The translations under genes and the position numbers were made by a program. The notes below the pieces were generated by a model that ran no database searches, was not told the DNA's origin, and saw only the letters and a program-made list of their open reading frames with translations. This document shows positions 1 to 64,000 of a DNA stretch of 64,000 nt, in pieces; within the stretch, counting starts at the first letter, position 1, and each line of letters starts with the position of its first letter. The DNA comes from an uncultured Pseudomonadota bacterium (GTDB taxonomy: Bacteria > Pseudomonadota > Alphaproteobacteria > Rs-D84 > CACZYB01), in assembly GCA_902785275.1 (NCBI GenBank), contig CACZYB010000005.1, positions 8,865-72,864 on the forward strand. Direction: 5' to 3'.

Positions 1-510
1 GATAATTCTTATAAGCTTTCCGATTTAATAAATCTTAATAAAATACCAGATAATGCATCTTTGAATATTAGATATTCTGTTTGTGGAATGAAATTACTTA
101 CAGAAACTGAATTAAATGAACAAAAAAAACATCTTGCTCAAGGAGGTAGCTTTATGGTTGGCAGGTCTGATTTTATTACCTATGCCTTTGAACAAAATGA
201 TAGTAATTTTACCTCATATCATGTTTGTAGAGATATAAAAAGAAGTTCTGATATTACGATAAAAAAATCAGATTTAGATAAATATTATTTCTATGTTGAT
301 GGGGGTGATCCAAGAATGAGTGCGACAGCTTGTCCTAAAGGAAATAATGGTATTAGAGGATACTTTTTTTACAATGGAGATGATGATAAACTTATTGATG
401 AATTTGATAATTGGGTAGAGAAAAATACAAAGATTGTAAAAGATGAAGATGGAGAAGATGTTGAATTAAGCCCAAATATTGATTTTTCATACGTAAAGTT
501 TGTTAAATAA
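1..510 (+). CDS. Hypothetical protein, C-terminal part (truncated by window start)
   Basis: Frame 1 is open from base 1 to TAA at 508-510; followed by a terminator; no family recognised. Confidence 0.7.
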   Translation, partial: DNSYKLSDLINLNKIPDNASLNIRYSVCGMKLLTETELNEQKKHLAQGGSFMVGRSDFITYAFEQNDSNFTSYHVCRDIKRSSDITIKKSDLDKYYFYVDGGDPRMSATACPKGNNGIRGYFFYNGDDDKLIDEFDNWVEKNTKIVKDEDGEDVELSPNIDFSYVKFVK

Positions 511-530
511 ATTTAAAATCATAATGATGT

Positions 531-562
531 AAAAAAATCCTCCATAAAACAGGAGGATTTTT
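531..562. terminator. Bidirectional intrinsic terminator
   Basis: AAAATCCTCC-ataaaaca-GGAGGATTTT between convergent genes. Confidence 0.8.
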
Positions 563-584
563 GATTTAAAGAGTAGGGGAAAAA

Positions 585-1514
585 CTATAATCTTGTCATC
601 TTTGTGAATTTTTCAATACGTTTTTCCTTTGCCTGTTTAGGTGTTTTTAAAAGCTTTTTAAGCTCAGCAGAAATCGCTTCTTTTACATTTGCAATAGTCT
701 GTTCCTTATCACGTTGAGCACCACCCACAGGTTCTTCGATAATATTATCAATGATTCCAAGTTCAAGCAAGTCATGTGATGTCATCTTTAATGCCTTTGT
801 CGCATCTTCTTTATGATCCTGACTTCTCCAAAGAATAGAAGCACATCCTTCCGGTGAAATAACCGAGTAAACTGAATTTTCAAGCATCATAACAGAGTTT
901 GCCACAGCAACAGCTATCGCCCCACCAGAACCACCTTCACCAATCACAACACAAATACTTGGAACATCCAAATCAAAACATTTCTGTATTGATGAAGCAA
1001 TTGCCTGTGCCTGACCTCGTGCTTCGGCATCTGCACCAGGGAAAGCACCAGCAGTATCAACCAAGAAAATAACAGGAAGCTTGAATCTGTTTGCAAGATC
1101 CATCAAACGAATTGCCTTTCTGTAACCTTCTGGTTTTGACATACCAAAGTTGTGTTTAAGACGTGTTTCTGTATCGTGACCTTTTTCTTGTCCAATAACC
1201 ATAACAGGAGTATTGTTAAGATATCCCATGCCGCCGATAATCGCATTATCATCAGCAAACATTCTGTCGCCAGAAAGTTCAATAAAGCCATCAATCATAT
1301 TGTTGATATAGTCAATGGCATGTGGACGATCAGGGTGTCTTGCAACCTGTACACGATTCCATGACGAAAGATTAGAGTAAATTTTTTCTAACTCTTCATC
1401 TCTTTTTTCAGAAAGTTTTTTTATTTTTTTTGTATCGGGCTTCTTTTCGTCTTGAAGCTCTTTAATTTTTGCATCCAATTCTTTTATATCTTTTTCAAAA
1501 TCTAAATAAATCAT
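585..1514 (-). CDS. accA: Acetyl-CoA carboxylase carboxyltransferase alpha subunit
   Basis: YLDFEK start, ARHPDRP, FGMSKPEGYRKA, GEGGSGGA, YSVISPEGCASILW. Confidence 0.97.
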   Translation of the reverse strand: MIYLDFEKDIKELDAKIKELQDEKKPDTKKIKKLSEKRDEELEKIYSNLSSWNRVQVARHPDRPHAIDYINNMIDGFIELSGDRMFADDNAIIGGMGYLNNTPVMVIGQEKGHDTETRLKHNFGMSKPEGYRKAIRLMDLANRFKLPVIFLVDTAGAFPGADAEARGQAQAIASSIQKCFDLDVPSICVVIGEGGSGGAIAVAVANSVMMLENSVYSVISPEGCASILWRSQDHKEDATKALKMTSHDLLELGIIDNIIEEPVGGAQRDKEQTIANVKEAISAELKKLLKTPKQAKEKRIEKFTKMTRL

Positions 1515-1523
1515 TTTCGATTC

Positions 1524-2378
1524 CTATTTGTTGTGCATAAGCATTGTAAGTACGTTTGCCAAAGTTTCTTTTAAATCTTTTCTGTGAACAACGATATCAA
1601 CCATTCCTTGATCCTTTAAATATTCCGCAGTCTGGAATTCAGGAGGAAGTTTTTGTTTAATTGTTTGTTCAATAACACGTTTTCCAGCAAAACCAATAAG
1701 TGCTCCTTTTTCTGCAATATGAATATCTCCAAGCATTGCAAATGATGCGGAAACACCACCCATTGTTGGGTTTGCAAATATTACGATATAAGGAAGCCCT
1801 GCATCGCGAACTTTGTTTATTGCCATAGTTGTTCTTGCCATTTGCATAAGTGATAACATACTTTCTTGCATTCTTGCACCACCAGAAGCAGGAATTGCAA
1901 CCAAAGCAGCATTCTTTTTTACAGCCAATTCAGAAGCTTTGATAATTGCTTCACCAACGTATGTTCCCATACTTCCACCCATAAATTCAAAATTAAAGGC
2001 AAAAATAACAGTATCTTGACCACCAACTTTACCATATGCAACAGCAATAGCATCATCAGCCTTAGTTGCACTTCTATATTGAGAAAGTCTGTCTTTATAC
2101 TTTTTTAAATCCTTAAAATTCAATGGATCTTCTTTTACTTTGTTAAGTTCAACTTTTGTATATTTGCCATCATCAAAAAGACTTTCAAATCTGTCATCAA
2201 TTTGTAAAAAAAGATGATAGTCACATTTTGTGCAAACATTAAGATGATTATGCAAATCTTTTCTATACATCAATGTCCCGCATTTAGGGCATGGAAGCCA
2301 CATATTTTCAGGAACATCCTTTATTTTTGAAAACATTGTTTTTATTTTTGGTCGTAAGACACTATTAAGCCAATTCAA
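1524..2378 (-). CDS. accD: Acetyl-CoA carboxylase carboxyltransferase beta subunit; start reassigned to TTG at 2378
   Basis: Zn ribbon CPKC..CTKC, FMGGSMG, SGGARMQE, GFAGKRVIEQT; AGGAG Shine-Dalgarno before TTG-AAT-TGG gives the alpha-type MNWL start. Confidence 0.96.
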   Translation of the reverse strand: MNWLNSVLRPKIKTMFSKIKDVPENMWLPCPKCGTLMYRKDLHNHLNVCTKCDYHLFLQIDDRFESLFDDGKYTKVELNKVKEDPLNFKDLKKYKDRLSQYRSATKADDAIAVAYGKVGGQDTVIFAFNFEFMGGSMGTYVGEAIIKASELAVKKNAALVAIPASGGARMQESMLSLMQMARTTMAINKVRDAGLPYIVIFANPTMGGVSASFAMLGDIHIAEKGALIGFAGKRVIEQTIKQKLPPEFQTAEYLKDQGMVDIVVHRKDLKETLANVLTMLMHNK

Positions 2379-2379
2379 T

Positions 2380-2616
2380 TTAAAGCTCCTTTTTCTTTTT
2401 AAATGATCTTGTTTTGTTATAAACTTTGTTTGCCAATACCCCAGCAATAAATGAAATAAATGCAAGTATTATTGTATAAAGGTATACAGGCATTTCAATT
2501 CCCATTTTTATAGGAAAAACATTAAGTACTACAGGATTCTTATTTTCTGTTGAAAACAAGAATATTAAGAAAAATAGACCCCCGAGGAAAATCCAGTTTA
2601 TTAAATATTTTATCAT
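2380..2616 (-). CDS. LapA-like (DUF1049) small membrane protein
   Basis: Two hydrophobic segments around F..EN..PV.L..FP; directly downstream of ihfB, the usual lapA position. Confidence 0.65.
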   Translation of the reverse strand: MIKYLINWIFLGGLFFLIFLFSTENKNPVVLNVFPIKMGIEMPVYLYTIILAFISFIAGVLANKVYNKTRSFKKKKEL

Positions 2617-2626
2617 TTTTTTCTTT

Positions 2627-2911
2627 TTATATCTTGTTATTTATCTTTTCTGCAAGAAGTTTACCAGCTTTAAACTTTACAGAAACTCTTTCTGGAAGGT
2701 TGATTTTTGCGCCACCTTTAGGGTTGCTTGCCATTTTAGGAGCAAGTTTTTTAGGAGAGAATACCCCAAAACCCCTAAGTTCAATTCTGTGGCCATCAGC
2801 CAAAGATGATGAAATTTTATCAGTTAATATATCAACAATCTTTTCAATATCACGAATTAAAAGATTACCTTTTTTTTGATATATAAGTTTTATAATATCA
2901 CTTCTAGTCAT
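2627..2911 (-). CDS. ihfB: Integration host factor beta subunit
   Basis: MTRSDII..., RIELRGFGVF, NPKGG, VKFKAGKLL. Confidence 0.88.
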   Translation of the reverse strand: MTRSDIIKLIYQKKGNLLIRDIEKIVDILTDKISSSLADGHRIELRGFGVFSPKKLAPKMASNPKGGAKINLPERVSVKFKAGKLLAEKINNKI

Positions 2912-2981
2912 TTTTTTTCCTAATCTAAGGTTTGTTCATGCAATATTAAAGCAATTATTTTTAGTTTTTTCAAGTACTTTA

Positions 2982-4070
2982 TTAACCCATCGCACTTTGA
3001 ACCTGATTTTGCATATCAAATACGCCTAAAAGAACCCATGCAATAACACCAGAAACAAGCAAAAGAGCAAAGGAATTCAAAATACCGGCTTCCTTTTTTA
3101 TATTTGCAATACTTGATTCAAGATATTCTGTTGCAACACCGTTCAAAGCTTCTTCAAAATTATCAAGTTCTGAATAAATTTCCAAATCACCAATAAGTTC
3201 ATCTTCTGGGAAATGCATATTACTCTTTTTCAATGCAGTTCCAAGGTTATCACCGTTTTTAATAAACATTAATGCTTTATCAATTCTTTCTTTCAAGTAA
3301 GGGTTTGCATTCTGACGAAGAGATTGCATAGATCTTGCAATAGGTGTTCCAGATTCGACCAATGCAGCCAAACTCATAAGCCAAGACACGCCACTGAACA
3401 TTCTGTAAAGAGACCAAGGTGGCATTTTATCAAATGTTACACGTAGTGGACCTGTGAAGTTTGAAAATGAAAAATAAATTGCACCTATAACTCCCGCCAA
3501 AGCAAGAGGAAATGTCCACCAATAAACTCTAACAAATCCTGATAATGCCACCAAACTTTTTGCACTTCCTGTCCATTGGGCATTTTTTGCAAATTCCAAA
3601 AGAGGAGGAACCATATATATACCAACACCAACAACGATAACCATACTAAGTATCATCATCATAACAGGGTAAGTAACCGCACTAACCAATGGTTGTATAA
3701 TTCTGTTTGAACCTTCGGAAACCTTAATAACGTTAATCAACGCTTTTTCCAACTTTGACACATCACCAACAGAAAGCATCAATTTTTCACGCATAGGAGC
3801 CCAACCTTCAATAGCTGATGAGAAAGGAAGACCTTTTTCCAATTCTTTTGACCAAGCAGCAACAGCAATAGCCATAGGTTCATCAACATTCTGGCCATCT
3901 TTTGACTCAATCATCCATATACGATCAAGTGCATCCATCAATGTAAATCTGTTTCTTAAAAGCGCAGCCAATTTATAATAAATTTGAAGACGTTTTTCAT
4001 TGTTCATCAACACCATAATTTGTGAAGCTTTTAATAACAATTCATTCTTTGGAATCCTTTTTTCAGCCAT
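2982..4070 (-). CDS. pilR: Type IVb pilus inner-membrane platform protein (PilR-like, T2SSF family)
   Basis: T2SSF repeats, YP motif before a TM helix, PPWSLYRMFSG.SWL.SLAAL..SG; follows the ATPase. Confidence 0.82.
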   Translation of the reverse strand: MAEKRIPKNELLLKASQIMVLMNNEKRLQIYYKLAALLRNRFTLMDALDRIWMIESKDGQNVDEPMAIAVAAWSKELEKGLPFSSAIEGWAPMREKLMLSVGDVSKLEKALINVIKVSEGSNRIIQPLVSAVTYPVMMMILSMVIVVGVGIYMVPPLLEFAKNAQWTGSAKSLVALSGFVRVYWWTFPLALAGVIGAIYFSFSNFTGPLRVTFDKMPPWSLYRMFSGVSWLMSLAALVESGTPIARSMQSLRQNANPYLKERIDKALMFIKNGDNLGTALKKSNMHFPEDELIGDLEIYSELDNFEEALNGVATEYLESSIANIKKEAGILNSFALLLVSGVIAWVLLGVFDMQNQVQSAMG

Positions 4071-4081
4071 AAATCAACCTC

Positions 4082-5695
4082 CTAGTAAACAGCATCGGTA
4101 TCAAGCATACCGCACCATCTTTCTACTTCATCAACCGCAATTATACCTCTAAGCATTTTTCCAATAGCATCTTCCTTAAGAGTTCTTCCACTAAGTTCAT
4201 TAGTCCAATAATGAACTGCCTCACCTTTACTTCCAGAAACAAGTTTTTCCAAAAACTTTGCATCAGGAATAATAATTTCTGCAGCAACAATACGACCAAC
4301 AATACCTTTTTTATTACAAAATGGACAACCAGGTCCCTTTATATAGGATTGCTCTATACCATATTTACCCAAAGCTCTTTCCAATCTTGCATATGCAGGA
4401 TGTTCAGGATGATCCTTGATTGGTTGACGACATTTAGGGCAAAGCTTTTTGAAAAGTCGTTGAGATAACAATCCACGGATAAGTTCAGGATCCTTTAATT
4501 TAAATGCATCAATTCCCATATCCAAAAGTCTGTTAACAATAGCAGGTGCAGAGTTAGCGTGAAGTGTTGACCAAACATTGTGTCCAGAAAGAGCTGCCTT
4601 AAAGGTCAACTCTGCAGAAGAAAGGGTTCTGATTTCTCCGACCATAATTGCATCAGGGTCAGAACGAAGAGATGCAGCCAAAGCAAGGTTAAACGCATTT
4701 TCCTTTTCTTCTTCTGTTGTCGCATTGGTAACAGGCATTTGTCTTGCACCTGGAATAGGGTATTCAGGAGGATCTTCCACTGTTATAAGATTAAGTTCAT
4801 AATTCTTTTCCTTAAGCATCTTAATCATAACACGCTGTAATGTTGTTGATTTACCAGAACCGGTAGGACCAGCGATTATACAAAGTCCTGTTGGAAAAGA
4901 ACGCATTCTTAAAAGCTTATCATCTTCGTAATCCGAAAATCCTAATTCTTTTAGGTTATCTGCAGAAGATGTTGAAGAATTTGCATACAAAAGTCGCATA
5001 ACAAGGTATCTTGTACCGAATGCAATAGGGTTAAACTGAAGTCGAATAGAAAGCACGTTTTCAGGCAAATATAAATCCTTTTCACCACGAAGAGGTGTAC
5101 TACCTAATTTCTGTCCGGCCTGGAATTCATTCTGTGCATAGTTTGAATCTGAAATATCGGCAGATGCGAAAACAGAACGAACGAAAGCTTCTCCCCAATT
5201 TTTATCATATTCAAGAATTGTTTGCATACTACCTGCAATTCTGAACATAACAGTAGTATGGTCCGCAACAACAACGTGAATATCGGAAACCCTTTGTTCA
5301 GAAGCGCGATAAATAATATCAACGAAATCCTTCTGCATTTGGTTGTTCGACATTGCGTCTTCTTTTGATACAGTTGAAGTATCTGTTTTTATCGCAGTCG
5401 AATAAATGGTATTTAACAAACTCATCGCAACATAAGTTGGTCTGTTAATAACACCACCTTTCTTTCTAACCAAAGACTGGAAGCTTAAAACTCTACCATC
5501 AAATTTATGAGTGTTAGATACAAGAAATGTTCCATCAGAAAACAATGCAAGCAAACTTTGTGTATCTGTACCAACAGGAAATTTTCCGTTTGGACCAGAT
5601 TCTAACTTATTATTATTCGCAAAAAGTTTTGCAGCAGCATCCTTAGGATTCATACCTTCATAAGGATTTTCTTGCTCTAATACTTCATCACTCAT
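4082..5695 (-). CDS. pilQ: Type IVb pilus assembly ATPase (PilQ-like, GspE/PilB family)
   Basis: SDIH, Walker A GPTGSGKSTT, TVEDPPEY, RSDPDAIMVGEIR, STLHANS, Zn motifs CPKC and GCPFC. Confidence 0.9.
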   Translation of the reverse strand: MSDEVLEQENPYEGMNPKDAAAKLFANNNKLESGPNGKFPVGTDTQSLLALFSDGTFLVSNTHKFDGRVLSFQSLVRKKGGVINRPTYVAMSLLNTIYSTAIKTDTSTVSKEDAMSNNQMQKDFVDIIYRASEQRVSDIHVVVADHTTVMFRIAGSMQTILEYDKNWGEAFVRSVFASADISDSNYAQNEFQAGQKLGSTPLRGEKDLYLPENVLSIRLQFNPIAFGTRYLVMRLLYANSSTSSADNLKELGFSDYEDDKLLRMRSFPTGLCIIAGPTGSGKSTTLQRVMIKMLKEKNYELNLITVEDPPEYPIPGARQMPVTNATTEEEKENAFNLALAASLRSDPDAIMVGEIRTLSSAELTFKAALSGHNVWSTLHANSAPAIVNRLLDMGIDAFKLKDPELIRGLLSQRLFKKLCPKCRQPIKDHPEHPAYARLERALGKYGIEQSYIKGPGCPFCNKKGIVGRIVAAEIIIPDAKFLEKLVSGSKGEAVHYWTNELSGRTLKEDAIGKMLRGIIAVDEVERWCGMLDTDAVY

Positions 5696-5705
5696 TTTTC
5701 ATACC

Positions 5706-6626
5706 TTAGTTAAGATTCATAACTTTTATCTTACTACCATTCTTCAAAAGAACACTTGTTCCTCTGATATCTTCAACAACCCATTGATCAATAACAGAAC
5801 CTTTCTTAACTTTGAAAGTAGTTTTCTTTTCTGTGTTTTCAACGTTTGCAACCAAGTTACCACCAGCACCAATAATAGATTTAACAGTATACTTTTCTTC
5901 AAAAGGAGTTTCTTCCTTTTCTTTTTGAGCAATACCAGCACCCAAACCATTACTTTGGATAGATTTACCTGTTGATAAGCTCATAAGAGTAGTTAAAGCC
6001 TTAACATCTTCTGGATTTGTTAAATCAGCATTATTTATCTTTTCAAGGAGCTTTTTGTTTATTTCTTCTTCTTGATTCTTTTTCTTCTTTTCTTCAGCAT
6101 CCTTTTCATCTTGTTGCTTTTGCTTCTTTATTTCTTCAGCCAACTTTCTTTCTTGTTCTTGTTGTTTAATCTTTCTCTGTCTTGCATCTTCTTCAGCACC
6201 AGCAGCAATTTTTTTCTTTTCAGCCTTTTGTTTTTCCAAATCAAGCTTAAGTTTTCCTTGCTCAATTTTAAGTTTCATAAGAGCATTTTCTCTTTCAATA
6301 TTTGAAATCTGTTGGAAAGTATTTGCAGTAATATCATCTAACTTATACATTCCATCAGGATCATCCAAACCTTTTTCATTTTCATAAAGTTCATCTGAAC
6401 CATATCCTTCTTCAAATTCTTCATCTGAAATTTCTGGCTCTTCTGAAGTTTCTTCACTAGCTTCATCATTTTCTTCTGCGCCTGCATCATCGCTATTATC
6501 TTCTTCTTCGATATATTCTTCTTCATCAGATTCGCTTTGAGCAAAAACCTTTGTTGAATTATTAAAAGTAAATGCAAAAGAAAGCATAATAAGCAATAAT
6601 AATAATTTATTTGAATTTTGTTTCAT
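5706..6626 (-). CDS. PilP-like type IVb pilus accessory protein with acidic and coiled-coil N-terminal extension
   Basis: Signal peptide; C-terminal beta domain VKSIIGAGGNLVANV...VKKG.VIDQWVVEDI; lies between pilO and pilQ. Confidence 0.6.
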   Translation of the reverse strand: MKQNSNKLLLLLIMLSFAFTFNNSTKVFAQSESDEEEYIEEEDNSDDAGAEENDEASEETSEEPEISDEEFEEGYGSDELYENEKGLDDPDGMYKLDDITANTFQQISNIERENALMKLKIEQGKLKLDLEKQKAEKKKIAAGAEEDARQRKIKQQEQERKLAEEIKKQKQQDEKDAEEKKKKNQEEEINKKLLEKINNADLTNPEDVKALTTLMSLSTGKSIQSNGLGAGIAQKEKEETPFEEKYTVKSIIGAGGNLVANVENTEKKTTFKVKKGSVIDQWVVEDIRGTSVLLKNGSKIKVMNLN

Positions 6627-6667
6627 TTTTCCCTCTCCTTACAAAATTTTACTTTGTTATACTAACA

Positions 6668-8152
6668 CTATTTTTTTTCATTCGTAGTTCCAACAGGTGC
6701 CGGAGCAACATTTGTACCATTTGCACCGCCAGTAGGTGTTTGTGCCGCAACTGGCGTATTTGTTACTGGAACGTTTATCCCAGTTCCAGCAGTATTTCCT
6801 GCATTCTGCTGTTCAGTAGTTGCAGGTTTATTTTTTTCTTCTTCAGCTTTTTTCTTTGCTTCTTCATCTTTTTTAATTTGTTCAGGTGTAAGTTCATAAA
6901 CTTTACCAGCATATTCCCAATAATGCTTTTTTTCATTCCAAACGATAGAGTCTATTTCAACACCGTTCACATCTTTCAAAAGCTTTACCCAGCTTAAAGG
7001 AAGTCTGTAAGCAACATCTGTGAATTTAAAACTTGTGTATGGATAATTTCCTGAATATGAAGGATTTTTTGGATCCTTTACCACAGTAGTCTTATTTTCA
7101 AGCTTTAATCCAGAAATCTTCAAAGAATGAAATATACCGTTCAATTTCTTTTGAATTTCCATCTTTTGTAAATTTGGCTTTGAAGATATATGCTTCATAG
7201 AAGGTATAGGTAATATACCAAGTATAGTATTATAAGCACTATCACTTGCCGAAAGTTTCATATTTTTAGATAGAGCGCCAAATTTTTGTGCTTCAAAAAT
7301 CCAACCGGCACTACCATAAGTTCTCTTCCAAACAGAAGATAATTGCTTTTCCTTACATGTCGAATCTTGCAAATTCCAACCAGGAACAGTTGCAGTAGAA
7401 TTAACAATAAGAACAGTACACTTTTTGGCAAAATCCTCTGGATCAACCAACATCTCCCATGGAGCAGGAGGTGGAGGAGGTGGAGGTGGAGGAGGCATAG
7501 ATTTTCTTATCTGTTCCAATCTCTTCTGTTCTAAAAGCTTTCTTCTAAGTTCAGCCTTTTCCTTTTGTTTTGATTGATATTGCCATGCAACAAAACCAAC
7601 CAAAGCAAGTATTAAAATGTTTTTTGTAAGATTACTATCAAGCTTTCTCAAATCTATGGCTTGACCACGAGCAAGCAAGTCTTCTGCAGACATTTCTGTG
7701 GTTTCATCAATTCCCCAGCTTGCAGGAGCAATCTTATATCCCCAATCTGGGATAGAAAGCATAGATTCGAATGCTTCTTTTGCATCATTTTCATCAGTGT
7801 AAATAGTATCTTCTTCGGAAAGAATAAGGTTATTTCTGATAGTTATAAACCACCAACCTTCTTTAACCTTAAATACACATATTGCAGATGATTTGTCTCT
7901 AAGTGCATTAGCTATACCAGAAGCACCTGATGGCATACCAGCCTTTTGACCATAGGATGTGTAACCCAAACCGTATTGAGTAGCAGCACCCTTTTTCAAA
8001 CAGTAAAGATTTGCATTAGTAACAACAGTCTGAATAGTTGCCTTAATTTCTTTAAGGTAATTTTTTTCATCCTGCACAGGCTGCCAGAACAAACCTACCG
8101 CATAGGTTTTACCAGCAACTTCAATGGTTTTTATTTCTTTACTTTTAGCCAA
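6668..8152 (-). CDS. pilO: Type IVb pilus accessory protein PilO-like (TTG start)
   Basis: N-terminal YAVGLFWQP motif, central TM helix, Pro-rich linker then PW and VPGWNL; position after the secretin. Confidence 0.75.
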   Translation of the reverse strand: MAKSKEIKTIEVAGKTYAVGLFWQPVQDEKNYLKEIKATIQTVVTNANLYCLKKGAATQYGLGYTSYGQKAGMPSGASGIANALRDKSSAICVFKVKEGWWFITIRNNLILSEEDTIYTDENDAKEAFESMLSIPDWGYKIAPASWGIDETTEMSAEDLLARGQAIDLRKLDSNLTKNILILALVGFVAWQYQSKQKEKAELRRKLLEQKRLEQIRKSMPPPPPPPPPPAPWEMLVDPEDFAKKCTVLIVNSTATVPGWNLQDSTCKEKQLSSVWKRTYGSAGWIFEAQKFGALSKNMKLSASDSAYNTILGILPIPSMKHISSKPNLQKMEIQKKLNGIFHSLKISGLKLENKTTVVKDPKNPSYSGNYPYTSFKFTDVAYRLPLSWVKLLKDVNGVEIDSIVWNEKKHYWEYAGKVYELTPEQIKKDEEAKKKAEEEKNKPATTEQQNAGNTAGTGINVPVTNTPVAAQTPTGGANGTNVAPAPVGTTNEKK

Positions 8153-8175
8153 TTTTACCCCTCAATAAAATTTTT

Positions 8176-9714
8176 TTAGTAGCTTGGCATACCCCACTCG
8201 CTATTAGAATTTTCTTCTGTATCAAGTGGTGATGTTATCACTTGAGGTGTTAACATAACAACCAAGATTTCACGTTGTGTTTCTGTCTTTTGAGAACCAC
8301 CAACATAAGTAAATGTATTTGAACCCAAACCATTACTTGAATTAGAGTTAGAAATCTTTTCAAATCCAGTAAGCACAGCTGTTTGACCAGATTCCATAAC
8401 AATTTCTTGCATAAAGTTTCTTTGGGCAATCTTTGGAAGTTGAACCGCTGTACTTCCGATAACCTTGTTTTCAACTTCAATAAGTTCCTTCAAAGACATA
8501 TTGAACATAAGCATCAACTTACCATTTTCAAGAATATTTGGCATAAGTTGCATACTAAATCCAACAGATTCTTCTTGTGGAGTAACTTCTGTTGTTGAAT
8601 TTGTGTTTTCAGTCAAAGTAGAAATACTACTGATGTACTTGAATGTCTGGATGTTGTTAATTGGAACAACACGATTGTTTCTAGCAGTAACAACAGCAGA
8701 TGTAACAAGTGAAGTTTTACCTTGACTTGACAAAGCTTTAATTGCAGCAGATGTTGGATTATCTTCTGTTCCAGCCCACTTTGACTTTGCTCCTTCAAGT
8801 ATAGCAAATGACAAACCATCAGCAGCAGTATTAGATGTCGATGTTTTCAATACATAGCTTGAGTCGAACAAAGCACTTAAATTCAAACCAAAATTATTAT
8901 CCTTTGAAACAGAAACTTGAAGAACTTTAACTGTAATAGCAACTTGCTTTACAAATCTTCTGTTTTGTTCTTTTATATATGATTCTACTTTCTGTAATGT
9001 CTTAGGAGAAGCAGTTACAGTAACCGAACTTGTAGAAGGGGACATCTTAACTTCACCTTCTTTTACTATTGTCTTAAGAACATCAGCCATTTCAGCCCAT
9101 TCTTTTATAGCAGCAGTAGTAGATAAAGTAGCCGAACCTTCACTTCCAGATGAAATACTTGAAGTATATGATGCTTCAGTAGCCAATGTATAAACTACAA
9201 AAGTTCTTGTCTTGAATTTATAGAACACAATCTTTCCACCTTCGTATGCCCAACTTAAGTTAGCCTTTAATGCCAACATATTCAAAAGGCCAGAAAGTGA
9301 ACCTGTATATGAAACACTCATATCTTTTAAGTCATCTTTTTTGATTGAGTCTTCTATTTGTACAGAAATACCAGTTAAATAGAATATCTGGTTTGTAATT
9401 TCATTGAAAGAAACTTCTGATTCGGTCATCAATGTGATACCTTCATCAGATTCGAATTGTTTTGGAAGAGGATCATTATGTTCTGCAACGAAACTTGAAT
9501 CACCAAGCCAAATATCATCACTTACAGAAATAATATCCTTATTTATTGGTTTTCCAGGAACTTTTGCTCTGTCCAAAGCATCTTGAGTAGTATCAAAATC
9601 ATTAGAAACGGAACTTGACACATCCTGAGCCATTTCTTTGTTATATAAACATCCAGTTAAAGCACCGCTCAAAGCAAGAACTGTTAAAAGAACTTTTTTA
9701 CTAATTTGCATCAT
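8176..9714 (-). CDS. pilN: Lipoprotein secretin, PilN/BfpB/TcpC type
   Basis: Lipobox LTGC; secretin C-domain (ALSSQGK, VLTGFE, EILVVMLTPQV); GGAGG Shine-Dalgarno before ATG 9714 (9711 also possible). Confidence 0.85.
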   Translation of the reverse strand: MMQISKKVLLTVLALSGALTGCLYNKEMAQDVSSSVSNDFDTTQDALDRAKVPGKPINKDIISVSDDIWLGDSSFVAEHNDPLPKQFESDEGITLMTESEVSFNEITNQIFYLTGISVQIEDSIKKDDLKDMSVSYTGSLSGLLNMLALKANLSWAYEGGKIVFYKFKTRTFVVYTLATEASYTSSISSGSEGSATLSTTAAIKEWAEMADVLKTIVKEGEVKMSPSTSSVTVTASPKTLQKVESYIKEQNRRFVKQVAITVKVLQVSVSKDNNFGLNLSALFDSSYVLKTSTSNTAADGLSFAILEGAKSKWAGTEDNPTSAAIKALSSQGKTSLVTSAVVTARNNRVVPINNIQTFKYISSISTLTENTNSTTEVTPQEESVGFSMQLMPNILENGKLMLMFNMSLKELIEVENKVIGSTAVQLPKIAQRNFMQEIVMESGQTAVLTGFEKISNSNSSNGLGSNTFTYVGGSQKTETQREILVVMLTPQVITSPLDTEENSNSEWGMPSY

Positions 9715-10426
9715 TTTCCTCCAATGTTTTAACAACTAATACTCTGTTTCCTAAGAAGAACTTAGCCAAAGGCTGAGGAGTAGCTCTTGAGAAATTTCTT
9801 ATAATAGCAACAGAAACATCTTTAAATCTTCCTCTGAATATAGCAGAAGCCTTCAAAGGATACTCTCGTTTTGTATTCCAAACAAGTTCCCAACCTTCAA
9901 TATCAGCCCATTGTTGCAATACTTCACGAAGTGTCATACCTTCTTTAGCAACCCAATCACGAACAGCATCTTGAGCAACTTTGTTTTCTTCTGTTTCTTG
10001 AACAATTTCTTTTGTTTCAACATATTCAACCAATGTTGGATATCCAGGAGGCATAGAAGCAGACAAAACTCTTACACCATCATCAACAACCAATTCTTTG
10101 TTTGCAAGAGGCATATTTGAATCATCTGGTGGAATGATCCCTTCAACAACAGGAGGATTTCCAGCAGGAGGAGTATAGTTTGGACCACCAGTCCAACCAG
10201 TTTCAGCTTCTACAGTAGAAGTTTTTACTTCTTCACTTTCTGGGTAAACATTAGCCAATGTTTCAATGTTTGAACTTGCATCTGTATAAGGCATAGGCCA
10301 AACGCGTTCCTTTTCTTCGGCATAATCTTCCTCAGGTTCAACACCCCAATCTGCAAAAGAAGATTCAGGCAAAACGAACATTGCTAGCATTAAAGCAACA
10401 AGGGATAATCTTGATATTTTTCTCAT
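9701..10426 (-). CDS. TcpQ-domain protein (PilL-like)
   Basis: Signal peptide; C-terminal W.AKEGMTLREVLQQWA..EGWELVW...YPL.ASAIF.G.F...NRVLVV. Confidence 0.78.
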   Translation of the reverse strand: MRKISRLSLVALMLAMFVLPESSFADWGVEPEEDYAEEKERVWPMPYTDASSNIETLANVYPESEEVKTSTVEAETGWTGGPNYTPPAGNPPVVEGIIPPDDSNMPLANKELVVDDGVRVLSASMPPGYPTLVEYVETKEIVQETEENKVAQDAVRDWVAKEGMTLREVLQQWADIEGWELVWNTKREYPLKASAIFRGRFKDVSVAIIRNFSRATPQPLAKFFLGNRVLVVKTLEENDAN

Positions 10427-10525
10427 AACTCTCCACCTTTTCTATAAATTTTTTTTCTTTCCTAGCTATAAGACTATATTTAAAATTTTGTTTTTGCAAC
10501 AAAAATAATAAAAAGTTAAATATTT

Positions 10526-11608
10526 TTAAAAATTTACTATAAAGCCCGTAGCTGCCAATACCCCAATCGAAGCAGGTTCATTTTCTGCATCATAGGCAAT
10601 TCTTCCAGCAGATACTGAAAAATCAACACCATCGGTTAAGGAATATTTTGTTGAAAGTAGGGATAAAGACAATCTATCCTTTCCATCAATCGCCAACAAT
10701 CCATCAACACAAGATTGATGATTTGAAAGACTTATTGCAAATGGGCCAATTTCATATGCGATTCCATAATTAACGGCATATCCATCTTGTGAAACCAATC
10801 CAAGTACATCATTTTCTACTATATTCTTATAAGATGCAGTAAATTGAAGTCCACGAACATAATATTTTGCACCAATGGAATATTCTTCTCTTCTTTTAGC
10901 ATTAGACAAAGGAAGATTTGTTTCATCAAACCTACCATACCCCAAAGTCATTGCAAAATTAACATTGTCTACATATGAATATTTAAGAGAAGCGGTATAT
11001 CCTCTTTTATATTTCGAATATTCTATGGTATTATCCCCATTTGTATCATTTGCCCCTGGAATATAACTTCCGGCAATCTGTAAACCATGAAATGCAGGGG
11101 ATACATAGTTAATTTTATTAGATTCTTCATCTGTATTTATAGCAGTAGAGTTTATAAATACAAAATTATCAGGTGTAAGTATATAATCTAATCCTTCAGA
11201 GTCATCAATATCCAATATACCAACATCAGGAGTAGTAATATGCATCTTTCTTGAAATATTTTTTGCACGACCTATTTCAAATCTACCATAATTACCTTCG
11301 GAATAGACATATGTTTCTTTATAAACATTATCTTTCTTTCCATTTTTATTATCAGGATGTGTTTTAAGTTCTATATATGCACCGACCTTATTATTTCTAT
11401 TAATCTGGAATTCTGGATTGATATGAATTTCACCATATCCTGTAACATCAAACTTATTTGCATTTCCTTTTGCAATACTGTTATATATAGTATAACCAGC
11501 CAATTCTCCATCAAGAGATATTGAAAGGTTATCCTTGTCATATATAGTAGCCGAGTAAGCAGAGGACGAAATTAAACACCCTAAAAATAACAAAAAACTT
11601 TTTTTCAT
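10526..11608 (-). CDS. Outer membrane porin (alphaproteobacterial general porin type)
   Basis: Signal peptide, amphipathic beta strands, G.YGRFEIGR, KINYVSP.FHG.Q..GSY.P, terminal Phe. Confidence 0.8.
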   Translation of the reverse strand: MKKSFLLFLGCLISSSAYSATIYDKDNLSISLDGELAGYTIYNSIAKGNANKFDVTGYGEIHINPEFQINRNNKVGAYIELKTHPDNKNGKKDNVYKETYVYSEGNYGRFEIGRAKNISRKMHITTPDVGILDIDDSEGLDYILTPDNFVFINSTAINTDEESNKINYVSPAFHGLQIAGSYIPGANDTNGDNTIEYSKYKRGYTASLKYSYVDNVNFAMTLGYGRFDETNLPLSNAKRREEYSIGAKYYVRGLQFTASYKNIVENDVLGLVSQDGYAVNYGIAYEIGPFAISLSNHQSCVDGLLAIDGKDRLSLSLLSTKYSLTDGVDFSVSAGRIAYDAENEPASIGVLAATGFIVNF

Positions 11609-11667
11609 AGAAATTATTTCCTTTCCGTAATATAGTTATAGCATAAATCATAAAAGGGAAAAGTCAA

Positions 11668-12237
11668 ATGTTAAGTAATGATTTAATTACAATAAAGGGA
11701 AAAATATTACTTCTCGTATGTTGTGCCCCATGTTGTGCTGGCGCTGTGGATTTTATTGCAAAGCATAAATTGGATATTACTTTATTCTTCTATAATCCAA
11801 ATATTTATCCCGAAGAAGAGTATATAAAAAGAAAAAACGAAGTAATTCGTCTTGCTAAACTTTACAATATTTCTTTTATTGATACGGACTATACTCCAAC
11901 CGATTATCAAAAGGTAACAACAGGGCTTGGTTCTTGTCCTGAACGTGGAGAACGTTGTTTTATTTGCTTTTCGCTAAGACTTTTAAAAACTGCAATATAT
12001 GCACGTGATAATGGATTTGACTATTTTACTTCGACACTTGGTTTTTCCCGCTGGAAAGATTTAAATCAGGTTGATACCGCTGGGTTTAATGTTGAAAAGA
12101 AAACAAATGTTCCGTACCTTGATGTAAATTGGCGAAAAGGTGGTATACAGGATAGGGCTCGTCAGGTTATAAAAGAAAATTCTATATACGAACAAAATTA
12201 TTGTGGTTGTATCTACAGTTTTAAAAACAAGAAATAG
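11668..12237 (+). CDS. queH: Epoxyqueuosine reductase QueH
   Basis: CCAPC, FYNPNI.P.EEY.KR, PERGERCF.CF..RL, YEQNYCGC.YS. Confidence 0.92.
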   Translation: MLSNDLITIKGKILLLVCCAPCCAGAVDFIAKHKLDITLFFYNPNIYPEEEYIKRKNEVIRLAKLYNISFIDTDYTPTDYQKVTTGLGSCPERGERCFICFSLRLLKTAIYARDNGFDYFTSTLGFSRWKDLNQVDTAGFNVEKKTNVPYLDVNWRKGGIQDRARQVIKENSIYEQNYCGCIYSFKNKK

Positions 12238-12387
12238 ATTTTTTATCTTCGATTCGCTATCTATTTATCTTTTTGTTTTTTCTTTATTTTAAAAATATAA
12301 CAAAAACTATATATTTTATTAATTTTTACTTGATTTTAATCCTAATAAATCTATAATCAAAAAGATTTAACATAATTAAAGGTTTTT

Positions 12388-13251
12388 GTGATGAAAGACT
12401 ATAGATTAGCTGTTCATATCCATATCTTTTACAAACATATGTGGAAGGAGATAAAGTCATATCTTAACAATATTACGATTCCTTATGATTTATATGTTAC
12501 ATTGGTTGATGATGATAAAAATTTAATTTCCGATATAAAGATTTTTCATAAAGAGGCAAAGGTTTGGATTGTTGAAAATCGTGGTTATGATGTTGGACCA
12601 TTTATTGATTTTCTTAATAAGATAAACCTTAATGATTACGACTATATCTTAAAGTTGCATACAAAGGGGCATTCTGGAAAGAATAAATTTACTGATTTAT
12701 TTAAAGAAAGATATGTTTATTTTGAGCATAAGGATTTATGGAATGATTTATTGATAAAATCTTTGGTTGGAACAAAAAATATCTTTGAAAAAAATCTAAG
12801 CCATTTTTCAAAAGATGAAAAACTTGGTATGATTGGTTCGAAGTATTTAATTTGTAATTTATCAAAATCATATAAAAAATCTTTACCTCAAATACCCGGA
12901 TTAAAATATCCAAAGGCATCAGATATTAAGTTTATTGCTGGAACAATGTTTATGGTAAAAAGCCCACTTCTTCAACCAATAAAGGATAATTTTAAAATCT
13001 CAAATTTTGAGCCTACTGATGGTAAAGTAAAGGATAAAGCTTTGGCTCATTATATCGAAAGATTGTTTGGTTGTGTTGTTTTATCTCAAGGCTGTAAAAT
13101 TAAGGGGTTTGATAAATCATGGATTATGCGAATAATTCAACCTCTTAATTTCGCAAAAAAATTCATCTTTGACTTCACAAAAACATGTCAAGGATACTAT
13201 AAAATAAAAATTTTTAGAATACAAATATTGAAGTTTAAGGAGTTGTGGTAA
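12388..13251 (+). CDS. Rhamnan synthesis F (RgpF-like) protein
   Basis: AVHIHIFY, ENRGYDVGPF, LKLHTK, FIAGTMF, AHYIERLFG. Confidence 0.85.
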   Translation: MMKDYRLAVHIHIFYKHMWKEIKSYLNNITIPYDLYVTLVDDDKNLISDIKIFHKEAKVWIVENRGYDVGPFIDFLNKINLNDYDYILKLHTKGHSGKNKFTDLFKERYVYFEHKDLWNDLLIKSLVGTKNIFEKNLSHFSKDEKLGMIGSKYLICNLSKSYKKSLPQIPGLKYPKASDIKFIAGTMFMVKSPLLQPIKDNFKISNFEPTDGKVKDKALAHYIERLFGCVVLSQGCKIKGFDKSWIMRIIQPLNFAKKFIFDFTKTCQGYYKIKIFRIQILKFKELW

Positions 13252-14246
13252 TGAAATGTTATTTTTGTCTCACAGAACCTGATGATGCAAATTCAATATA
13301 TCTTGATATGTTGTATGTTTCTCTGAAATCAGCAAGAAAAAATACATCTTTGGATTTATATGTTCTATACGATGGATCAGAAGATGGTAGGTGTTATTCC
13401 ATACTAAAAGAATTTAATGTAAAAATAATAAAACATAAATTTTCTCACAAAGATTACTTAAAAAAGACTTTCCCTGAGAATTATATTATGAAACTTTGTG
13501 GACATAAAGTTTCATATGAAAAAATTGCAGGAACTTTTATGCGTTTTGATATACCTTTTGTAGAAAAGGAAGATGATTTTGTTTTTTATTCTGATATTGA
13601 TGTTATTTTTTTAAAAGATTTTTCTCATGAAAATTTTGATAAACCTAAATATTTAGCAGCAAGTTCGGAATGTGATAAAAATTTGAATAATATTTCTTAC
13701 TTTAATGCTGGTATTATGTATTTAAATGTTAAAAATATGAGAAAAATATCAAGCAAAGTTTTTAATATGTTAAAAAATGGGGTTAGAAATAAAAGTGGAG
13801 TTTTTGATCAGGGATATCTAAATCAACTTTGTTTTGATAAAATGACAATTATGCCAATTGAATATAATTGGAAACCTTATTGGGGAATTGGTAAAAATGT
13901 CCATATTGTACATTTACATGCTATGAAACCAGGTGGAACATCTAAAAATTCTGGTTTTACCATGAATGACACTATTCTCTATGAAATGTTGAAAGGTCAT
14001 TTTGAAGATATTGAAGGGTATGTGTATTATTTGATTTTATATTATAAATTACTTGGAAAAGATGGAAGTAAATGGTTATCTTCATTTATTTCTTTAATAT
14101 ATACGACTACAGTAAATGTACTATCCGGAAATGTAGAATCAGTTATTTATTATAGAAAATATAGAAAATATAGAAAAATATACAAAGTTAGTTTATTGAT
14201 TATAATTTTTCTACTTTTGTTTATTTGTTATAATTTAGGAGTTTAA
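13251..14246 (+). CDS. Glycosyltransferase family 8 with C-terminal membrane anchor
   Basis: RFDIP, YSDIDVIF (DxD), FNAGIM..N, DQG.LN, YNWK, IVHLH..KP; ATG overlaps the upstream TAA (TAATG). Confidence 0.85.
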   Translation: MKCYFCLTEPDDANSIYLDMLYVSLKSARKNTSLDLYVLYDGSEDGRCYSILKEFNVKIIKHKFSHKDYLKKTFPENYIMKLCGHKVSYEKIAGTFMRFDIPFVEKEDDFVFYSDIDVIFLKDFSHENFDKPKYLAASSECDKNLNNISYFNAGIMYLNVKNMRKISSKVFNMLKNGVRNKSGVFDQGYLNQLCFDKMTIMPIEYNWKPYWGIGKNVHIVHLHAMKPGGTSKNSGFTMNDTILYEMLKGHFEDIEGYVYYLILYYKLLGKDGSKWLSSFISLIYTTTVNVLSGNVESVIYYRKYRKYRKIYKVSLLIIIFLLLFICYNLGV

Positions 14247-14247
14247 A

Positions 14248-15087
14248 ATGCAAAAAAAAATATTAACAGTTATTGTAACATCATATAACTATGAAAAATA
14301 TATAAAAGAAAATTTGGATGCTTTAACTAATCAAACCTGCAAAGATTTTGATATTATTGTAATAGATGATGGTTCTTCTGATAATAGTGTTAATATTATA
14401 AAAAAATATTTAAAGAGACATAAAAACATAAAATTTTTACAACATGAAAATGGTGTAAATAAAGGGTTGTGTAAAACAACATTGGTTGCTTTGGAACATG
14501 TCGATACAGAATACGTCGCTTTTTGTGAATCTGATGATTATTGGGATATCGATCATGTTAAAAATTTATTATCTTTTATAAAAAAACATCCAGAGGCAAA
14601 TATGATTTTTAATAAATTAGAAGTTAAAAATTATTCAAGTAATCCAGAATATGATAGTTATACAAATTCGACAAATATATCTTTAGCAAAATTAAGTGGA
14701 ACAAATATTTTTAAACTTATGACATCTAATTATATGCCAACGTTTAGTTCTGCTTGTATAAAAACATCAGAGTTAAAGAAGTGTGATTTTAATTCATTTT
14801 ATCCTCAGTATCTAGATTTTTGGTTATGGAGGCAATTATGTTTAAAAAACAAAATCTTTTTTGTAGATAATTCTATATCATATTGGCGCAAACATAATGA
14901 AAGTTATGATATGAAGGATAATATAAAGGATACAAAAAGTTTTTTAATTGCATCTAATAATATTATATTAAAAAATTTAAACGTTAGCTTTATAACTAAT
15001 TTAAAGTTAAACTTGTTTCGTTTTATTCTTTGTAAAAAATTATTTATAAAAAGACAAATAAAATTTATTATAAAGTATTACAGCTAG
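14248..15087 (+). CDS. Glycosyltransferase family 2
   Basis: TVIVTSYNYEKYI, IDDGSSD, AFCESDDYW. Confidence 0.9.
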   Translation: MQKKILTVIVTSYNYEKYIKENLDALTNQTCKDFDIIVIDDGSSDNSVNIIKKYLKRHKNIKFLQHENGVNKGLCKTTLVALEHVDTEYVAFCESDDYWDIDHVKNLLSFIKKHPEANMIFNKLEVKNYSSNPEYDSYTNSTNISLAKLSGTNIFKLMTSNYMPTFSSACIKTSELKKCDFNSFYPQYLDFWLWRQLCLKNKIFFVDNSISYWRKHNESYDMKDNIKDTKSFLIASNNIILKNLNVSFITNLKLNLFRFILCKKLFIKRQIKFIIKYYS

Positions 15088-15196
15088 TTCAACATAATCG
15101 TTTATTTATGTTGATTTTATTCCTATTGAGTTTTATAATTACTCAACAGTAATTGGTGGTTTAAATAATTCAACACAAATGAAAGGATTTATACAA

Positions 15197-16084
15197 ATGA
15201 AAGGTATTTTGCTTGCAGGGGGAAGTGGTACAAGATTGTATCCTTTAACAAAAACTATGTCAAAACAATTACTTCCTGTTTATGATAAACCTATGGTTTA
15301 CTATCCTCTATCAACATTGATGTTGTTTGGAATAAAAGATATTTTGATAATCTCTACACCAAAGGATACTCCTAATATTGAAAATTTGTTTGGTGATGGT
15401 TCAAAGCTTGGTTTGAATATACAATATAAGGTTCAAGAAAAGCCAAATGGTATTGCCGAAGCTTTTGTTTTAGGTGCTGACTTTGTTGGTGATGATGATG
15501 TATGCTTAATCCTTGGTGATAATATTTTTTATATGGGTGACCAATTCCATACCTTCCGTGATGAAGTTGAAGAAAATAAAGGTAAGAAAGCAACAGTATT
15601 TGCATATCATGTTTCTGATCCTGAACGTTTTGGTGTTGTTGAATTTGATAAAGATTTTAATGTTATTTCCATTGAAGAAAAACCTGCAAAACCAAAATCA
15701 AATTATGCATCTGTTGGACTTTATTTTTATCCAGGCGATGTTGTAAAAAAGGCAAAAAGTTTGAAACCATCTGCACGTGGCGAACTTGAAATTACAGACT
15801 TAAACAATCTTTACCTTGATGAAAAAAGATTGTCCGTCGTTCCAATGCGTCGTGGTAATGCTTGGCTTGATGCAGGAACTCCTGATAGTCTTATGGATGC
15901 GGGTCAGTTTGTTCAGATTATTGAAAAACGTCAAGCTTTGAAAATCGCATGTATTGAGGAGATTGCATATCGTCGTGGTTTTATTAATGATGAACAATTA
16001 CTTGCTTTAATTGATGAATTAAAGGCTGGTACATATAAAAGTTATTTAATGAAAGTATATAGGGAAAAACATGAACTTTATTAA
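15197..16084 (+). CDS. rfbA: Glucose-1-phosphate thymidylyltransferase
   Basis: MKGILLAGGSGTRLYPLT, KQLLPVYDKPM, PSARGELEITD. Confidence 0.97.
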   Translation: MKGILLAGGSGTRLYPLTKTMSKQLLPVYDKPMVYYPLSTLMLFGIKDILIISTPKDTPNIENLFGDGSKLGLNIQYKVQEKPNGIAEAFVLGADFVGDDDVCLILGDNIFYMGDQFHTFRDEVEENKGKKATVFAYHVSDPERFGVVEFDKDFNVISIEEKPAKPKSNYASVGLYFYPGDVVKKAKSLKPSARGELEITDLNNLYLDEKRLSVVPMRRGNAWLDAGTPDSLMDAGQFVQIIEKRQALKIACIEEIAYRRGFINDEQLLALIDELKAGTYKSYLMKVYREKHELY

Positions 16085-16628
16085 AACTGATATTGATGGT
16101 GTTATAATTGTTGAACCTCGTTTATTTGAGGATGAAAGAGGTTATTTCTTTGAAAGTTATAACGAAGAAGAATTTGTAAAAAATGGTATTACAAACAAGT
16201 TTGTTCAAGATAATCAATCAAAATCTTCTTATGGTGTAATTCGTGGACTTCATTGTCAACTTGGCGAACATGCACAGGCAAAGTTAGTTCGTGTTTTACA
16301 AGGAAAGGTTCTTGATGTTGCTGTTGATATAAGAAAGGGGTCTCCAACATTTGGTAAACATGTCGCTGTTGAACTTTCTGCTGAAAATAACAGACAGCTT
16401 TTTATGCCACGTGGATTTTTGCACGGTTTTGCAGTGTTAAGCGATACTGCAATTTTTGCATATAAATGTGATAACCTTTATTGTAAAGCTTCAGAATTTG
16501 GCATTCGTTATGATGATCCTGAAATTGGTATTAAGTGGCCTATTGAAAAGGATAAAATTGTTACATCAGAAAAAGATAGATTGGCAAATAAATTACAAGA
16601 TATTTTGGATATGTATGAAAAGGAGTAA
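16071..16628 (+). CDS. rfbC: dTDP-4-dehydrorhamnose 3,5-epimerase
   Basis: DERGYFFE, FVQDNQS.S, RGLH, DVAVDIRKGSPTFG. Confidence 0.96.
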   Translation: MNFIKTDIDGVIIVEPRLFEDERGYFFESYNEEEFVKNGITNKFVQDNQSKSSYGVIRGLHCQLGEHAQAKLVRVLQGKVLDVAVDIRKGSPTFGKHVAVELSAENNRQLFMPRGFLHGFAVLSDTAIFAYKCDNLYCKASEFGIRYDDPEIGIKWPIEKDKIVTSEKDRLANKLQDILDMYEKE

Positions 16629-16630
16629 AA

Positions 16631-17452
16631 ATGATTTTAGTAACTGGAGGTAATGGACAGCTTGGAACTGAACTTTCAAAACTTTTGCCTGATGCAATTT
16701 TCACAGATGTTGCTGCTTTGGATATTACTGATGAACAGGCTGTACTTGATTTTGTTAAATCTCATAATGTCGATACTATTGTAAACTGTGCTGCATATAC
16801 TGCAGTTGATAATGCAGAGGATAATGTTGAACTCGCAACGAAAATAAATGTTGATGGGCCAAGAAATCTTGCAAAAACAGGTGCAAAAGTTATCCATATT
16901 TCAACAGATTATGTTTTTGATGGTATGGGACATAAACCATATACCCCAGCTGATAAAACAAATCCTATTTCTGTTTATGGAAAAACAAAGCTTGCTGGGG
17001 AACAGACTGTTTCTGAAAATGCAGATGTTTATGCAATCATAAGAACTGCTTGGCTTTATTCTCCTTATGGTAAAAACTTTGTAAAAACTATGCGTATGCT
17101 TGGTGAAACAAAAGAAAGTATAAATGTTGTTTGTGATCAGATTGGCACACCAACCTATGCTGGTGATTTGGCAGAAGCTATTGTAAAAATCATTCCTCAA
17201 TTATCAAAGGAAAATAGTGGACTTTACCATTTTACAAATGAAGGTGTTTGTTCATGGTATGATTTTTCAAGCGAAATTATGGAACAATCTGGATTAAAAT
17301 GTAAGGTTAATCCTGTTCCATCATCAGCTTATCCTACAAAGGCAACACGCCCATTTTACAGTGTACTTGATAAGTCAAAAATAAAAGAAACTTTTGGTAT
17401 AGAAATAACTCATTGGAAGAAAGGATTGGAAAAATGTCTAAAACAATTTTAG
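16631..17452 (+). CDS. rfbD: dTDP-4-dehydrorhamnose reductase
   Basis: ILVTGGNGQLG, NCAAYTAVD, HISTDYVFDG, YGKTK. Confidence 0.96.
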   Translation: MILVTGGNGQLGTELSKLLPDAIFTDVAALDITDEQAVLDFVKSHNVDTIVNCAAYTAVDNAEDNVELATKINVDGPRNLAKTGAKVIHISTDYVFDGMGHKPYTPADKTNPISVYGKTKLAGEQTVSENADVYAIIRTAWLYSPYGKNFVKTMRMLGETKESINVVCDQIGTPTYAGDLAEAIVKIIPQLSKENSGLYHFTNEGVCSWYDFSSEIMEQSGLKCKVNPVPSSAYPTKATRPFYSVLDKSKIKETFGIEITHWKKGLEKCLKQF

Positions 17453-18444
17453 TAACTGGCGGTGCTGGATTTATTGGTTCAAATTTTGTACCATATTTCA
17501 CACAAAAATATCCTGAATATCATATCATAAATCTTGATAAACTTACATATGCAGGAAATCTTGATAATGTACGTGAATGTGAAGGTATGGTAAATTATAC
17601 CTTTGTAAAAGGCGATATTTGTGATAGAAAACTTATCGAAGAACTATTCGATAAATATGATATTCGTGGTGTAATTCACTTTGCCGCTGAATCTCATGTT
17701 GATAACTCAATTAAAAATCCATTTGCTTTTATCCAAACAAATATTGAAGGAACATTTACATTGATTGATGTTGCATATCATCATTGGATGGATGCTCCTA
17801 ATAAAGTAAAAGCAGGATACGAAGATTGTCGTTTCCATCACATTTCAACTGATGAAGTTTATGGTACATTAGAGTTTGGTAAAGGTATGTTTACAGAAGA
17901 TACTCACTATGCTCCAAACAGTCCATATTCTGCATCAAAGGCAAGTTCAGACTTCGTTGTTCGTGCATATCATCATACATTTGGTATGAATACAACAACA
18001 TCAAATTGCTCAAACAACTATGGTCCAAAACAACACAGTGAAAAACTTATCCCAACAATTATCCGCAAGTGTTTAGCTGGGGAAAGCATTCCTGTTTATG
18101 GTAATGGAAAGAATATTCGTGATTGGTTGTATGTACTTGATCACTGCAAGGCAATTGATTTAATCTTCCATAAGGGAGTTTCTGGTGAAACATATAATGT
18201 CGGTGGAAGAAATGAACGAAATAACATTACTATTGTTGAAACAATTTGTAAGATTTTGGATGAAAAACGTCCTCGTAAAGAAGGTAAATATTCAGACTTG
18301 ATTACATTTGTTCAGGATCGTGCCGGTCATGACCTTCGTTATGCAATCGATGCAACAAAGTTGGAAACACAACTCGGTTGGCGTGCCGATGAAACTTTTG
18401 ATACAGGTATCATCAAAACAGTAGAATGGTACTTAAATAAATAA
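17434..18444 (+). CDS. rfbB: dTDP-glucose 4,6-dehydratase
   Basis: TGGAGFIGSNF, DKLTYAGN, HFAAESHVD, HISTDEVYG, YSASK. Confidence 0.97.
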   Translation: MSKTILVTGGAGFIGSNFVPYFTQKYPEYHIINLDKLTYAGNLDNVRECEGMVNYTFVKGDICDRKLIEELFDKYDIRGVIHFAAESHVDNSIKNPFAFIQTNIEGTFTLIDVAYHHWMDAPNKVKAGYEDCRFHHISTDEVYGTLEFGKGMFTEDTHYAPNSPYSASKASSDFVVRAYHHTFGMNTTTSNCSNNYGPKQHSEKLIPTIIRKCLAGESIPVYGNGKNIRDWLYVLDHCKAIDLIFHKGVSGETYNVGGRNERNNITIVETICKILDEKRPRKEGKYSDLITFVQDRAGHDLRYAIDATKLETQLGWRADETFDTGIIKTVEWYLNK

Positions 18445-18454
18445 GAAATAAAAT

Positions 18455-18486
18455 AAAACCTCCATAAAACGAGGGTTATTTTTTTT
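18455..18486 (+). terminator. Intrinsic terminator after the rml genes
   Basis: Imperfect AACCTC-cataaaac-GAGGGTT stem followed by a T tract. Confidence 0.6.
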
Positions 18487-18563
18487 GCTATAATTAAAGT
18501 TTAAATTCATATTGCAAATGACGTTTTTATTGATATAATGGCTCGAAATAAAAGGGAGTAATT

Positions 18564-19700
18564 ATGGAAATTTTACGTCATATTTGTTTATTATTTTTAA
18601 GTTCTTATATCATTTGGAAGGTTTGTGATTCTTTTCAACAGGCCTCTCGTTTCTTAGGTCGACATATGCCAAACGGAACTCGTGGTGCAACTATTAATGC
18701 GATAGGAAGTTCTTTCCCTGAATTTATAACATCATTTATTGCTATATTCGAGTATTCAAAAAATGATGGCGCAATGTTCGGTATAAGTAATACTACGGGG
18801 AGTGTTGTTTATAACATAACAATAATTCCATTTTTTGTGATATTTGCATGTCTTATTTTTAAAAATTTACACAAGATAAAATTTGATAAAATAATTCTTA
18901 TTCGTGATGGAGTATTTTTGATAACTACTCAAGTTTATCTTATGATGGTGCTTTCATCCGGAACAATAAGTATCTCATCTTCGCTTATCTTAATAGCTTT
19001 TTATGTTTTGTATTTGATTATTATTTTTAATTATCCAAAGCGTGCGAAGAATAAAGAGAAAACTGTGGATGATTTTTCACTTAAAAATTCAAAGCACATA
19101 GTTGTTGCTGTAAAAGACATGGATCTATTCAGAATATTTTTCGGCAAGTCGGAAAAGCAAAATTTTCTTAATTCCATGATAGTTCTTTTTTTAAGTATAG
19201 TGATTTTTTACTTTATGTGTGATATTCTTGTTTCAAGCAGTTATGCATTAAGTTCTATTTTGAATGTTCCAAGTTATCTTGTCGCAATGACTGTAACAGC
19301 CCTTGCAACATCAGTTCCTGATACAATACTTTCAGTAAAGGATGCAAGAGCAGGGGAGTTTGATGATGCAATAACAAATGCCTTTGGTTCAAATATTTTT
19401 AATATAAGTTTTTGTATTGGCTTTCCTATATTTATCTATAACTTGCTTTATAACTCAAATTTGAATTTAAGCCTTACTTCAATAGATAGTATCAATCATC
19501 TTAAAAATATAAGTATTTTTTTGGTAATATTGGTTGTTGGAACTTTTATTATAAAAAAGATAAGTTGGATTACAAAAGGTTTAATAATGCTCCTTGCCTA
19601 TATAGCATTCTTAACATACGTCGGTTTGGAAATTGATAATTTTCATTCAAAAGATGAGACTATGCAACATCATCGTTATTTGGCGAATTTTTCTTCATAA
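18564..19700 (+). CDS. Cation/Ca2+ exchanger (CaCA, YrbG-like)
   Basis: Two alpha repeats, GSSFPEF..S and ATSVPD..S, plus GSNIFN; many TM helices. Confidence 0.88.
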   Translation: MEILRHICLLFLSSYIIWKVCDSFQQASRFLGRHMPNGTRGATINAIGSSFPEFITSFIAIFEYSKNDGAMFGISNTTGSVVYNITIIPFFVIFACLIFKNLHKIKFDKIILIRDGVFLITTQVYLMMVLSSGTISISSSLILIAFYVLYLIIIFNYPKRAKNKEKTVDDFSLKNSKHIVVAVKDMDLFRIFFGKSEKQNFLNSMIVLFLSIVIFYFMCDILVSSSYALSSILNVPSYLVAMTVTALATSVPDTILSVKDARAGEFDDAITNAFGSNIFNISFCIGFPIFIYNLLYNSNLNLSLTSIDSINHLKNISIFLVILVVGTFIIKKISWITKGLIMLLAYIAFLTYVGLEIDNFHSKDETMQHHRYLANFSS

Positions 19701-20139
19701 AATCGGACATAGAAATAACATTGCTGTCTTCATCAGAATATGAAAGCTCAGGTTCAACTTCTTCTATATGAATTTCCTCATCTGTAGGATTAAATGAAAG
19801 AGAGAAATTAGCCTCCGGATCAGAGAAAGCAACCAAAGAAGAAAATGGTACAATTATGTGATAGTTGTGATTACTAAACGATAATGTTACACCAAATTCT
19901 TTTTCTGATACGGAAAGATTCGAATATTCATGTTGAATAATAATAGTTAATGTTTCAGGATATTGCTTTTTCAAAAATTCAGGAACCACAACACCCCAAG
20001 CATTAGTTTTAAATGTAAGGTAAAAGTAATGACCATCCAAAAGTCCATTCACAGCCGCCTGTTCCAAAGCGTTTTTCACAACAGAAAGAAGAGCTTTATC
20101 AAGCATATTGTTATAATTAAGATAACCATTATTTTTCAT
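19660..20139 (-). CDS. sspB: ClpXP adaptor SspB, alphaproteobacterial type
   Basis: HYFYLTFKT, YPETLTIIIQH, FGVTLSF, F.DP..NF.L.F, NVISMSDF tail. Confidence 0.88.
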   Translation of the reverse strand: MKNNGYLNYNNMLDKALLSVVKNALEQAAVNGLLDGHYFYLTFKTNAWGVVVPEFLKKQYPETLTIIIQHEYSNLSVSEKEFGVTLSFSNHNYHIIVPFSSLVAFSDPEANFSLSFNPTDEEIHIEEVEPELSYSDEDSNVISMSDFMKKNSPNNDDVA

Positions 20140-20266
20140 TTTTACATCTCCTTTTACCTGTAATCAAATATAAAACAAAGAAAAAATATTTGCAATAAAA
20201 CTTTATACTTTCCTTTTTCGAAAAAATATTATATATTATACGGCATATTAAATAAAGGACTTTATT

Positions 20267-20728
20267 ATGAAAGATTTAAAAATAGAAGAAATTACGCTTA
20301 ATACCAGAGTTGCTGCGGTTCAATGCTCTTATTCCGTATTATTTATGGGTGAAAAACTGACAGCAAAAACAATGAAATATTTTAGAACAAAATCATTTTT
20401 ATCGGAACAGGATACTGTTGATAACAAACAGATTGAAGTAAATGCAAAACTTTTTGCCTATTTGGTAAAGGGGGTTATTAAAAATCAAGAAACATTGGAT
20501 AAGGAAATTTCAAAGTATCTAAAGGTTGAACTTTCCAAAAATGATAGTTTGATTGTTTCAATCATTCGTGCCGGAACATTCGAGCTTTTGTTTAGGGATA
20601 ATACTCCTGCACCAATCGTTATTTCCGAATATACAAAGATAGCAAACAAATTCTATTCTGAAAAAAAGACTGCACTTGTTAATGCAGTACTTGATAAAAT
20701 TGCAAAGTCAAAATCAAAACCAGAGTAA
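20267..20728 (+). CDS. nusB: Transcription antitermination factor NusB
   Basis: R.AAVQ..Y, IIRAGTFEL, P..IVISEY, LVNAVLDKIA. Confidence 0.9.
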   Translation: MKDLKIEEITLNTRVAAVQCSYSVLFMGEKLTAKTMKYFRTKSFLSEQDTVDNKQIEVNAKLFAYLVKGVIKNQETLDKEISKYLKVELSKNDSLIVSIIRAGTFELLFRDNTPAPIVISEYTKIANKFYSEKKTALVNAVLDKIAKSKSKPE

Positions 20729-20749
20729 ATATCATTACTTTAAAAAATT

Positions 20750-20778
20750 ACCCCCTTTTTTTTACAGGGGGTGTTTTT
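20750..20778. terminator. Bidirectional terminator
   Basis: ACCCCCT...AGGGGGT stem between convergent genes. Confidence 0.7.
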
Positions 20779-22157
20779 TACAAAGCTTTTTCACATTTTC
20801 CCGCCATCTCACTATCCTTCTTTGCCTTTGATGCTTGAAGAACAGAAAGTGCAGTCGAAGTACCACTTGTTCCTATTGTCACACCAGCTAAGATGTTGGA
20901 TGCAAGATTTAAATTCTTTTCCTTTTTCTTTCCTTCATCACTGTTATCATGACGAACATTATCACTATTTGCCATAAATGATGTTACGGTGCCGGCACCC
21001 GCAGTTGCTGTACCAATACCTGATACAATAGTGTTTGCAGTTGCAAGTTTTTTAAGGGATTGAATGTTGCTTTCATCATAACCGGTACATACGGAAAGTA
21101 TCTCACCAGCCTTAACAACTGAAGCCTTTGTTGGTTCAAACTCATCTGCCTCCGCCATTGACTTTGCCAATTTCAAATCTTTCAAAGCATTGTTACAGTC
21201 AGACATTTTTTCCGCCAACTTTGACGCATTTAAAACTGAACCAATAGATGTTCCAGTTGATACCGCAGATGTCACAGTAGCACCAGCCATAAGTCCAGTT
21301 CTTACATTACCAAAGGTTTTGGATTTTTTTTCATATAGACCTTGCAATGTTTTGCTTTTGAAATTTTCTAATGTTATAGTTTCAAGGTCAGCAATAGTTG
21401 CTCTTGTAATGCTATTTAATTTTGTTGCTATTAAAGAATTTCTTCCTGTATCAAATGAATCTTTATAGTCTTGTAAAACATATTTTAATTCATCGTATTT
21501 ATCTGAATATCTAACATCGATAAGATAATCAAGTTGTAATATCTCTTCTGCCTTTTGTGCTAAAACGCTAGTTGAAGTATTATCTTTTTGATTATAATCA
21601 TCCAAATCTTGTTTTATACTTTCTAATTTCTTTTTCCATTCATCATATTTGTTTGCATAATATTCATCAGACAATTCTATTTCTTCTGTTTTTTTATCGT
21701 TATTCTCTTTTATTGTACCAGATACCAAAGCATCAGCAGCAACCGCAGTACCCAAAGCTGATGATACAGTTGTTGCAACTGTCAAACCAAAGATAGTATC
21801 AATATTTGATTTAATACCAGAACAATAGTTTTGAACTGTACTTATTTTTGCATCTAAATCATTTTTTAATGTTTTACTAACACTTCTATATTCAGAAATT
21901 ACTGAAGGTGTATCATTAATTGTTGGTCTAGTAGCATCATCAACAGTAATATTAACAGTAGTTACTTCTGTATTATTATTTGCTTCTTTTATTTCAGTAG
22001 CAATATTGTTGTTAATATTATTAGCTTCAGTTTTTTTTACCGGTTTTGCAGACACCGCATATCTTTTGGTTTTATTTCTGTGATTACCTGCATTTACAAC
22101 ACAAATATTGCTTAATGTTAAAATTAAACTTAGTGTTAAAATAGAAACATTTCTCAT
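20778..22157 (-). CDS. Secreted hypothetical protein with duplicated Ala/Thr/Gly/Ser-rich helical hairpins
   Basis: 459 aa ORF with signal peptide, GGAAGG Shine-Dalgarno and an internal two-fold repeat. Confidence 0.8.
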   Translation of the reverse strand: MRNVSILTLSLILTLSNICVVNAGNHRNKTKRYAVSAKPVKKTEANNINNNIATEIKEANNNTEVTTVNITVDDATRPTINDTPSVISEYRSVSKTLKNDLDAKISTVQNYCSGIKSNIDTIFGLTVATTVSSALGTAVAADALVSGTIKENNDKKTEEIELSDEYYANKYDEWKKKLESIKQDLDDYNQKDNTSTSVLAQKAEEILQLDYLIDVRYSDKYDELKYVLQDYKDSFDTGRNSLIATKLNSITRATIADLETITLENFKSKTLQGLYEKKSKTFGNVRTGLMAGATVTSAVSTGTSIGSVLNASKLAEKMSDCNNALKDLKLAKSMAEADEFEPTKASVVKAGEILSVCTGYDESNIQSLKKLATANTIVSGIGTATAGAGTVTSFMANSDNVRHDNSDEGKKKEKNLNLASNILAGVTIGTSGTSTALSVLQASKAKKDSEMAGKCEKAL

Positions 22158-22183
22158 AAATTTACCTTCCCTTTTTATATATT

Positions 22184-22382
22184 AAAAAACGCCTTCGTAA
22201 ACGAAAGCGGTTGGGGGCTAGAAAACGTCATAAAGTAATACGCAAGAATGACCGTTTGTATATTGCTACACAAACACACCCCAACCTTACAGTTGGGATA
22301 CGTATTACTTTTCAAAACGAGTTTTCTAGGCTCGCATACCCTTTCGGATACTAAATTTTGCTAAAAAAATCTAACAAAACCT
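22184..22382 (-). ncRNA. Highly structured 5' leader or sRNA of unknown family, ending in an intrinsic terminator
   Basis: Three GNRA-capped hairpins with G-U pairs only on the minus strand; long-range stems CTAGAAAAC/GTTTTCTAG and AAAGTAATACG/CGTATTACTTT; terminator CGCTTTCGT-TT-ACGAAGGCG-TTTTTT. Confidence 0.7.
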
Positions 22383-22388
22383 ACGAAT

Positions 22389-22417
22389 ATAGTACTATAA
22401 AAAAATGATAAAGTCAA
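22389..22417 (-). promoter_or_regulatory. Sigma70-like promoter for the structured leader
   Basis: TTGACT-17 nt-TACTAT on the minus strand. Confidence 0.65.
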
Positions 22418-22423
22418 ATATAT

Positions 22424-22455
22424 AAAAAAACTCCCCATAAAACGGGGAGTAATTT
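22424..22455 (-). terminator. Terminator of map-ppaC
   Basis: ACTCCCC-ataaaac-GGGGAGT stem with an A run on the plus strand. Confidence 0.78.
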
Positions 22456-22472
22456 CTTCAAACTTTTTTTTA

Positions 22473-23393
22473 TTAAAGTTTTGTTTCAAGTGGTGGAACA
22501 ACTTGTTTCTTACGGCTCATCATTCCATCAACCCAAGCACAGTGTTTTTCATCACACTTAATGCCAAATACATTTTCAATCGCAGGAATATCATCTGATA
22601 CAACAAGCATTTCAGATCCTTCTTTCATAATATCTGTAATCAAAAGAAGAAGCGTGTTGTATCCGCCATCTTTGTGAAGTTTTTTCATTTCTTCTAAGAT
22701 AGCAGGTTTCTTGCTTTCAGCCATTGAACCATCGATAAGTTCTATTTGACCTATACCAAATTTTTTACCGTGGATATTGAAATCTTTGAAATCACGGTTG
22801 ATAAGGTCAAGAGCAGAGTCATTTTCAATTGAAGACTTAACCTTTAACATTTCAAGGCCAAGATCAAGAGGTTTTTCAATACCTGCAATTTTTGCAAGTT
22901 CTTCTACTGCTTTTTTATCCCATTCTGTTGTTGTAGGAGATTTGAAAAGTACAGTATCAGAAAGTACAGCACAAAGCATAGCACCAGCAACTTTTGCAGG
23001 GATATTTTTACCTTCTGTTTTGAAAATGTTTGTTATAACAGTTGAACTTGAACCAACTGGTTGACCATAAAATTCAAGTGGTGTCGCATTTTTAAGACCG
23101 CCAAGTTTATGATGATCAGCAACAAAAACAATAGATGCTTTTTCAATATCTTCAGGAAGTTGTGTTGGTTCTGTTGTATCAACCAAAGCAACAGTTTTAC
23201 CTTCAACAGAAGTTATTGTTTCAGGAATATCTAATCCAAATTTTTCAATAATGAATTTTGTTTCTGGGTTGATATCTCCTTGTTTGCATGCAATTGCATC
23301 AACTCCACGAGCTTTAAAAAGTTCAGCAACAGCAATTGTAGAAATAATTGCATCGCTATCAGGGTTTGTATGTCCAAATACATATACAGTCAT
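22473..23393 (-). CDS. ppaC: Manganese-dependent inorganic pyrophosphatase (family II, DHH)
   Basis: VFGH.NPDSD, DHH, LSDTVLFKSPTTT, DFKDF, SRKKQVVP. Confidence 0.95.
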   Translation of the reverse strand: MTVYVFGHTNPDSDAIISTIAVAELFKARGVDAIACKQGDINPETKFIIEKFGLDIPETITSVEGKTVALVDTTEPTQLPEDIEKASIVFVADHHKLGGLKNATPLEFYGQPVGSSSTVITNIFKTEGKNIPAKVAGAMLCAVLSDTVLFKSPTTTEWDKKAVEELAKIAGIEKPLDLGLEMLKVKSSIENDSALDLINRDFKDFNIHGKKFGIGQIELIDGSMAESKKPAILEEMKKLHKDGGYNTLLLLITDIMKEGSEMLVVSDDIPAIENVFGIKCDEKHCAWVDGMMSRKKQVVPPLETKL

Positions 23394-23432
23394 TTAATTT
23401 ATCCTTTCGTTTAGTTATTAAATTTTTTATTT

Positions 23433-24218
23433 TTATTTCTTTTTATTGTATGGAGGTTTTGTATATCCCATTGATGACTTTGTGAAAATTTCAACACCAT
23501 TTTTTGTAATACCCAAAGTATGTTCAAATTGTGCGGAAAGTCCACCATCAATTGTTCTTGCAGTCCAATCATTATCTTCGATATACATTTCCCAAGAACC
23601 AGTATTTATCATTGGCTCTATTGTGAATACCATACCTTCTTTTAAGATAACCTTATCATCCTTTGGTTCATAATAGTGAAGCACATTTGGTGCATCATGG
23701 AAAACTTTACCTGTTCCGTGACCGCAAAAATCACGAACAATAGAAAAGCCATGAGCTTCACCCATCTCTTGAATAACCTTTCCAATTTCAGAAAGTTTTT
23801 GACCTGGACGACAAATTGAAATTGCCTTCATCATAGATTCATATGTAACATCGACAAGTTCTTTTGCTCTATCAGAAACATTACCAACAAGGAACATTCT
23901 GCTTGTATCACCATAGTATCCATCAATAATTGTTGTAACATCAATATTTACAATATCGCCGTCATTAAGAAATTCATTTTTGTTTGGAATACCGTGACAA
24001 ATAACATCGTTAATAGAAATACAACAATGCTTTGGGTATCCGCAATAGTTAAGTGGTGCGCAAATACCACCTTGTTTTTTTGTGTGTTCTGCAATCAATT
24101 TATCCAAATCATAAGTTGATATTCCCGCACAAACATAATCTGTTATAAAATCCAAAGTTTCAGCAGCAGCACGACCTGCAACACGTAATCCTTCAAAATC
24201 TTTTTTATCGTAAATCAT
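23433..24218 (-). CDS. map: Methionine aminopeptidase type I
   Basis: CHGIP, NIDVT, GDTSRMF, GHG, FTIEPMIN, SAQFEHT. Confidence 0.97.
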   Translation of the reverse strand: MIYDKKDFEGLRVAGRAAAETLDFITDYVCAGISTYDLDKLIAEHTKKQGGICAPLNYCGYPKHCCISINDVICHGIPNKNEFLNDGDIVNIDVTTIIDGYYGDTSRMFLVGNVSDRAKELVDVTYESMMKAISICRPGQKLSEIGKVIQEMGEAHGFSIVRDFCGHGTGKVFHDAPNVLHYYEPKDDKVILKEGMVFTIEPMINTGSWEMYIEDNDWTARTIDGGLSAQFEHTLGITKNGVEIFTKSSMGYTKPPYNKKK

Positions 24219-24359
24219 AATATACCTTTTTCTTTTTTATTTTTTCAATATTAAATGATTATAAACATTTTCAAAAAAAAATAAAGAGTAAAAATACTTT
24301 ACTTGCATCTTTAAAAATGATATACTTTAATTTGGTTTTAATAAAGAGGGAAAAATAAA

Positions 24360-25484
24360 ATGCTTGGTAAAAAAAATAATAAGAAAAAACGCATTGCAAT
24401 TTTAACAGGTGGTGGAGATTGTCCTGGGCTTAATGTTGCAATAAAGGCAGTATCTCAATATGCAATGAATAAATATGGTTGGGAAGTTTTTGGTATCAAA
24501 AATGCTTTAAATGGCCTTCTTGATGAAATAAAATTTGATGGCGATGATGCTGATGTTATTCAATTCCGTCCTTCATTTTCATTTGGTGAATATGTTCGTC
24601 AGGGTGGAACATTTTTGGGCTCATTCAAAAAGATAAAAGGTAAAAAATTTAAGGATGTTAAAACAGATGAAGAATTGGTTGAAGTTATATTGCCATTTTT
24701 CAAAAAACATATAAAAGAACTTAACATTGACGGTATGATTGCAACAGGTGGTGATGGTACAATGTTTATGTTAAACTTCTTGTGTGAAAAGGTAAAAATC
24801 CCGTTCGTTGGTATTCCAAAAACTATTGATAATGATACACCAGGGACAGAAATTTCAATCGGATTTTCAAGTGCTGTTGATGCTTGCGTAAATGCATTGG
24901 ATAGTATTTTCTGGACTGCAAAAGGTCACAGACGTGTTATTGTTACTCAAGTTATGGGAAGAAACACAGGTCATTTGGCGATGCATTCAGGTGTGGCTTC
25001 ATGTGCAGATGTGATTTTGACACCAGAAATTCCTTATACTTTAAGTGGGGTTATAAAAAAAGTTAAATCATTAAAAACTTTGGAAAAACGTGATTACGCA
25101 GTTATAGTTGTTGCCGAAGGTGCAGGTGCAGAAAAGGGTAAACCTCTTCCTAAAAATGCAAATTACACAGTTGCAGAATATATTGCAAATGCTTTAGCAA
25201 AAGAAGGTATCGAAGCGCGTGCAGATAATCTTGGATATATCCAACGTGGTGGTCTTCCAAATGGATACGACAGAATGTTAGCATCAGAACTTGGTGTTAT
25301 GGCTGTTGATTTGATGGCGGATGGTTATACTGCAGTTATGGCGGGAATGAAAGATGGTAAACCAGCAAAAGTTTTACTTAAAAACGTATGTAAAAAAGAA
25401 ACTCGTGGTTTGAACCTTTCTTCTCCAATTGTTAAGACAGCAAAAAATCTTGGCATATACATTGGTGAACGTATAAAAAAATAA
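24360..25484 (+). CDS. pfkA: 6-phosphofructokinase (group III-like, probably ATP-dependent)
   Basis: ILTGGGDCPGLN, GGDGT, PKTIDND, MGR, LGYIQRGG. Confidence 0.92.
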   Translation: MLGKKNNKKKRIAILTGGGDCPGLNVAIKAVSQYAMNKYGWEVFGIKNALNGLLDEIKFDGDDADVIQFRPSFSFGEYVRQGGTFLGSFKKIKGKKFKDVKTDEELVEVILPFFKKHIKELNIDGMIATGGDGTMFMLNFLCEKVKIPFVGIPKTIDNDTPGTEISIGFSSAVDACVNALDSIFWTAKGHRRVIVTQVMGRNTGHLAMHSGVASCADVILTPEIPYTLSGVIKKVKSLKTLEKRDYAVIVVAEGAGAEKGKPLPKNANYTVAEYIANALAKEGIEARADNLGYIQRGGLPNGYDRMLASELGVMAVDLMADGYTAVMAGMKDGKPAKVLLKNVCKKETRGLNLSSPIVKTAKNLGIYIGERIKK

Positions 25485-25508
25485 TCGTTAAAAGTATAAA
25501 TCTAAAAT

Positions 25509-25540
25509 AAAACCTCCCAAAATGGGAGGTTGATTTTTTT
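25509..25540. terminator. Bidirectional terminator
   Basis: AACCTCCCA-aaa-TGGGAGGTT. Confidence 0.8.
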
Positions 25541-25751
25541 AAGATTTTACTCTTTTGCTTCTTAGTATTTCTTTTAGTATCTTTATTCTTCTTGCATAAG
25601 AGAAATTTTCATCAAATTCAATCGATATTATACCAAGGCTATCAGCCTCTGCAAGAAGGGAATTATATTTCATCATATAAACTCTTTGTGATCTTTTCTT
25701 TTTCCCATTTTTATTTCTGTATGGAGCAGCATCCTTTTCTATAATATTCAT
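25539..25751 (-). CDS. Small basic hypothetical protein
   Basis: AAGGA Shine-Dalgarno before ATG 25751; 70 aa; fills the intergenic gap. Confidence 0.6.
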   Translation of the reverse strand: MNIIEKDAAPYRNKNGKKKRSQRVYMMKYNSLLAEADSLGIISIEFDENFSYARRIKILKEILRSKRVKS

Positions 25752-25885
25752 TTTAAATCCTTTTTCTTTGTGTGGTAACAAAGAAAAGTTATATCCAAAA
25801 AATTAATTTGTCAATGATAAAAATATTTAATTTTTAAAATATTTGATTTTTCCTAATTTATGTAATAAAATCCTTAGGTATTGGG

Positions 25886-26236
25886 ATGAAAGGCTTTGTT
25901 ATGAGAAAAAAGGGTTGTGTACAAAAAAATAAAGAGAATATTAGAAAGAAACCTACAAAATCACAAAAAAAAATAGATTGGTTCGATTCTTTGTTAAAGG
26001 AATGTGTAACTATTGAAGATCGTTTGAAAAATGCTTCTCTTTTTGAGTTGGAACATTTGCTAAAAGAAGCAGAAACAAAACTTTTATTTATAAAAAACAA
26101 GATAAATCCTTATCCAGAGGACGGTTTATCAGGAAGTCTAGCCACAAAATGGGAAGGTAAAATTTTTTTGGAAAAAATGGCTTGCGAGTCAGAAATATCA
26201 TTTATAAAATCTAAAATAGAAGAAAAACAAAGGTAG
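25886..26236 (+). CDS. Hypothetical helical protein, paralog of the next gene
   Basis: 116 aa ORF; aligns without gaps to 26243-26536; ends KQR. Confidence 0.75.
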   Translation: MKGFVMRKKGCVQKNKENIRKKPTKSQKKIDWFDSLLKECVTIEDRLKNASLFELEHLLKEAETKLLFIKNKINPYPEDGLSGSLATKWEGKIFLEKMACESEISFIKSKIEEKQR

Positions 26237-26242
26237 GTTAAA

Positions 26243-26536
26243 ATGAAAATAAATATACAAGAAGAAGCATATAATTTTTATGAAAAAGAATTTAATACAA
26301 AAAATAAGAAAAAAAGACACGATTCGGATCTTCTTTCTCAAAAAAGACAACTTGGCTTGGCTCGTGAAGAATTGAGAAGAGTTCAAAATGAAAGATGTCC
26401 ATATTCTTCATCAAATGTTTTGGGTGGTCCTGCATTTCAATGGTGTTTGGAACATGATGAAAGAATTGAGATCTGTGAACGAAATATTGCTGATATAAAA
26501 GCAAAAATGAAAGAACTTACTCAAAAACAAAGATAA
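26243..26536 (+). CDS. Hypothetical helical protein, paralog of the previous gene
   Basis: 97 aa ORF; shared N...PY......G..A..W...CE..I..IK.K pattern; ends KQR. Confidence 0.78.
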   Translation: MKINIQEEAYNFYEKEFNTKNKKKRHDSDLLSQKRQLGLAREELRRVQNERCPYSSSNVLGGPAFQWCLEHDERIEICERNIADIKAKMKELTQKQR

Positions 26537-26572
26537 TCTTTTTATTTTTGTATTATAGATAAAGGATTTGCT

Positions 26573-27583
26573 ATGGAAGAAAGACTTTTAGATAGAAAAG
26601 AAATTGTGGAAGATGTTACTCGTGATGAAAATATCCGTCCACTTTCTATTGATGATTTTATCGGCCAAAAAGGGATAAAAGAAAATTTAAAAGTTTTTAT
26701 CCAGTCTGCAAAAAGTCGTAAAATTGCATTGGATCATTGTTTGCTTTATGGTCCTCCTGGTCTTGGAAAAACAACATTGGCAAATATTATTGCAATAGAG
26801 CTTGGCGTTGGATTTCGTGCAACATCTGCACCTATGATTACAAAAACGGGTGATTTGGCTGCATTGCTTACAAATCTTCAACCAAACGATGTTTTGTTTA
26901 TTGATGAAATACACCGTCTTTCACCATCTGTTGAAGAAGTCCTTTATTCTGCGATGGAAGATTTTAAACTTGATTTGATTATTGGTGAAGGTCCTGCGGC
27001 GCGTTCTGTTCGTATTGATATTCCACCATTTACATTGATTGGTGCAACAACAAGAACAGGTCTTTTATCAACCCCGCTTCGTGAACGATTCGGTATTCCA
27101 TTGGCTTTTGAATTTTATACCGATAATGATTTAGCAAATATTGTTAAACGTGCGGGAAAAATATTAAACATTTCTCTTTCTGATAGTGGTGCAAATGAAA
27201 TTGCAAAACGTTCACGTGGAACACCTCGTGTTGCAAATAGACTTTTAAAAAGAGTGCGTGACTTTGCTGTTGTCGATGGTAAATCGGAAATTGATGAAGC
27301 TGAAGCAAAAATCTCATTACAAAAGCTTTCTGTTGATGAATACGGTCTTGATAATTTAGATAGACGTTATCTAAATTTAGTTATCGAAAACTATGCTGGT
27401 GGTCCTGTTGGTATTGAAACACTTTCTGCGTTATTAAGTGAAGAAACTGATACAATAGAAGATGTTATAGAACCATATCTTTTACAGATTGGATTTTTGC
27501 AACGTACACCAAGGGGTAGGGTGATTACAGAAAAGGCTTATAAACACCTTGGACTCGAAAATCTTTTGACTAATAAGGATTAA
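26573..27583 (+). CDS. ruvB: Holliday junction branch migration helicase RuvB
   Basis: [37 protein letters not shown]. Confidence 0.98.
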
Positions 27584-27586
27584 AAA

Positions 27587-28042
27587 ATGGAAAATATAAA
27601 GGCATCAAGTGGTATTATAAAAGATAAAAAACATTATTATCCGGTACATGTATTTTATAATCATACCGATGCTGGGCAAATTGTGTATTTTGCAAATTAT
27701 CTAAGGATGACTGAGGAAGCTCGCGTGGCACTTTTCAATATGCTTGGTAACAAAGATATTGAAGGCTATAATCAGCTTAGAACTGTTGGAGATTTTGTTG
27801 TTCGTTCATGTAATGCTGAATATTTGAAATCCGCAGTCTTAAACGACGATTTAGTTGTTGTTTCAAGCCTAAAGGAGGTAGGTAAAGTTCACATAACACT
27901 TACACAAGATATTTATCGTGATGATGAAAAATTGGTAACTGTTGAATTTAAACTTGTATTCGTAAAAATTATGCCCGACGGTTCTCACAAACCAAGTCGT
28001 GTTCCAGAATTTTGGTCAGATAAAATTTCTGAAATATACTAA
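27587..28042 (+). CDS. ybgC: YbgC-like acyl-CoA thioesterase
   Basis: TDAGQIVYFANYL...EEAR hotdog motif; downstream of ruvB as in other Proteobacteria. Confidence 0.82.
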   Translation: MENIKASSGIIKDKKHYYPVHVFYNHTDAGQIVYFANYLRMTEEARVALFNMLGNKDIEGYNQLRTVGDFVVRSCNAEYLKSAVLNDDLVVVSSLKEVGKVHITLTQDIYRDDEKLVTVEFKLVFVKIMPDGSHKPSRVPEFWSDKISEIY

Positions 28043-28051
28043 CTAAATTTT

Positions 28052-28399
28052 TTATTTAGATTTCATATACTCAACTTTTCCAGCTATCTTTAAAAAACGA
28101 TGAGCGTATTTTTCGTTTTTTTCACGTATGTTATAGTACTGTTTGAAAAGTTTTTCGTTTTTATCAATATTTGCACGATAAAAATCAAGAGAGTAGTTTG
28201 CAATTATATTGAACAAAGTGAAATCTTTTAAATATTTAATCGAAAGTTGAGTTAAAACAAAACTTGCCAAATTTAAAGATACTAAATCTCTTTCAATTCC
28301 ATCTAAAATGCTATCATTGATATCCATTTTATTACGTAAAATATGTAATTTTTTAACTATTATATCTAATTCATTAGTATCTTGAGCATTTAAATTCAT
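28052..28399 (-). CDS. Hypothetical protein
   Basis: 115 aa ORF preceded by AAGGATAGGAAC; no family recognised. Confidence 0.65.
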   Translation of the reverse strand: MNLNAQDTNELDIIVKKLHILRNKMDINDSILDGIERDLVSLNLASFVLTQLSIKYLKDFTLFNIIANYSLDFYRANIDKNEKLFKQYYNIREKNEKYAHRFLKIAGKVEYMKSK

Positions 28400-28480
28400 G
28401 TTCCTATCCTTACATTGAAGTTAATCAATTTTTATAATATACAATAAAAGACTTTTGTCAATAAAAATTTATTCTTCTGA

Positions 28481-29077
28481 TTATATTACCTTTTTAATAT
28501 TATTTAAAAGGTTTTCCCATGCATTATTTATACATTCTTTTCTGTGGGCTTCGTTACAGTCTTTTAAACAAAGGTTATCGGATACTATTTTTATCATATG
28601 AACATTTTCAATCATGCATGCAATATAATAGCCTTCCATATCTACAACGCAGTCTTTTTCGGTCAATTCTCTGTTCTCAACAAAATCATCTGCCGTATAT
28701 AATGTACTGTTTTTACAGATATTTTCATCTGCAAATACGGATTTTAGGGTAAAAGTTTTATTTAAATTCTTAACCTTCTGTGGTTCGAAAAGTCTTTTTG
28801 CGCAACTTATATCAATAATATCACCAACATTATATGATGGTGAACCAACATATCCAATATTGATAAATTTATCATTTTTATCAAATAATTTCTCGTTAAA
28901 ACAATTGGTTATGGTTTTTAAAACATTTCCAACTCCAACACCGGTTACCAAAATAAATAAGTTATCAAATTTTTCTGATTTATAAAAATTTTTCTCTATT
29001 TTAAGATTGATATTGAATGATTTTTTTATGTATTCAGCCTCTTCTTCCATTGCGACAAGAAATATAACTTTATTCAT
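28481..29077 (-). CDS. Nucleoside phosphorylase / MTA-SAH nucleosidase family protein
   Basis: VAMEEEA, TGVG, INIGYVG, TADDFV, VDMEG, IKIVSDN. Confidence 0.8.
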   Translation of the reverse strand: MNKVIFLVAMEEEAEYIKKSFNINLKIEKNFYKSEKFDNLFILVTGVGVGNVLKTITNCFNEKLFDKNDKFINIGYVGSPSYNVGDIIDISCAKRLFEPQKVKNLNKTFTLKSVFADENICKNSTLYTADDFVENRELTEKDCVVDMEGYYIACMIENVHMIKIVSDNLCLKDCNEAHRKECINNAWENLLNNIKKVI

Positions 29078-29214
29078 TTTTTTTACCTATTTTTATTTTT
29101 TTTTATAATTTTATAGGCTAATATGTGTTAAGAAAATATTCAATAATTTTGTTAAAAAATTATTTACAAAATATAATTTCCAAAAAGTTTTTTTATAAAA
29201 AGTCTAAAATTTGA

Positions 29215-29243
29215 TTGACTCTTTCGTTTTTTAAGTTTAAGAT
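29215..29243 (+). promoter_or_regulatory. Sigma70-like promoter of the str operon
   Basis: TTGACT-17-TAAGAT upstream of rpsL. Confidence 0.55.
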
Positions 29244-29317
29244 AATTCCACTTTAATTTAATAGATTCTAAAATCTATTGTTTAACATATTGTAAAAACT
29301 AAAAAAAGGAAAAAAAT

Positions 29318-29689
29318 ATGCCAACTATAAATCAGTTGATAAAACATCCAAGAACTGATAAGGTTAAAAAATCTAAGGTTCCTGCAATGCAACAAAATCC
29401 ACAAAAACGTGGTGTTTGCACAAGGGTTTACACAACAACCCCTAAAAAACCTAACTCTGCTTTGCGTAAGGTTGCTAGGGTTAAATTAGTTAACGGTTAC
29501 GAAGTTACTGCATACATTCCAGGTGTTGGTCATAACTTACAGGAACACTCTGTCGTTATGATTCGTGGTGGAAGAGTAAAGGACTTACCTGGTGTTAGAT
29601 ATCACATTATTCGTGGTGTTCTTGATACTCAAGGTGTTGCAAACAGAAAACAAGCACGTTCTCTATATGGTGCTAAAAGACCTAAATAA
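29318..29689 (+). CDS. rpsL: 30S ribosomal protein S12
   Basis: [27 protein letters not shown]. Confidence 0.99.
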
Positions 29690-29703
29690 TATAAGGAGCT
29701 AAT

Positions 29704-30174
29704 ATGTCAAGAAGAAAGAAAGCTGATAAACGTATCATCAATCCAGATCCAAAATATGCAAATCTTTTGGTTTCAAAATTTATGAACTATTTAATGGTTG
29801 ATGGAAAAAGAACTGTTGCAAGTGGTATTATGTATGCTGCTTTGGATACAGTAAAAGCAAAAACTAAAAAAGATGAATTGGAACAATTTTTGGAATTGGT
29901 TGATAAAGTAAAACCTTCATTGGAAGTTCGTTCACGCCGTGTTGGTGGTGCAACTTACCAGGTTCCAACAGAAGTTCGTCCAGCAAGACGTGAAGCATTG
30001 GCTATTCGTTGGATTATCGAAGCTGCAAGAAAACGTGGAGAAAAAACTATGGCAGAAAGACTTTCTGGCGAATTTATGGATATTCTCGCTGGAAACGGTG
30101 CTTCATTGAAAAAGAAGGCTGATGTTCATAAAATGGCTGAAGCAAATAAAGCTTTCTCTCATTTCAGATGGTAA
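29704..30174 (+). CDS. rpsG: 30S ribosomal protein S7
   Basis: [27 protein letters not shown]. Confidence 0.99.
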
Positions 30175-30204
30175 TTTATTAAAAAGGAAAATAAGGATTT
30201 TATT

Positions 30205-32286
30205 ATGGCAAGAACAACTGCTCTCGAAAATTATAGAAATATTGGTATTATGGCTCACATTGATGCTGGTAAAACTACTACATCAGAGCGTATTTTATTT
30301 TATACTGGTAAAACCCACAAAATAGGTGAAGTTCACGAAGGTGCTGCAACTATGGACTGGATGGAACAAGAACAAGAACGTGGTATTACTATTACATCCG
30401 CAGCTACAACTTGCTATTGGAAAAATCATAGAATTAACCTTATCGACACACCGGGGCACGTTGATTTCACAGTTGAAGTTGAAAGATCATTACGTGTTCT
30501 TGATGGTGCTGTTGCTGTTTTTGAAGGTGTTGCTGGTGTTCAACCACAGTCTGAAACAGTTTGGAGACAAGCTGATAAATATGGGGTTCCTCGTATTTGT
30601 TTTATTAACAAAATGGATCGTATTGGTGCTAACTATGAATATTGTGTAGGTACAATTCGTGATAGACTTGGTGCAAACGCTGTATCTCTTTGTTTGGCAA
30701 TCGGTGCAGAAGCGGACTTTAAAGGTATCGTTGATTTGGTAACAATGAAGGCTTTGGTATGGCATTCAGAAGATATGGGTGCATCTTACGATATTATGGA
30801 TATTCCTGCTGAATTAGAAGAAAAAGCAAAAAAAGCTCGTACAGAACTTCTTGATGCTGTTGTTGAATTTGATGATAAAGCTATGGAAGATTACCTTGAA
30901 GGTAAAGAACCAGATGTTGAAACATTGAAAAAATGTATCAGAAAAGGTACATTAGCAATGAAGATTTTCCCTGTATTCTGTGGTTCTTCTTTCAAAAACA
31001 AAGGTGTTCAGTATTTGTTGGATTGTGTTGTTGATTATCTTCCATCACCTGCTGATATTCCAGCTATTAAAGGTGTAAATCCTAAAACAGATGCTGATGA
31101 TGAAAGACATCCTGATGATAATGCTCCATTCTCAGCATTGGCATTTAAAATTATGAACGATCCATTTGTTGGTTCTCTTACATTTACTCGTGTTTATTCT
31201 GGTAAATTGGAAGCTGGTTCATACGTTTATAACTCAGTAAAAGATAAAAAGGAACGTATTGGTCGTATGATTTTGATGCATTCAAATAACAGAACTGAAA
31301 TTAAAGAAGCATATGCTGGTGATATTATTGCTCTTGTTGGTTTAAAAGATACAACAACTGGTGATACACTTTGTGAAGAAGCAAAACCAATAATTCTTGA
31401 AAAAATGGATTTCCCAGATCCTGTTATTGAAGTTGCTGTTGAACCAAAGACAAAAGCTGATATTGAAAAAATGGGTATTGCTTTACAGAAATTGGCTGTT
31501 GAAGATCCTTCATTTAAAGTTTCAACTGATCAAGAAACAGGTCAAACTATTATTAAAGGTATGGGTGAACTTCATCTTGATATTATTGTTGATAGAATGA
31601 AAAGAGAGTTCAAAGTTGAAGCAAATATTGGTGCTCCACAAGTTGCATACCGTGAAACAATTTCAAAACCATATACAGTTGAATATACTCATAAGAAACA
31701 AACTGGTGGTTCTGGTCAGTTCGCTAAAATTAAAGTTTTACTTGAACCATTACAACCAGGCGAAGGTTTCAAGTTTGAGAGTAAAATTGTTGGTGGTAAT
31801 GTTCCTAAAGAATACGTTCCAGGTGTGGAAAAGGGTTTCGAACTTGCAAAAGAAACTGGTGTTTTGGCAGGATATCCATGTACAGACTTCAAAGCTACTT
31901 TGATTGATGGTGCATATCATGATGTCGATTCTTCTGTTCTTGCTTTCGAAATTGCTGCTCGTGCTGCATTCCGTGAAGGTATTCCACAGGCTGGTCCAAA
32001 GATTATGGAGCCAATCATGAAGGTTGAAATTGTTACACCAGAAGATTATATGGGTGATATTATCGGCGATGTTAACTCACGTCGAGGACAAGTTGGAAAT
32101 ATGGATTCTCAAGGTAATGCTCGTATCATTACTGCTATGGTTCCACTTGCAAATATGTTTGGTTATGTTAATACATTAAGATCTATGTCACAAGGTCGTG
32201 CTCAATATACTATGGTATTTGATCACTATGCTGATGTTCCATCTAATGTTGCTGAAGAGATTCGTGCTAAAGCAGGAACCAAATAA
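30205..32286 (+). CDS. fusA: Elongation factor G
   Basis: [29 protein letters not shown]. Confidence 0.99.
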
Positions 32287-32291
32287 TTAAC

Positions 32292-32327
32292 GGGGAATAG
32301 GGTCTTGTGTTTGCTCTATTTCCTTTA
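32292..32327 (+). terminator. Hairpin, probable terminator after fusA
   Basis: GGGGAATAGGGT...GCTCTATTTCCT stem with G-U pairs. Confidence 0.55.
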
Positions 32328-32363
32328 AATTGATATAAAATTGAATAAAAGAGAAAAAAATAC

Positions 32364-32392
32364 TTGATTTTTTCTTTTATTTCAATTAGTAT
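32364..32392 (+). promoter_or_regulatory. Sigma70-like promoter of the S10 operon
   Basis: TTGATT-17-TAGTAT. Confidence 0.5.
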
Positions 32393-32439
32393 CATAAAAC
32401 ACTTTTGTGCTGTTTATAAAGTTAATAAGGAATTAAAAG

Positions 32440-32748
32440 ATGATAAATTCTAATATAAGAATTAGGTTAAAAGCCTTTGATAATCAGGTTCTTGATGAAT
32501 CTGTGCATGAAATTGTAAGTACCGCAAAAAGAACCGGCGCTGAAGTAGTTGGTCCGATTCCTTTGCCTACAAAAATTGAAAGATTTACTGTAAACCGCTC
32601 AACACACGTTAATAAAAAATCACGTGAGCAGTTTGAAATCAGAACTCATAAAAGAGTTTTGGATATTATAAATCCAACTCCACAGACTGTTGATGCTTTA
32701 ATGAACTTAAACTTGTCTGTTGGTGTTGATGTAAAGGTTGAATTGTAA
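32440..32748 (+). CDS. rpsJ: 30S ribosomal protein S10
   Basis: [30 protein letters not shown]. Confidence 0.99.
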
Positions 32749-32759
32749 GGGTGAATATT

Positions 32760-33500
32760 ATGAGAACTGGTTTAATAGCTTATAAAATGGGTATGACCCG
32801 TGTATTTGATGAAAATAATAAACATGTTCCTGTTACTGTTCTTAAAATCGATAACTGTAAAGTTATTGATGTAAAGACTATGGCTAGAGATGGTTACACT
32901 TCTGTTCAACTTGGTGCTGGCGTTAAAAAGGAAAATAAAATTTCTAAATCTTTAAAAGGACATCTTGCAAAGTCAGGTGCTCTTTCAAGAGAAATTCGTG
33001 AATTCCGTGTATCTGAAGATTGTTTGTTAAATATTGGTGATGAAATTTTACCTTCACATTTTGTAAAAGGTCAATTTGTTGATGTTGCTGGAAGAACAAT
33101 CGGTAAAGGATATGCTGGTGGTATGAAAAGATGGAACTTCCGTGGTCTTGAAGATAGTCATGGTGTTTCTGTTTCACATCGTTCTCTTGGTTCAACAGGT
33201 CAGTGTCAAGATCCAGGTCGTGTATTTAAAGGTAAAAAGATGCCTGGACATCTTGGTGATGTAAATGTAACAGTTCAAAATCTTGTTGTTGTTGATACAG
33301 ACGATGAAAACGGATATATTTTAGTTCGTGGTGCTGTTCCGGGTGCAACAGGTTCAGTTGTATGTGTTTACGATGCTGTAAAACGTGCTCTTCCTGCAGA
33401 AGCTCCTGTTCCTGCAAGCATTAAAAAATCGGCTAAAGTAGAAGCTCCAGCTGAAGAAAAAGTTGAAACAACTGCTGAAACAGTAGAAGCAAAGGAGTAA
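32760..33500 (+). CDS. rplC: 50S ribosomal protein L3
   Basis: MRTGLIAYKMGMT, HRSLGSTGQCQDPGRVFKGKKMPG. Confidence 0.99.
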   Translation: MRTGLIAYKMGMTRVFDENNKHVPVTVLKIDNCKVIDVKTMARDGYTSVQLGAGVKKENKISKSLKGHLAKSGALSREIREFRVSEDCLLNIGDEILPSHFVKGQFVDVAGRTIGKGYAGGMKRWNFRGLEDSHGVSVSHRSLGSTGQCQDPGRVFKGKKMPGHLGDVNVTVQNLVVVDTDDENGYILVRGAVPGATGSVVCVYDAVKRALPAEAPVPASIKKSAKVEAPAEEKVETTAETVEAKE

Positions 33501-33503
33501 GAA

Positions 33504-34127
33504 ATGAAAGTTGATGTTATTACATTAGATAATAAAGTAAAAGAACAAATTGAATTATCTCAAGATATTTTTGGTATTGCTCCAAGAAAAGATATATTGT
33601 TCCGTGTTGTTAATTGGCAACTTGCAAAAAGACGTGCTGGTACACACTCTACAAAGGTTATTTCTGAAGTAAGTGGTACAACAAAGAAACCTTTTGCTCA
33701 AAAAGGTACAGGTCGTGCAAGACAAGGTTCTTTGCGTTCTCCACAAATGCGTGGTGGTGCTACAATTTTTGGACCAGTTGTACGTGATCATGGTTTTTCT
33801 TTGCTTAAGAAAGTACGTGCTTTGGGCTTGAAAATGGCTTTGTCTTCAAAATTAGAAGATAAAAAACTTTTTGTTATTGATACAGAAGCAACTGCTACTT
33901 CAAAAACAAAAGATTTAAAAGCTAAACTTGATGCTTTTGGTTGGAAAAAAGTGTTGTTTGTTGGTGGTGAAACACTTGACAATAACTTTATGCTTGCTTT
34001 GAAAAATATCATCAATTCAGATGCTTTGCCTTCACAAGGTGCAAATGTTTATGATATTTTGAAACATGATACACTTGTTTTAACTAAAGACGCTGTTGAA
34101 AACTTAACTAAAAGATTGTCAAAGTAA
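33504..34127 (+). CDS. rplD: 50S ribosomal protein L4
   Basis: QKGTGRARQGS. Confidence 0.99.
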   Translation: MKVDVITLDNKVKEQIELSQDIFGIAPRKDILFRVVNWQLAKRRAGTHSTKVISEVSGTTKKPFAQKGTGRARQGSLRSPQMRGGATIFGPVVRDHGFSLLKKVRALGLKMALSSKLEDKKLFVIDTEATATSKTKDLKAKLDAFGWKKVLFVGGETLDNNFMLALKNIINSDALPSQGANVYDILKHDTLVLTKDAVENLTKRLSK

Positions 34128-34138
34128 AGGATTAGAAA

Positions 34139-34459
34139 ATGGTAGATCAAAAAAAAGATGTAAAATTAACAGAAAAGATGTATGATATACTATTGAAGCC
34201 TATCATTACAGAAAAAACAACTTTAGTTGCAGAACAAGGTAAAATTGTTTTTGGTGTAAGAGATGATGCAACAAAAACTGATATTAAACAAGCAATTGAA
34301 AAACTTTACAATGTGAAGGTAAAATCTGTAAATATTACAGTTAAACCTGGAAAAACAAAAAGATTTAGAGGTGTTCTAGGTTCTACTTCATCTGTAAAAA
34401 AGGCTTATGTAACATTAGAAGAAGGTCATAATATTGATATTATGGCTGGTTTGAAATAA
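34139..34459 (+). CDS. rplW: 50S ribosomal protein L23
   Basis: PIITEK, KKAYVTL. Confidence 0.98.
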
Positions 34460-34472
34460 AGGATAAACGAAA

Positions 34473-35306
34473 ATGGCTTTGAAATTATTTAATCCAACTA
34501 CACCTTCCCAAAGATCTTTGACTTTGGTTGATAAGAGTGAACTTTATAAAGGTAAACCTGTTAAACACCTTACAGAAGGTAAAAGAAAAACAGGTGGAAG
34601 AAACAATTTTGGACACGAAACCAATAGAAATATGGGTGGTGGTCACAAACAAAGATATAGATTTATCGATTTCAAACGTGCAAAACGTGATGTTGTTGCA
34701 ACAGTAGAAAGACTTGAATATGATCCAAATAGAACTGCGTTTATTGCTTTAGTAAAGTATGAAGATGGTGAATTGGCTTATATTCTTGCTCCACAAAGAC
34801 TTGCTGTTGGCTCAAAAGTTGTTGCTGGTGAAAATGTTGATATTCAAGTTGGTAATGCTCTTCCATTAAAGAATATTCCAATGGGTACAATTATCCATAA
34901 TATTGAAACAAAACCTGGTCATGGTGGTCAACTTGCTCGTTCGGCTGGTTGTTATGGTCAACTTGCTGGTAAAGATGCTGGTTTTGCTCAAATAAAGTTG
35001 AATTCTGGTGAATTGAGACTTGTAAGCTGTGAATGTTATGCAAGTATTGGTGCTGTATCAAATCCAGATCAACGAAATGTAAACCTTGGTAAAGCTGGAA
35101 GAAATAGCTGGCTTGGTCGTCGTCCACATGTTCGTGGTACAGCTATGAACCCAGTAGATCACCCACATGGTGGTGGTGAAGGTAGAAACTTTGGTAAACA
35201 TCCGGTTTCACCAACTGGTCAGCCAACTAAGGGTTATAAAACAAGAACAAATAAGTTTACTGATAAGTTTATCTTGAAAAGTAGACATTTAAATAAGAAA
35301 AAATAA
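34473..35306 (+). CDS. rplB: 50S ribosomal protein L2
   Basis: [21 protein letters not shown]. Confidence 0.99.
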
Positions 35307-35319
35307 GGAGTAAGTTAAA

Positions 35320-35601
35320 TTGACAAGATCTGTTTGGAAAGGTCCATATATACATCCATCTCTTCTTAAAAAAGTAGAGTTGGCTAACCAAAATAACGAT
35401 AGAAAGCCAATTAAAACTTGGTCAAGATCTTCAACAATTTTACCAACTATGGTAGGTTTGACTTTTGCAGTTCATAATGGAAGTAAATTTATTCCAGTTT
35501 TGGTTGCAGAAGAAATGATTGGTCATAAACTTGGTGAATTTGCATTGACAAGAACTTTTAAAGGTCATAAAAAAGAAGCTGATAAGAAAGCTGCAAAGTA
35601 A
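35320..35601 (+). CDS. rpsS: 30S ribosomal protein S19 (TTG start)
   Basis: [21 protein letters not shown]. Confidence 0.99.
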
Positions 35602-35612
35602 AGGATTAGAAA

Positions 35613-36038
35613 ATGGTTGAAAAAAGATATGGTATAAAAGATAATGAAGCTAGAGCTTTTTTAAGAATGGTAAAAGGCTCACCTCAGAAGTTAAATCTTG
35701 TTGCTCAATCTATCCGTGGACTTTCTGCTGATAAAGCTATTGAACAATTGACTTTCTCTAAAAAGAGAGTTGCTTTAGATGTTAAAAAATTGGTTCTTTC
35801 TGCTGTAAGTAATGCTGAACATAACTATAAGCTTGATGTTGATAAACTTTATGTTAAAGAAGCTTATGTTGGTAAAGCTCTTGTAATGAAAAGATTCCAT
35901 GCTCGTGCTCGTGGTCGTGGTGCTGCTATTTTGAAACCATTTTCAAATATGACAGTTATCGTTGCTGAATGTATCGCACCAGCAAAAAAAGATGTTAAGA
36001 ACTCTAAACCTAAAACAGAAAAGAAAGAGGCAAAATAA
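35613..36038 (+). CDS. rplV: 50S ribosomal protein L22
   Basis: [19 protein letters not shown]. Confidence 0.98.
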
Positions 36039-36725
36039 ATGGGACAAAAGGTAAATCCAGTAGGTTTAAGATTAAATGTAAACAAGACTTGGGATTCAAG
36101 ATGGTTTGCAGATAAAAATTATGCATCTCAACTTCTTGAAGATTTAAAAATCCGTGCTTTTCTTGATAAAGAATTAAAGAAAGCTAGCGTAAGTCGTGTT
36201 GTTATTGAAAGAGTTGCTAATAAAGTTAATGTTGTTATCTTCTCTTCTCAACCTGGTTTAATTATCGGTAAAAAAGGTGCTGATATCGATAATTTGAAAA
36301 AGAAAATCAGTAATATGATAAAAGCTGATGTTAATGTTAATATCGTTGAAGTAAGAAGAGCTGATATTGATGCTGTTATCACAGCAAAATCTATTGCTTC
36401 TCAAATCGAAAGACGTATTTCTTTCAAGAAAGCAATGAAAAAAGCTGTTCAAAATGCTTTACGTAGTGGTGCAAAAGGTATCAGAGTTAGTTGTGCTGGT
36501 CGTTTGAATGGTGCTGAAATTGCTCGTGAAGAATGGTATCGTGAAGGTCGTGTTCCATTGCATACACTTCGTGCTGATATTGATTATGGTTATGCACGTG
36601 CAGAAACAACTTATGGTGTTATCGGTGTTCGTGTATGGATTTACCGTGGTGATGTTGTTGGTAAAGAAGCTCTTGCAACATCAAGAAAAGCAAGTTCAAC
36701 TGCAAGTGATAAAGCAGCAAACTAA
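36039..36725 (+). CDS. rpsC: 30S ribosomal protein S3
   Basis: [24 protein letters not shown]. Confidence 0.99.
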
Positions 36726-36751
36726 TATAAAATAAAAAAGGAAAATTAAAA

Positions 36752-37168
36752 ATGTTAATGCCTAAGAAAACAAAATTTAAGAAAGCTCATAAAGGAAGAA
36801 TTCATGGCGAATCAAAAGGAGCAACTGAACTCGATTTTGGTTCATACGGTTTAAAAGCTTTAACACCAGAACGTGTTACAGCAAGACAAATCGAAGCTGC
36901 TCGTCGTGCAATGACAAGAGCTATGAAAAGACAAGGTCGTGTTTGGATTAGAATTTTCCCAGATGTTCCTGTTTCTTCAAAGCCTGCTGAAGTTCGTATG
37001 GGTAAAGGTAAAGGTGCTATCGATCATTGGATAGTTCGTGTAAAACCAGGCCGTGTTATGTTTGAAGTTGATGGTATCTCCGAGGAATTAGCTAGAGAAG
37101 CTCTTTCATTGGCTGCATTCAAACTTCCTGTTAAAACAAAATTTGTAACAAGAAAAGAAGTAGAATAG
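36752..37168 (+). CDS. rplP: 50S ribosomal protein L16
   Basis: [15 protein letters not shown]. Confidence 0.99.
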
Positions 37169-37177
37169 GGTGAAATT

Positions 37178-37393
37178 ATGAAAAGCAAACAAGATATTTT
37201 AAAATTTAAAACTGCAAGTAAAGAAGAAGTTTCATCTAAAATTTTGGATTTGAAAAAGGAGTTAATGAATCTTCGTTTTCAACACACAACAGGTAGCTTG
37301 AAAGATTCATCTTTATTAAGAAAAACTAAAAAAGCAATCGCAACATTAAAAGGTTTTTTAACTAATAATGTTGATGTAAAAACAAAGAAATAA
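37178..37393 (+). CDS. rpmC: 50S ribosomal protein L29
   Basis: [11 protein letters not shown]; operon position. Confidence 0.95.
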
Positions 37394-37404
37394 GAGGGTT
37401 AGAT

Positions 37405-37647
37405 ATGCCAAAAAGAATATTAGAAGGTACTGTTGTAAGCACTAAAATGGATAAAACCATTGTAGTAGAGGTTGAAAGAAAATTTATGCACCCTTTATAC
37501 AAGAAGTTTTTAAGAACAACAAAAAAGTATCATGCTCATAATGAAGATGCTTCAATTAAAGTAGGTGATACTGTAAAAATCCGTGAAACAAAACCTATGT
37601 CAAAAACTGTTACATGGGAAGTTTACACTGAAACAAACAAAGATTAA
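37405..37647 (+). CDS. rpsQ: 30S ribosomal protein S17
   Basis: [19 protein letters not shown]. Confidence 0.98.
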
Positions 37648-37669
37648 TAAGGTATAAGGATTAAATAAA

Positions 37670-38038
37670 ATGATACAAATGCAATCTATTCTTGATGCTG
37701 CGGATAATAGTGGAGCTAAAAAAATCCAGTGCATAAAAGTGCTTGGTGGTTCACACATTCGTACTGCAAGTGTTGGTGATATTATTGTTGTTTCTGTAAA
37801 AGAAGCAATGCCAAAAGGTAAAGTTCAAAAAGGTAAAGTTTACAAAGCTGTTATCGTAAGAACTAAAAAAGATATTAAAAGACCTGATGGAAGTGTTATT
37901 CGTTTTGATTCTAATGCTGCTGTTCTTATTGGTGCAAACAAAGAACCTATCGGAACTCGTATCTTTGGCCCAGTAGCTCGCGAACTTCGCGCAAAAGATT
38001 TTATGAAAATTGTATCACTTGCACCAGAAGTGCTATAA
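37670..38038 (+). CDS. rplN: 50S ribosomal protein L14
   Basis: [26 protein letters not shown]. Confidence 0.99.
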
Positions 38039-38053
38039 ATAAGGAGTTATATT

Positions 38054-38371
38054 ATGCCTAAAATGAAAATAAAGAAAAATGATGAAGTTATAGTTCTTAC
38101 AGGTAAAGATAAAGGTAAAACTGGTAAAGTTATTACTGCCATGCCAAAAGAACGTAAGGTTATTGTTGCTGGTGTAAACCAAGTTCAAAGACACAGAAAA
38201 GCTGATGCTCAAGGAAACAAAGCTGGCATCGTAACAAAAAATTTGCCTATCGATGTATCAAATGTTGCAATTGTTGATCCAAAGACTGGAAAAGCAACAA
38301 AAGTTGGTGTAAAATTAACATCTGATGGTAAAAAAGTAAGATTCGCTAAAAAAAGCGGTGAAACATTATAA
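38054..38371 (+). CDS. rplX: 50S ribosomal protein L24
   Basis: KOW motif GKDKGKTG, IDVSNV. Confidence 0.98.
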   Translation: MPKMKIKKNDEVIVLTGKDKGKTGKVITAMPKERKVIVAGVNQVQRHRKADAQGNKAGIVTKNLPIDVSNVAIVDPKTGKATKVGVKLTSDGKKVRFAKKSGETL

Positions 38372-38388
38372 ATTAAAAAGGTTAGAAA

Positions 38389-38931
38389 ATGGCAAGTAGA
38401 TTAAAAGAATTATATGATACTAAAATCCGTGCTGAACTTAAAAAACAGCTTGGTTATAAAAATGATATGCAACTTCCAAAGCTCGAAAAAATCGTGCTTA
38501 ATATGGGTGTTGGTGAAGCTGCTACTGATAAAAAGAAATTGGAGGCTGCTGTAAAAGATATGACAGCTATTGCTGGTCAAAAGGTTGTTATTACAAAAGC
38601 TAAAAAATCTCTTGCAAACTTTAAACTTAAAGAAGGTATGCAAATCGGTTGTAAAGTAACTTTAAGAAGAGATAGAATGTATGATTTCTTGGATAGACTT
38701 ATAAATGTTGCTATGCCAAGAATCAGAGATTTCCGTGGTTTGAATGGTAAATCTTTTGATGGAAAAGGAAACTATGCTTTTGGTATCAAAGAACAAATCA
38801 TTTTCCCTGAAATCGACTTTGATAAAATCGATAATATTCGTGGTATGGATATTATAATTTGTACAACAGCAAACAATGATAAGGATGCAAAAGCATTACT
38901 TGCTGCTTTTAACTTCCCATTTTATAACTAG
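38389..38931 (+). CDS. rplE: 50S ribosomal protein L5
   Basis: [24 protein letters not shown]. Confidence 0.99.
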
Positions 38932-38946
38932 AAAGGATTTTATATA

Positions 38947-39252
38947 ATGTCAAAAGTTAGTTTAATCGAAAGAAACAAAAAAAGAATAAGAATGTCAAAG
39001 AGTTTAAATAACAAGAGACAAAAACTCCTTGACGTTGCAAGAGATAGAAATGCTAATCCAGAAGATATTTTTGAAGCAAATCTTAAACTTGCAAAACTTC
39101 CAAGAAATTCTGCGGTTGTTCGTGTTAGAAATAGATGCGCTCTAAGTGGACGTCCTCGTGGATACTATAGAAAATTCGATATTAGCCGTATCGCGCTAAG
39201 AGAATTGGCAAGTGAAGGAAAACTTCCTGGCGTAAGAAAATCAAGTTGGTAA
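38947..39252 (+). CDS. rpsN: 30S ribosomal protein S14 (long, zinc-free type)
   Basis: [23 protein letters not shown]; 101 aa. Confidence 0.98.
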
Positions 39253-39278
39253 CAAAAAAACTAAAGAAGGATAATAAA

Positions 39279-39677
39279 ATGAGTTTTTCAGATACAATCG
39301 GAGATATGATAACAAGAATCAGAAACGGTCAAAAGGCTGGTCTTGCTTCTGTTAAATGTCCTGCTTCTATTCTTCGTGAAGGGGTATTAGAAGTTCTTAA
39401 AAATGAAGGTTATATCAAAGGATATGAAACTTCTGAAATAAGAAAAGGTGTAAAAGAATTGAGAATTGATCTTAAATATTTCGAAGGTCAAGGTGCAATT
39501 AAAGAAATTAAAAGAGTGTCAACACCAGGAAGAAGACATTATTCTAAAACTGTTGATATTCCAAAAGTAAAAAATGGACTTGGTATTGCAATACTTTCAA
39601 CATCTGTAGGTGTTCTTGCTGATTATGAAGCAAGAAAGAGAAATGTTGGTGGTGAAATATTGTGCTACGTATTCTAA
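39279..39677 (+). CDS. rpsH: 30S ribosomal protein S8
   Basis: D.IGDMITRIRN, GLGIAILSTS.G, VGGE. Confidence 0.98.
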   Translation: MSFSDTIGDMITRIRNGQKAGLASVKCPASILREGVLEVLKNEGYIKGYETSEIRKGVKELRIDLKYFEGQGAIKEIKRVSTPGRRHYSKTVDIPKVKNGLGIAILSTSVGVLADYEARKRNVGGEILCYVF

Positions 39678-39706
39678 TAAAATAAGTAATTAAGAAGGAA
39701 ATAAAA

Positions 39707-40243
39707 ATGTCAAGAGTTGGAAAACATCCAGTTGAAATAGTTGACGGTGTATCTGTAGAGATTAAAGAAGGTCAACTTATTGCAAAAGGTAAAGTTGGTG
39801 AAGCACGTGTAAAACTTTCTGATCTTGTTGATGTAAAGATCGAAGATAAAGAAATAAAAGTTTCTCCAAAGAATATTGAAAATGATCAATCTCGCATTAT
39901 GTGGGGTACAATGCGTGCTCTTATAAACAATGCTGTTGTTGGTGCATCTGTTGGTTTTTCTAAAACATTGGAATTTAAAGGTGTTGGTTATAAAATCGCA
40001 TTAAAAGGAACTAAACTTGATATGGTTATTGGTTTCTCTCATAATGTTGAATATGATTTACCAGCAGAAATCAAAGCGGAAGTTGTTTCTCCTACAGAAT
40101 TGAAGCTTACATCTGCAAACAAGGAATTACTTGGTTTGGTTGCTTCTGAAATCCGTTCTTTCCGTGTTCCAGAACCATACAAAGGTAAAGGTATAAGATA
40201 TTCTGATGAATACGTACGTAGAAAAGAAGGTAAGAAAAAATAA
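39707..40243 (+). CDS. rplF: 50S ribosomal protein L6
   Basis: MSRVGK.P, PEPYKGKGIRY. Confidence 0.99.
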   Translation: MSRVGKHPVEIVDGVSVEIKEGQLIAKGKVGEARVKLSDLVDVKIEDKEIKVSPKNIENDQSRIMWGTMRALINNAVVGASVGFSKTLEFKGVGYKIALKGTKLDMVIGFSHNVEYDLPAEIKAEVVSPTELKLTSANKELLGLVASEIRSFRVPEPYKGKGIRYSDEYVRRKEGKKK

Positions 40244-40264
40244 TAAATAGAAGGGACTCTTAAA

Positions 40265-40624
40265 ATGGATAGATTAAAAAAATTGTCTTTACAAAGAAAA
40301 GAAAGAAATAGATGGAATCTAAAGGAAGTTAATAAGTCTGATAGACCAAGACTTTCTGTTCATCGTACAAATATGCATATTTCAGCTCAAATTATTGATG
40401 ATTTGAAGGGTGTAACAATTTGTGCATTTTCTACACAAAGTAAAGATTTTAAAAATGCTAAAACTTCAACTATAGAAGCAGCAGAAATTGTTGGTACAGA
40501 AATTGCAAAACTTGCTCTTGCTAAAAATGTAAAAGATGTTGTTTTTGATCGTGGTGCTTATTATTATCATGGTCGTGTAAAAGCATTGGCTGATGGCGCA
40601 AGAAAAGCTGGACTTAATTTTTAA
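40265..40624 (+). CDS. rplR: 50S ribosomal protein L18
   Basis: [25 protein letters not shown]. Confidence 0.98.
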
Positions 40625-40641
40625 TTAGAAAAATAGGGAAA

Positions 40642-41217
40642 ATGAAAATGGTAAATCCTAAAGTTAAAACAAAAGAAAAAGATGAAGGTTTAGTAGATAG
40701 ACTTATTCATGTAAACCGCGTAACAAAAGTTGTTAAGGGTGGTAAAAATTTCTCTCTCGCAGCTATTGTTGTAGTTGGTGATGGTAAAGGTCGTATCGGA
40801 TACGGTACAGGTAAAGCAAAGGAAGTTCCTGATGCTGTAAGAAAAGCAACAGAACAAGCAAAACGTAATATGATTCGTGTTCCTTTAAAAGAAGGAAGAA
40901 CTATCCATCACGATGTTATTACAAGATATGGTTCTGGTAAGGTTGTTCTTCGTTCTGCTCCTGCTGGTACTGGTATCATCGCTGGTGGTCCTATGCGTGC
41001 AATTTTTGAAGTATTGGGAATTCAAGATATCGTTTCTAAATCTCAAGGTTCTTCAAATCCACACAATATGTTAAAAGCAACATTCAAAGCTTTCGAAGAA
41101 CTTTCTTCACCAAAGCTTGTTGCAAATCGTCGTGGTTTAAAAATTGGTGAAATTGTAGGCCGTCGTGACTTGAAAATCGGTGGTTCTATTGATACTGAAA
41201 CAACTGAAGCTGAATAG
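40642..41217 (+). CDS. rpsE: 30S ribosomal protein S5
   Basis: [21 protein letters not shown]. Confidence 0.99.
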
Positions 41218-41226
41218 GTGGTTTAA

Positions 41227-41415
41227 ATGACAACAAATAAAACTATAAAAGTAAAACAAATTGCAAGTGGTTGTGGTCATCTTAAAACTCAAATTGCAAC
41301 TTTAAAGGGTCTTGGCCTTGGTAAAGTTAATAAGGAAAGAGTTTTGGTTGATACTCCTGAAATCAGAGGTATGATTAATAAAGTATCTCACTTGGTAAAA
41401 ATAATTGAAGACTAA
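41227..41415 (+). CDS. rpmD: 50S ribosomal protein L30
   Basis: TLKGLGL, RGMINKVSHLV. Confidence 0.97.
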   Translation: MTTNKTIKVKQIASGCGHLKTQIATLKGLGLGKVNKERVLVDTPEIRGMINKVSHLVKIIED

Positions 41416-41430
41416 TAAGGTAGGGTTAAA

Positions 41431-41985
41431 ATGGAACTAAATACAATTAGAGATAATAAAGGTGCTAGAAAATCTCTTTTAAGAGTTGGTCGTGGTATTG
41501 GCTCTGGTAAGGGTAAAACTTCTGGTCGTGGAAACAAAGGTCAAAAGTCTCGTTCTGGTGTTGCTATTAAAGGTAAAGGCTTCGAAGGAGGTCAAACACC
41601 TATTTACAGAAGACTTCCAAAAAGAGGTTTTAATAATTCAAACTTTACAAAAACTTTTGCTATTATCAATCTTGGTGATATCCAAACTTTGATTGATGAA
41701 AAGTTGGTTAAAGATACTGTAAATGCTGAAATTTTAAAAGATTTACACGTTATTAATGGTGTAAAAGATGGTTTAAAAGTTTTGGCAAAAGGTGAACTTA
41801 AATCTGCTATTACAGTAGAAGCTGTTGCTTTCTCAGAAACTGCAAAATCTGCAATTGAAAAAGTTGGCGGTAAAGCTGTTTGTGTTGCAAAACCAGAAGC
41901 TCCTAAAGCTAAAAAAGTAAAAGCTGAAAAAGCTCCTAAAACAACAAGAATAGCAAAAAAATTAGCTGCTAAAAAGGCAAAATAA
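41431..41985 (+). CDS. rplO: 50S ribosomal protein L15 with Lys/Ala-rich tail
   Basis: RVGRGIGSGKGKTSGRG.KGQKSR, FEGGQ.P. Confidence 0.98.
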   Translation: MELNTIRDNKGARKSLLRVGRGIGSGKGKTSGRGNKGQKSRSGVAIKGKGFEGGQTPIYRRLPKRGFNNSNFTKTFAIINLGDIQTLIDEKLVKDTVNAEILKDLHVINGVKDGLKVLAKGELKSAITVEAVAFSETAKSAIEKVGGKAVCVAKPEAPKAKKVKAEKAPKTTRIAKKLAAKKAK

Positions 41986-42016
41986 ATAATAATAAGTGAA
42001 TAGGTAAGGGGTTACT

Positions 42017-43369
42017 ATGGTATCTTTGGCAGAAAAGCTTGCATCAAATATTACTTTTGATGATTTTAAAAAAGCAACAGATTTAAAACGTAGGTTATTT
42101 TTCACCTTACTTATTCTTGTTATTTATAGATTAGGTTCGTTCATTCCACTTCCTGGAATTGATGCATCTGTTGTAAAATCTTTTTTCAACAGTCAATCTA
42201 ATGGTGGTATTTTAAGTATGTTCGATGTATTTACTGGTGGTTCTCTTTCAAGAATGACTATTTTTGCCTTGAATATTATGCCATACATTTCTGCATCTAT
42301 TATCATTTCTCTTCTTGCAAGTATTACACCATCTATGATGGAGCTTAAAAAAGAAGGTGAAAGTGGTTATGAAAAAATGAATCAATATACACGTTACCTA
42401 ACTGTATTTATTTGTATGGTACAGGCTTATGGTATTGCTGTTGGTTTGGAACATTTAGCTGGAAGTGATGGTGTTTCTGCTGTTATTAATCCGGGAATGT
42501 TTTTCAGATTCTCTACAATGGTAAGTCTTCTTGGTGGAACAATGCTTGTTATGTGGCTTGGTGAACAAATTACTGCACGTGGTATTGGTCAGGGAACATC
42601 TCTTATCATTTTCGTTGGTATTATCGCAAATTTGCCATCTGCAATAGTAAAAACTATTGAACTTGGTAAAGTTGGTCAAATTGAACCATTGGTTATGGTA
42701 GTTTTGATGATTTTGTTGGTTGCTGTTATTTTGTTTGTTGTATTTATGGAACAAGCTCAAAGAAGAATAATGATTCATTATCCAAAACAATCAGCAATGA
42801 TGGGTGCATCTTCTTCATCACACCTTCCATTAAAACTTAACACTGCTGGTGTTATTCCTCCTATTTTCGCAGGTTCTATTTTAGCGATTCCTGCTATGTT
42901 GACATCATTTATTTCTGATAAATCACCAGAATGGTTGCAATTTGTTGCTGCACAACTTAACAGACAAAGTCCAGTTTACTTTGTTATATATGCTGCATTG
43001 ATAATATTTTTCTCATTTTTCTATACAGCGGTACAGTTTAATCCTGAAGAAACAGCTGAAAACTTGAAAAATTACGGTGGTTTCATCCCTGGTATAAGAC
43101 CTGGAAAAACAACTGCTGAATATTTAGATTATGTATTAACAAGAATTACTGTTATCGGATCACTTTATTTGGTCGCTTTGTGCTTGCTTCCTGATTTCTT
43201 GATTGATAAGTTCAGTGTGCCATTCTATCTTGGTGGAACAACATTGTTGATTGTATGTAATGTTATAACAGAAACTGTTGCTCAAATACAATCATACTTG
43301 ATTTCAAATCAATATCAGGGTATTCTTAAAAGTACATCTGGTAAAGTAAAAAATAGATTTGTGAGGTAA
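42017..43369 (+). CDS. secY: Preprotein translocase SecY
   Basis: IFAL.IMPYISASII, WLGEQIT.RG, FIPGIRPG. Confidence 0.99.
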   Translation: MVSLAEKLASNITFDDFKKATDLKRRLFFTLLILVIYRLGSFIPLPGIDASVVKSFFNSQSNGGILSMFDVFTGGSLSRMTIFALNIMPYISASIIISLLASITPSMMELKKEGESGYEKMNQYTRYLTVFICMVQAYGIAVGLEHLAGSDGVSAVINPGMFFRFSTMVSLLGGTMLVMWLGEQITARGIGQGTSLIIFVGIIANLPSAIVKTIELGKVGQIEPLVMVVLMILLVAVILFVVFMEQAQRRIMIHYPKQSAMMGASSSSHLPLKLNTAGVIPPIFAGSILAIPAMLTSFISDKSPEWLQFVAAQLNRQSPVYFVIYAALIIFFSFFYTAVQFNPEETAENLKNYGGFIPGIRPGKTTAEYLDYVLTRITVIGSLYLVALCLLPDFLIDKFSVPFYLGGTTLLIVCNVITETVAQIQSYLISNQYQGILKSTSGKVKNRFVR

Positions 43370-43373
43370 TTTT

Positions 43374-44027
43374 ATGAAAAAATATTTCACATTTATTGGC
43401 CCAATTGCTGCGGGAAAAGGTACTCAAGCCGAAATAATTTCTAAAAAATATGGTTTGTTACATCTTTCAACAGGTCAAATCTTTCGTGATGCGATAAGTT
43501 CTGGAAGTGAGCTTGGCTTGAAGGTAAAAAATATTATTGATAGTGGATTTTTGGTTCCAGATACTCTTACAAACGAAATTGTAAAGGATATGCTTGGAAA
43601 AATCGACTTATCAAAAGGTTTTATTTTGGATGGTTATCCAAGAACAATCAATCAGGTTTATGCTTTAAATGATATTTTATCAGAAATTGGTATTGAACTT
43701 GATGATGCTGTTATGATAGAAATTCCAGAAGAAGATATTATTCGTCGTATTTCTGGTCGTTTTGCTTGTGCAAAGTGTGGTCAAAACTATCATGATGAAT
43801 TTAATAAAACAAAGACAGAGGGTGTTTGTGATAATTGTGGTTCTCATGATTTTGTAAGAAGAAATGATGATAAACCAGAAATCATAAAAACAAGACTTCA
43901 ACACTATTATTCTGAGGTTGAACCTATTGTTGAGTTTTATAAAAAAGAAAATAAGTTTTTAGAAATAAATGCAACCGGCCTTTCAATAGAAGAGGTTACT
44001 AAGAAATTAGAGGAGGCTTTATTTTAA
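43374..44027 (+). CDS. adk: Adenylate kinase with zinc LID
   Basis: GP.AAGKGTQ, FILDGYPRT, CAKC..CDNC. Confidence 0.97.
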   Translation: MKKYFTFIGPIAAGKGTQAEIISKKYGLLHLSTGQIFRDAISSGSELGLKVKNIIDSGFLVPDTLTNEIVKDMLGKIDLSKGFILDGYPRTINQVYALNDILSEIGIELDDAVMIEIPEEDIIRRISGRFACAKCGQNYHDEFNKTKTEGVCDNCGSHDFVRRNDDKPEIIKTRLQHYYSEVEPIVEFYKKENKFLEINATGLSIEEVTKKLEEALF

Positions 44028-44034
44028 AAAAATA

Positions 44035-44062
44035 TTGACATATTGAAAAATATGCTTAATAT
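44035..44062 (+). promoter_or_regulatory. Sigma70-like promoter of the alpha operon
   Basis: Perfect TTGACA followed 16 nt later by TAATAT. Confidence 0.55.
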
Positions 44063-44120
44063 ATATACATCTTTTGATGTAAAAATGAACAATAACAATG
44101 TATAAACAAGGAGAATTAAT

Positions 44121-44498
44121 TTGGCTCGTATAGCAGGTGTTAATATACCCACCGAAAAATGTGTTAATATTGCTTTGACTTATATCTACGGAATAGGTCC
44201 AGCAACTGCAGAAAAAATCTGTGCAGCATTAAAAATAAAACCAAGTGTTCGTGTTCATCAACTTACAGACGATGAAATCTTTAAAATTAGAGAGTATATC
44301 GATAAAAATTTCTCTGTAGAAGGTGATAAACGTCGTGAAGTTTCAATGAATATTAAGAGACTTCAAGATATGAGATGTTATAGAGGTATTCGTCATACTA
44401 AAAAACTTCCTGTTCATGGACAAAGAACAAAAACTAATGCCAGAACAAGAAAAGGTAAGGCGATTCCTGTTGCTGGAAAGAAGAAAGTTACAAAATAA
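44121..44498 (+). CDS. rpsM: 30S ribosomal protein S13 (TTG start)
   Basis: [30 protein letters not shown]. Confidence 0.99.
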
Positions 44499-44514
44499 TT
44501 AAAGGGAATTAAAA

Positions 44515-44901
44515 ATGGCTGATATTATTTCAACAAAGAAAAAAGAAAAAAAGAATATCTCTAATGGTATTGCTTATATTCTTGCTACTTTCAATAACAC
44601 AAGAATCACTATTACAGATATGCAAGGTAATGTTATTTCTTGGTCTACTGCTGGTGCAAACAACTTTAATGGTGCAAAAAAATCAACACCTTATGCTGCA
44701 CAAGTAACAGCTGAAAACGCAGGAAGAAAAGCTATGGAAAATGGTATTCGTTATTTGGATGTAAAGCTAGAAGGTCCTGGTTCAGGTCGTGAATCTGCTG
44801 TAAGAACATTACAATCATTGGGTATTACAATCAATGGTATTACAGATATTACAAAGATTCCACATAATGGATGTCGTGCAAAGAAACCAAGACGTGTATA
44901 G
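44515..44901 (+). CDS. rpsK: 30S ribosomal protein S11
   Basis: [28 protein letters not shown]. Confidence 0.99.
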
Positions 44902-44938
44902 TCTTAATTAAAATTTAAACCATAAAGTGGGGGCAAAA

Positions 44939-45958
44939 TTGATACAAAATAATTGGCTAGAGCTTATAAAACCAGAAAAAGTTGTAATAGAAAAAGAAGA
45001 TGCGAATAAAAATGTTGCAACTCTTGTTGCTGAACCTTTGGAAAAAGGTTTTGGTTTGACACTTGGAACTGCACTTCGTCGTATTCTTTTGTCTTCTCTT
45101 CAAGGTACAGCTGTTGTTGGAATTAAAATTGATGGTGTTTTACATGAATTTGGTTCTATTCCAGGTGTAAAAGAAGATGTTGTTGATTTGGTTTTGAACG
45201 TAAAACAAATCGTTTTGAAATCAGATGTTGAACATCCAAAAAAAATGACATTAAAAGTATCTGGTGCTCAAATCGTAACAGCAGGTATGATTGAAACATC
45301 AGGTGATGTTGAAGTTATCAACAAAGATTTAGTTCTTTGCCATCTTGATAGCACAGCAAACTTGGATATGGAATTTTTTGTTGAAAATGGTAAAGGTTAT
45401 AGAACAGCTGAAGAAAATAAAAAACCTGATATGCCAATCGGTTATATCGCTGTTGATTCTATCTTCTCACCAGTTCTTAACGTTGCTTCAAATGTTGAAC
45501 AAGCTCGTGTTGGTCAGAAAACAGATTATGATAAACTTTTGATGACAATCAAAACTGATGGTTCTGTAAAACCAGAAGATGCTCTTGCATTGTCTGCAAG
45601 AATCTTGGTTGATCAACTTGGTTTATTCATTAACTTTGAAGATCCAGAAGTTGTTAAGAAAGAAGAAGTTGAAGAAGAACTTCCATTCAATAAAGTATTG
45701 CTTAAGAAAGTTGATGAACTTGAACTTTCTGTTCGTGCAAATAACTGCTTGAAGAATGATAATATAACATACATTGGTGAACTTGTTCAAAAGACAGAAA
45801 ACGATATGTTAAAGACTCCAAACTTTGGTAGAAAGTCTTTGAATGAAATAAAGGAACAACTTGGACTTATGGGTCTTTACCTTGGTATGGACGTTCAAGG
45901 TTGGCCACCAGAAAATATAGAGGAACTTTCAAAGAAATTTGAAAATCCATATAAATAG
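44939..45958 (+). CDS. rpoA: RNA polymerase alpha subunit (probable TTG start at 44939)
   Basis: [44 protein letters not shown]. Confidence 0.99.
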
Positions 45959-45968
45959 GTAACAATTT

Positions 45969-46160
45969 ATGGCAGACAAAAAAGAAGCAAGCATTTGGTG
46001 GACTATATTAAAGGTTATATTTGCCTGTTTGCTTCTTTGTGCTGTTATGAACGGTTATTTTATGGCAGGAGCAAAATCTTTGGCTGATAAGGCTATCGGT
46101 GGAACTCATGCTCTCCTTAGTGCCGATATGTTAAAAGAAGGTGCAAAGGGAGGTAAATAG
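45969..46160 (+). CDS. Small membrane protein of unknown function between rpoA and rplQ
   Basis: 63 aa ORF starting 10 nt after rpoA; one hydrophobic helix; fills most of the gap. Confidence 0.7.
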   Translation: MADKKEASIWWTILKVIFACLLLCAVMNGYFMAGAKSLADKAIGGTHALLSADMLKEGAKGGK

Positions 46161-46241
46161 AAAGTATTATTTGAAGAAATTCGGTAATGCAAAATTTAAT
46201 CCGTGTTGCCAGTCAACACTACAAGCTAAAGAGGTCTAGAA

Positions 46242-46793
46242 ATGAGACATAATATGAGTGGTAGAAAACTCAACAGAACAAAGTCACACAGAAAAGCTTT
46301 GTTTTCAAACTTGGTATGTTCACTTGTTGAACATGAACAAATATCAACAACACTTCCAAAGGCAAAAGATCTTCGTTCATTTGCAGATAAAATGGTTACA
46401 ATTGCAAAGAAGAACACTTTAGCTGCAAGAAGACAAGCATTATCATTCCTTCGTTCAGAAGAAGTTGTTACAAAACTTTTTGATGTTTTAGCAAAAAGAT
46501 ATGAAAAAAGAAACGGTGGTTATACACGTGTTCTTAAAAGTGGTTTCCGTCATGGTGACTGTGCTCCTATGGCTGTAATCGAACTTGTTGACAGAGATGT
46601 TAAAGCAAAAGGTCTTCGTCAAAAACAAGATGTAGCTTCTAAAAAACAGGTTGAAAAAGAACCAGTTGAAAAGAAAGAAGCTGTAAAAGCTGAAACAAAG
46701 AAAGCAAAGGATGTTAAAGCGACCGATGTAAAAGCTAAAAAAACAAGCGCAACCCCAAAGGCTGCAGCTCACAGAAAAGTCATCGGAAAATAA
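46242..46793 (+). CDS. rplQ: 50S ribosomal protein L17 with Lys/Ala-rich extension
   Basis: MRH...[31 protein letters not shown]. Confidence 0.98.
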
Positions 46794-46801
46794 AGAATGA
46801 A

Positions 46802-46830
46802 ACGCCCCCAAATTTTTGGGGGCTTTTTTG
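46802..46830 (+). terminator. Terminator of the ribosomal cluster
   Basis: GCCCCCAAA-tt-TTTGGGGGC-TTTTTT. Confidence 0.85.
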
Positions 46831-46844
46831 TAAGGAGAATTAAA

Positions 46845-47303
46845 ATGGTTTCTTATGTAAATGGTGGTAAAGTGCAAGAGTCTATATGCTATATTTTTTC
46901 TGATGATGTTAATCAAATAGATTATTTTGATAATCCTTCAAAAAATAAATTAGTTTGTAAAATTGCTAAAATTAATACTGAACTTCGTAATATAAGGCAA
47001 TATTTATTATCAAAGTATAATGTCGAAGTTTCCAGAATGGATTTGCTTGATCATAATAAGATTTTAATTCTTTCACAAAATTTTGAAAAAATAACAATCC
47101 CTACTGTTGAATTAGTGGAAGATGTAGAAGTTGTTGAAAATTTAAAAAAAGATTTATTGGTTATTGGAATGGGTGTTCTTGCAAATTTATCTTATGAGAT
47201 TCCAAAAATAAAAGAAAAGGGACATGCTAAGTTTAGAAAAAAAACAAGACAATTAGATAAGTTGAAAAATTTTCTATCAAAGAATTTTGGTAAGATTCTT
47301 TAA
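46845..47303 (+). CDS. Hypothetical protein
   Basis: TAAGGAG Shine-Dalgarno before ATG 46845; no family recognised. Confidence 0.65.
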   Translation: MVSYVNGGKVQESICYIFSDDVNQIDYFDNPSKNKLVCKIAKINTELRNIRQYLLSKYNVEVSRMDLLDHNKILILSQNFEKITIPTVELVEDVEVVENLKKDLLVIGMGVLANLSYEIPKIKEKGHAKFRKKTRQLDKLKNFLSKNFGKIL

Positions 47304-47370
47304 AAAGTTTTCTTGCATATAAAAATTTATATAAGTAATATAGTCATATAAAGGAAGAAGGAGAAGAATA

Positions 47371-48999
47371 ATGACAAAGTATATTTTTATAACAGGAGGA
47401 GTCGTTTCATCATTAGGAAAGGGTATTGCGTCTGCTGCGATTGGTTCCCTTTTACAGGCTCGTGGTTTTACGATTCGCCAAAGAAAAATGGATCCATATT
47501 TGAATGTTGATCCTGGTACAATGTCTCCTTTCCAACATGGCGAAGTTTTTGTAACAGATGATGGTGCAGAGACAGATTTGGATTTGGGACATTATGAACG
47601 TTTTACCGATTCGTCTTGTCATAAAAGTGATAGTATTTCTGGTGGTCGTATTTATTGGAATGTCCTAACTAAAGAAAGACAAGGTGAATACCTTGGTGCA
47701 ACAGTTCAGGCGATTCCACACATCACAAACGAAGTTCAAAGTTTCATAAAATCTGATTTACATGGTGAAGATTTTGTAATCTATGAAATCGGAGGAACAG
47801 TTGGCGATATGGAAGGTGTTTTGTTCCTTGAAGGTATTCGTCAGTTTATGAACGAAGTTGGTCGTGAAAATGTTTTACTTATTCATCTAACTCTTGTTCC
47901 TTATATTAAAACTGCGTCCGAAGTTAAAACAAAACCAACACAACAATCAGTTCGTAAACTTTTGGAAATGGGACTTTCTCCAAACATAATTATGTGTCGA
48001 AGCGATGTTCTTATTCCAGAAAATGAAAAAAGAAAAATAGCAATGTTCTGTAACGTTCGTCCAGAAGATGTGATTTCTGCACCTGATACAGATAATATTT
48101 ATAAAATTCCAGGTGTTTATCATAATGAAGGTTTGGATGACAGAATTTTGAATTATTTCGGAATGCTTTCAACTGCAAATAAGCCTGACTTTACAAAGTG
48201 GGATAAGATAAAAGCAGTTCTTGGTAATTGGAAACATGATATAACAATTGGTATTGTTGCAAAATATTGCGGATTCCCAGATGCATATAAATCTTTGAAT
48301 GAAGCTGTTCAACATGCTGGAATTGTTAATGAAACAAAGGTTAACATAAAGTGGATAAATGCAGAAGAATTGGAAACAATGAACGATTCTCAAATTGCAG
48401 AAGTCTTCTCTGATGTTAATGGTGTTATTGTTCCTGGTGGATTCGGTCATCGTGGTGTAGAAGGTAAAATAAAGGCTGCTGAATATGCACGTACCCACAA
48501 TCTTCCATACCTTGGAATTTGCTTGGGTATGCAGGTTGCTGTGATTGAAATGGCTCGTCACTTGCTTGGTATAAAGGATGCTAATTCAACCGAATTTACA
48601 AAAGATTGTACACCAATCATTTCTCTTATTACAGAATGGGAAAAGGATGGTAAAAAAGAAGTTCGTGATGAAAATACCGGAAAGGGTGGTACACTTCGTT
48701 TGGGTGCATATACATCAAAACTTTTACCAGATTCTCTTGCAAGCAAAATTTATGGTGGTGCAACTGAAATTTCTGAACGTCACAGACATCGTTATGAAAT
48801 GGATATAAAGTACGAAGAAGCATTAAAGGAAAAAGGTGTAATTATCAGTGGTAAATCACCAGATGGAACTTTGCCTGAAATTATCGAAATTCCATCACAC
48901 AAATTCTTTATTGCAGGACAATTCCATCCAGAATTCAAATCTCGTCCATTCGCTGCTGCACCATTATTTGATGCATTGGTAAAGATTTGTTTGAAATAA
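47371..48999 (+). CDS. pyrG: CTP synthase
   Basis: TGGVVSSLGKG, DPGTMSP.QHGE, GICLGMQ, QFHPE. Confidence 0.99.
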   Translation: MTKYIFITGGVVSSLGKGIASAAIGSLLQARGFTIRQRKMDPYLNVDPGTMSPFQHGEVFVTDDGAETDLDLGHYERFTDSSCHKSDSISGGRIYWNVLTKERQGEYLGATVQAIPHITNEVQSFIKSDLHGEDFVIYEIGGTVGDMEGVLFLEGIRQFMNEVGRENVLLIHLTLVPYIKTASEVKTKPTQQSVRKLLEMGLSPNIIMCRSDVLIPENEKRKIAMFCNVRPEDVISAPDTDNIYKIPGVYHNEGLDDRILNYFGMLSTANKPDFTKWDKIKAVLGNWKHDITIGIVAKYCGFPDAYKSLNEAVQHAGIVNETKVNIKWINAEELETMNDSQIAEVFSDVNGVIVPGGFGHRGVEGKIKAAEYARTHNLPYLGICLGMQVAVIEMARHLLGIKDANSTEFTKDCTPIISLITEWEKDGKKEVRDENTGKGGTLRLGAYTSKLLPDSLASKIYGGATEISERHRHRYEMDIKYEEALKEKGVIISGKSPDGTLPEIIEIPSHKFFIAGQFHPEFKSRPFAAAPLFDALVKICLK

Positions 49000-49014
49000 G
49001 AATAGTGATTCGAA

Positions 49015-49050
49015 AAAATCCTCCATCTGAAACGGGTGGAGTTTTTTTTT
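49015..49050. terminator. Terminator between pyrG and clpP
   Basis: CTCCATCTG-aaa-CGGGTGGAG followed by a T run. Confidence 0.78.
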
Positions 49051-49110
49051 ATCTTTGCAAATAAAAAATCCACAATTTTACTTGTGGACTTTTACTTAAA
49101 ATTTCTATTT

Positions 49111-49716
49111 CTACTTTATATCATTTCGATTCGTAATAACTTTATCAATAAGACCAAAGTTCAAAGCTTCCTCGGCACTCATGAAGTTATCACGTTCCAC
49201 AGCTCTTTCAACTTCCTCAATAGGTCTGTTACAGTGTTCACTGTAAAGTTTATTCATACGCTTGCGGATATTTAAAATTTCACGAGCATGAATTTCTATA
49301 TCTGTAGCTTGTCCCTGGAAACCGCCAAGAGGTTGGTGAATCATAATTCTTGAGTTTGGAAGAGAAAATCTTTTTCCCTTTGCACCACCGGCAAGAAGGA
49401 ATGATCCCATAGAGCAAGCCTGTCCGATACAAAGTGTTGCAACATCTGGTTTAATATATTGCATTGTATCATAGATTGCCATACCTGATGTAATTACTCC
49501 ACCTGGGGAATTTATGTACATATAAATATCTTTATCAGGATTTTCGGATTCTAGGAATAAAAGTTCAGCAACAATTAAGCTTGCTGATACATCATTAACT
49601 TCGCCATTTAAAAAGACAATTCTTTCCTTTAAAAGTCGGGAAAATATATCATAACTTCTTTCTCCGCGTCCAGTTTGTTCCACAACCATAGGAACTAAAT
49701 CCATTTTTTCATTCAT
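49111..49716 (-). CDS. clpP: ATP-dependent Clp protease proteolytic subunit
   Basis: [42 protein letters not shown]; AAGGAG before ATG 49716. Confidence 0.98.
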
Positions 49717-49814
49717 AGCATTCTCCTTAGTTAATTTACATAGGAACATTATACATTTTTTTCTTGCAATTTAAAAGAAAAATATATAAAATAAAGATAC
49801 ATTCTTGAAATCGG

Positions 49815-49848
49815 AAAGAGTGGGAGCCTTAAAAGCCCCGCTTTTTTT
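49815..49848 (+). promoter_or_regulatory. rimP leader hairpin (terminator-like attenuator)
   Basis: GAGTGGG...CCCGCTTTTTTT just upstream of rimP; similar to the known rimP-leader element. Confidence 0.7.
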
Positions 49849-49866
49849 AATAACTAAGGATATGAA

Positions 49867-50382
49867 ATGTTAATAAATGAAAAAATTGAAAGTATTTTAA
49901 GTTCTACAGCATCTGAATATGGGCTTTATATTGTTCAGGTTTCTTATGCGAGACAAACTTTGCAAATACTTGTTGAAAAAACTGATCTTTCTCCTGTTGG
50001 GGTTGATGAAATTGAAAAGGCAAGCAAGGCTTTTTCTGCTATTCTTGATGTCGAAGATATTATAAAGGATAAGTATATGTTAGAGGTAAGCTCTGCTGGT
50101 ATGGACAGACCTCTTGTAAAACTTGCTGATTATACCCGTTTCTGTGGTCGTGATGTAAAACTTGAGCTTAAAATGCCAAGAAATTCCGAAGATAATAGAA
50201 AACGTTTAAAGGGAAAAATTACAAAAGTAGAAGGTTCAAAAATATTTTTGGAAACTACTTTGGATGAAAAATTGCAAACTGTTGATTTTGAGTTTGATAA
50301 CGTTTTGAAATGCAAACTTTTAATCTCGGATGATTTTATTAAACAACTTTTAAAAGAAGATAAAAACGAAAGGAAAAAATAA
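49867..50382 (+). CDS. rimP: Ribosome maturation factor RimP
   Basis: LDVED.I...YMLEVSSAGMDRPL; first gene of the nusA operon. Confidence 0.95.
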   Translation: MLINEKIESILSSTASEYGLYIVQVSYARQTLQILVEKTDLSPVGVDEIEKASKAFSAILDVEDIIKDKYMLEVSSAGMDRPLVKLADYTRFCGRDVKLELKMPRNSEDNRKRLKGKITKVEGSKIFLETTLDEKLQTVDFEFDNVLKCKLLISDDFIKQLLKEDKNERKK

Positions 50383-50383
50383 A

Positions 50384-51919
50384 ATGTATAAATCTTTATC
50401 TTTGCCAAGACCTGAGCTTGTTGCTATTGCTAATAGTGTAAGTTTAGAAAAAAATATAGATACAGAAATCGTATTTAAGGCTTTGGAAGCTGCTGTTGAA
50501 AAAGTTGCAAAAAATAAATACGGTTATGATTATAACATTATCGCTTCTATCGACAGAAAAGATGGTAAAATAACAATTATAAAAAGATTAACTGTTGTTG
50601 GTGATAAGATTACTGATGAAAATGGAGAAGAAATTCCATTTGATGCAAATACAATGATTTCTGTAAAAGATGCAAAGAAAAAAGACGCAACTTTGGAAGA
50701 AGGTTCTTTCGTTGATGAAGAATTACTTCCTGTTGATTTTGGTCGTTCAAATTTTCAGGCTGTACGTCAAATAGTTCTTCAAAAAATCAAATCAGCAGAA
50801 AAAGAAAAAGAATTTGCTGAATTTTCAGATAAAGGTTTGACTATTATCAATGGTATTGTAAAACGTAACGAATATGGTGTTGTTTACGTTGATATCAATG
50901 GTAAGGCAGAAGGTATTATCAAAAGAAATGAAGGTATTCCTCGTGAAAATCTTCATGTTGGTGATAGAATTCGTGCTTTGATTTTGGAAGTTAAAAGAGA
51001 TAACAGTGGTCCACAAATCTTTTTAACACGTTCACATCCAATGTTCTTGGCTAAACTTTTCGAAGCTGAAATTCCAGAAGTTTACGAAGGTGCAATTGAA
51101 ATCAAATCTGTTGCTCGTGATCCTGGTTCAAGAGCAAAAGTTGCAGTTATTGCAAAGGAAAGCTCTCTTGATCCAGTTGGTGCATGTGTTGGTATGAAAG
51201 GAAGTCGTATTCAAAATATCGTAAATGAACTTGCTGGTGAAAAAATCGATGTTATTGAATGGACTGAAAATGTTGCATCATTGGCTGTAGAAGCTCTTTC
51301 TCCTGCAAAAATCGTTAAGGTTATTGTTGATGAAGAAGCAAAGAAAATTGAAGCAGTTGTTGAAGATGATCAACTTTCACTTGCAATTGGTCGTCATGGT
51401 CAAAACGTTCGTTTGGCATCACAACTTATCGGTTGGGGTATCGATGTTATGAGTGAAGATCAATCATCTGAAAAACGTCAAAAAGATGTTAAGGAAAGAA
51501 CTGAAAAGTTCATCGCTGCTTTGGATATTGATGATGTTATCGCTCACTTATTAGTAGTAGAAGGCTTCTCTTCTGTTGAAGAAATTGCAATTGTTCCTAT
51601 TGATGAACTTAAATCAATTGAAGGTTTCGATGAAGATGTTGCAACAGAACTTCAATCTCGTGCAAAAGCTTATGTTGAAAAGCAACAAAAAGAATTTGAA
51701 GCTGAATCTCAAAAGATAGGTATTGATAATACTCTTGCTTCATTCGAAGGGTTAACATCAGAAATGATTTTAAAACTTGGTCAAAGCGGTGTTAAAACTT
51801 TGGATGATTTAGCAGATCTTGCTTCTGACGAACTTGTTGATATCTTGGGTGATATGACAGAAAAAGAAGCAGAAGAAATCATTATGAAGGCAAGAGCTCA
51901 TTGGTTTGATGAAAAATAA
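50384..51919 (+). CDS. nusA: Transcription factor NusA
   Basis: ARDPGSRAK, DPVGACVG..GSR, LAIGRHGQNVRLA. Confidence 0.98.
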   Translation: MYKSLSLPRPELVAIANSVSLEKNIDTEIVFKALEAAVEKVAKNKYGYDYNIIASIDRKDGKITIIKRLTVVGDKITDENGEEIPFDANTMISVKDAKKKDATLEEGSFVDEELLPVDFGRSNFQAVRQIVLQKIKSAEKEKEFAEFSDKGLTIINGIVKRNEYGVVYVDINGKAEGIIKRNEGIPRENLHVGDRIRALILEVKRDNSGPQIFLTRSHPMFLAKLFEAEIPEVYEGAIEIKSVARDPGSRAKVAVIAKESSLDPVGACVGMKGSRIQNIVNELAGEKIDVIEWTENVASLAVEALSPAKIVKVIVDEEAKKIEAVVEDDQLSLAIGRHGQNVRLASQLIGWGIDVMSEDQSSEKRQKDVKERTEKFIAALDIDDVIAHLLVVEGFSSVEEIAIVPIDELKSIEGFDEDVATELQSRAKAYVEKQQKEFEAESQKIGIDNTLASFEGLTSEMILKLGQSGVKTLDDLADLASDELVDILGDMTEKEAEEIIMKARAHWFDEK

Positions 51920-51952
51920 ATTATAAAAAAATAAAAGTAAAAGAGGTATTTT

Positions 51953-54463
51953 ATGGCTGAAAAATTAACATTAAAACTTGGAACTAAACTAAGTTCTTCC
52001 GCATCACGTGGTGGTATCGAAGTTGAAGTTATTAAGAAAAGACGTGTATTTTCAAGTACAGGAAATACCTCTGAAACTTCAACTCCAAAAACCATTTCTG
52101 CACAAGAAAAGGAACAAGCAGATAAACTTAAATCAATTCTTGAAAATGCAAGAAAGCTTGAAGAACAATCAAAAGTAGAGGCTGAAAAAGAAGCCGAAGT
52201 TGAACGTGAACGTCAACTTTTGATTGAAAAAGAAAGAAAAGAACAAGAAGAACTTCAAAAACAAGCACAAGCTCAGGTTCAAGCTCAAGCTCAAGTTCAA
52301 GAAGAATCAAACAAAGCTACTTCTGCTTCTTCAACTCCTAAAGAAGAAGAAAAAACAGAAGCTACTGAAAAAGTTAAATACAAAAAGAATAAAGATGCTT
52401 ATGAAGATGACGATGATGAAATTGAAAATTCTAACAGTAAGAAAAAATCATCTGATAAAAATAAATCTTCTAAAAAGTTTTCTGATAAGTCAGATAGAAA
52501 AATGAATTTCTCAAACGTTGTTGTTTCAAGTAGTGATCTTGATTTCGATGACGACGATGATGAACAAGAAGAACATTCTGCATCTCTTGCATCTGCAATG
52601 GAATTTGTTGGTACACACCAACACAGACGTTCTTTTGCATCTATAAAAAGACAGAAAGAAAAAAATTATCGTAAGTTTATGGAACATCAAGAACCAAAAG
52701 AAGTTCAAAAAACTTATCATGAAGTGATTCTTCCTGAAACAATTACTGTTAAGGATTTGGCTATCCGTATGGCTGAAAAAAGCAGTGATGTTATCAAAAC
52801 TATGATGAAACTTGGTATTATGGCAACAATCAACCAAGTTATTGATGCTGATACTGCAGAACTTATCGTTATGGAATTTGGTCATACTGTAAAGCGTGTG
52901 TCCGATGCTGATGCTGTAACATCAATTCTTTCTGATGCATCAGAAGAGGCAGTATGGCAACCAAGACCACCTGTTGTTACAGTTATGGGACACGTTGATC
53001 ATGGTAAAACATCGCTTCTTGATGCGTTCAGACAAACTGATGTTGTAAGTGGTGAAGCTGGTGGTATTACACAACATATTGGTGCATACCAAATCACAAA
53101 TAAAACAGGTAGAAAAATTACATTTATTGATACACCAGGGCACGAAGCTTTCTCTGCAATGCGTGCACGTGGTGTTAACGTAACTGATATTGTTATTTTG
53201 GTTGTTGCTGCAAACGATGGTATTATGCCTCAGACCGTGGAAGCTATTAACCATGCAAAGGCTGCAAAAGTTCCTATGATTGTTGCAATCAATAAAATCG
53301 ATTTACCAGAAGCAAATCCAGAAAAGGTTCGTATGGAACTTTTACAACACGGTTTGGTTGTTGAAAAACTTGGTGGTGATGTTTTGGATGTTGAAATCTC
53401 GGCAAAGAAAAAACTTAACCTTGATAAATTGGAAGAATTGCTTCTTCTCCAAGCTGATGTTTTGGAATTAAAGGGTAATATTGCTGGTCACGCAACTGGT
53501 GCTGTTATCGAAGCAAAGATGGAGCAGGGACGTGGTTCAACTGCAACTGTTTTGGTTCAAAAAGGTATTCTTAAAAAAGGAGATATCTTTGTTTCCGGTT
53601 CATCCGTTGGTCGTGTTCGTGAACTTCTTGATGAATTTGGTAAAAAAGTTCAAAAAGCAGAACCATCACAACCTGTTGTTGTTCTTGGATTCGAAGGTAC
53701 ACCTGTTGCAGGTGACGACTTTGTTGTTGTTGAAACTGATGCAAAGGCTCGTGAAGTTGCAGAATACAGAAAACGTAAAGAAAAAGAAAAGCAAATGGTT
53801 GCTAAAAAATCTAACTGGCAAGAACTTTTCCAAAATATTAAAGAAGGAAAGGCTGAAACACTTCCAGTTATCATTAAGGCTGATACTCAAGGTTCAGCAG
53901 AAGCAATTGCCGATTCGCTTTTGAAAATTAAATCTGATAAAGTAAAAGTTCAGGTTATGCATTCTGGTGTTGGTGCGATTAATGAATCTGATATTACTTT
54001 GGCAAAAACTACTGGTGCTGTTGTTCTTGGCTTCAATGTTCGTGCAAACACAAATGCAAAGGAACAAGCAAAACACGATGATGTTGATATTCGTTACTAC
54101 TCTGTCATTTATAATATGATTGATGATGTAAAGGTATTGATGTCTGGACTTCTTGCTCCTGTTATCAAAGAAAACTTTATCGGATATGCAGATGTGCTTC
54201 AGGTATTCAATGCTGGTAAGGCAAAGGCTGCCGGTTGTAAAGTTACCGAAGGTATTGTTAAGAAAGGTTGTGGTGTTCGTATGCTTCGTGATAACGTTGT
54301 TATATTCGAAGGTAAACTTGCTCAACTTAAACGTATGAAGGAAGATGTAAAAGAAGTTCGTTCCGGTATGGAATGTGGTATTTCTTTTGAAAACTTTAAC
54401 GATATACTTCCTGGTGATAGATTAGAGTGTTTTGAAACCGAAGAGGTTAAGGCAACACTTTAA
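51953..54463 (+). CDS. infB: Translation initiation factor IF-2
   Basis: [38 protein letters not shown]. Confidence 0.99.
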
Positions 54464-54485
54464 TCAAAAAATAAAGAAAAGTTTT

Positions 54486-54511
54486 AAAGGAGGGTTAATC
54501 CCTCCTTTTTT
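54486..54511 (+). terminator. Terminator after infB
   Basis: AAAGGAGGG-ttaat-CCCTCCTTT followed by a T tract. Confidence 0.85.
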
Positions 54512-54575
54512 GTGATTTTATATTGAATAAATTCTTATTTTGTATTAAAATGAAAAAGTAAACAAAGGAGAAAAA

Positions 54576-55088
54576 ATGGATTTTTTTAATAAAAATTACA
54601 AAAAATATCTTGATAAAAAAGAAAAGATTTTACTTCACATACAACAGGCAAAAAGTTTTACTTTTTTACATGTGTTTGGTGTTTTTTTATTGACATTTTT
54701 TATGGCTACATTTTTTGCAATATTTGTAATAGCTAAGTTAAAAATAAGAGGATTTTTCCCTTTTAAATTTGGTCTTTGCATAAGTTTATTTGCTTCTATA
54801 ATTTCTTATTTGAGATACAAAGGCGTACAATATCTAATAACAGAAAATGGTATCTATAAAATTTCAGGTGTATTAAATAAAAAAATAAAATTTGTTCCAT
54901 ATAAAAAGATAACAGACAATGCTTTATCGATAAATATGTTTGAAGCAATGTTTGGTGTTGGAACAATAAATATTTCCACAGCTGGCGGTACCAGAAGTTA
55001 TAGAGGAAATTCTCAACCATACGAATTGATTATTCGACACGTGAAAGACTATAATAAAACAAATCAATTGATAACAAAACATATATAA
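54576..55088 (+). CDS. Membrane-anchored bacterial PH-domain (bPH_2/YdbS-like) protein
   Basis: Two TM helices then Y.IT..GIY..SG.L.....VPY.KI...FGVGTI.ISTAGG. Confidence 0.8.
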   Translation: MDFFNKNYKKYLDKKEKILLHIQQAKSFTFLHVFGVFLLTFFMATFFAIFVIAKLKIRGFFPFKFGLCISLFASIISYLRYKGVQYLITENGIYKISGVLNKKIKFVPYKKITDNALSINMFEAMFGVGTINISTAGGTRSYRGNSQPYELIIRHVKDYNKTNQLITKHI

Positions 55089-55089
55089 A

Positions 55090-55118
55090 TTTTTCCCCAT
55101 AATAGGGGAATTTTTTTT
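55090..55118 (+). terminator. Terminator
   Basis: TTCCCC-ataata-GGGGAA followed by a T tract. Confidence 0.65.
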
Positions 55119-55181
55119 AAGATTTTATACTCCTATGATTTTTATATTTTCTTTCTATACTTTTATTTAAGGAGAAAGAGA

Positions 55182-55997
55182 ATGCAAAAATTTTACTTAA
55201 GAGTTTTGCCGTATGTGATAAGTCTTTTTGTCGGGGCTTTGATTTTTGGAGTTGTTGATTATATATCAAATCCAGATTGGCAAAATTTAATTTTAAATAT
55301 TTCTGCGGGCCTTATCAGTGTGCCATTTATTTTTATTTGCTACGAATTGGTAAAAAATATTTCCGAACGAAAAATTAAAACAAAAGTTCGAACCTATGTG
55401 ACATATCATTCCCAAAAAGTATTTCTTTCATTTATAAAATATTTTTACACTTGGTTTTTTCCAACTAAAAAGGAAACTATTTCTTTGGATGAAGATGATG
55501 TCGAACGTATATTAACATTGTCTCTTGTTGATATTGAGAAAATGCTTTCTGAAAAAATGTTGCTTGGATTCTTTATCTACAAAGATATAAACGAAGATAT
55601 TCGTTCCCTAAGTGCTATTGTAAAAAATAATAACCTTACAGAATACGTTACTGATACCGAAATGATTCATATAATAAATATTTTAAGGAATATCACTCTT
55701 ATCCGTCGAGAGATTCTTGATTTTATCGTTGTGGGAAAGGATAGGTCATTAAAACTAAAGAAAGATTCTAATCCACACAATTTTGAACTTAAACTTTATT
55801 ATAAAAGATTAAAAATTGATAACGGGCTTTTTGATAATGTTTCAACGGACAGACTCCTTGAATACTTCAAAGTTCCAACCGAAACAATAGAGATTCTATC
55901 AAACCAAATTTTTGATCTTATTTCAGATATAAAAAATTTAATTACACTTATGGAAATAAATTTTTGGGATGACAGTAATTTATTTGAAAATAAATAA
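55182..55997 (+). CDS. Hypothetical protein with two N-terminal TM helices
   Basis: 271 aa ORF with AAGGAG Shine-Dalgarno. Confidence 0.75.
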   Translation: MQKFYLRVLPYVISLFVGALIFGVVDYISNPDWQNLILNISAGLISVPFIFICYELVKNISERKIKTKVRTYVTYHSQKVFLSFIKYFYTWFFPTKKETISLDEDDVERILTLSLVDIEKMLSEKMLLGFFIYKDINEDIRSLSAIVKNNNLTEYVTDTEMIHIINILRNITLIRREILDFIVVGKDRSLKLKKDSNPHNFELKLYYKRLKIDNGLFDNVSTDRLLEYFKVPTETIEILSNQIFDLISDIKNLITLMEINFWDDSNLFENK

Positions 55998-56047
55998 TCC
56001 TTGCAAATTTTTAACACTTAGGATATCTTAGAAAAGTCTTAAACGAT

Positions 56048-56123
56048 GTCCCTATCGTCTAGAGGCCTAGGACACAAGATTCTCATTCTTGCAACATGGG
56101 TTCGACTCCCATTAGGGATACCA
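56048..56123 (+). tRNA. tRNA-Glu, anticodon CTC, CCA encoded
   Basis: GTCCCTA/TAGGGAT acceptor stem, Glu-type D arm GTCTAGAGGCCTAGGAC, CAAGA-TTCTCAT-TCTTG anticodon arm, ATGGG-TTCGACT-CCCAT T arm. Confidence 0.96.
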
Positions 56124-56382
56124 ACTTTAGCTTTTACTTATCTTGTAAAATCATCGAAAAATCAATGGATAAAAAGATTCTAGTTAAATTATTTCTATAG
56201 TTTGTTAAGTTTCTTTATTCTAAGCTTTAATTTGTAAAAATTAATTATCTGATTTTACAAAATTTATTATGCGTAGTTAGTTAAATTTTCCTACAAAATT
56301 TCTTGCTTTTCAAGATAATAAAGAATATAGTAAAAGTGTAAAATTTTAAGGGAATTTTCAAGTTTGGTTTATGGGGGAGAAA

Positions 56383-58323
56383 ATGAAAAAAGTTTCAGTG
56401 TCAGTTTTAAGTTCTGTATTAGCTTTGCTTACAGCATGTGGTGGTAGTGGTAGTAATTTACCTGCATCTTCATTACCAACATCGACAAAGCCTACTTCTG
56501 ATAATAGTAAAAAAACTGCAAAGTCAGATAGTAAGAAAACTGATAAAACCGATGCTAAATTAGAAGAAATTCAAGTGGTAAAACCAGAAGATCCTCAAAA
56601 AACAGAAAATATTATTTCTGAAAATGAGAGTACAGAAAATACTTACCAGGATATTCTTTCAATAAAATCAAATAATCTCATTTCTATAATATCAACTGTG
56701 GAAAAAAGAATAAAACATGAAATTGATACTTCTGATTATGATGTTATTAAAAGTGCATACAATTCTGCAATTTCCGATTCTTTTACTGTATCCATACTTG
56801 AACCAAGTGAAAATATTTCTGATAACGAAAAGAAATATAATATTTTAAGTATGACATCAGATATGTTTTTAAAAGGGGAAACTATCTTAAAAAATTTTGA
56901 AAAGATATTAAAAGAGCAGGGGAAATCTTACCTTGCAAAGGAAGTTTTAATTCAATTTGTAAAAGCATTTAATTTGACAGATATAATTGATGTAAAAAGT
57001 GGTGTTACAGTTGCGGATATTGCTTCTGCTGTAACTAAGAATTATACACAAATAAAAAATACAATTAACTCGGTAATAAATACTGATTTCAAAAGACAGA
57101 CTGTAGATTTTTCAAAATATGATTTTAACGGTTCTGATTTGAGTTTCATTTTTGATGATAATAATAATATTTCAAAAATAAGGTTTACACGAAACTTGGA
57201 TGAAAATTTTGCAAAGAATTATGATGCATCGAATTCTGATAGAACCTCTTATAAATCTCTTATTACTCAAGATATTAGTCTTTCTGATTTTTATTCCTCT
57301 AATAAAGGGCTTATGATTGCAAAAAATAGTCAAAAATATAAAGTTCCATATGCGGTTTATCTTGTAAAAAACAATAGTGTTCTTGGCCTTTATTCTGTGC
57401 CTGCTTTGTCATCATCTGGTGGATATTTTGAATATGCAGAAGATTCTCAGTTCTATCCTGTTAATGATATGTTAAATACATGGTCTAAACTTATTGATGA
57501 AGGTTACAGTGGTAGCCTTATTTCTGATTTGAAAAATGGTGTGTATGGTGCTGATGGGAAAAATAGTGTGACTAATGTTAAAACTATTACTCAAACTAAT
57601 ATTACTAATGCTTTTAGTAATCACACTGTTGTTGATATAGGTAATAATTTAAAATTATTGTTTGAAAGATATCATTATATAGATATTGATACAGAATTAG
57701 CCTTGGCTGGAAAATCTGTTGATTTATCTTACTCACAGTTTGGTAATATAAAAACTAAAACAACAATATCATCGTCTGATTTATCTAATTATCCTAATAA
57801 TACTTCATTTGGTAGTTTTTCAAAAAGTGAAAGTGAAGGATTTGCATTTATAGCAGGAAATTCTGATTACAAAATTGATATTTCTAATATAAATAATTAT
57901 ACAAGTTTTACAGGAAAAACTTTTGGAACAATAACTTATGAAGATAAGACAACAGGAATTAAAAATTATAAAGATATTTCAGGAAATGTTTCTTTAACAT
58001 TAAATCCTAGCGTTGATGAAAGAGAAAATTTATTTGCTGATTTTGATAATTATTATAGGGTTACTGTAGTTAAAAATAAAAATGGTTCAAGTAATCTTGT
58101 ATTAGATGATACTAATGTAAGTAAATTCTATCAAGATAATAATCTTGTTTTTGATACAAAGACAGAAGGTATCGTTCTTCCATATCTTATCGATTCTTCT
58201 TTCCAATATTATGGAAATGCTGGTAGTGTAGAGGAAGCTGTTGGATATGTTAATATCGGAGGAAATCTTTCTAAAAATAGAGAGATGTATTTAAGATTAT
58301 CTTTCGGTGCAAAAAAAGAATAA
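56383..58323 (+). CDS. Surface lipoprotein with a probable TbpB-like C-terminal beta-barrel
   Basis: Lipobox LTAC followed by GGSGS linker; C-terminus ...EAVGYV...LRLSFGAKKE. Confidence 0.7.
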   Translation: MKKVSVSVLSSVLALLTACGGSGSNLPASSLPTSTKPTSDNSKKTAKSDSKKTDKTDAKLEEIQVVKPEDPQKTENIISENESTENTYQDILSIKSNNLISIISTVEKRIKHEIDTSDYDVIKSAYNSAISDSFTVSILEPSENISDNEKKYNILSMTSDMFLKGETILKNFEKILKEQGKSYLAKEVLIQFVKAFNLTDIIDVKSGVTVADIASAVTKNYTQIKNTINSVINTDFKRQTVDFSKYDFNGSDLSFIFDDNNNISKIRFTRNLDENFAKNYDASNSDRTSYKSLITQDISLSDFYSSNKGLMIAKNSQKYKVPYAVYLVKNNSVLGLYSVPALSSSGGYFEYAEDSQFYPVNDMLNTWSKLIDEGYSGSLISDLKNGVYGADGKNSVTNVKTITQTNITNAFSNHTVVDIGNNLKLLFERYHYIDIDTELALAGKSVDLSYSQFGNIKTKTTISSSDLSNYPNNTSFGSFSKSESEGFAFIAGNSDYKIDISNINNYTSFTGKTFGTITYEDKTTGIKNYKDISGNVSLTLNPSVDERENLFADFDNYYRVTVVKNKNGSSNLVLDDTNVSKFYQDNNLVFDTKTEGIVLPYLIDSSFQYYGNAGSVEEAVGYVNIGGNLSKNREMYLRLSFGAKKE

Positions 58324-58402
58324 ATTTTTCAAACATTAATTACAATAATCCACCCCGATTCGTTTTATGTTATAGGTAGGGGTGGATAATAAAAAGAGTA
58401 AT

Positions 58403-58437
58403 AAAAAAGGCTCTGGGTAACCAAAGCCTTTTTCTTT
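58403..58437. terminator. Bidirectional terminator
   Basis: AAAAAGGCT.TGG-gtaa-CCA.AGCCTTTTT between convergent genes. Confidence 0.72.
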
Positions 58438-58451
58438 TAATATTTATTTTA

Positions 58452-60059
58452 TTACTGACATTGTTTCTCACCACATTCCAACTTACTCATTATGTTAGAA
58501 TCTTTAAGTATTTCATCAAGCTTACCTAAACAGTTAGAGCAAGAAAGATTTCCTGTATAAGTTGCGTAGCCAGTATCATTACCATTAGCAATCTTTTGGT
58601 TCGAAAAACCACTTCTCATTTTTGCAACTAAACTTTCAAGATTTCTTATATTATCCTTTTCAATAAGTTGAAGAACTAACTTCTTACAATTATCTTCGTT
58701 GTTTAAGCTACTACATCTTGCACAAGTACGATAATTTAACTTTTGATTTTCTTTATATTTAGTTTCAAAGCCATTAGATGTTGGCAAAGCAACAAAGTAT
58801 GAAGTATACAACTGGTTCCCATTATTATCTTTTGAAATACGGATATAGTTATCATCATTACACTTAACTCCAGGATTTTCTGATACCCCTGTTGGTTTAG
58901 AGGAATCTTCAAACATACCGCAAGGAAGAACGCTTCTTTGTGATTGAACGATAGATTTAACATCAGATAGTTCGTAGGTATTTAAATTAGCATTACTATC
59001 CCCATATCCAAGTCCAGCATAATTAAAATCAGGTTTTAAACCATCACCATCTCTACTCCATCTTTGAACAGAAAGTACAGCATCACCACCAACAGAATTT
59101 GGATTTGTACCAGTAGCGACAGAAGTACTTAAAACAGAAGTGTTAGGATGCATAGAACCTGTTGAAACTTGTTTTCCGGCATCATCAGTCCACTTTTCAC
59201 CAACAACCTTTACCCCCATACGATAAGATAATTTTTCTTTATTGTCAGGATACTTGTCTTTACTATATTTATCACTACTATACTGATTTTTAGCTAAAAG
59301 TACTTTACTTACACCAGCGGATATAACTCTACCTTCACCATCGATATTCACAAGTTTTTGTAAATGTTCAGGTCCTGTTTTATAATATTCAGTTCTTTCG
59401 CCAAAATAATTTTTACGTTTCGTATTATCATCAGTAAATTTTTTTAAATCACTGATACCTTTAAATCCATCAAATGCCACAATTGGGTAAATAGGTGACC
59501 AACATCCACCCAACTTACCTTCTGTTATTTCACATGGGTGCTTACCATCATTTGGTAAAATCTCACCATCTCTCATTTTTTGATATTCAGCCTTAATATT
59601 GTCATCAAGTACTATATAATATCTATAAAAGCCTACAGGAATATTAGAATCATCAGTGTGAGTTTGTATACCAGGTCCTGTTGATAAATATCCATTTTCA
59701 TCAGTAGTATATTTTAAGATATTATTACAACGCTCACCATTTCCAGTACAATTTTCAAGCAAATTACCATTGCTGTCTTTTACCTGATAATGGTAATGAC
59801 TTCCCAGAACATTTGAATTCCATTTACTTCTTTCATCTGATGGTAAACCTGTTTCTGTAGTAAGAGCCTTTGCTGAAGCACCAACAGTACCATCACTAAG
59901 CTTTGTTGCTCTTTGTTCAACATTTCTTTGTATATTAATATTTCCCTGGCTAGAAGCATCACCTGTTAACTTTCCGACATTTCCACTAGTCTGAGCAAAT
60001 ACAGAAGTTCCCAAAAATCCGGTTAAAATGATAGTAAGTATAGATATTTTTTTATTCAT
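58452..60059 (-). CDS. Secreted hypothetical protein containing Cys pairs
   Basis: 535 aa; Sec signal ending SVFA; GGGAGAGG Shine-Dalgarno. Confidence 0.8.
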   Translation of the reverse strand: MNKKISILTIILTGFLGTSVFAQTSGNVGKLTGDASSQGNINIQRNVEQRATKLSDGTVGASAKALTTETGLPSDERSKWNSNVLGSHYHYQVKDSNGNLLENCTGNGERCNNILKYTTDENGYLSTGPGIQTHTDDSNIPVGFYRYYIVLDDNIKAEYQKMRDGEILPNDGKHPCEITEGKLGGCWSPIYPIVAFDGFKGISDLKKFTDDNTKRKNYFGERTEYYKTGPEHLQKLVNIDGEGRVISAGVSKVLLAKNQYSSDKYSKDKYPDNKEKLSYRMGVKVVGEKWTDDAGKQVSTGSMHPNTSVLSTSVATGTNPNSVGGDAVLSVQRWSRDGDGLKPDFNYAGLGYGDSNANLNTYELSDVKSIVQSQRSVLPCGMFEDSSKPTGVSENPGVKCNDDNYIRISKDNNGNQLYTSYFVALPTSNGFETKYKENQKLNYRTCARCSSLNNEDNCKKLVLQLIEKDNIRNLESLVAKMRSGFSNQKIANGNDTGYATYTGNLSCSNCLGKLDEILKDSNIMSKLECGEKQCQ

Positions 60060-60158
60060 TTACCCTCTCCCTATTTTAGTTTCCTTTATATTTTATTGCA
60101 TTTTTTATTTATTTTCAACAAAATTATTACTAAAACAAATTTTTTCCTTATTTCCCCT

Positions 60159-60187
60159 CTTGAAATTATTTTTTTATATCACTATAT
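60159..60187 (+). promoter_or_regulatory. RpoH (sigma32)-type heat-shock promoter of dnaK
   Basis: CTTGAA-16-ACTATAT, one mismatch from the alphaproteobacterial CTTGAA-N16-CCTATAT pattern. Confidence 0.6.
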
Positions 60188-60229
60188 GAAATTTTGTAAA
60201 AAAATAACAAAGATAAAAGGAGTTTTAAA

Positions 60230-62140
60230 ATGTCAAAAGTTATTGGTATTGATTTGGGTACTACTAATTCTTGCTTTGCTTATATGGATGGCGGTGAGGC
60301 AAAGGTTATCGAAAACAGCGAAGGAAAAAGAACTACACCTTCTGTTGTTGCAATAAACGAAAACGAAATCTTGGTTGGAAGTTCTGCAAGAAACCAAGCT
60401 ATCATTCATCCTGAAAGCACAATTTACGCAGTAAAAAGACTTATGGGTCGTAGATTCGATGATAAAATGGTTGTTAAGGATAAAGATCTTGTTCCTTATA
60501 ATATTATAAAAGCAGACAACGGCGATGCATGGGTAGAAGTAAATGGTAAAAAATATTCTCCATCACAAATTTCTGCATACATTCTTTCAAAAATTAAAAA
60601 AGATGCCGAAGCTTATCTTGGCGAAGAAGTAAAAGAAGCTGTTATTACTGTTCCTGCATATTTCAACGATTCTCAACGTCAAGCAACAAAGGATGCTGGT
60701 AAAATTGCTGGACTTAATGTCCTTCGTATCATTAACGAACCTACTGCTGCTGCACTTGCTTATGGTCTTGATAAGAAAAAGTCAGGTACAATAGTTGTAT
60801 ACGATCTTGGTGGTGGTACATTCGATGTGTCTGTTCTTGAAATTGGTGACGGTGTATTTGAAGTAAAGTCAACAAACGGTGATACTTTCCTTGGTGGTGA
60901 AGATTTTGATAACAGAATTATCGATTTCTTAGCAGAAGAATTTAAAAAGGAAAACAATGGTATCGATTTGAAAGCTGATAAACTTGCTCTTCAAAGATTA
61001 AAGGATGCTGCGGAAAAGGCAAAAATCGAACTTTCAACTGCTATGCAAACAGATATCAACCTTCCATTTATCACTGCTGATGCAACTGGTCCAAAGCATT
61101 TGAATGTAAAACTTACACGTGCAAAACTTGAATCTTTGGTACAAGATTTGATTGATAAAACTTTGGAACCATGTAAAAAAGCTTTGGCTGATGCTGGACT
61201 TGATAAATCAAAGATTGATGAAGTTGTTTTGGTTGGTGGTCAAACACGTATGCCAAAAGTTCAAGAAGTTGTTAAGGAATTCTTTGGTCGTGAACCACAT
61301 AAGGGTGTAAATCCAGATGAAGTTGTTGCTGTTGGTGCTGCTATTCAAGGCGGTGTTTTAAAAGGTGATGTAAAGGATGTTCTTTTACTTGATGTTACAC
61401 CACTTTCACTTGGTATTGAAACACTTGGTGGTATTTTCACAAGATTGATCGACAGAAATACAACCATTCCAACAAAGAAATCACAAATTTTCTCAACTGC
61501 AGAAGATGGTCAAACAGCTGTTTCAATCCGTGTATTCCAAGGTGAACGAGAAATGGCTCAAGACAACAAACTTCTTGGTGCATTTGATTTGATTGGTATT
61601 CCAGCTGCTCCTCGTGGTGTTCCACAAATCGAAGTTACATTTGATATTGATGCAAACGGTATTACTCACGTTTCTGCAAAGGATAAAGGTACTGGTAAGG
61701 AACAAACAATCAGTATTAAATCCGATGGTGGTTTAAGTGATGAAGAAATCGAAAAGATGGTTAAAGAAGCTGAAGCAAATTCTGCTGAAGATAAAAAGAA
61801 AAAAGAAAGAATCGAAGCTGTTAACCAAGCTGAATCACTTGCTCATCAAACAGAAAAGAACTTAAAAGACTTTGGTGACAAAGTTGATGATGCAACAAAA
61901 ACTGCATTAGAAGCATCAATAAAAGAAGTTCGTGATGTTATCGCAAAAGACGATTCTACAACCGAAGAAATCAAGGCAAAAACAGAAGCTTTGACACAGG
62001 CTGCAATGAAACTTGGTGAACTTATGTATAAACAACAACAAGCCGGAGCACAGGCTCAAGCTGGTGCCGAAGCAGGTGCACAAGCACAACCAGAAAATGG
62101 TGAAAAAGTTGTTGATGCAGAATTCGAAGATAAAAAATAA
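60230..62140 (+). CDS. dnaK: Chaperone DnaK
   Basis: [37 protein letters not shown]. Confidence 0.99.
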
Positions 62141-62157
62141 AACTCTTCTTCTTTGTA

Positions 62158-62186
62158 AAAAGCCTCCCACCAGGGAGGTTTTTTTA
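62158..62186 (+). terminator. Terminator after dnaK
   Basis: GCCTCCC-acca-GGGAGGT followed by a T tract. Confidence 0.82.
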
Positions 62187-62320
62187 TTTCAAAAAGATTC
62201 GCTTTTATATATATAGTGTAGTTTTTATCTATTTGACGATTTTTAATTTACGGATAGAAGATAATATATAAAAAGTTCTAAACTTCGCATAAATCTACCA
62301 TTTATTGATGAATTTTAGTG

Positions 62321-62350
62321 ATATACAAAAAAGGTCCGTTTTTTGTATAT
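62321..62350. repeat. Perfect 12-bp inverted repeat around GGTCCG
   Basis: ATATACAAAAAA-GGTCCG-TTTTTTGTATAT. Confidence 0.75.
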
Positions 62351-62666
62351 GATTTTAATATTATATCAAAATTTAAAATAATCAAGGAATATATTGAAAA
62401 GAATCGATTTTTTTTTATAATTTTAGAACAAAAAGAAACATAGAAAAAGTCCGTTTTTTCTTTACATTTTTTCTTTAAAAAGCGACATCAAAATTTTCTC
62501 AAAATTCCTTGATTTTCAAAAAATTGAGGTATGTATTATGGGTAACATACTTTAAACGGACGTTTTTCGTATTGATTATTGTGGGGAAAATGTTTCATGG
62601 TGTTTTCCCCTCCCGTATTCGAAGAAGGTTCAATTTTAATTTGTATACAGAGGGAGAGTGAAAGTT

Positions 62667-63011
62667 ATGAAAAAATTATTTCTTATCACATTGCTTCTTG
62701 CATCTGAAGGTGTTTTGGCAGGCGTTTCTGAAAATCAAGTTGAAGCGACTCTTGCAAAATATTGTATTTCAAAACCTGCTGAAGTTACTGAAGATGGACA
62801 ACTTACCTGTAATGGTATTTTTGAAGCAACATATAAAAAAGATAGTGGTTGTGACTGCGCAAGCAGTGGTGATACACCAGGGTTTAAACATCTTGTATAT
62901 GATAAAACTGCTCGTAGGTGTAAGCCAAGGTGTCCTGCTGGATATTATATTCAGGACGGAGATGGAACTAAATGTCCTGCCGGTCAATATCAAATAGAAA
63001 TTACTAAATAA
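62667..63011 (+). CDS. Small secreted Cys-rich protein with CPAG.Y motifs
   Basis: Signal peptide MKKLFLITLLLA; 7 Cys; ends CPAGYY...CPAGQYQIEITK. Confidence 0.8.
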   Translation: MKKLFLITLLLASEGVLAGVSENQVEATLAKYCISKPAEVTEDGQLTCNGIFEATYKKDSGCDCASSGDTPGFKHLVYDKTARRCKPRCPAGYYIQDGDGTKCPAGQYQIEITK

Positions 63012-63025
63012 TAGGAGGGTTAAAT

Positions 63026-64000
63026 ATGAAATTACGAAAAGTATCAACAAATACGTTGAGTTTTGTGCTTTTTGGCGCAATACCAGTATATGCACAACAA
63101 TATCACCCATATATGTTAGTGTGTCAAGCATGTCCTGCCGGAACAAAGGGTGATGGTACAACAAGATCTTGTACACCATGTGAAGCTGGTAAGTATTCTT
63201 CTGGTGGTGCTGCGGAATGTACACCATGTGCTGCGGGTTCATCAACAAATAATCAATCAAGACAGGCTTCATGTACACCATGTGTTGCTGGTACATATGC
63301 ATACAATCAAGGGCAGTCATCATGTAACCCTTGTTCAAGAGGAACATGTGCTGTAGGTAAAGGAAATGCATCATGTAAATCATGTACAGGTTCTGGTATC
63401 GCAAATTGTGATCCAACTGATTGTCACGCAACATCTTGCTCTGCTGGTTACGGAAAGGATGGATCAACTTGTGTAGCATGTAGTGAAGGTAAATATTCAC
63501 ACGAAGGGGATAACAGTTGTTCTTCATGTCCTTCTGGAACAAGAAATCCTTGGACTGGCGAATCTAAATGTTATGTATGTAATAATGGTGAATACCAGGA
63601 TGGTACAGGTGAAAAAACTTGTAAGAAATGTGGAAAGGGTTATCAATGCCCAAATACATCATATTCAAGCAATTATGGATTTAATGTAGGTATTTCTACA
63701 CAAACACCTTGTAACTCTGGTCATTACCAAGATGAAGAAGGTAAAGCATCATGTAAAAATTGTTCTGATGGATGGTCAAGTTCTACTTCCGGTGCACAAA
63801 CAGGTTGTAGCCCATGTCCAGAAGGTCAATGGACTGATGGTGCTGGGTATAAATGTCGTCCAGCTGTTGGAACAATAATTTCAACAATACATGAACTTTC
63901 TGGGGCACAACAAAGATCTGGTTCTCTTGGTCACGGTGTTTATGCTTTGGTTCTTGGTGGAGGAAACGGTGGTTCAAATCCAGGTTCTGATTATACATCT
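63026..64000 (+). CDS. Secreted CxxC-repeat protein (GCC2/GCC3, ephrin-receptor-like) followed by the start of a Gly-rich domain; truncated by window end
   Basis: Translated by hand (not in ORF track): AGGAGG Shine-Dalgarno, MKLRKVSTNTLSFVLFGAIPVYA-QQYHPYMLVCQACPAGTKG...CTPCEAGKYS...CTPCAAG...CSPCPEGQW...GVYALVLGGGNGG; open to base 64000. Confidence 0.88.
   Translation, partial: MKLRKVSTNTLSFVLFGAIPVYAQQYHPYMLVCQACPAGTKGDGTTRSCTPCEAGKYSSGGAAECTPCAAGSSTNNQSRQASCTPCVAGTYAYNQGQSSCNPCSRGTCAVGKGNASCKSCTGSGIANCDPTDCHATSCSAGYGKDGSTCVACSEGKYSHEGDNSCSSCPSGTRNPWTGESKCYVCNNGEYQDGTGEKTCKKCGKGYQCPNTSYSSNYGFNVGISTQTPCNSGHYQDEEGKASCKNCSDGWSSSTSGAQTGCSPCPEGQWTDGAGYKCRPAVGTIISTIHELSGAQQRSGSLGHGVYALVLGGGNGGSNPGSDYTS

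Follow-up and report, generated by a model that had tools for sequence, protein, structure and literature searches.

Putative transcription-attenuating leader RNAs with a pseudo-symmetric fold in an order of small-genome Alphaproteobacteria

Background

Three groups of described regulatory RNAs provide the closest comparison for the leader analyzed here. PyrR-dependent attenuators combine an anti-antiterminator hairpin, an antiterminator and an intrinsic terminator within a 5' leader, and contain a 5' hairpin with a purine-rich loop. T-box leaders are cis-acting elements that choose between a terminator and an antiterminator, apparently with termination as the default, and are present in multiple copies, dozens per genome, some of them in tandem. 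Pseudoknotted riboswitches, such as those of the fluoride, ZTP, preQ1 and c-di-GMP-I/II classes, possess an aptamer-sized fold with pseudoknot-type long-range pairing, and the 5' arm of their intrinsic terminator competes with an alternative helix; c-di-GMP riboswitches are also found upstream of genes for surface and secreted proteins.

Similar features recur in a family of leader RNAs, one member of which is encoded in a 64,000-nucleotide stretch of DNA (hereafter, the window) from an uncultured alphaproteobacterium with a genome of ~1.05 Mb (18 contigs). This leader differs from the T-boxes in its fold, which includes two loop-to-strand helices, and from the pseudoknotted riboswitches in that it matches no Rfam family. 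High copy numbers per genome, such as those reported below, recall T-box regulons; to our knowledge, only the T-boxes come near such density, and we know of no pseudoknotted riboswitch class that approaches it. Judging from covariance model searches, the window leader is a member of a large family in an order of Alphaproteobacteria with small (~1 Mb) genomes, and the comparative analysis indicates that the members of this family are most likely cis-acting transcription-attenuating leader RNAs that are terminator-based and of riboswitch-like complexity. If this is the case, a single RNA device present in dozens of copies per genome controls surface and secreted proteins together with many small transcription factors. 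More than 1000 natural variants are available for structural work, with an orphan effector to be found, and the family offers a handle on the regulation of the host interface in uncultured, minimal-genome bacteria of the gut and rumen.

Structural elements of the window leader

The leader is encoded on the minus strand and, including a promoter-like site, occupies positions 22184..22417 of the window (Table 1). The hairpins, promoter and terminator described in a previous sequence-only reading of this DNA were all found on that strand where they had been placed, including the outer stem CUAGAAAAC/GUUUUCUAG and the inner stem AAAGUAAUACG/CGUAUUACUUU; the P6 helix, which is absent from that description, is supported by covariation. 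The minimum free energy predicted for 22184-22390(-) is -72.7 kcal/mol, compared with -43.5 +/- 4.5 kcal/mol for 200 dinucleotide shuffles, none of which was equally stable (z = -6.43). The leader contains 38-40% G+C, a content above both the 32.6% of the entire window and the 16-23% of four other non-coding stretches in the vicinity, in line with the earlier remark that it is more GC-rich than other intergenic DNA. The G-U pairs of P1, P4 and the terminator turn into C-A mismatches on the opposite strand, so that the strand specificity of the wobbles can be read directly off the sequence and the fold.

Table 1. Elements of the leader and its downstream gene, in window coordinates and 5' to 3' order on the transcribed strand
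Element	Position	Strand	Sequence and remarks
Promoter-like site	22389..22417	-	TTGACT (22417-22412), 17-nt spacer, TACTAT (22394-22389)
P0, 5'-terminal hairpin	22352..22383	-	GUAGGUUUUGUUAG...UAGCAAAAUUUA; from predicted folds; begins near the inferred transcription start
P1	22336..22351	-	GUAUCC-GAAA-GGGUAU; preceded by conserved UUUAG; pairing in both alignments
P2 hairpin	22318..22334	-	CGAG[CCUAGAAAA]CUCG; covariation in close homologs
PK, 5' strand	22329-22322	-	P2 loop; covariation in both alignments
P3, 5' strand	22301..22311	-	AAAGUAAUACG; covariation in both alignments
P4 hairpin	22280..22297	-	CCCAACU-GUAA-GGUUGGG; strands change together between subfamilies
P4, 5' C-rich copy	22297-22291	-	CCCAACU; from alignment of close homologs
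P4, G-rich middle strand	22286-22280	-	GGUUGGG; G at 22279 also in the alternative helix
P5 hairpin	22254..22275	-	GUUUGUGUA-GCAA-UAUACAAAC; covaries; variable in sequence and length
P6 hairpin	22227..22252	-	GUCAU (22252-22248)/AUGAC (22231-22227); covariation
P3, 3' strand	22242-22232	-	CGUAUUACUUU, inside the P6 loop; covariation in both alignments
PK, 3' strand	22218..22225	-	UUUUCUAG, partner of the P2 loop; covariation in both alignments
3' C-rich copy (antiterminator strand)	22209..22216	-	CCCCAACC; can pair with GGUUGGGG (22286-22279)
Intrinsic terminator	22184..22209	-	CGCUUUCG-UUUA-CGAAGGCG + U6; stem 22209..22190
Downstream gene	20778..22157	-	459-aa protein with an N-terminal signal-like segment; family of hypothetical proteins

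The promoter-like site matches the promoter consensus at 9 of 12 positions, which is not significant when taken alone (five matches of this quality in a 2-kb region against 9.6 expected), but its placement recurs: a TTGAC-type -35 element and a -10 element are located at an equal distance from the homologous leaders, as judged by eye, and in another genus of the same order (g7) TATAAT lies directly 5' of P1. At the other end, the terminator belongs to a set of three terminator-like sites in the region where 0.8 are expected. Its U-run ends at 22184, 26 nt from the ATG at 22157, close to the distance of about 25 nt given previously. P0 has a hairpin of different sequence at its position in the homologs from the window's genus and no counterpart in the g7-type leaders. 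Just upstream of the leader promoter, at 22430-22450, there is a bidirectional-looking terminator hairpin (ACUCCCCGUUUUAUGGGGAGU followed by a U-run) that closes the upstream gene, the product of which presumably is related to family II inorganic pyrophosphatases.

The leader combines an intrinsic terminator located between the structured RNA and the ORF, with no space for a second promoter, as in attenuators generally, and a conserved, structured, aptamer-like fold with covariation, as in riboswitches.

Comparison with known RNA families

A search of the whole window against Rfam 15 at the gathering thresholds yielded a single match, the tRNA at 56048-56120, and a scan of positions 21900-22700 with permissive E-values gave no match near any cut-off. 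Permissive scans of two sets of homologous loci (15 and 20) recovered tmRNA and tRNAs only and nothing on the leaders; a genome of the same genus carries an alphaproteobacterial two-piece tmRNA. The RNA accordingly keeps the unclassified status that it had been given, no family reaching its threshold on the leader. No description of these leaders was found in the full texts searched, although preprint supplements (bioRxiv, e.g., 10.64898/2026.10.21.760802, with very many unnamed motifs) might contain one, and on these sequence and literature searches the family is apparently undescribed. Because there is no Rfam model, current annotation pipelines miss all these leaders.

The best of the weak matches over the leader itself was to the PyrR binding site (RF00515; 23.2 bits against a gathering threshold of 54, E = 0.94); two other weak matches, with lower E-values, are located upstream of the leader. 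The sequence UCCGAGAGG of the leader recalls, in our estimation, a PyrR site. We nevertheless rejected this assignment: in the sub-threshold alignment P1 falls into an unaligned insertion, off the PyrR-binding hairpin, the downstream gene encodes a signal-peptide protein rather than a pyr function, and the only PF00156 (PRTase) protein of the genome has 243 aa and is taken by us to be ComF-like. The T-box model (RF00230) produced no match at E-values up to 10 for the window leader or at 0.1 and 0.01 for the homologs, and the leader has neither a specifier loop nor a T-box sequence, and no link to amino acids is seen in the genes behind it. The c-di-GMP riboswitch models (GEMM-I and GEMM-II) did not match either, and c-di-GMP is an unlikely ligand because the leader-richest genus, g7, in which 106 of 108 genomes carry the leader, yielded no GGDEF domain in any of these 108 genomes. 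A Hfq-dependent sRNA was likewise set aside, given that Hfq (PF17209) was not found in the window genome, which is 95.7% complete, so that the absence of this and other proteins is not proven, and that the element is fused to the downstream ORF. Attenuation through a leader peptide was rejected as well, no conserved ORF being detectable in 12 leaders.

Distribution of the family

A BLAST search identified copies in other genomes of the genus and a paralog with 75% identity on contig 2 of the window genome itself, i.e., the further copy that the sequence-only reading had proposed to look for. We then relied on two covariance models. The first (R1), built from seven sequences, detected two copies in the window genome, 2-8 matches each in 11 of the 14 genomes of the genus, and matches in 14 of the 151 sampled genomes of the order. 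No match was obtained with it in 150 other genomes of the class, although R1 is weak on distant variants, as it finds the leader in 3 of the 108 g7 genomes where the second model finds it in 106. This second model (R2) was derived from three leaders of genus g7, with no sequence from the window's genus, and detected the leader in 128 of the 151 genomes of the order, including the 106 of g7. The search of the order with R2 produced more than 1100 matches when 20 candidates per genome were scored; full scoring of one genome of 1.0 Mb in two contigs (G092) yielded 46 sites. With the filters switched off, R2 recovered the window leader (22204-22373, minus strand) at 21.4 bits and an E-value of 9e-4, its sole match in the window below an E-value of 0.1. 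Since R2 recovers the window leader, the sets found by the two models represent one family. A pattern scan of metagenomes added only four close homologs.

The family varies in copy arrangement and architecture. Tandem pairs of leaders are present in G092 (C1:482137-482558, C2:77376-77769, C2:97734-98134, C1:544763-545153 and C2:54901-55304), and among the 30 loci listed for this genome two tandem pairs each share one gene, an arrangement reminiscent of tandem riboswitches. Reduced copies include L010 (G003:C37), which consists of the promoter, P0, P1 and P2 only, and L016 (G010:C7), from which P4-P5 are deleted. Conversely, long variants of ~250 nt in the window's genus (L046 from G013:C15, L045, L062 and others) have an additional domain, located after the P3 5' strand and before P4, in which there is an internal hairpin that resembles a terminator, with a U7-U10 run, and possibly a competing pairing. 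Across the other genus (L085-L120), the sequence GAAUAUAUUGAAUAA of the P5 loop hardly varies; it recurs in genus g3 and in the long variants, with plain variable hairpins in its place in the window's subfamily. This loop may be a tertiary-contact or binding site.

Conservation of the fold

Compensatory changes were evaluated in two MAFFT alignments, one of 12 close homologs (8 genomic and 4 metagenomic; not structure-fitted) and the other of 35 leaders from the other genus. In the close set, standard pairs occupy 87.4% of the 541 cells, a fraction that falls to 38-50% with the 3' partners slid over by 1-3 columns, and 23 of the 50 pairs show double changes; for the other genus, the corresponding values are 92.7% against 40-48%, with double changes in 23 of 39 pairs (171 cells). 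In neither alignment did any of 500 shuffles equal these values, a significance that is inflated by relatedness within each genus, and because of this the slid-partner control is the fairer one. The covariation proposed as a check on the sequence-only reading is therefore strong in both alignments, and the selection on the RNA that it postulated is reflected in a structure conserved via compensatory changes.

Of the long-range helices, PK has double changes in 6 of 8 pairs in the close set and 6 of 7 in the other genus; for P3, the counts are 6 of 11 in the close set and, in the other genus, 5 of 5 for its main helix and one for a single-pair helix. P5 is comparable (7/9 and 5/5), and P6 shows double changes in 3 of 5 pairs (88% of cells paired) and 2 of 4 pairs (100% paired), respectively, its variants in homologs including GCUAU/AUAGC, GUCGU/ACGAU and GCCG/CGGU. 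P1 has double changes in 4 of 8 pairs in the other genus and none in the close set, where 98.6% of its cells are paired and the changes are one-sided. For P2, there is one double change in four pairs of the close set, the closing pair being C-G in 6 and G-C in 5 of the 12 sequences, and none in the other genus. P4 lacks double changes within either set, 6 of its 7 pairs being invariant across the 12 close homologs. The hairpin CGAG[CCUAGAAAA]CUCG and the pairing of GGUUGGGG with CCCCAACC, both previously put forward as alternative folds, exist, are conserved and covary. The three GNRA hairpins emphasized in the sequence-only reading are present in the window leader, but homologs do not retain the GNRA loops of P4 or P5, and conservation of a GNRA loop is limited to P1 and to the window's genus.

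Together, these helices form a pseudo-symmetric fold in which PK joins the P2 loop to the strand 3' of P6, and P3 joins the P6 loop to the strand 3' of P2. Covariation is seen in PK and P3 as well as in the local hairpins P6 and, in the close set only, P2. The four helices represent either two simultaneous H-type pseudoknots or two states, with P2 and P6 belonging to an alternative, open one. From helix geometry, the eight pairs in a nine-base loop with a one-base linker would appear strained.

The terminator switch

The sequence-only reading interpreted the leader as a switchable attenuator, and this interpretation is partly supported. In the 12 close homologs, the antiterminator helix GGUUGGGG:CCCCAACC is paired in 96 of 96 cells and includes one compensatory change from G-C to A-U, and in 11 of the 12 the 5' arm of the terminator overlaps the 3' C-rich copy by 4-5 nt. 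For relatives whose unconstrained fold shows the terminator, its stem is lost or halved once the antiterminator is forced. The three strands involved in the switch change together across subfamilies (GGUUGGGG/CCCCAACC, GGUUGGAGG/CCUCCAACC, GGCUGGAGG/CCUCCAGCC and GGUCAGGAGG/CCUCCUGACC). A scan of 39 leader sites for the best partner of the tail anywhere upstream in the leader called a terminator at 29 sites, and at 22 of these the best partner was the 3' arm of P4; the other 7 calls were wrong by eye and, like the 10 sites without a call, were left unused. The alternative helix outweighs P4 in 20 of the 22. Among the 30 best leaders of G092, the 3' arm of P4 is the best tail partner in all 30 (-15.5 to -22.2 kcal/mol), and the tail helix beats the 5' partner every time. 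The layout of the strands is, on these alignments and predicted energies, the classical arrangement of anti-antiterminator, antiterminator and terminator.

The window copy itself fits the switch less well than its relatives. Its terminator is a different stem that overlaps the 3' C-rich copy by 1 nt, and retains 7 of its 8 pairs when the antiterminator is forced, whereas the paralog on contig 2 (L052) has the canonical overlap of 4 nt; switching in this copy is doubtful because the overlap is so short. The window leader may therefore terminate transcription largely constitutively, as a poorly switching derivative of the family.

In all 12 close relatives, the closed fold lies 10.6-19.2 kcal/mol below the antiterminator-forced fold in nearest-neighbor energies, which ignore the strain of pairing within the P2 and P6 loops. 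In the other genus (L085-L143), GGAGG occurs in the middle strand, and CUCC or CCUCC in each of the two C-rich copies; these motifs equal the Shine-Dalgarno sequence found at the downstream genes and its complement. In these leaders, the tail could mask the true ribosome-binding site, or the strand could mimic one.

Genes downstream of the leaders

The gene behind the window leader encodes a protein without a Pfam family above the cut-off but with at least 186 homologs at E <= 0.001 among the candidates scored. Among the 120 homologs listed, few are named, all as 'hypothetical', with no Pfam domains recorded, and the labels are those of alphaproteobacterial metagenome-assembled genomes. The description of the element as the leader of a secreted-protein gene agrees with the presence of its own promoter and a terminator directly 5' of the Shine-Dalgarno sequence and ATG of a signal-peptide ORF. 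This order of elements, leader, terminator, Shine-Dalgarno sequence and ATG, with no space for a second promoter, is common to all loci that were read; in 23 of 30 loci of G092, the distance from the end of the model to the ATG is 39-49 nt.

In the window's genus, the downstream products are signal-peptide proteins, small membrane proteins and one P-loop protein, nearly none of them with a Pfam family. In addition, the long leader variants precede paralogous, cysteine-rich secreted proteins of 118-142 aa with the motifs YCVP, YYD and C..C..G[ST][FY]. Of the 30 best loci in G092, 16 precede proteins with signal-like N-termini, including two matches to outer membrane beta-barrels, one of them above the Pfam cut-off; 10 are followed by small proteins (63-117 aa) of the XRE-type HTH or HTH-like class, and 4 are without a called ORF. 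In a further case (L072/L086, from G123:C2), the small HTH ORF behind the leader is broken at a run of eight G, which may reflect an assembly error or a tract prone to slippage; the leader cassette in G123 is located between rpsO and pnp.

In four sequencing runs, the Logan contigs do not cover 22072-22288, and the contigs, being short, are uninformative on transcript ends or levels. One metatranscriptome contig of 124 nt overlaps 22315-22353 and then diverges from the window; it therefore comes from a related leader and speaks neither for nor against transcription of the window locus.

Proposed mechanism and alternatives

Based on the conserved helices and the competition between strands, we propose the following model. 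The transcript would start a few bases past the leader's own promoter and fold P0 and P1; PK and P3 would then form and close a junction bearing the hairpins P4 and P5. Two partners are available to the G-rich 3' arm of P4, namely the adjacent 5' C-rich copy, which gives P4, and the second C-rich copy, which pairs more strongly, gives the antiterminator and extends into the 5' arm of the terminator. In the closed state (PK, P3 and P4), the second C-rich copy would be left free, the terminator would form and the gene would be off; when closure fails, P2 and P6 would persist, the antiterminator would form and RNA polymerase would read through into the gene.

Closure might be set by a small-molecule or ion ligand that stabilizes the closed junction, making the leader an OFF riboswitch, a tentative suggestion that we nonetheless rank first, and the need for a small ligand is in doubt because the closed fold is already favored and, in the window leader, its long-range helices amount to ~20 bp. 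Alternatively, termination could be the default, with a trans-acting protein or RNA that opens the closed junction or blocks its closure and so favors the antiterminator, having bound the conserved 5' module (P1-P2) or one of the C-rich or G-rich strands. The logic of such factor-dependent antitermination recalls the T-box, PyrR and BglG/RAT systems, and it would be in keeping with the predicted stability of the closed fold without a ligand, with the conservation of the 5' module UUUAGUAUCNGAGANGAUACGGGAG in sequence across leaders with differing 3' parts, with a non-metabolic regulon and with up to 46 copies per genome. We regard it all the same as somewhat less likely than a ligand: no NusG paralog, CsrA, Hfq or PyrR-like protein was found as a candidate factor in the window genome (95.7% complete), which encodes one NusG; the small HTH protein of the other genus was not found there with one query; no specifier-like variable loop tracks the class of the downstream gene; and the sequence of P1 differs between genera. 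As for control by an antisense RNA of the type known for symE or phage antirepressors, which had been offered as one form of the attenuator, we detected no sign of it, and the would-be target helices vary freely between paralogs.

Two further explanations dispense with attenuation as the main function. The terminated RNA of ~200 nt could itself be the product, with read-through into the gene being secondary, as a stand-alone or dual-function sRNA, for example one whose exposed CCUCC-like tail or GGAGG-like strand acts in trans on ribosome-binding sites. The strong terminator of the window copy, coupled to the switch by 1 nt only, and the resemblance of the middle strand and tail of the other genus to the local Shine-Dalgarno sequence (GGAGG) and to CCUCC would suit such a role, and sRNAs derived from riboswitches are on record (PMC9373788). 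Nevertheless, an sRNA, which the sequence-only reading had allowed for, appears improbable as the main role because the examined loci, in each of which the element directly precedes a Shine-Dalgarno sequence and ATG, have no space for another promoter; moreover, the overlap of terminator and antiterminator kept in 11 of 12 relatives would be purposeless in a pure sRNA, and Hfq was not found in the window genome. The many dispersed copies per genome, some in tandem, could also suggest a repeated DNA element, such as a mobile promoter cassette or a MITE-like element, the stems being inverted repeats without RNA function. This we consider very improbable: nested and crossing helices keep their pairing by compensatory change while loops and stems differ between copies, the wobble pairs are strand-specific, the copies keep a constant orientation and spacing relative to the downstream ORF, and the loci read show neither terminal repeats nor a transposase.

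Returning to the cis-acting attenuator that we favor, the signal it responds to is probably global rather than a pathway metabolite because the family controls secreted and outer membrane proteins and many small XRE-type regulators. It is conceivable, and we put this forward tentatively, that these leaders are global RNA sensors of a new class, acting as riboswitches for an unrecognized signal or, in the manner of T-boxes, as receptors of a cellular macromolecule. Should this be correct, one type of sensor, with 46 sites in a 1-Mb genome, would control a sizeable fraction of the genes in an order of uncultured gut and rumen Alphaproteobacteria, its targets being the secreted and outer membrane proteome and a battery of small XRE regulators; the device would join the pseudo-symmetric fold, with its two loop-to-strand helices, to a terminator switch made of three strands. 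Among candidate signals, (p)ppGpp is possible because RelA/SpoT is present, as one protein, in the window genome.

The window genome also encodes one GGDEF protein. Across the order, GGDEF domains were found in 17 of the 18 genomes that belong to the same family as the window genome and in 0 of 122 genomes of family f4, a sharp difference in second messengers inside one order.
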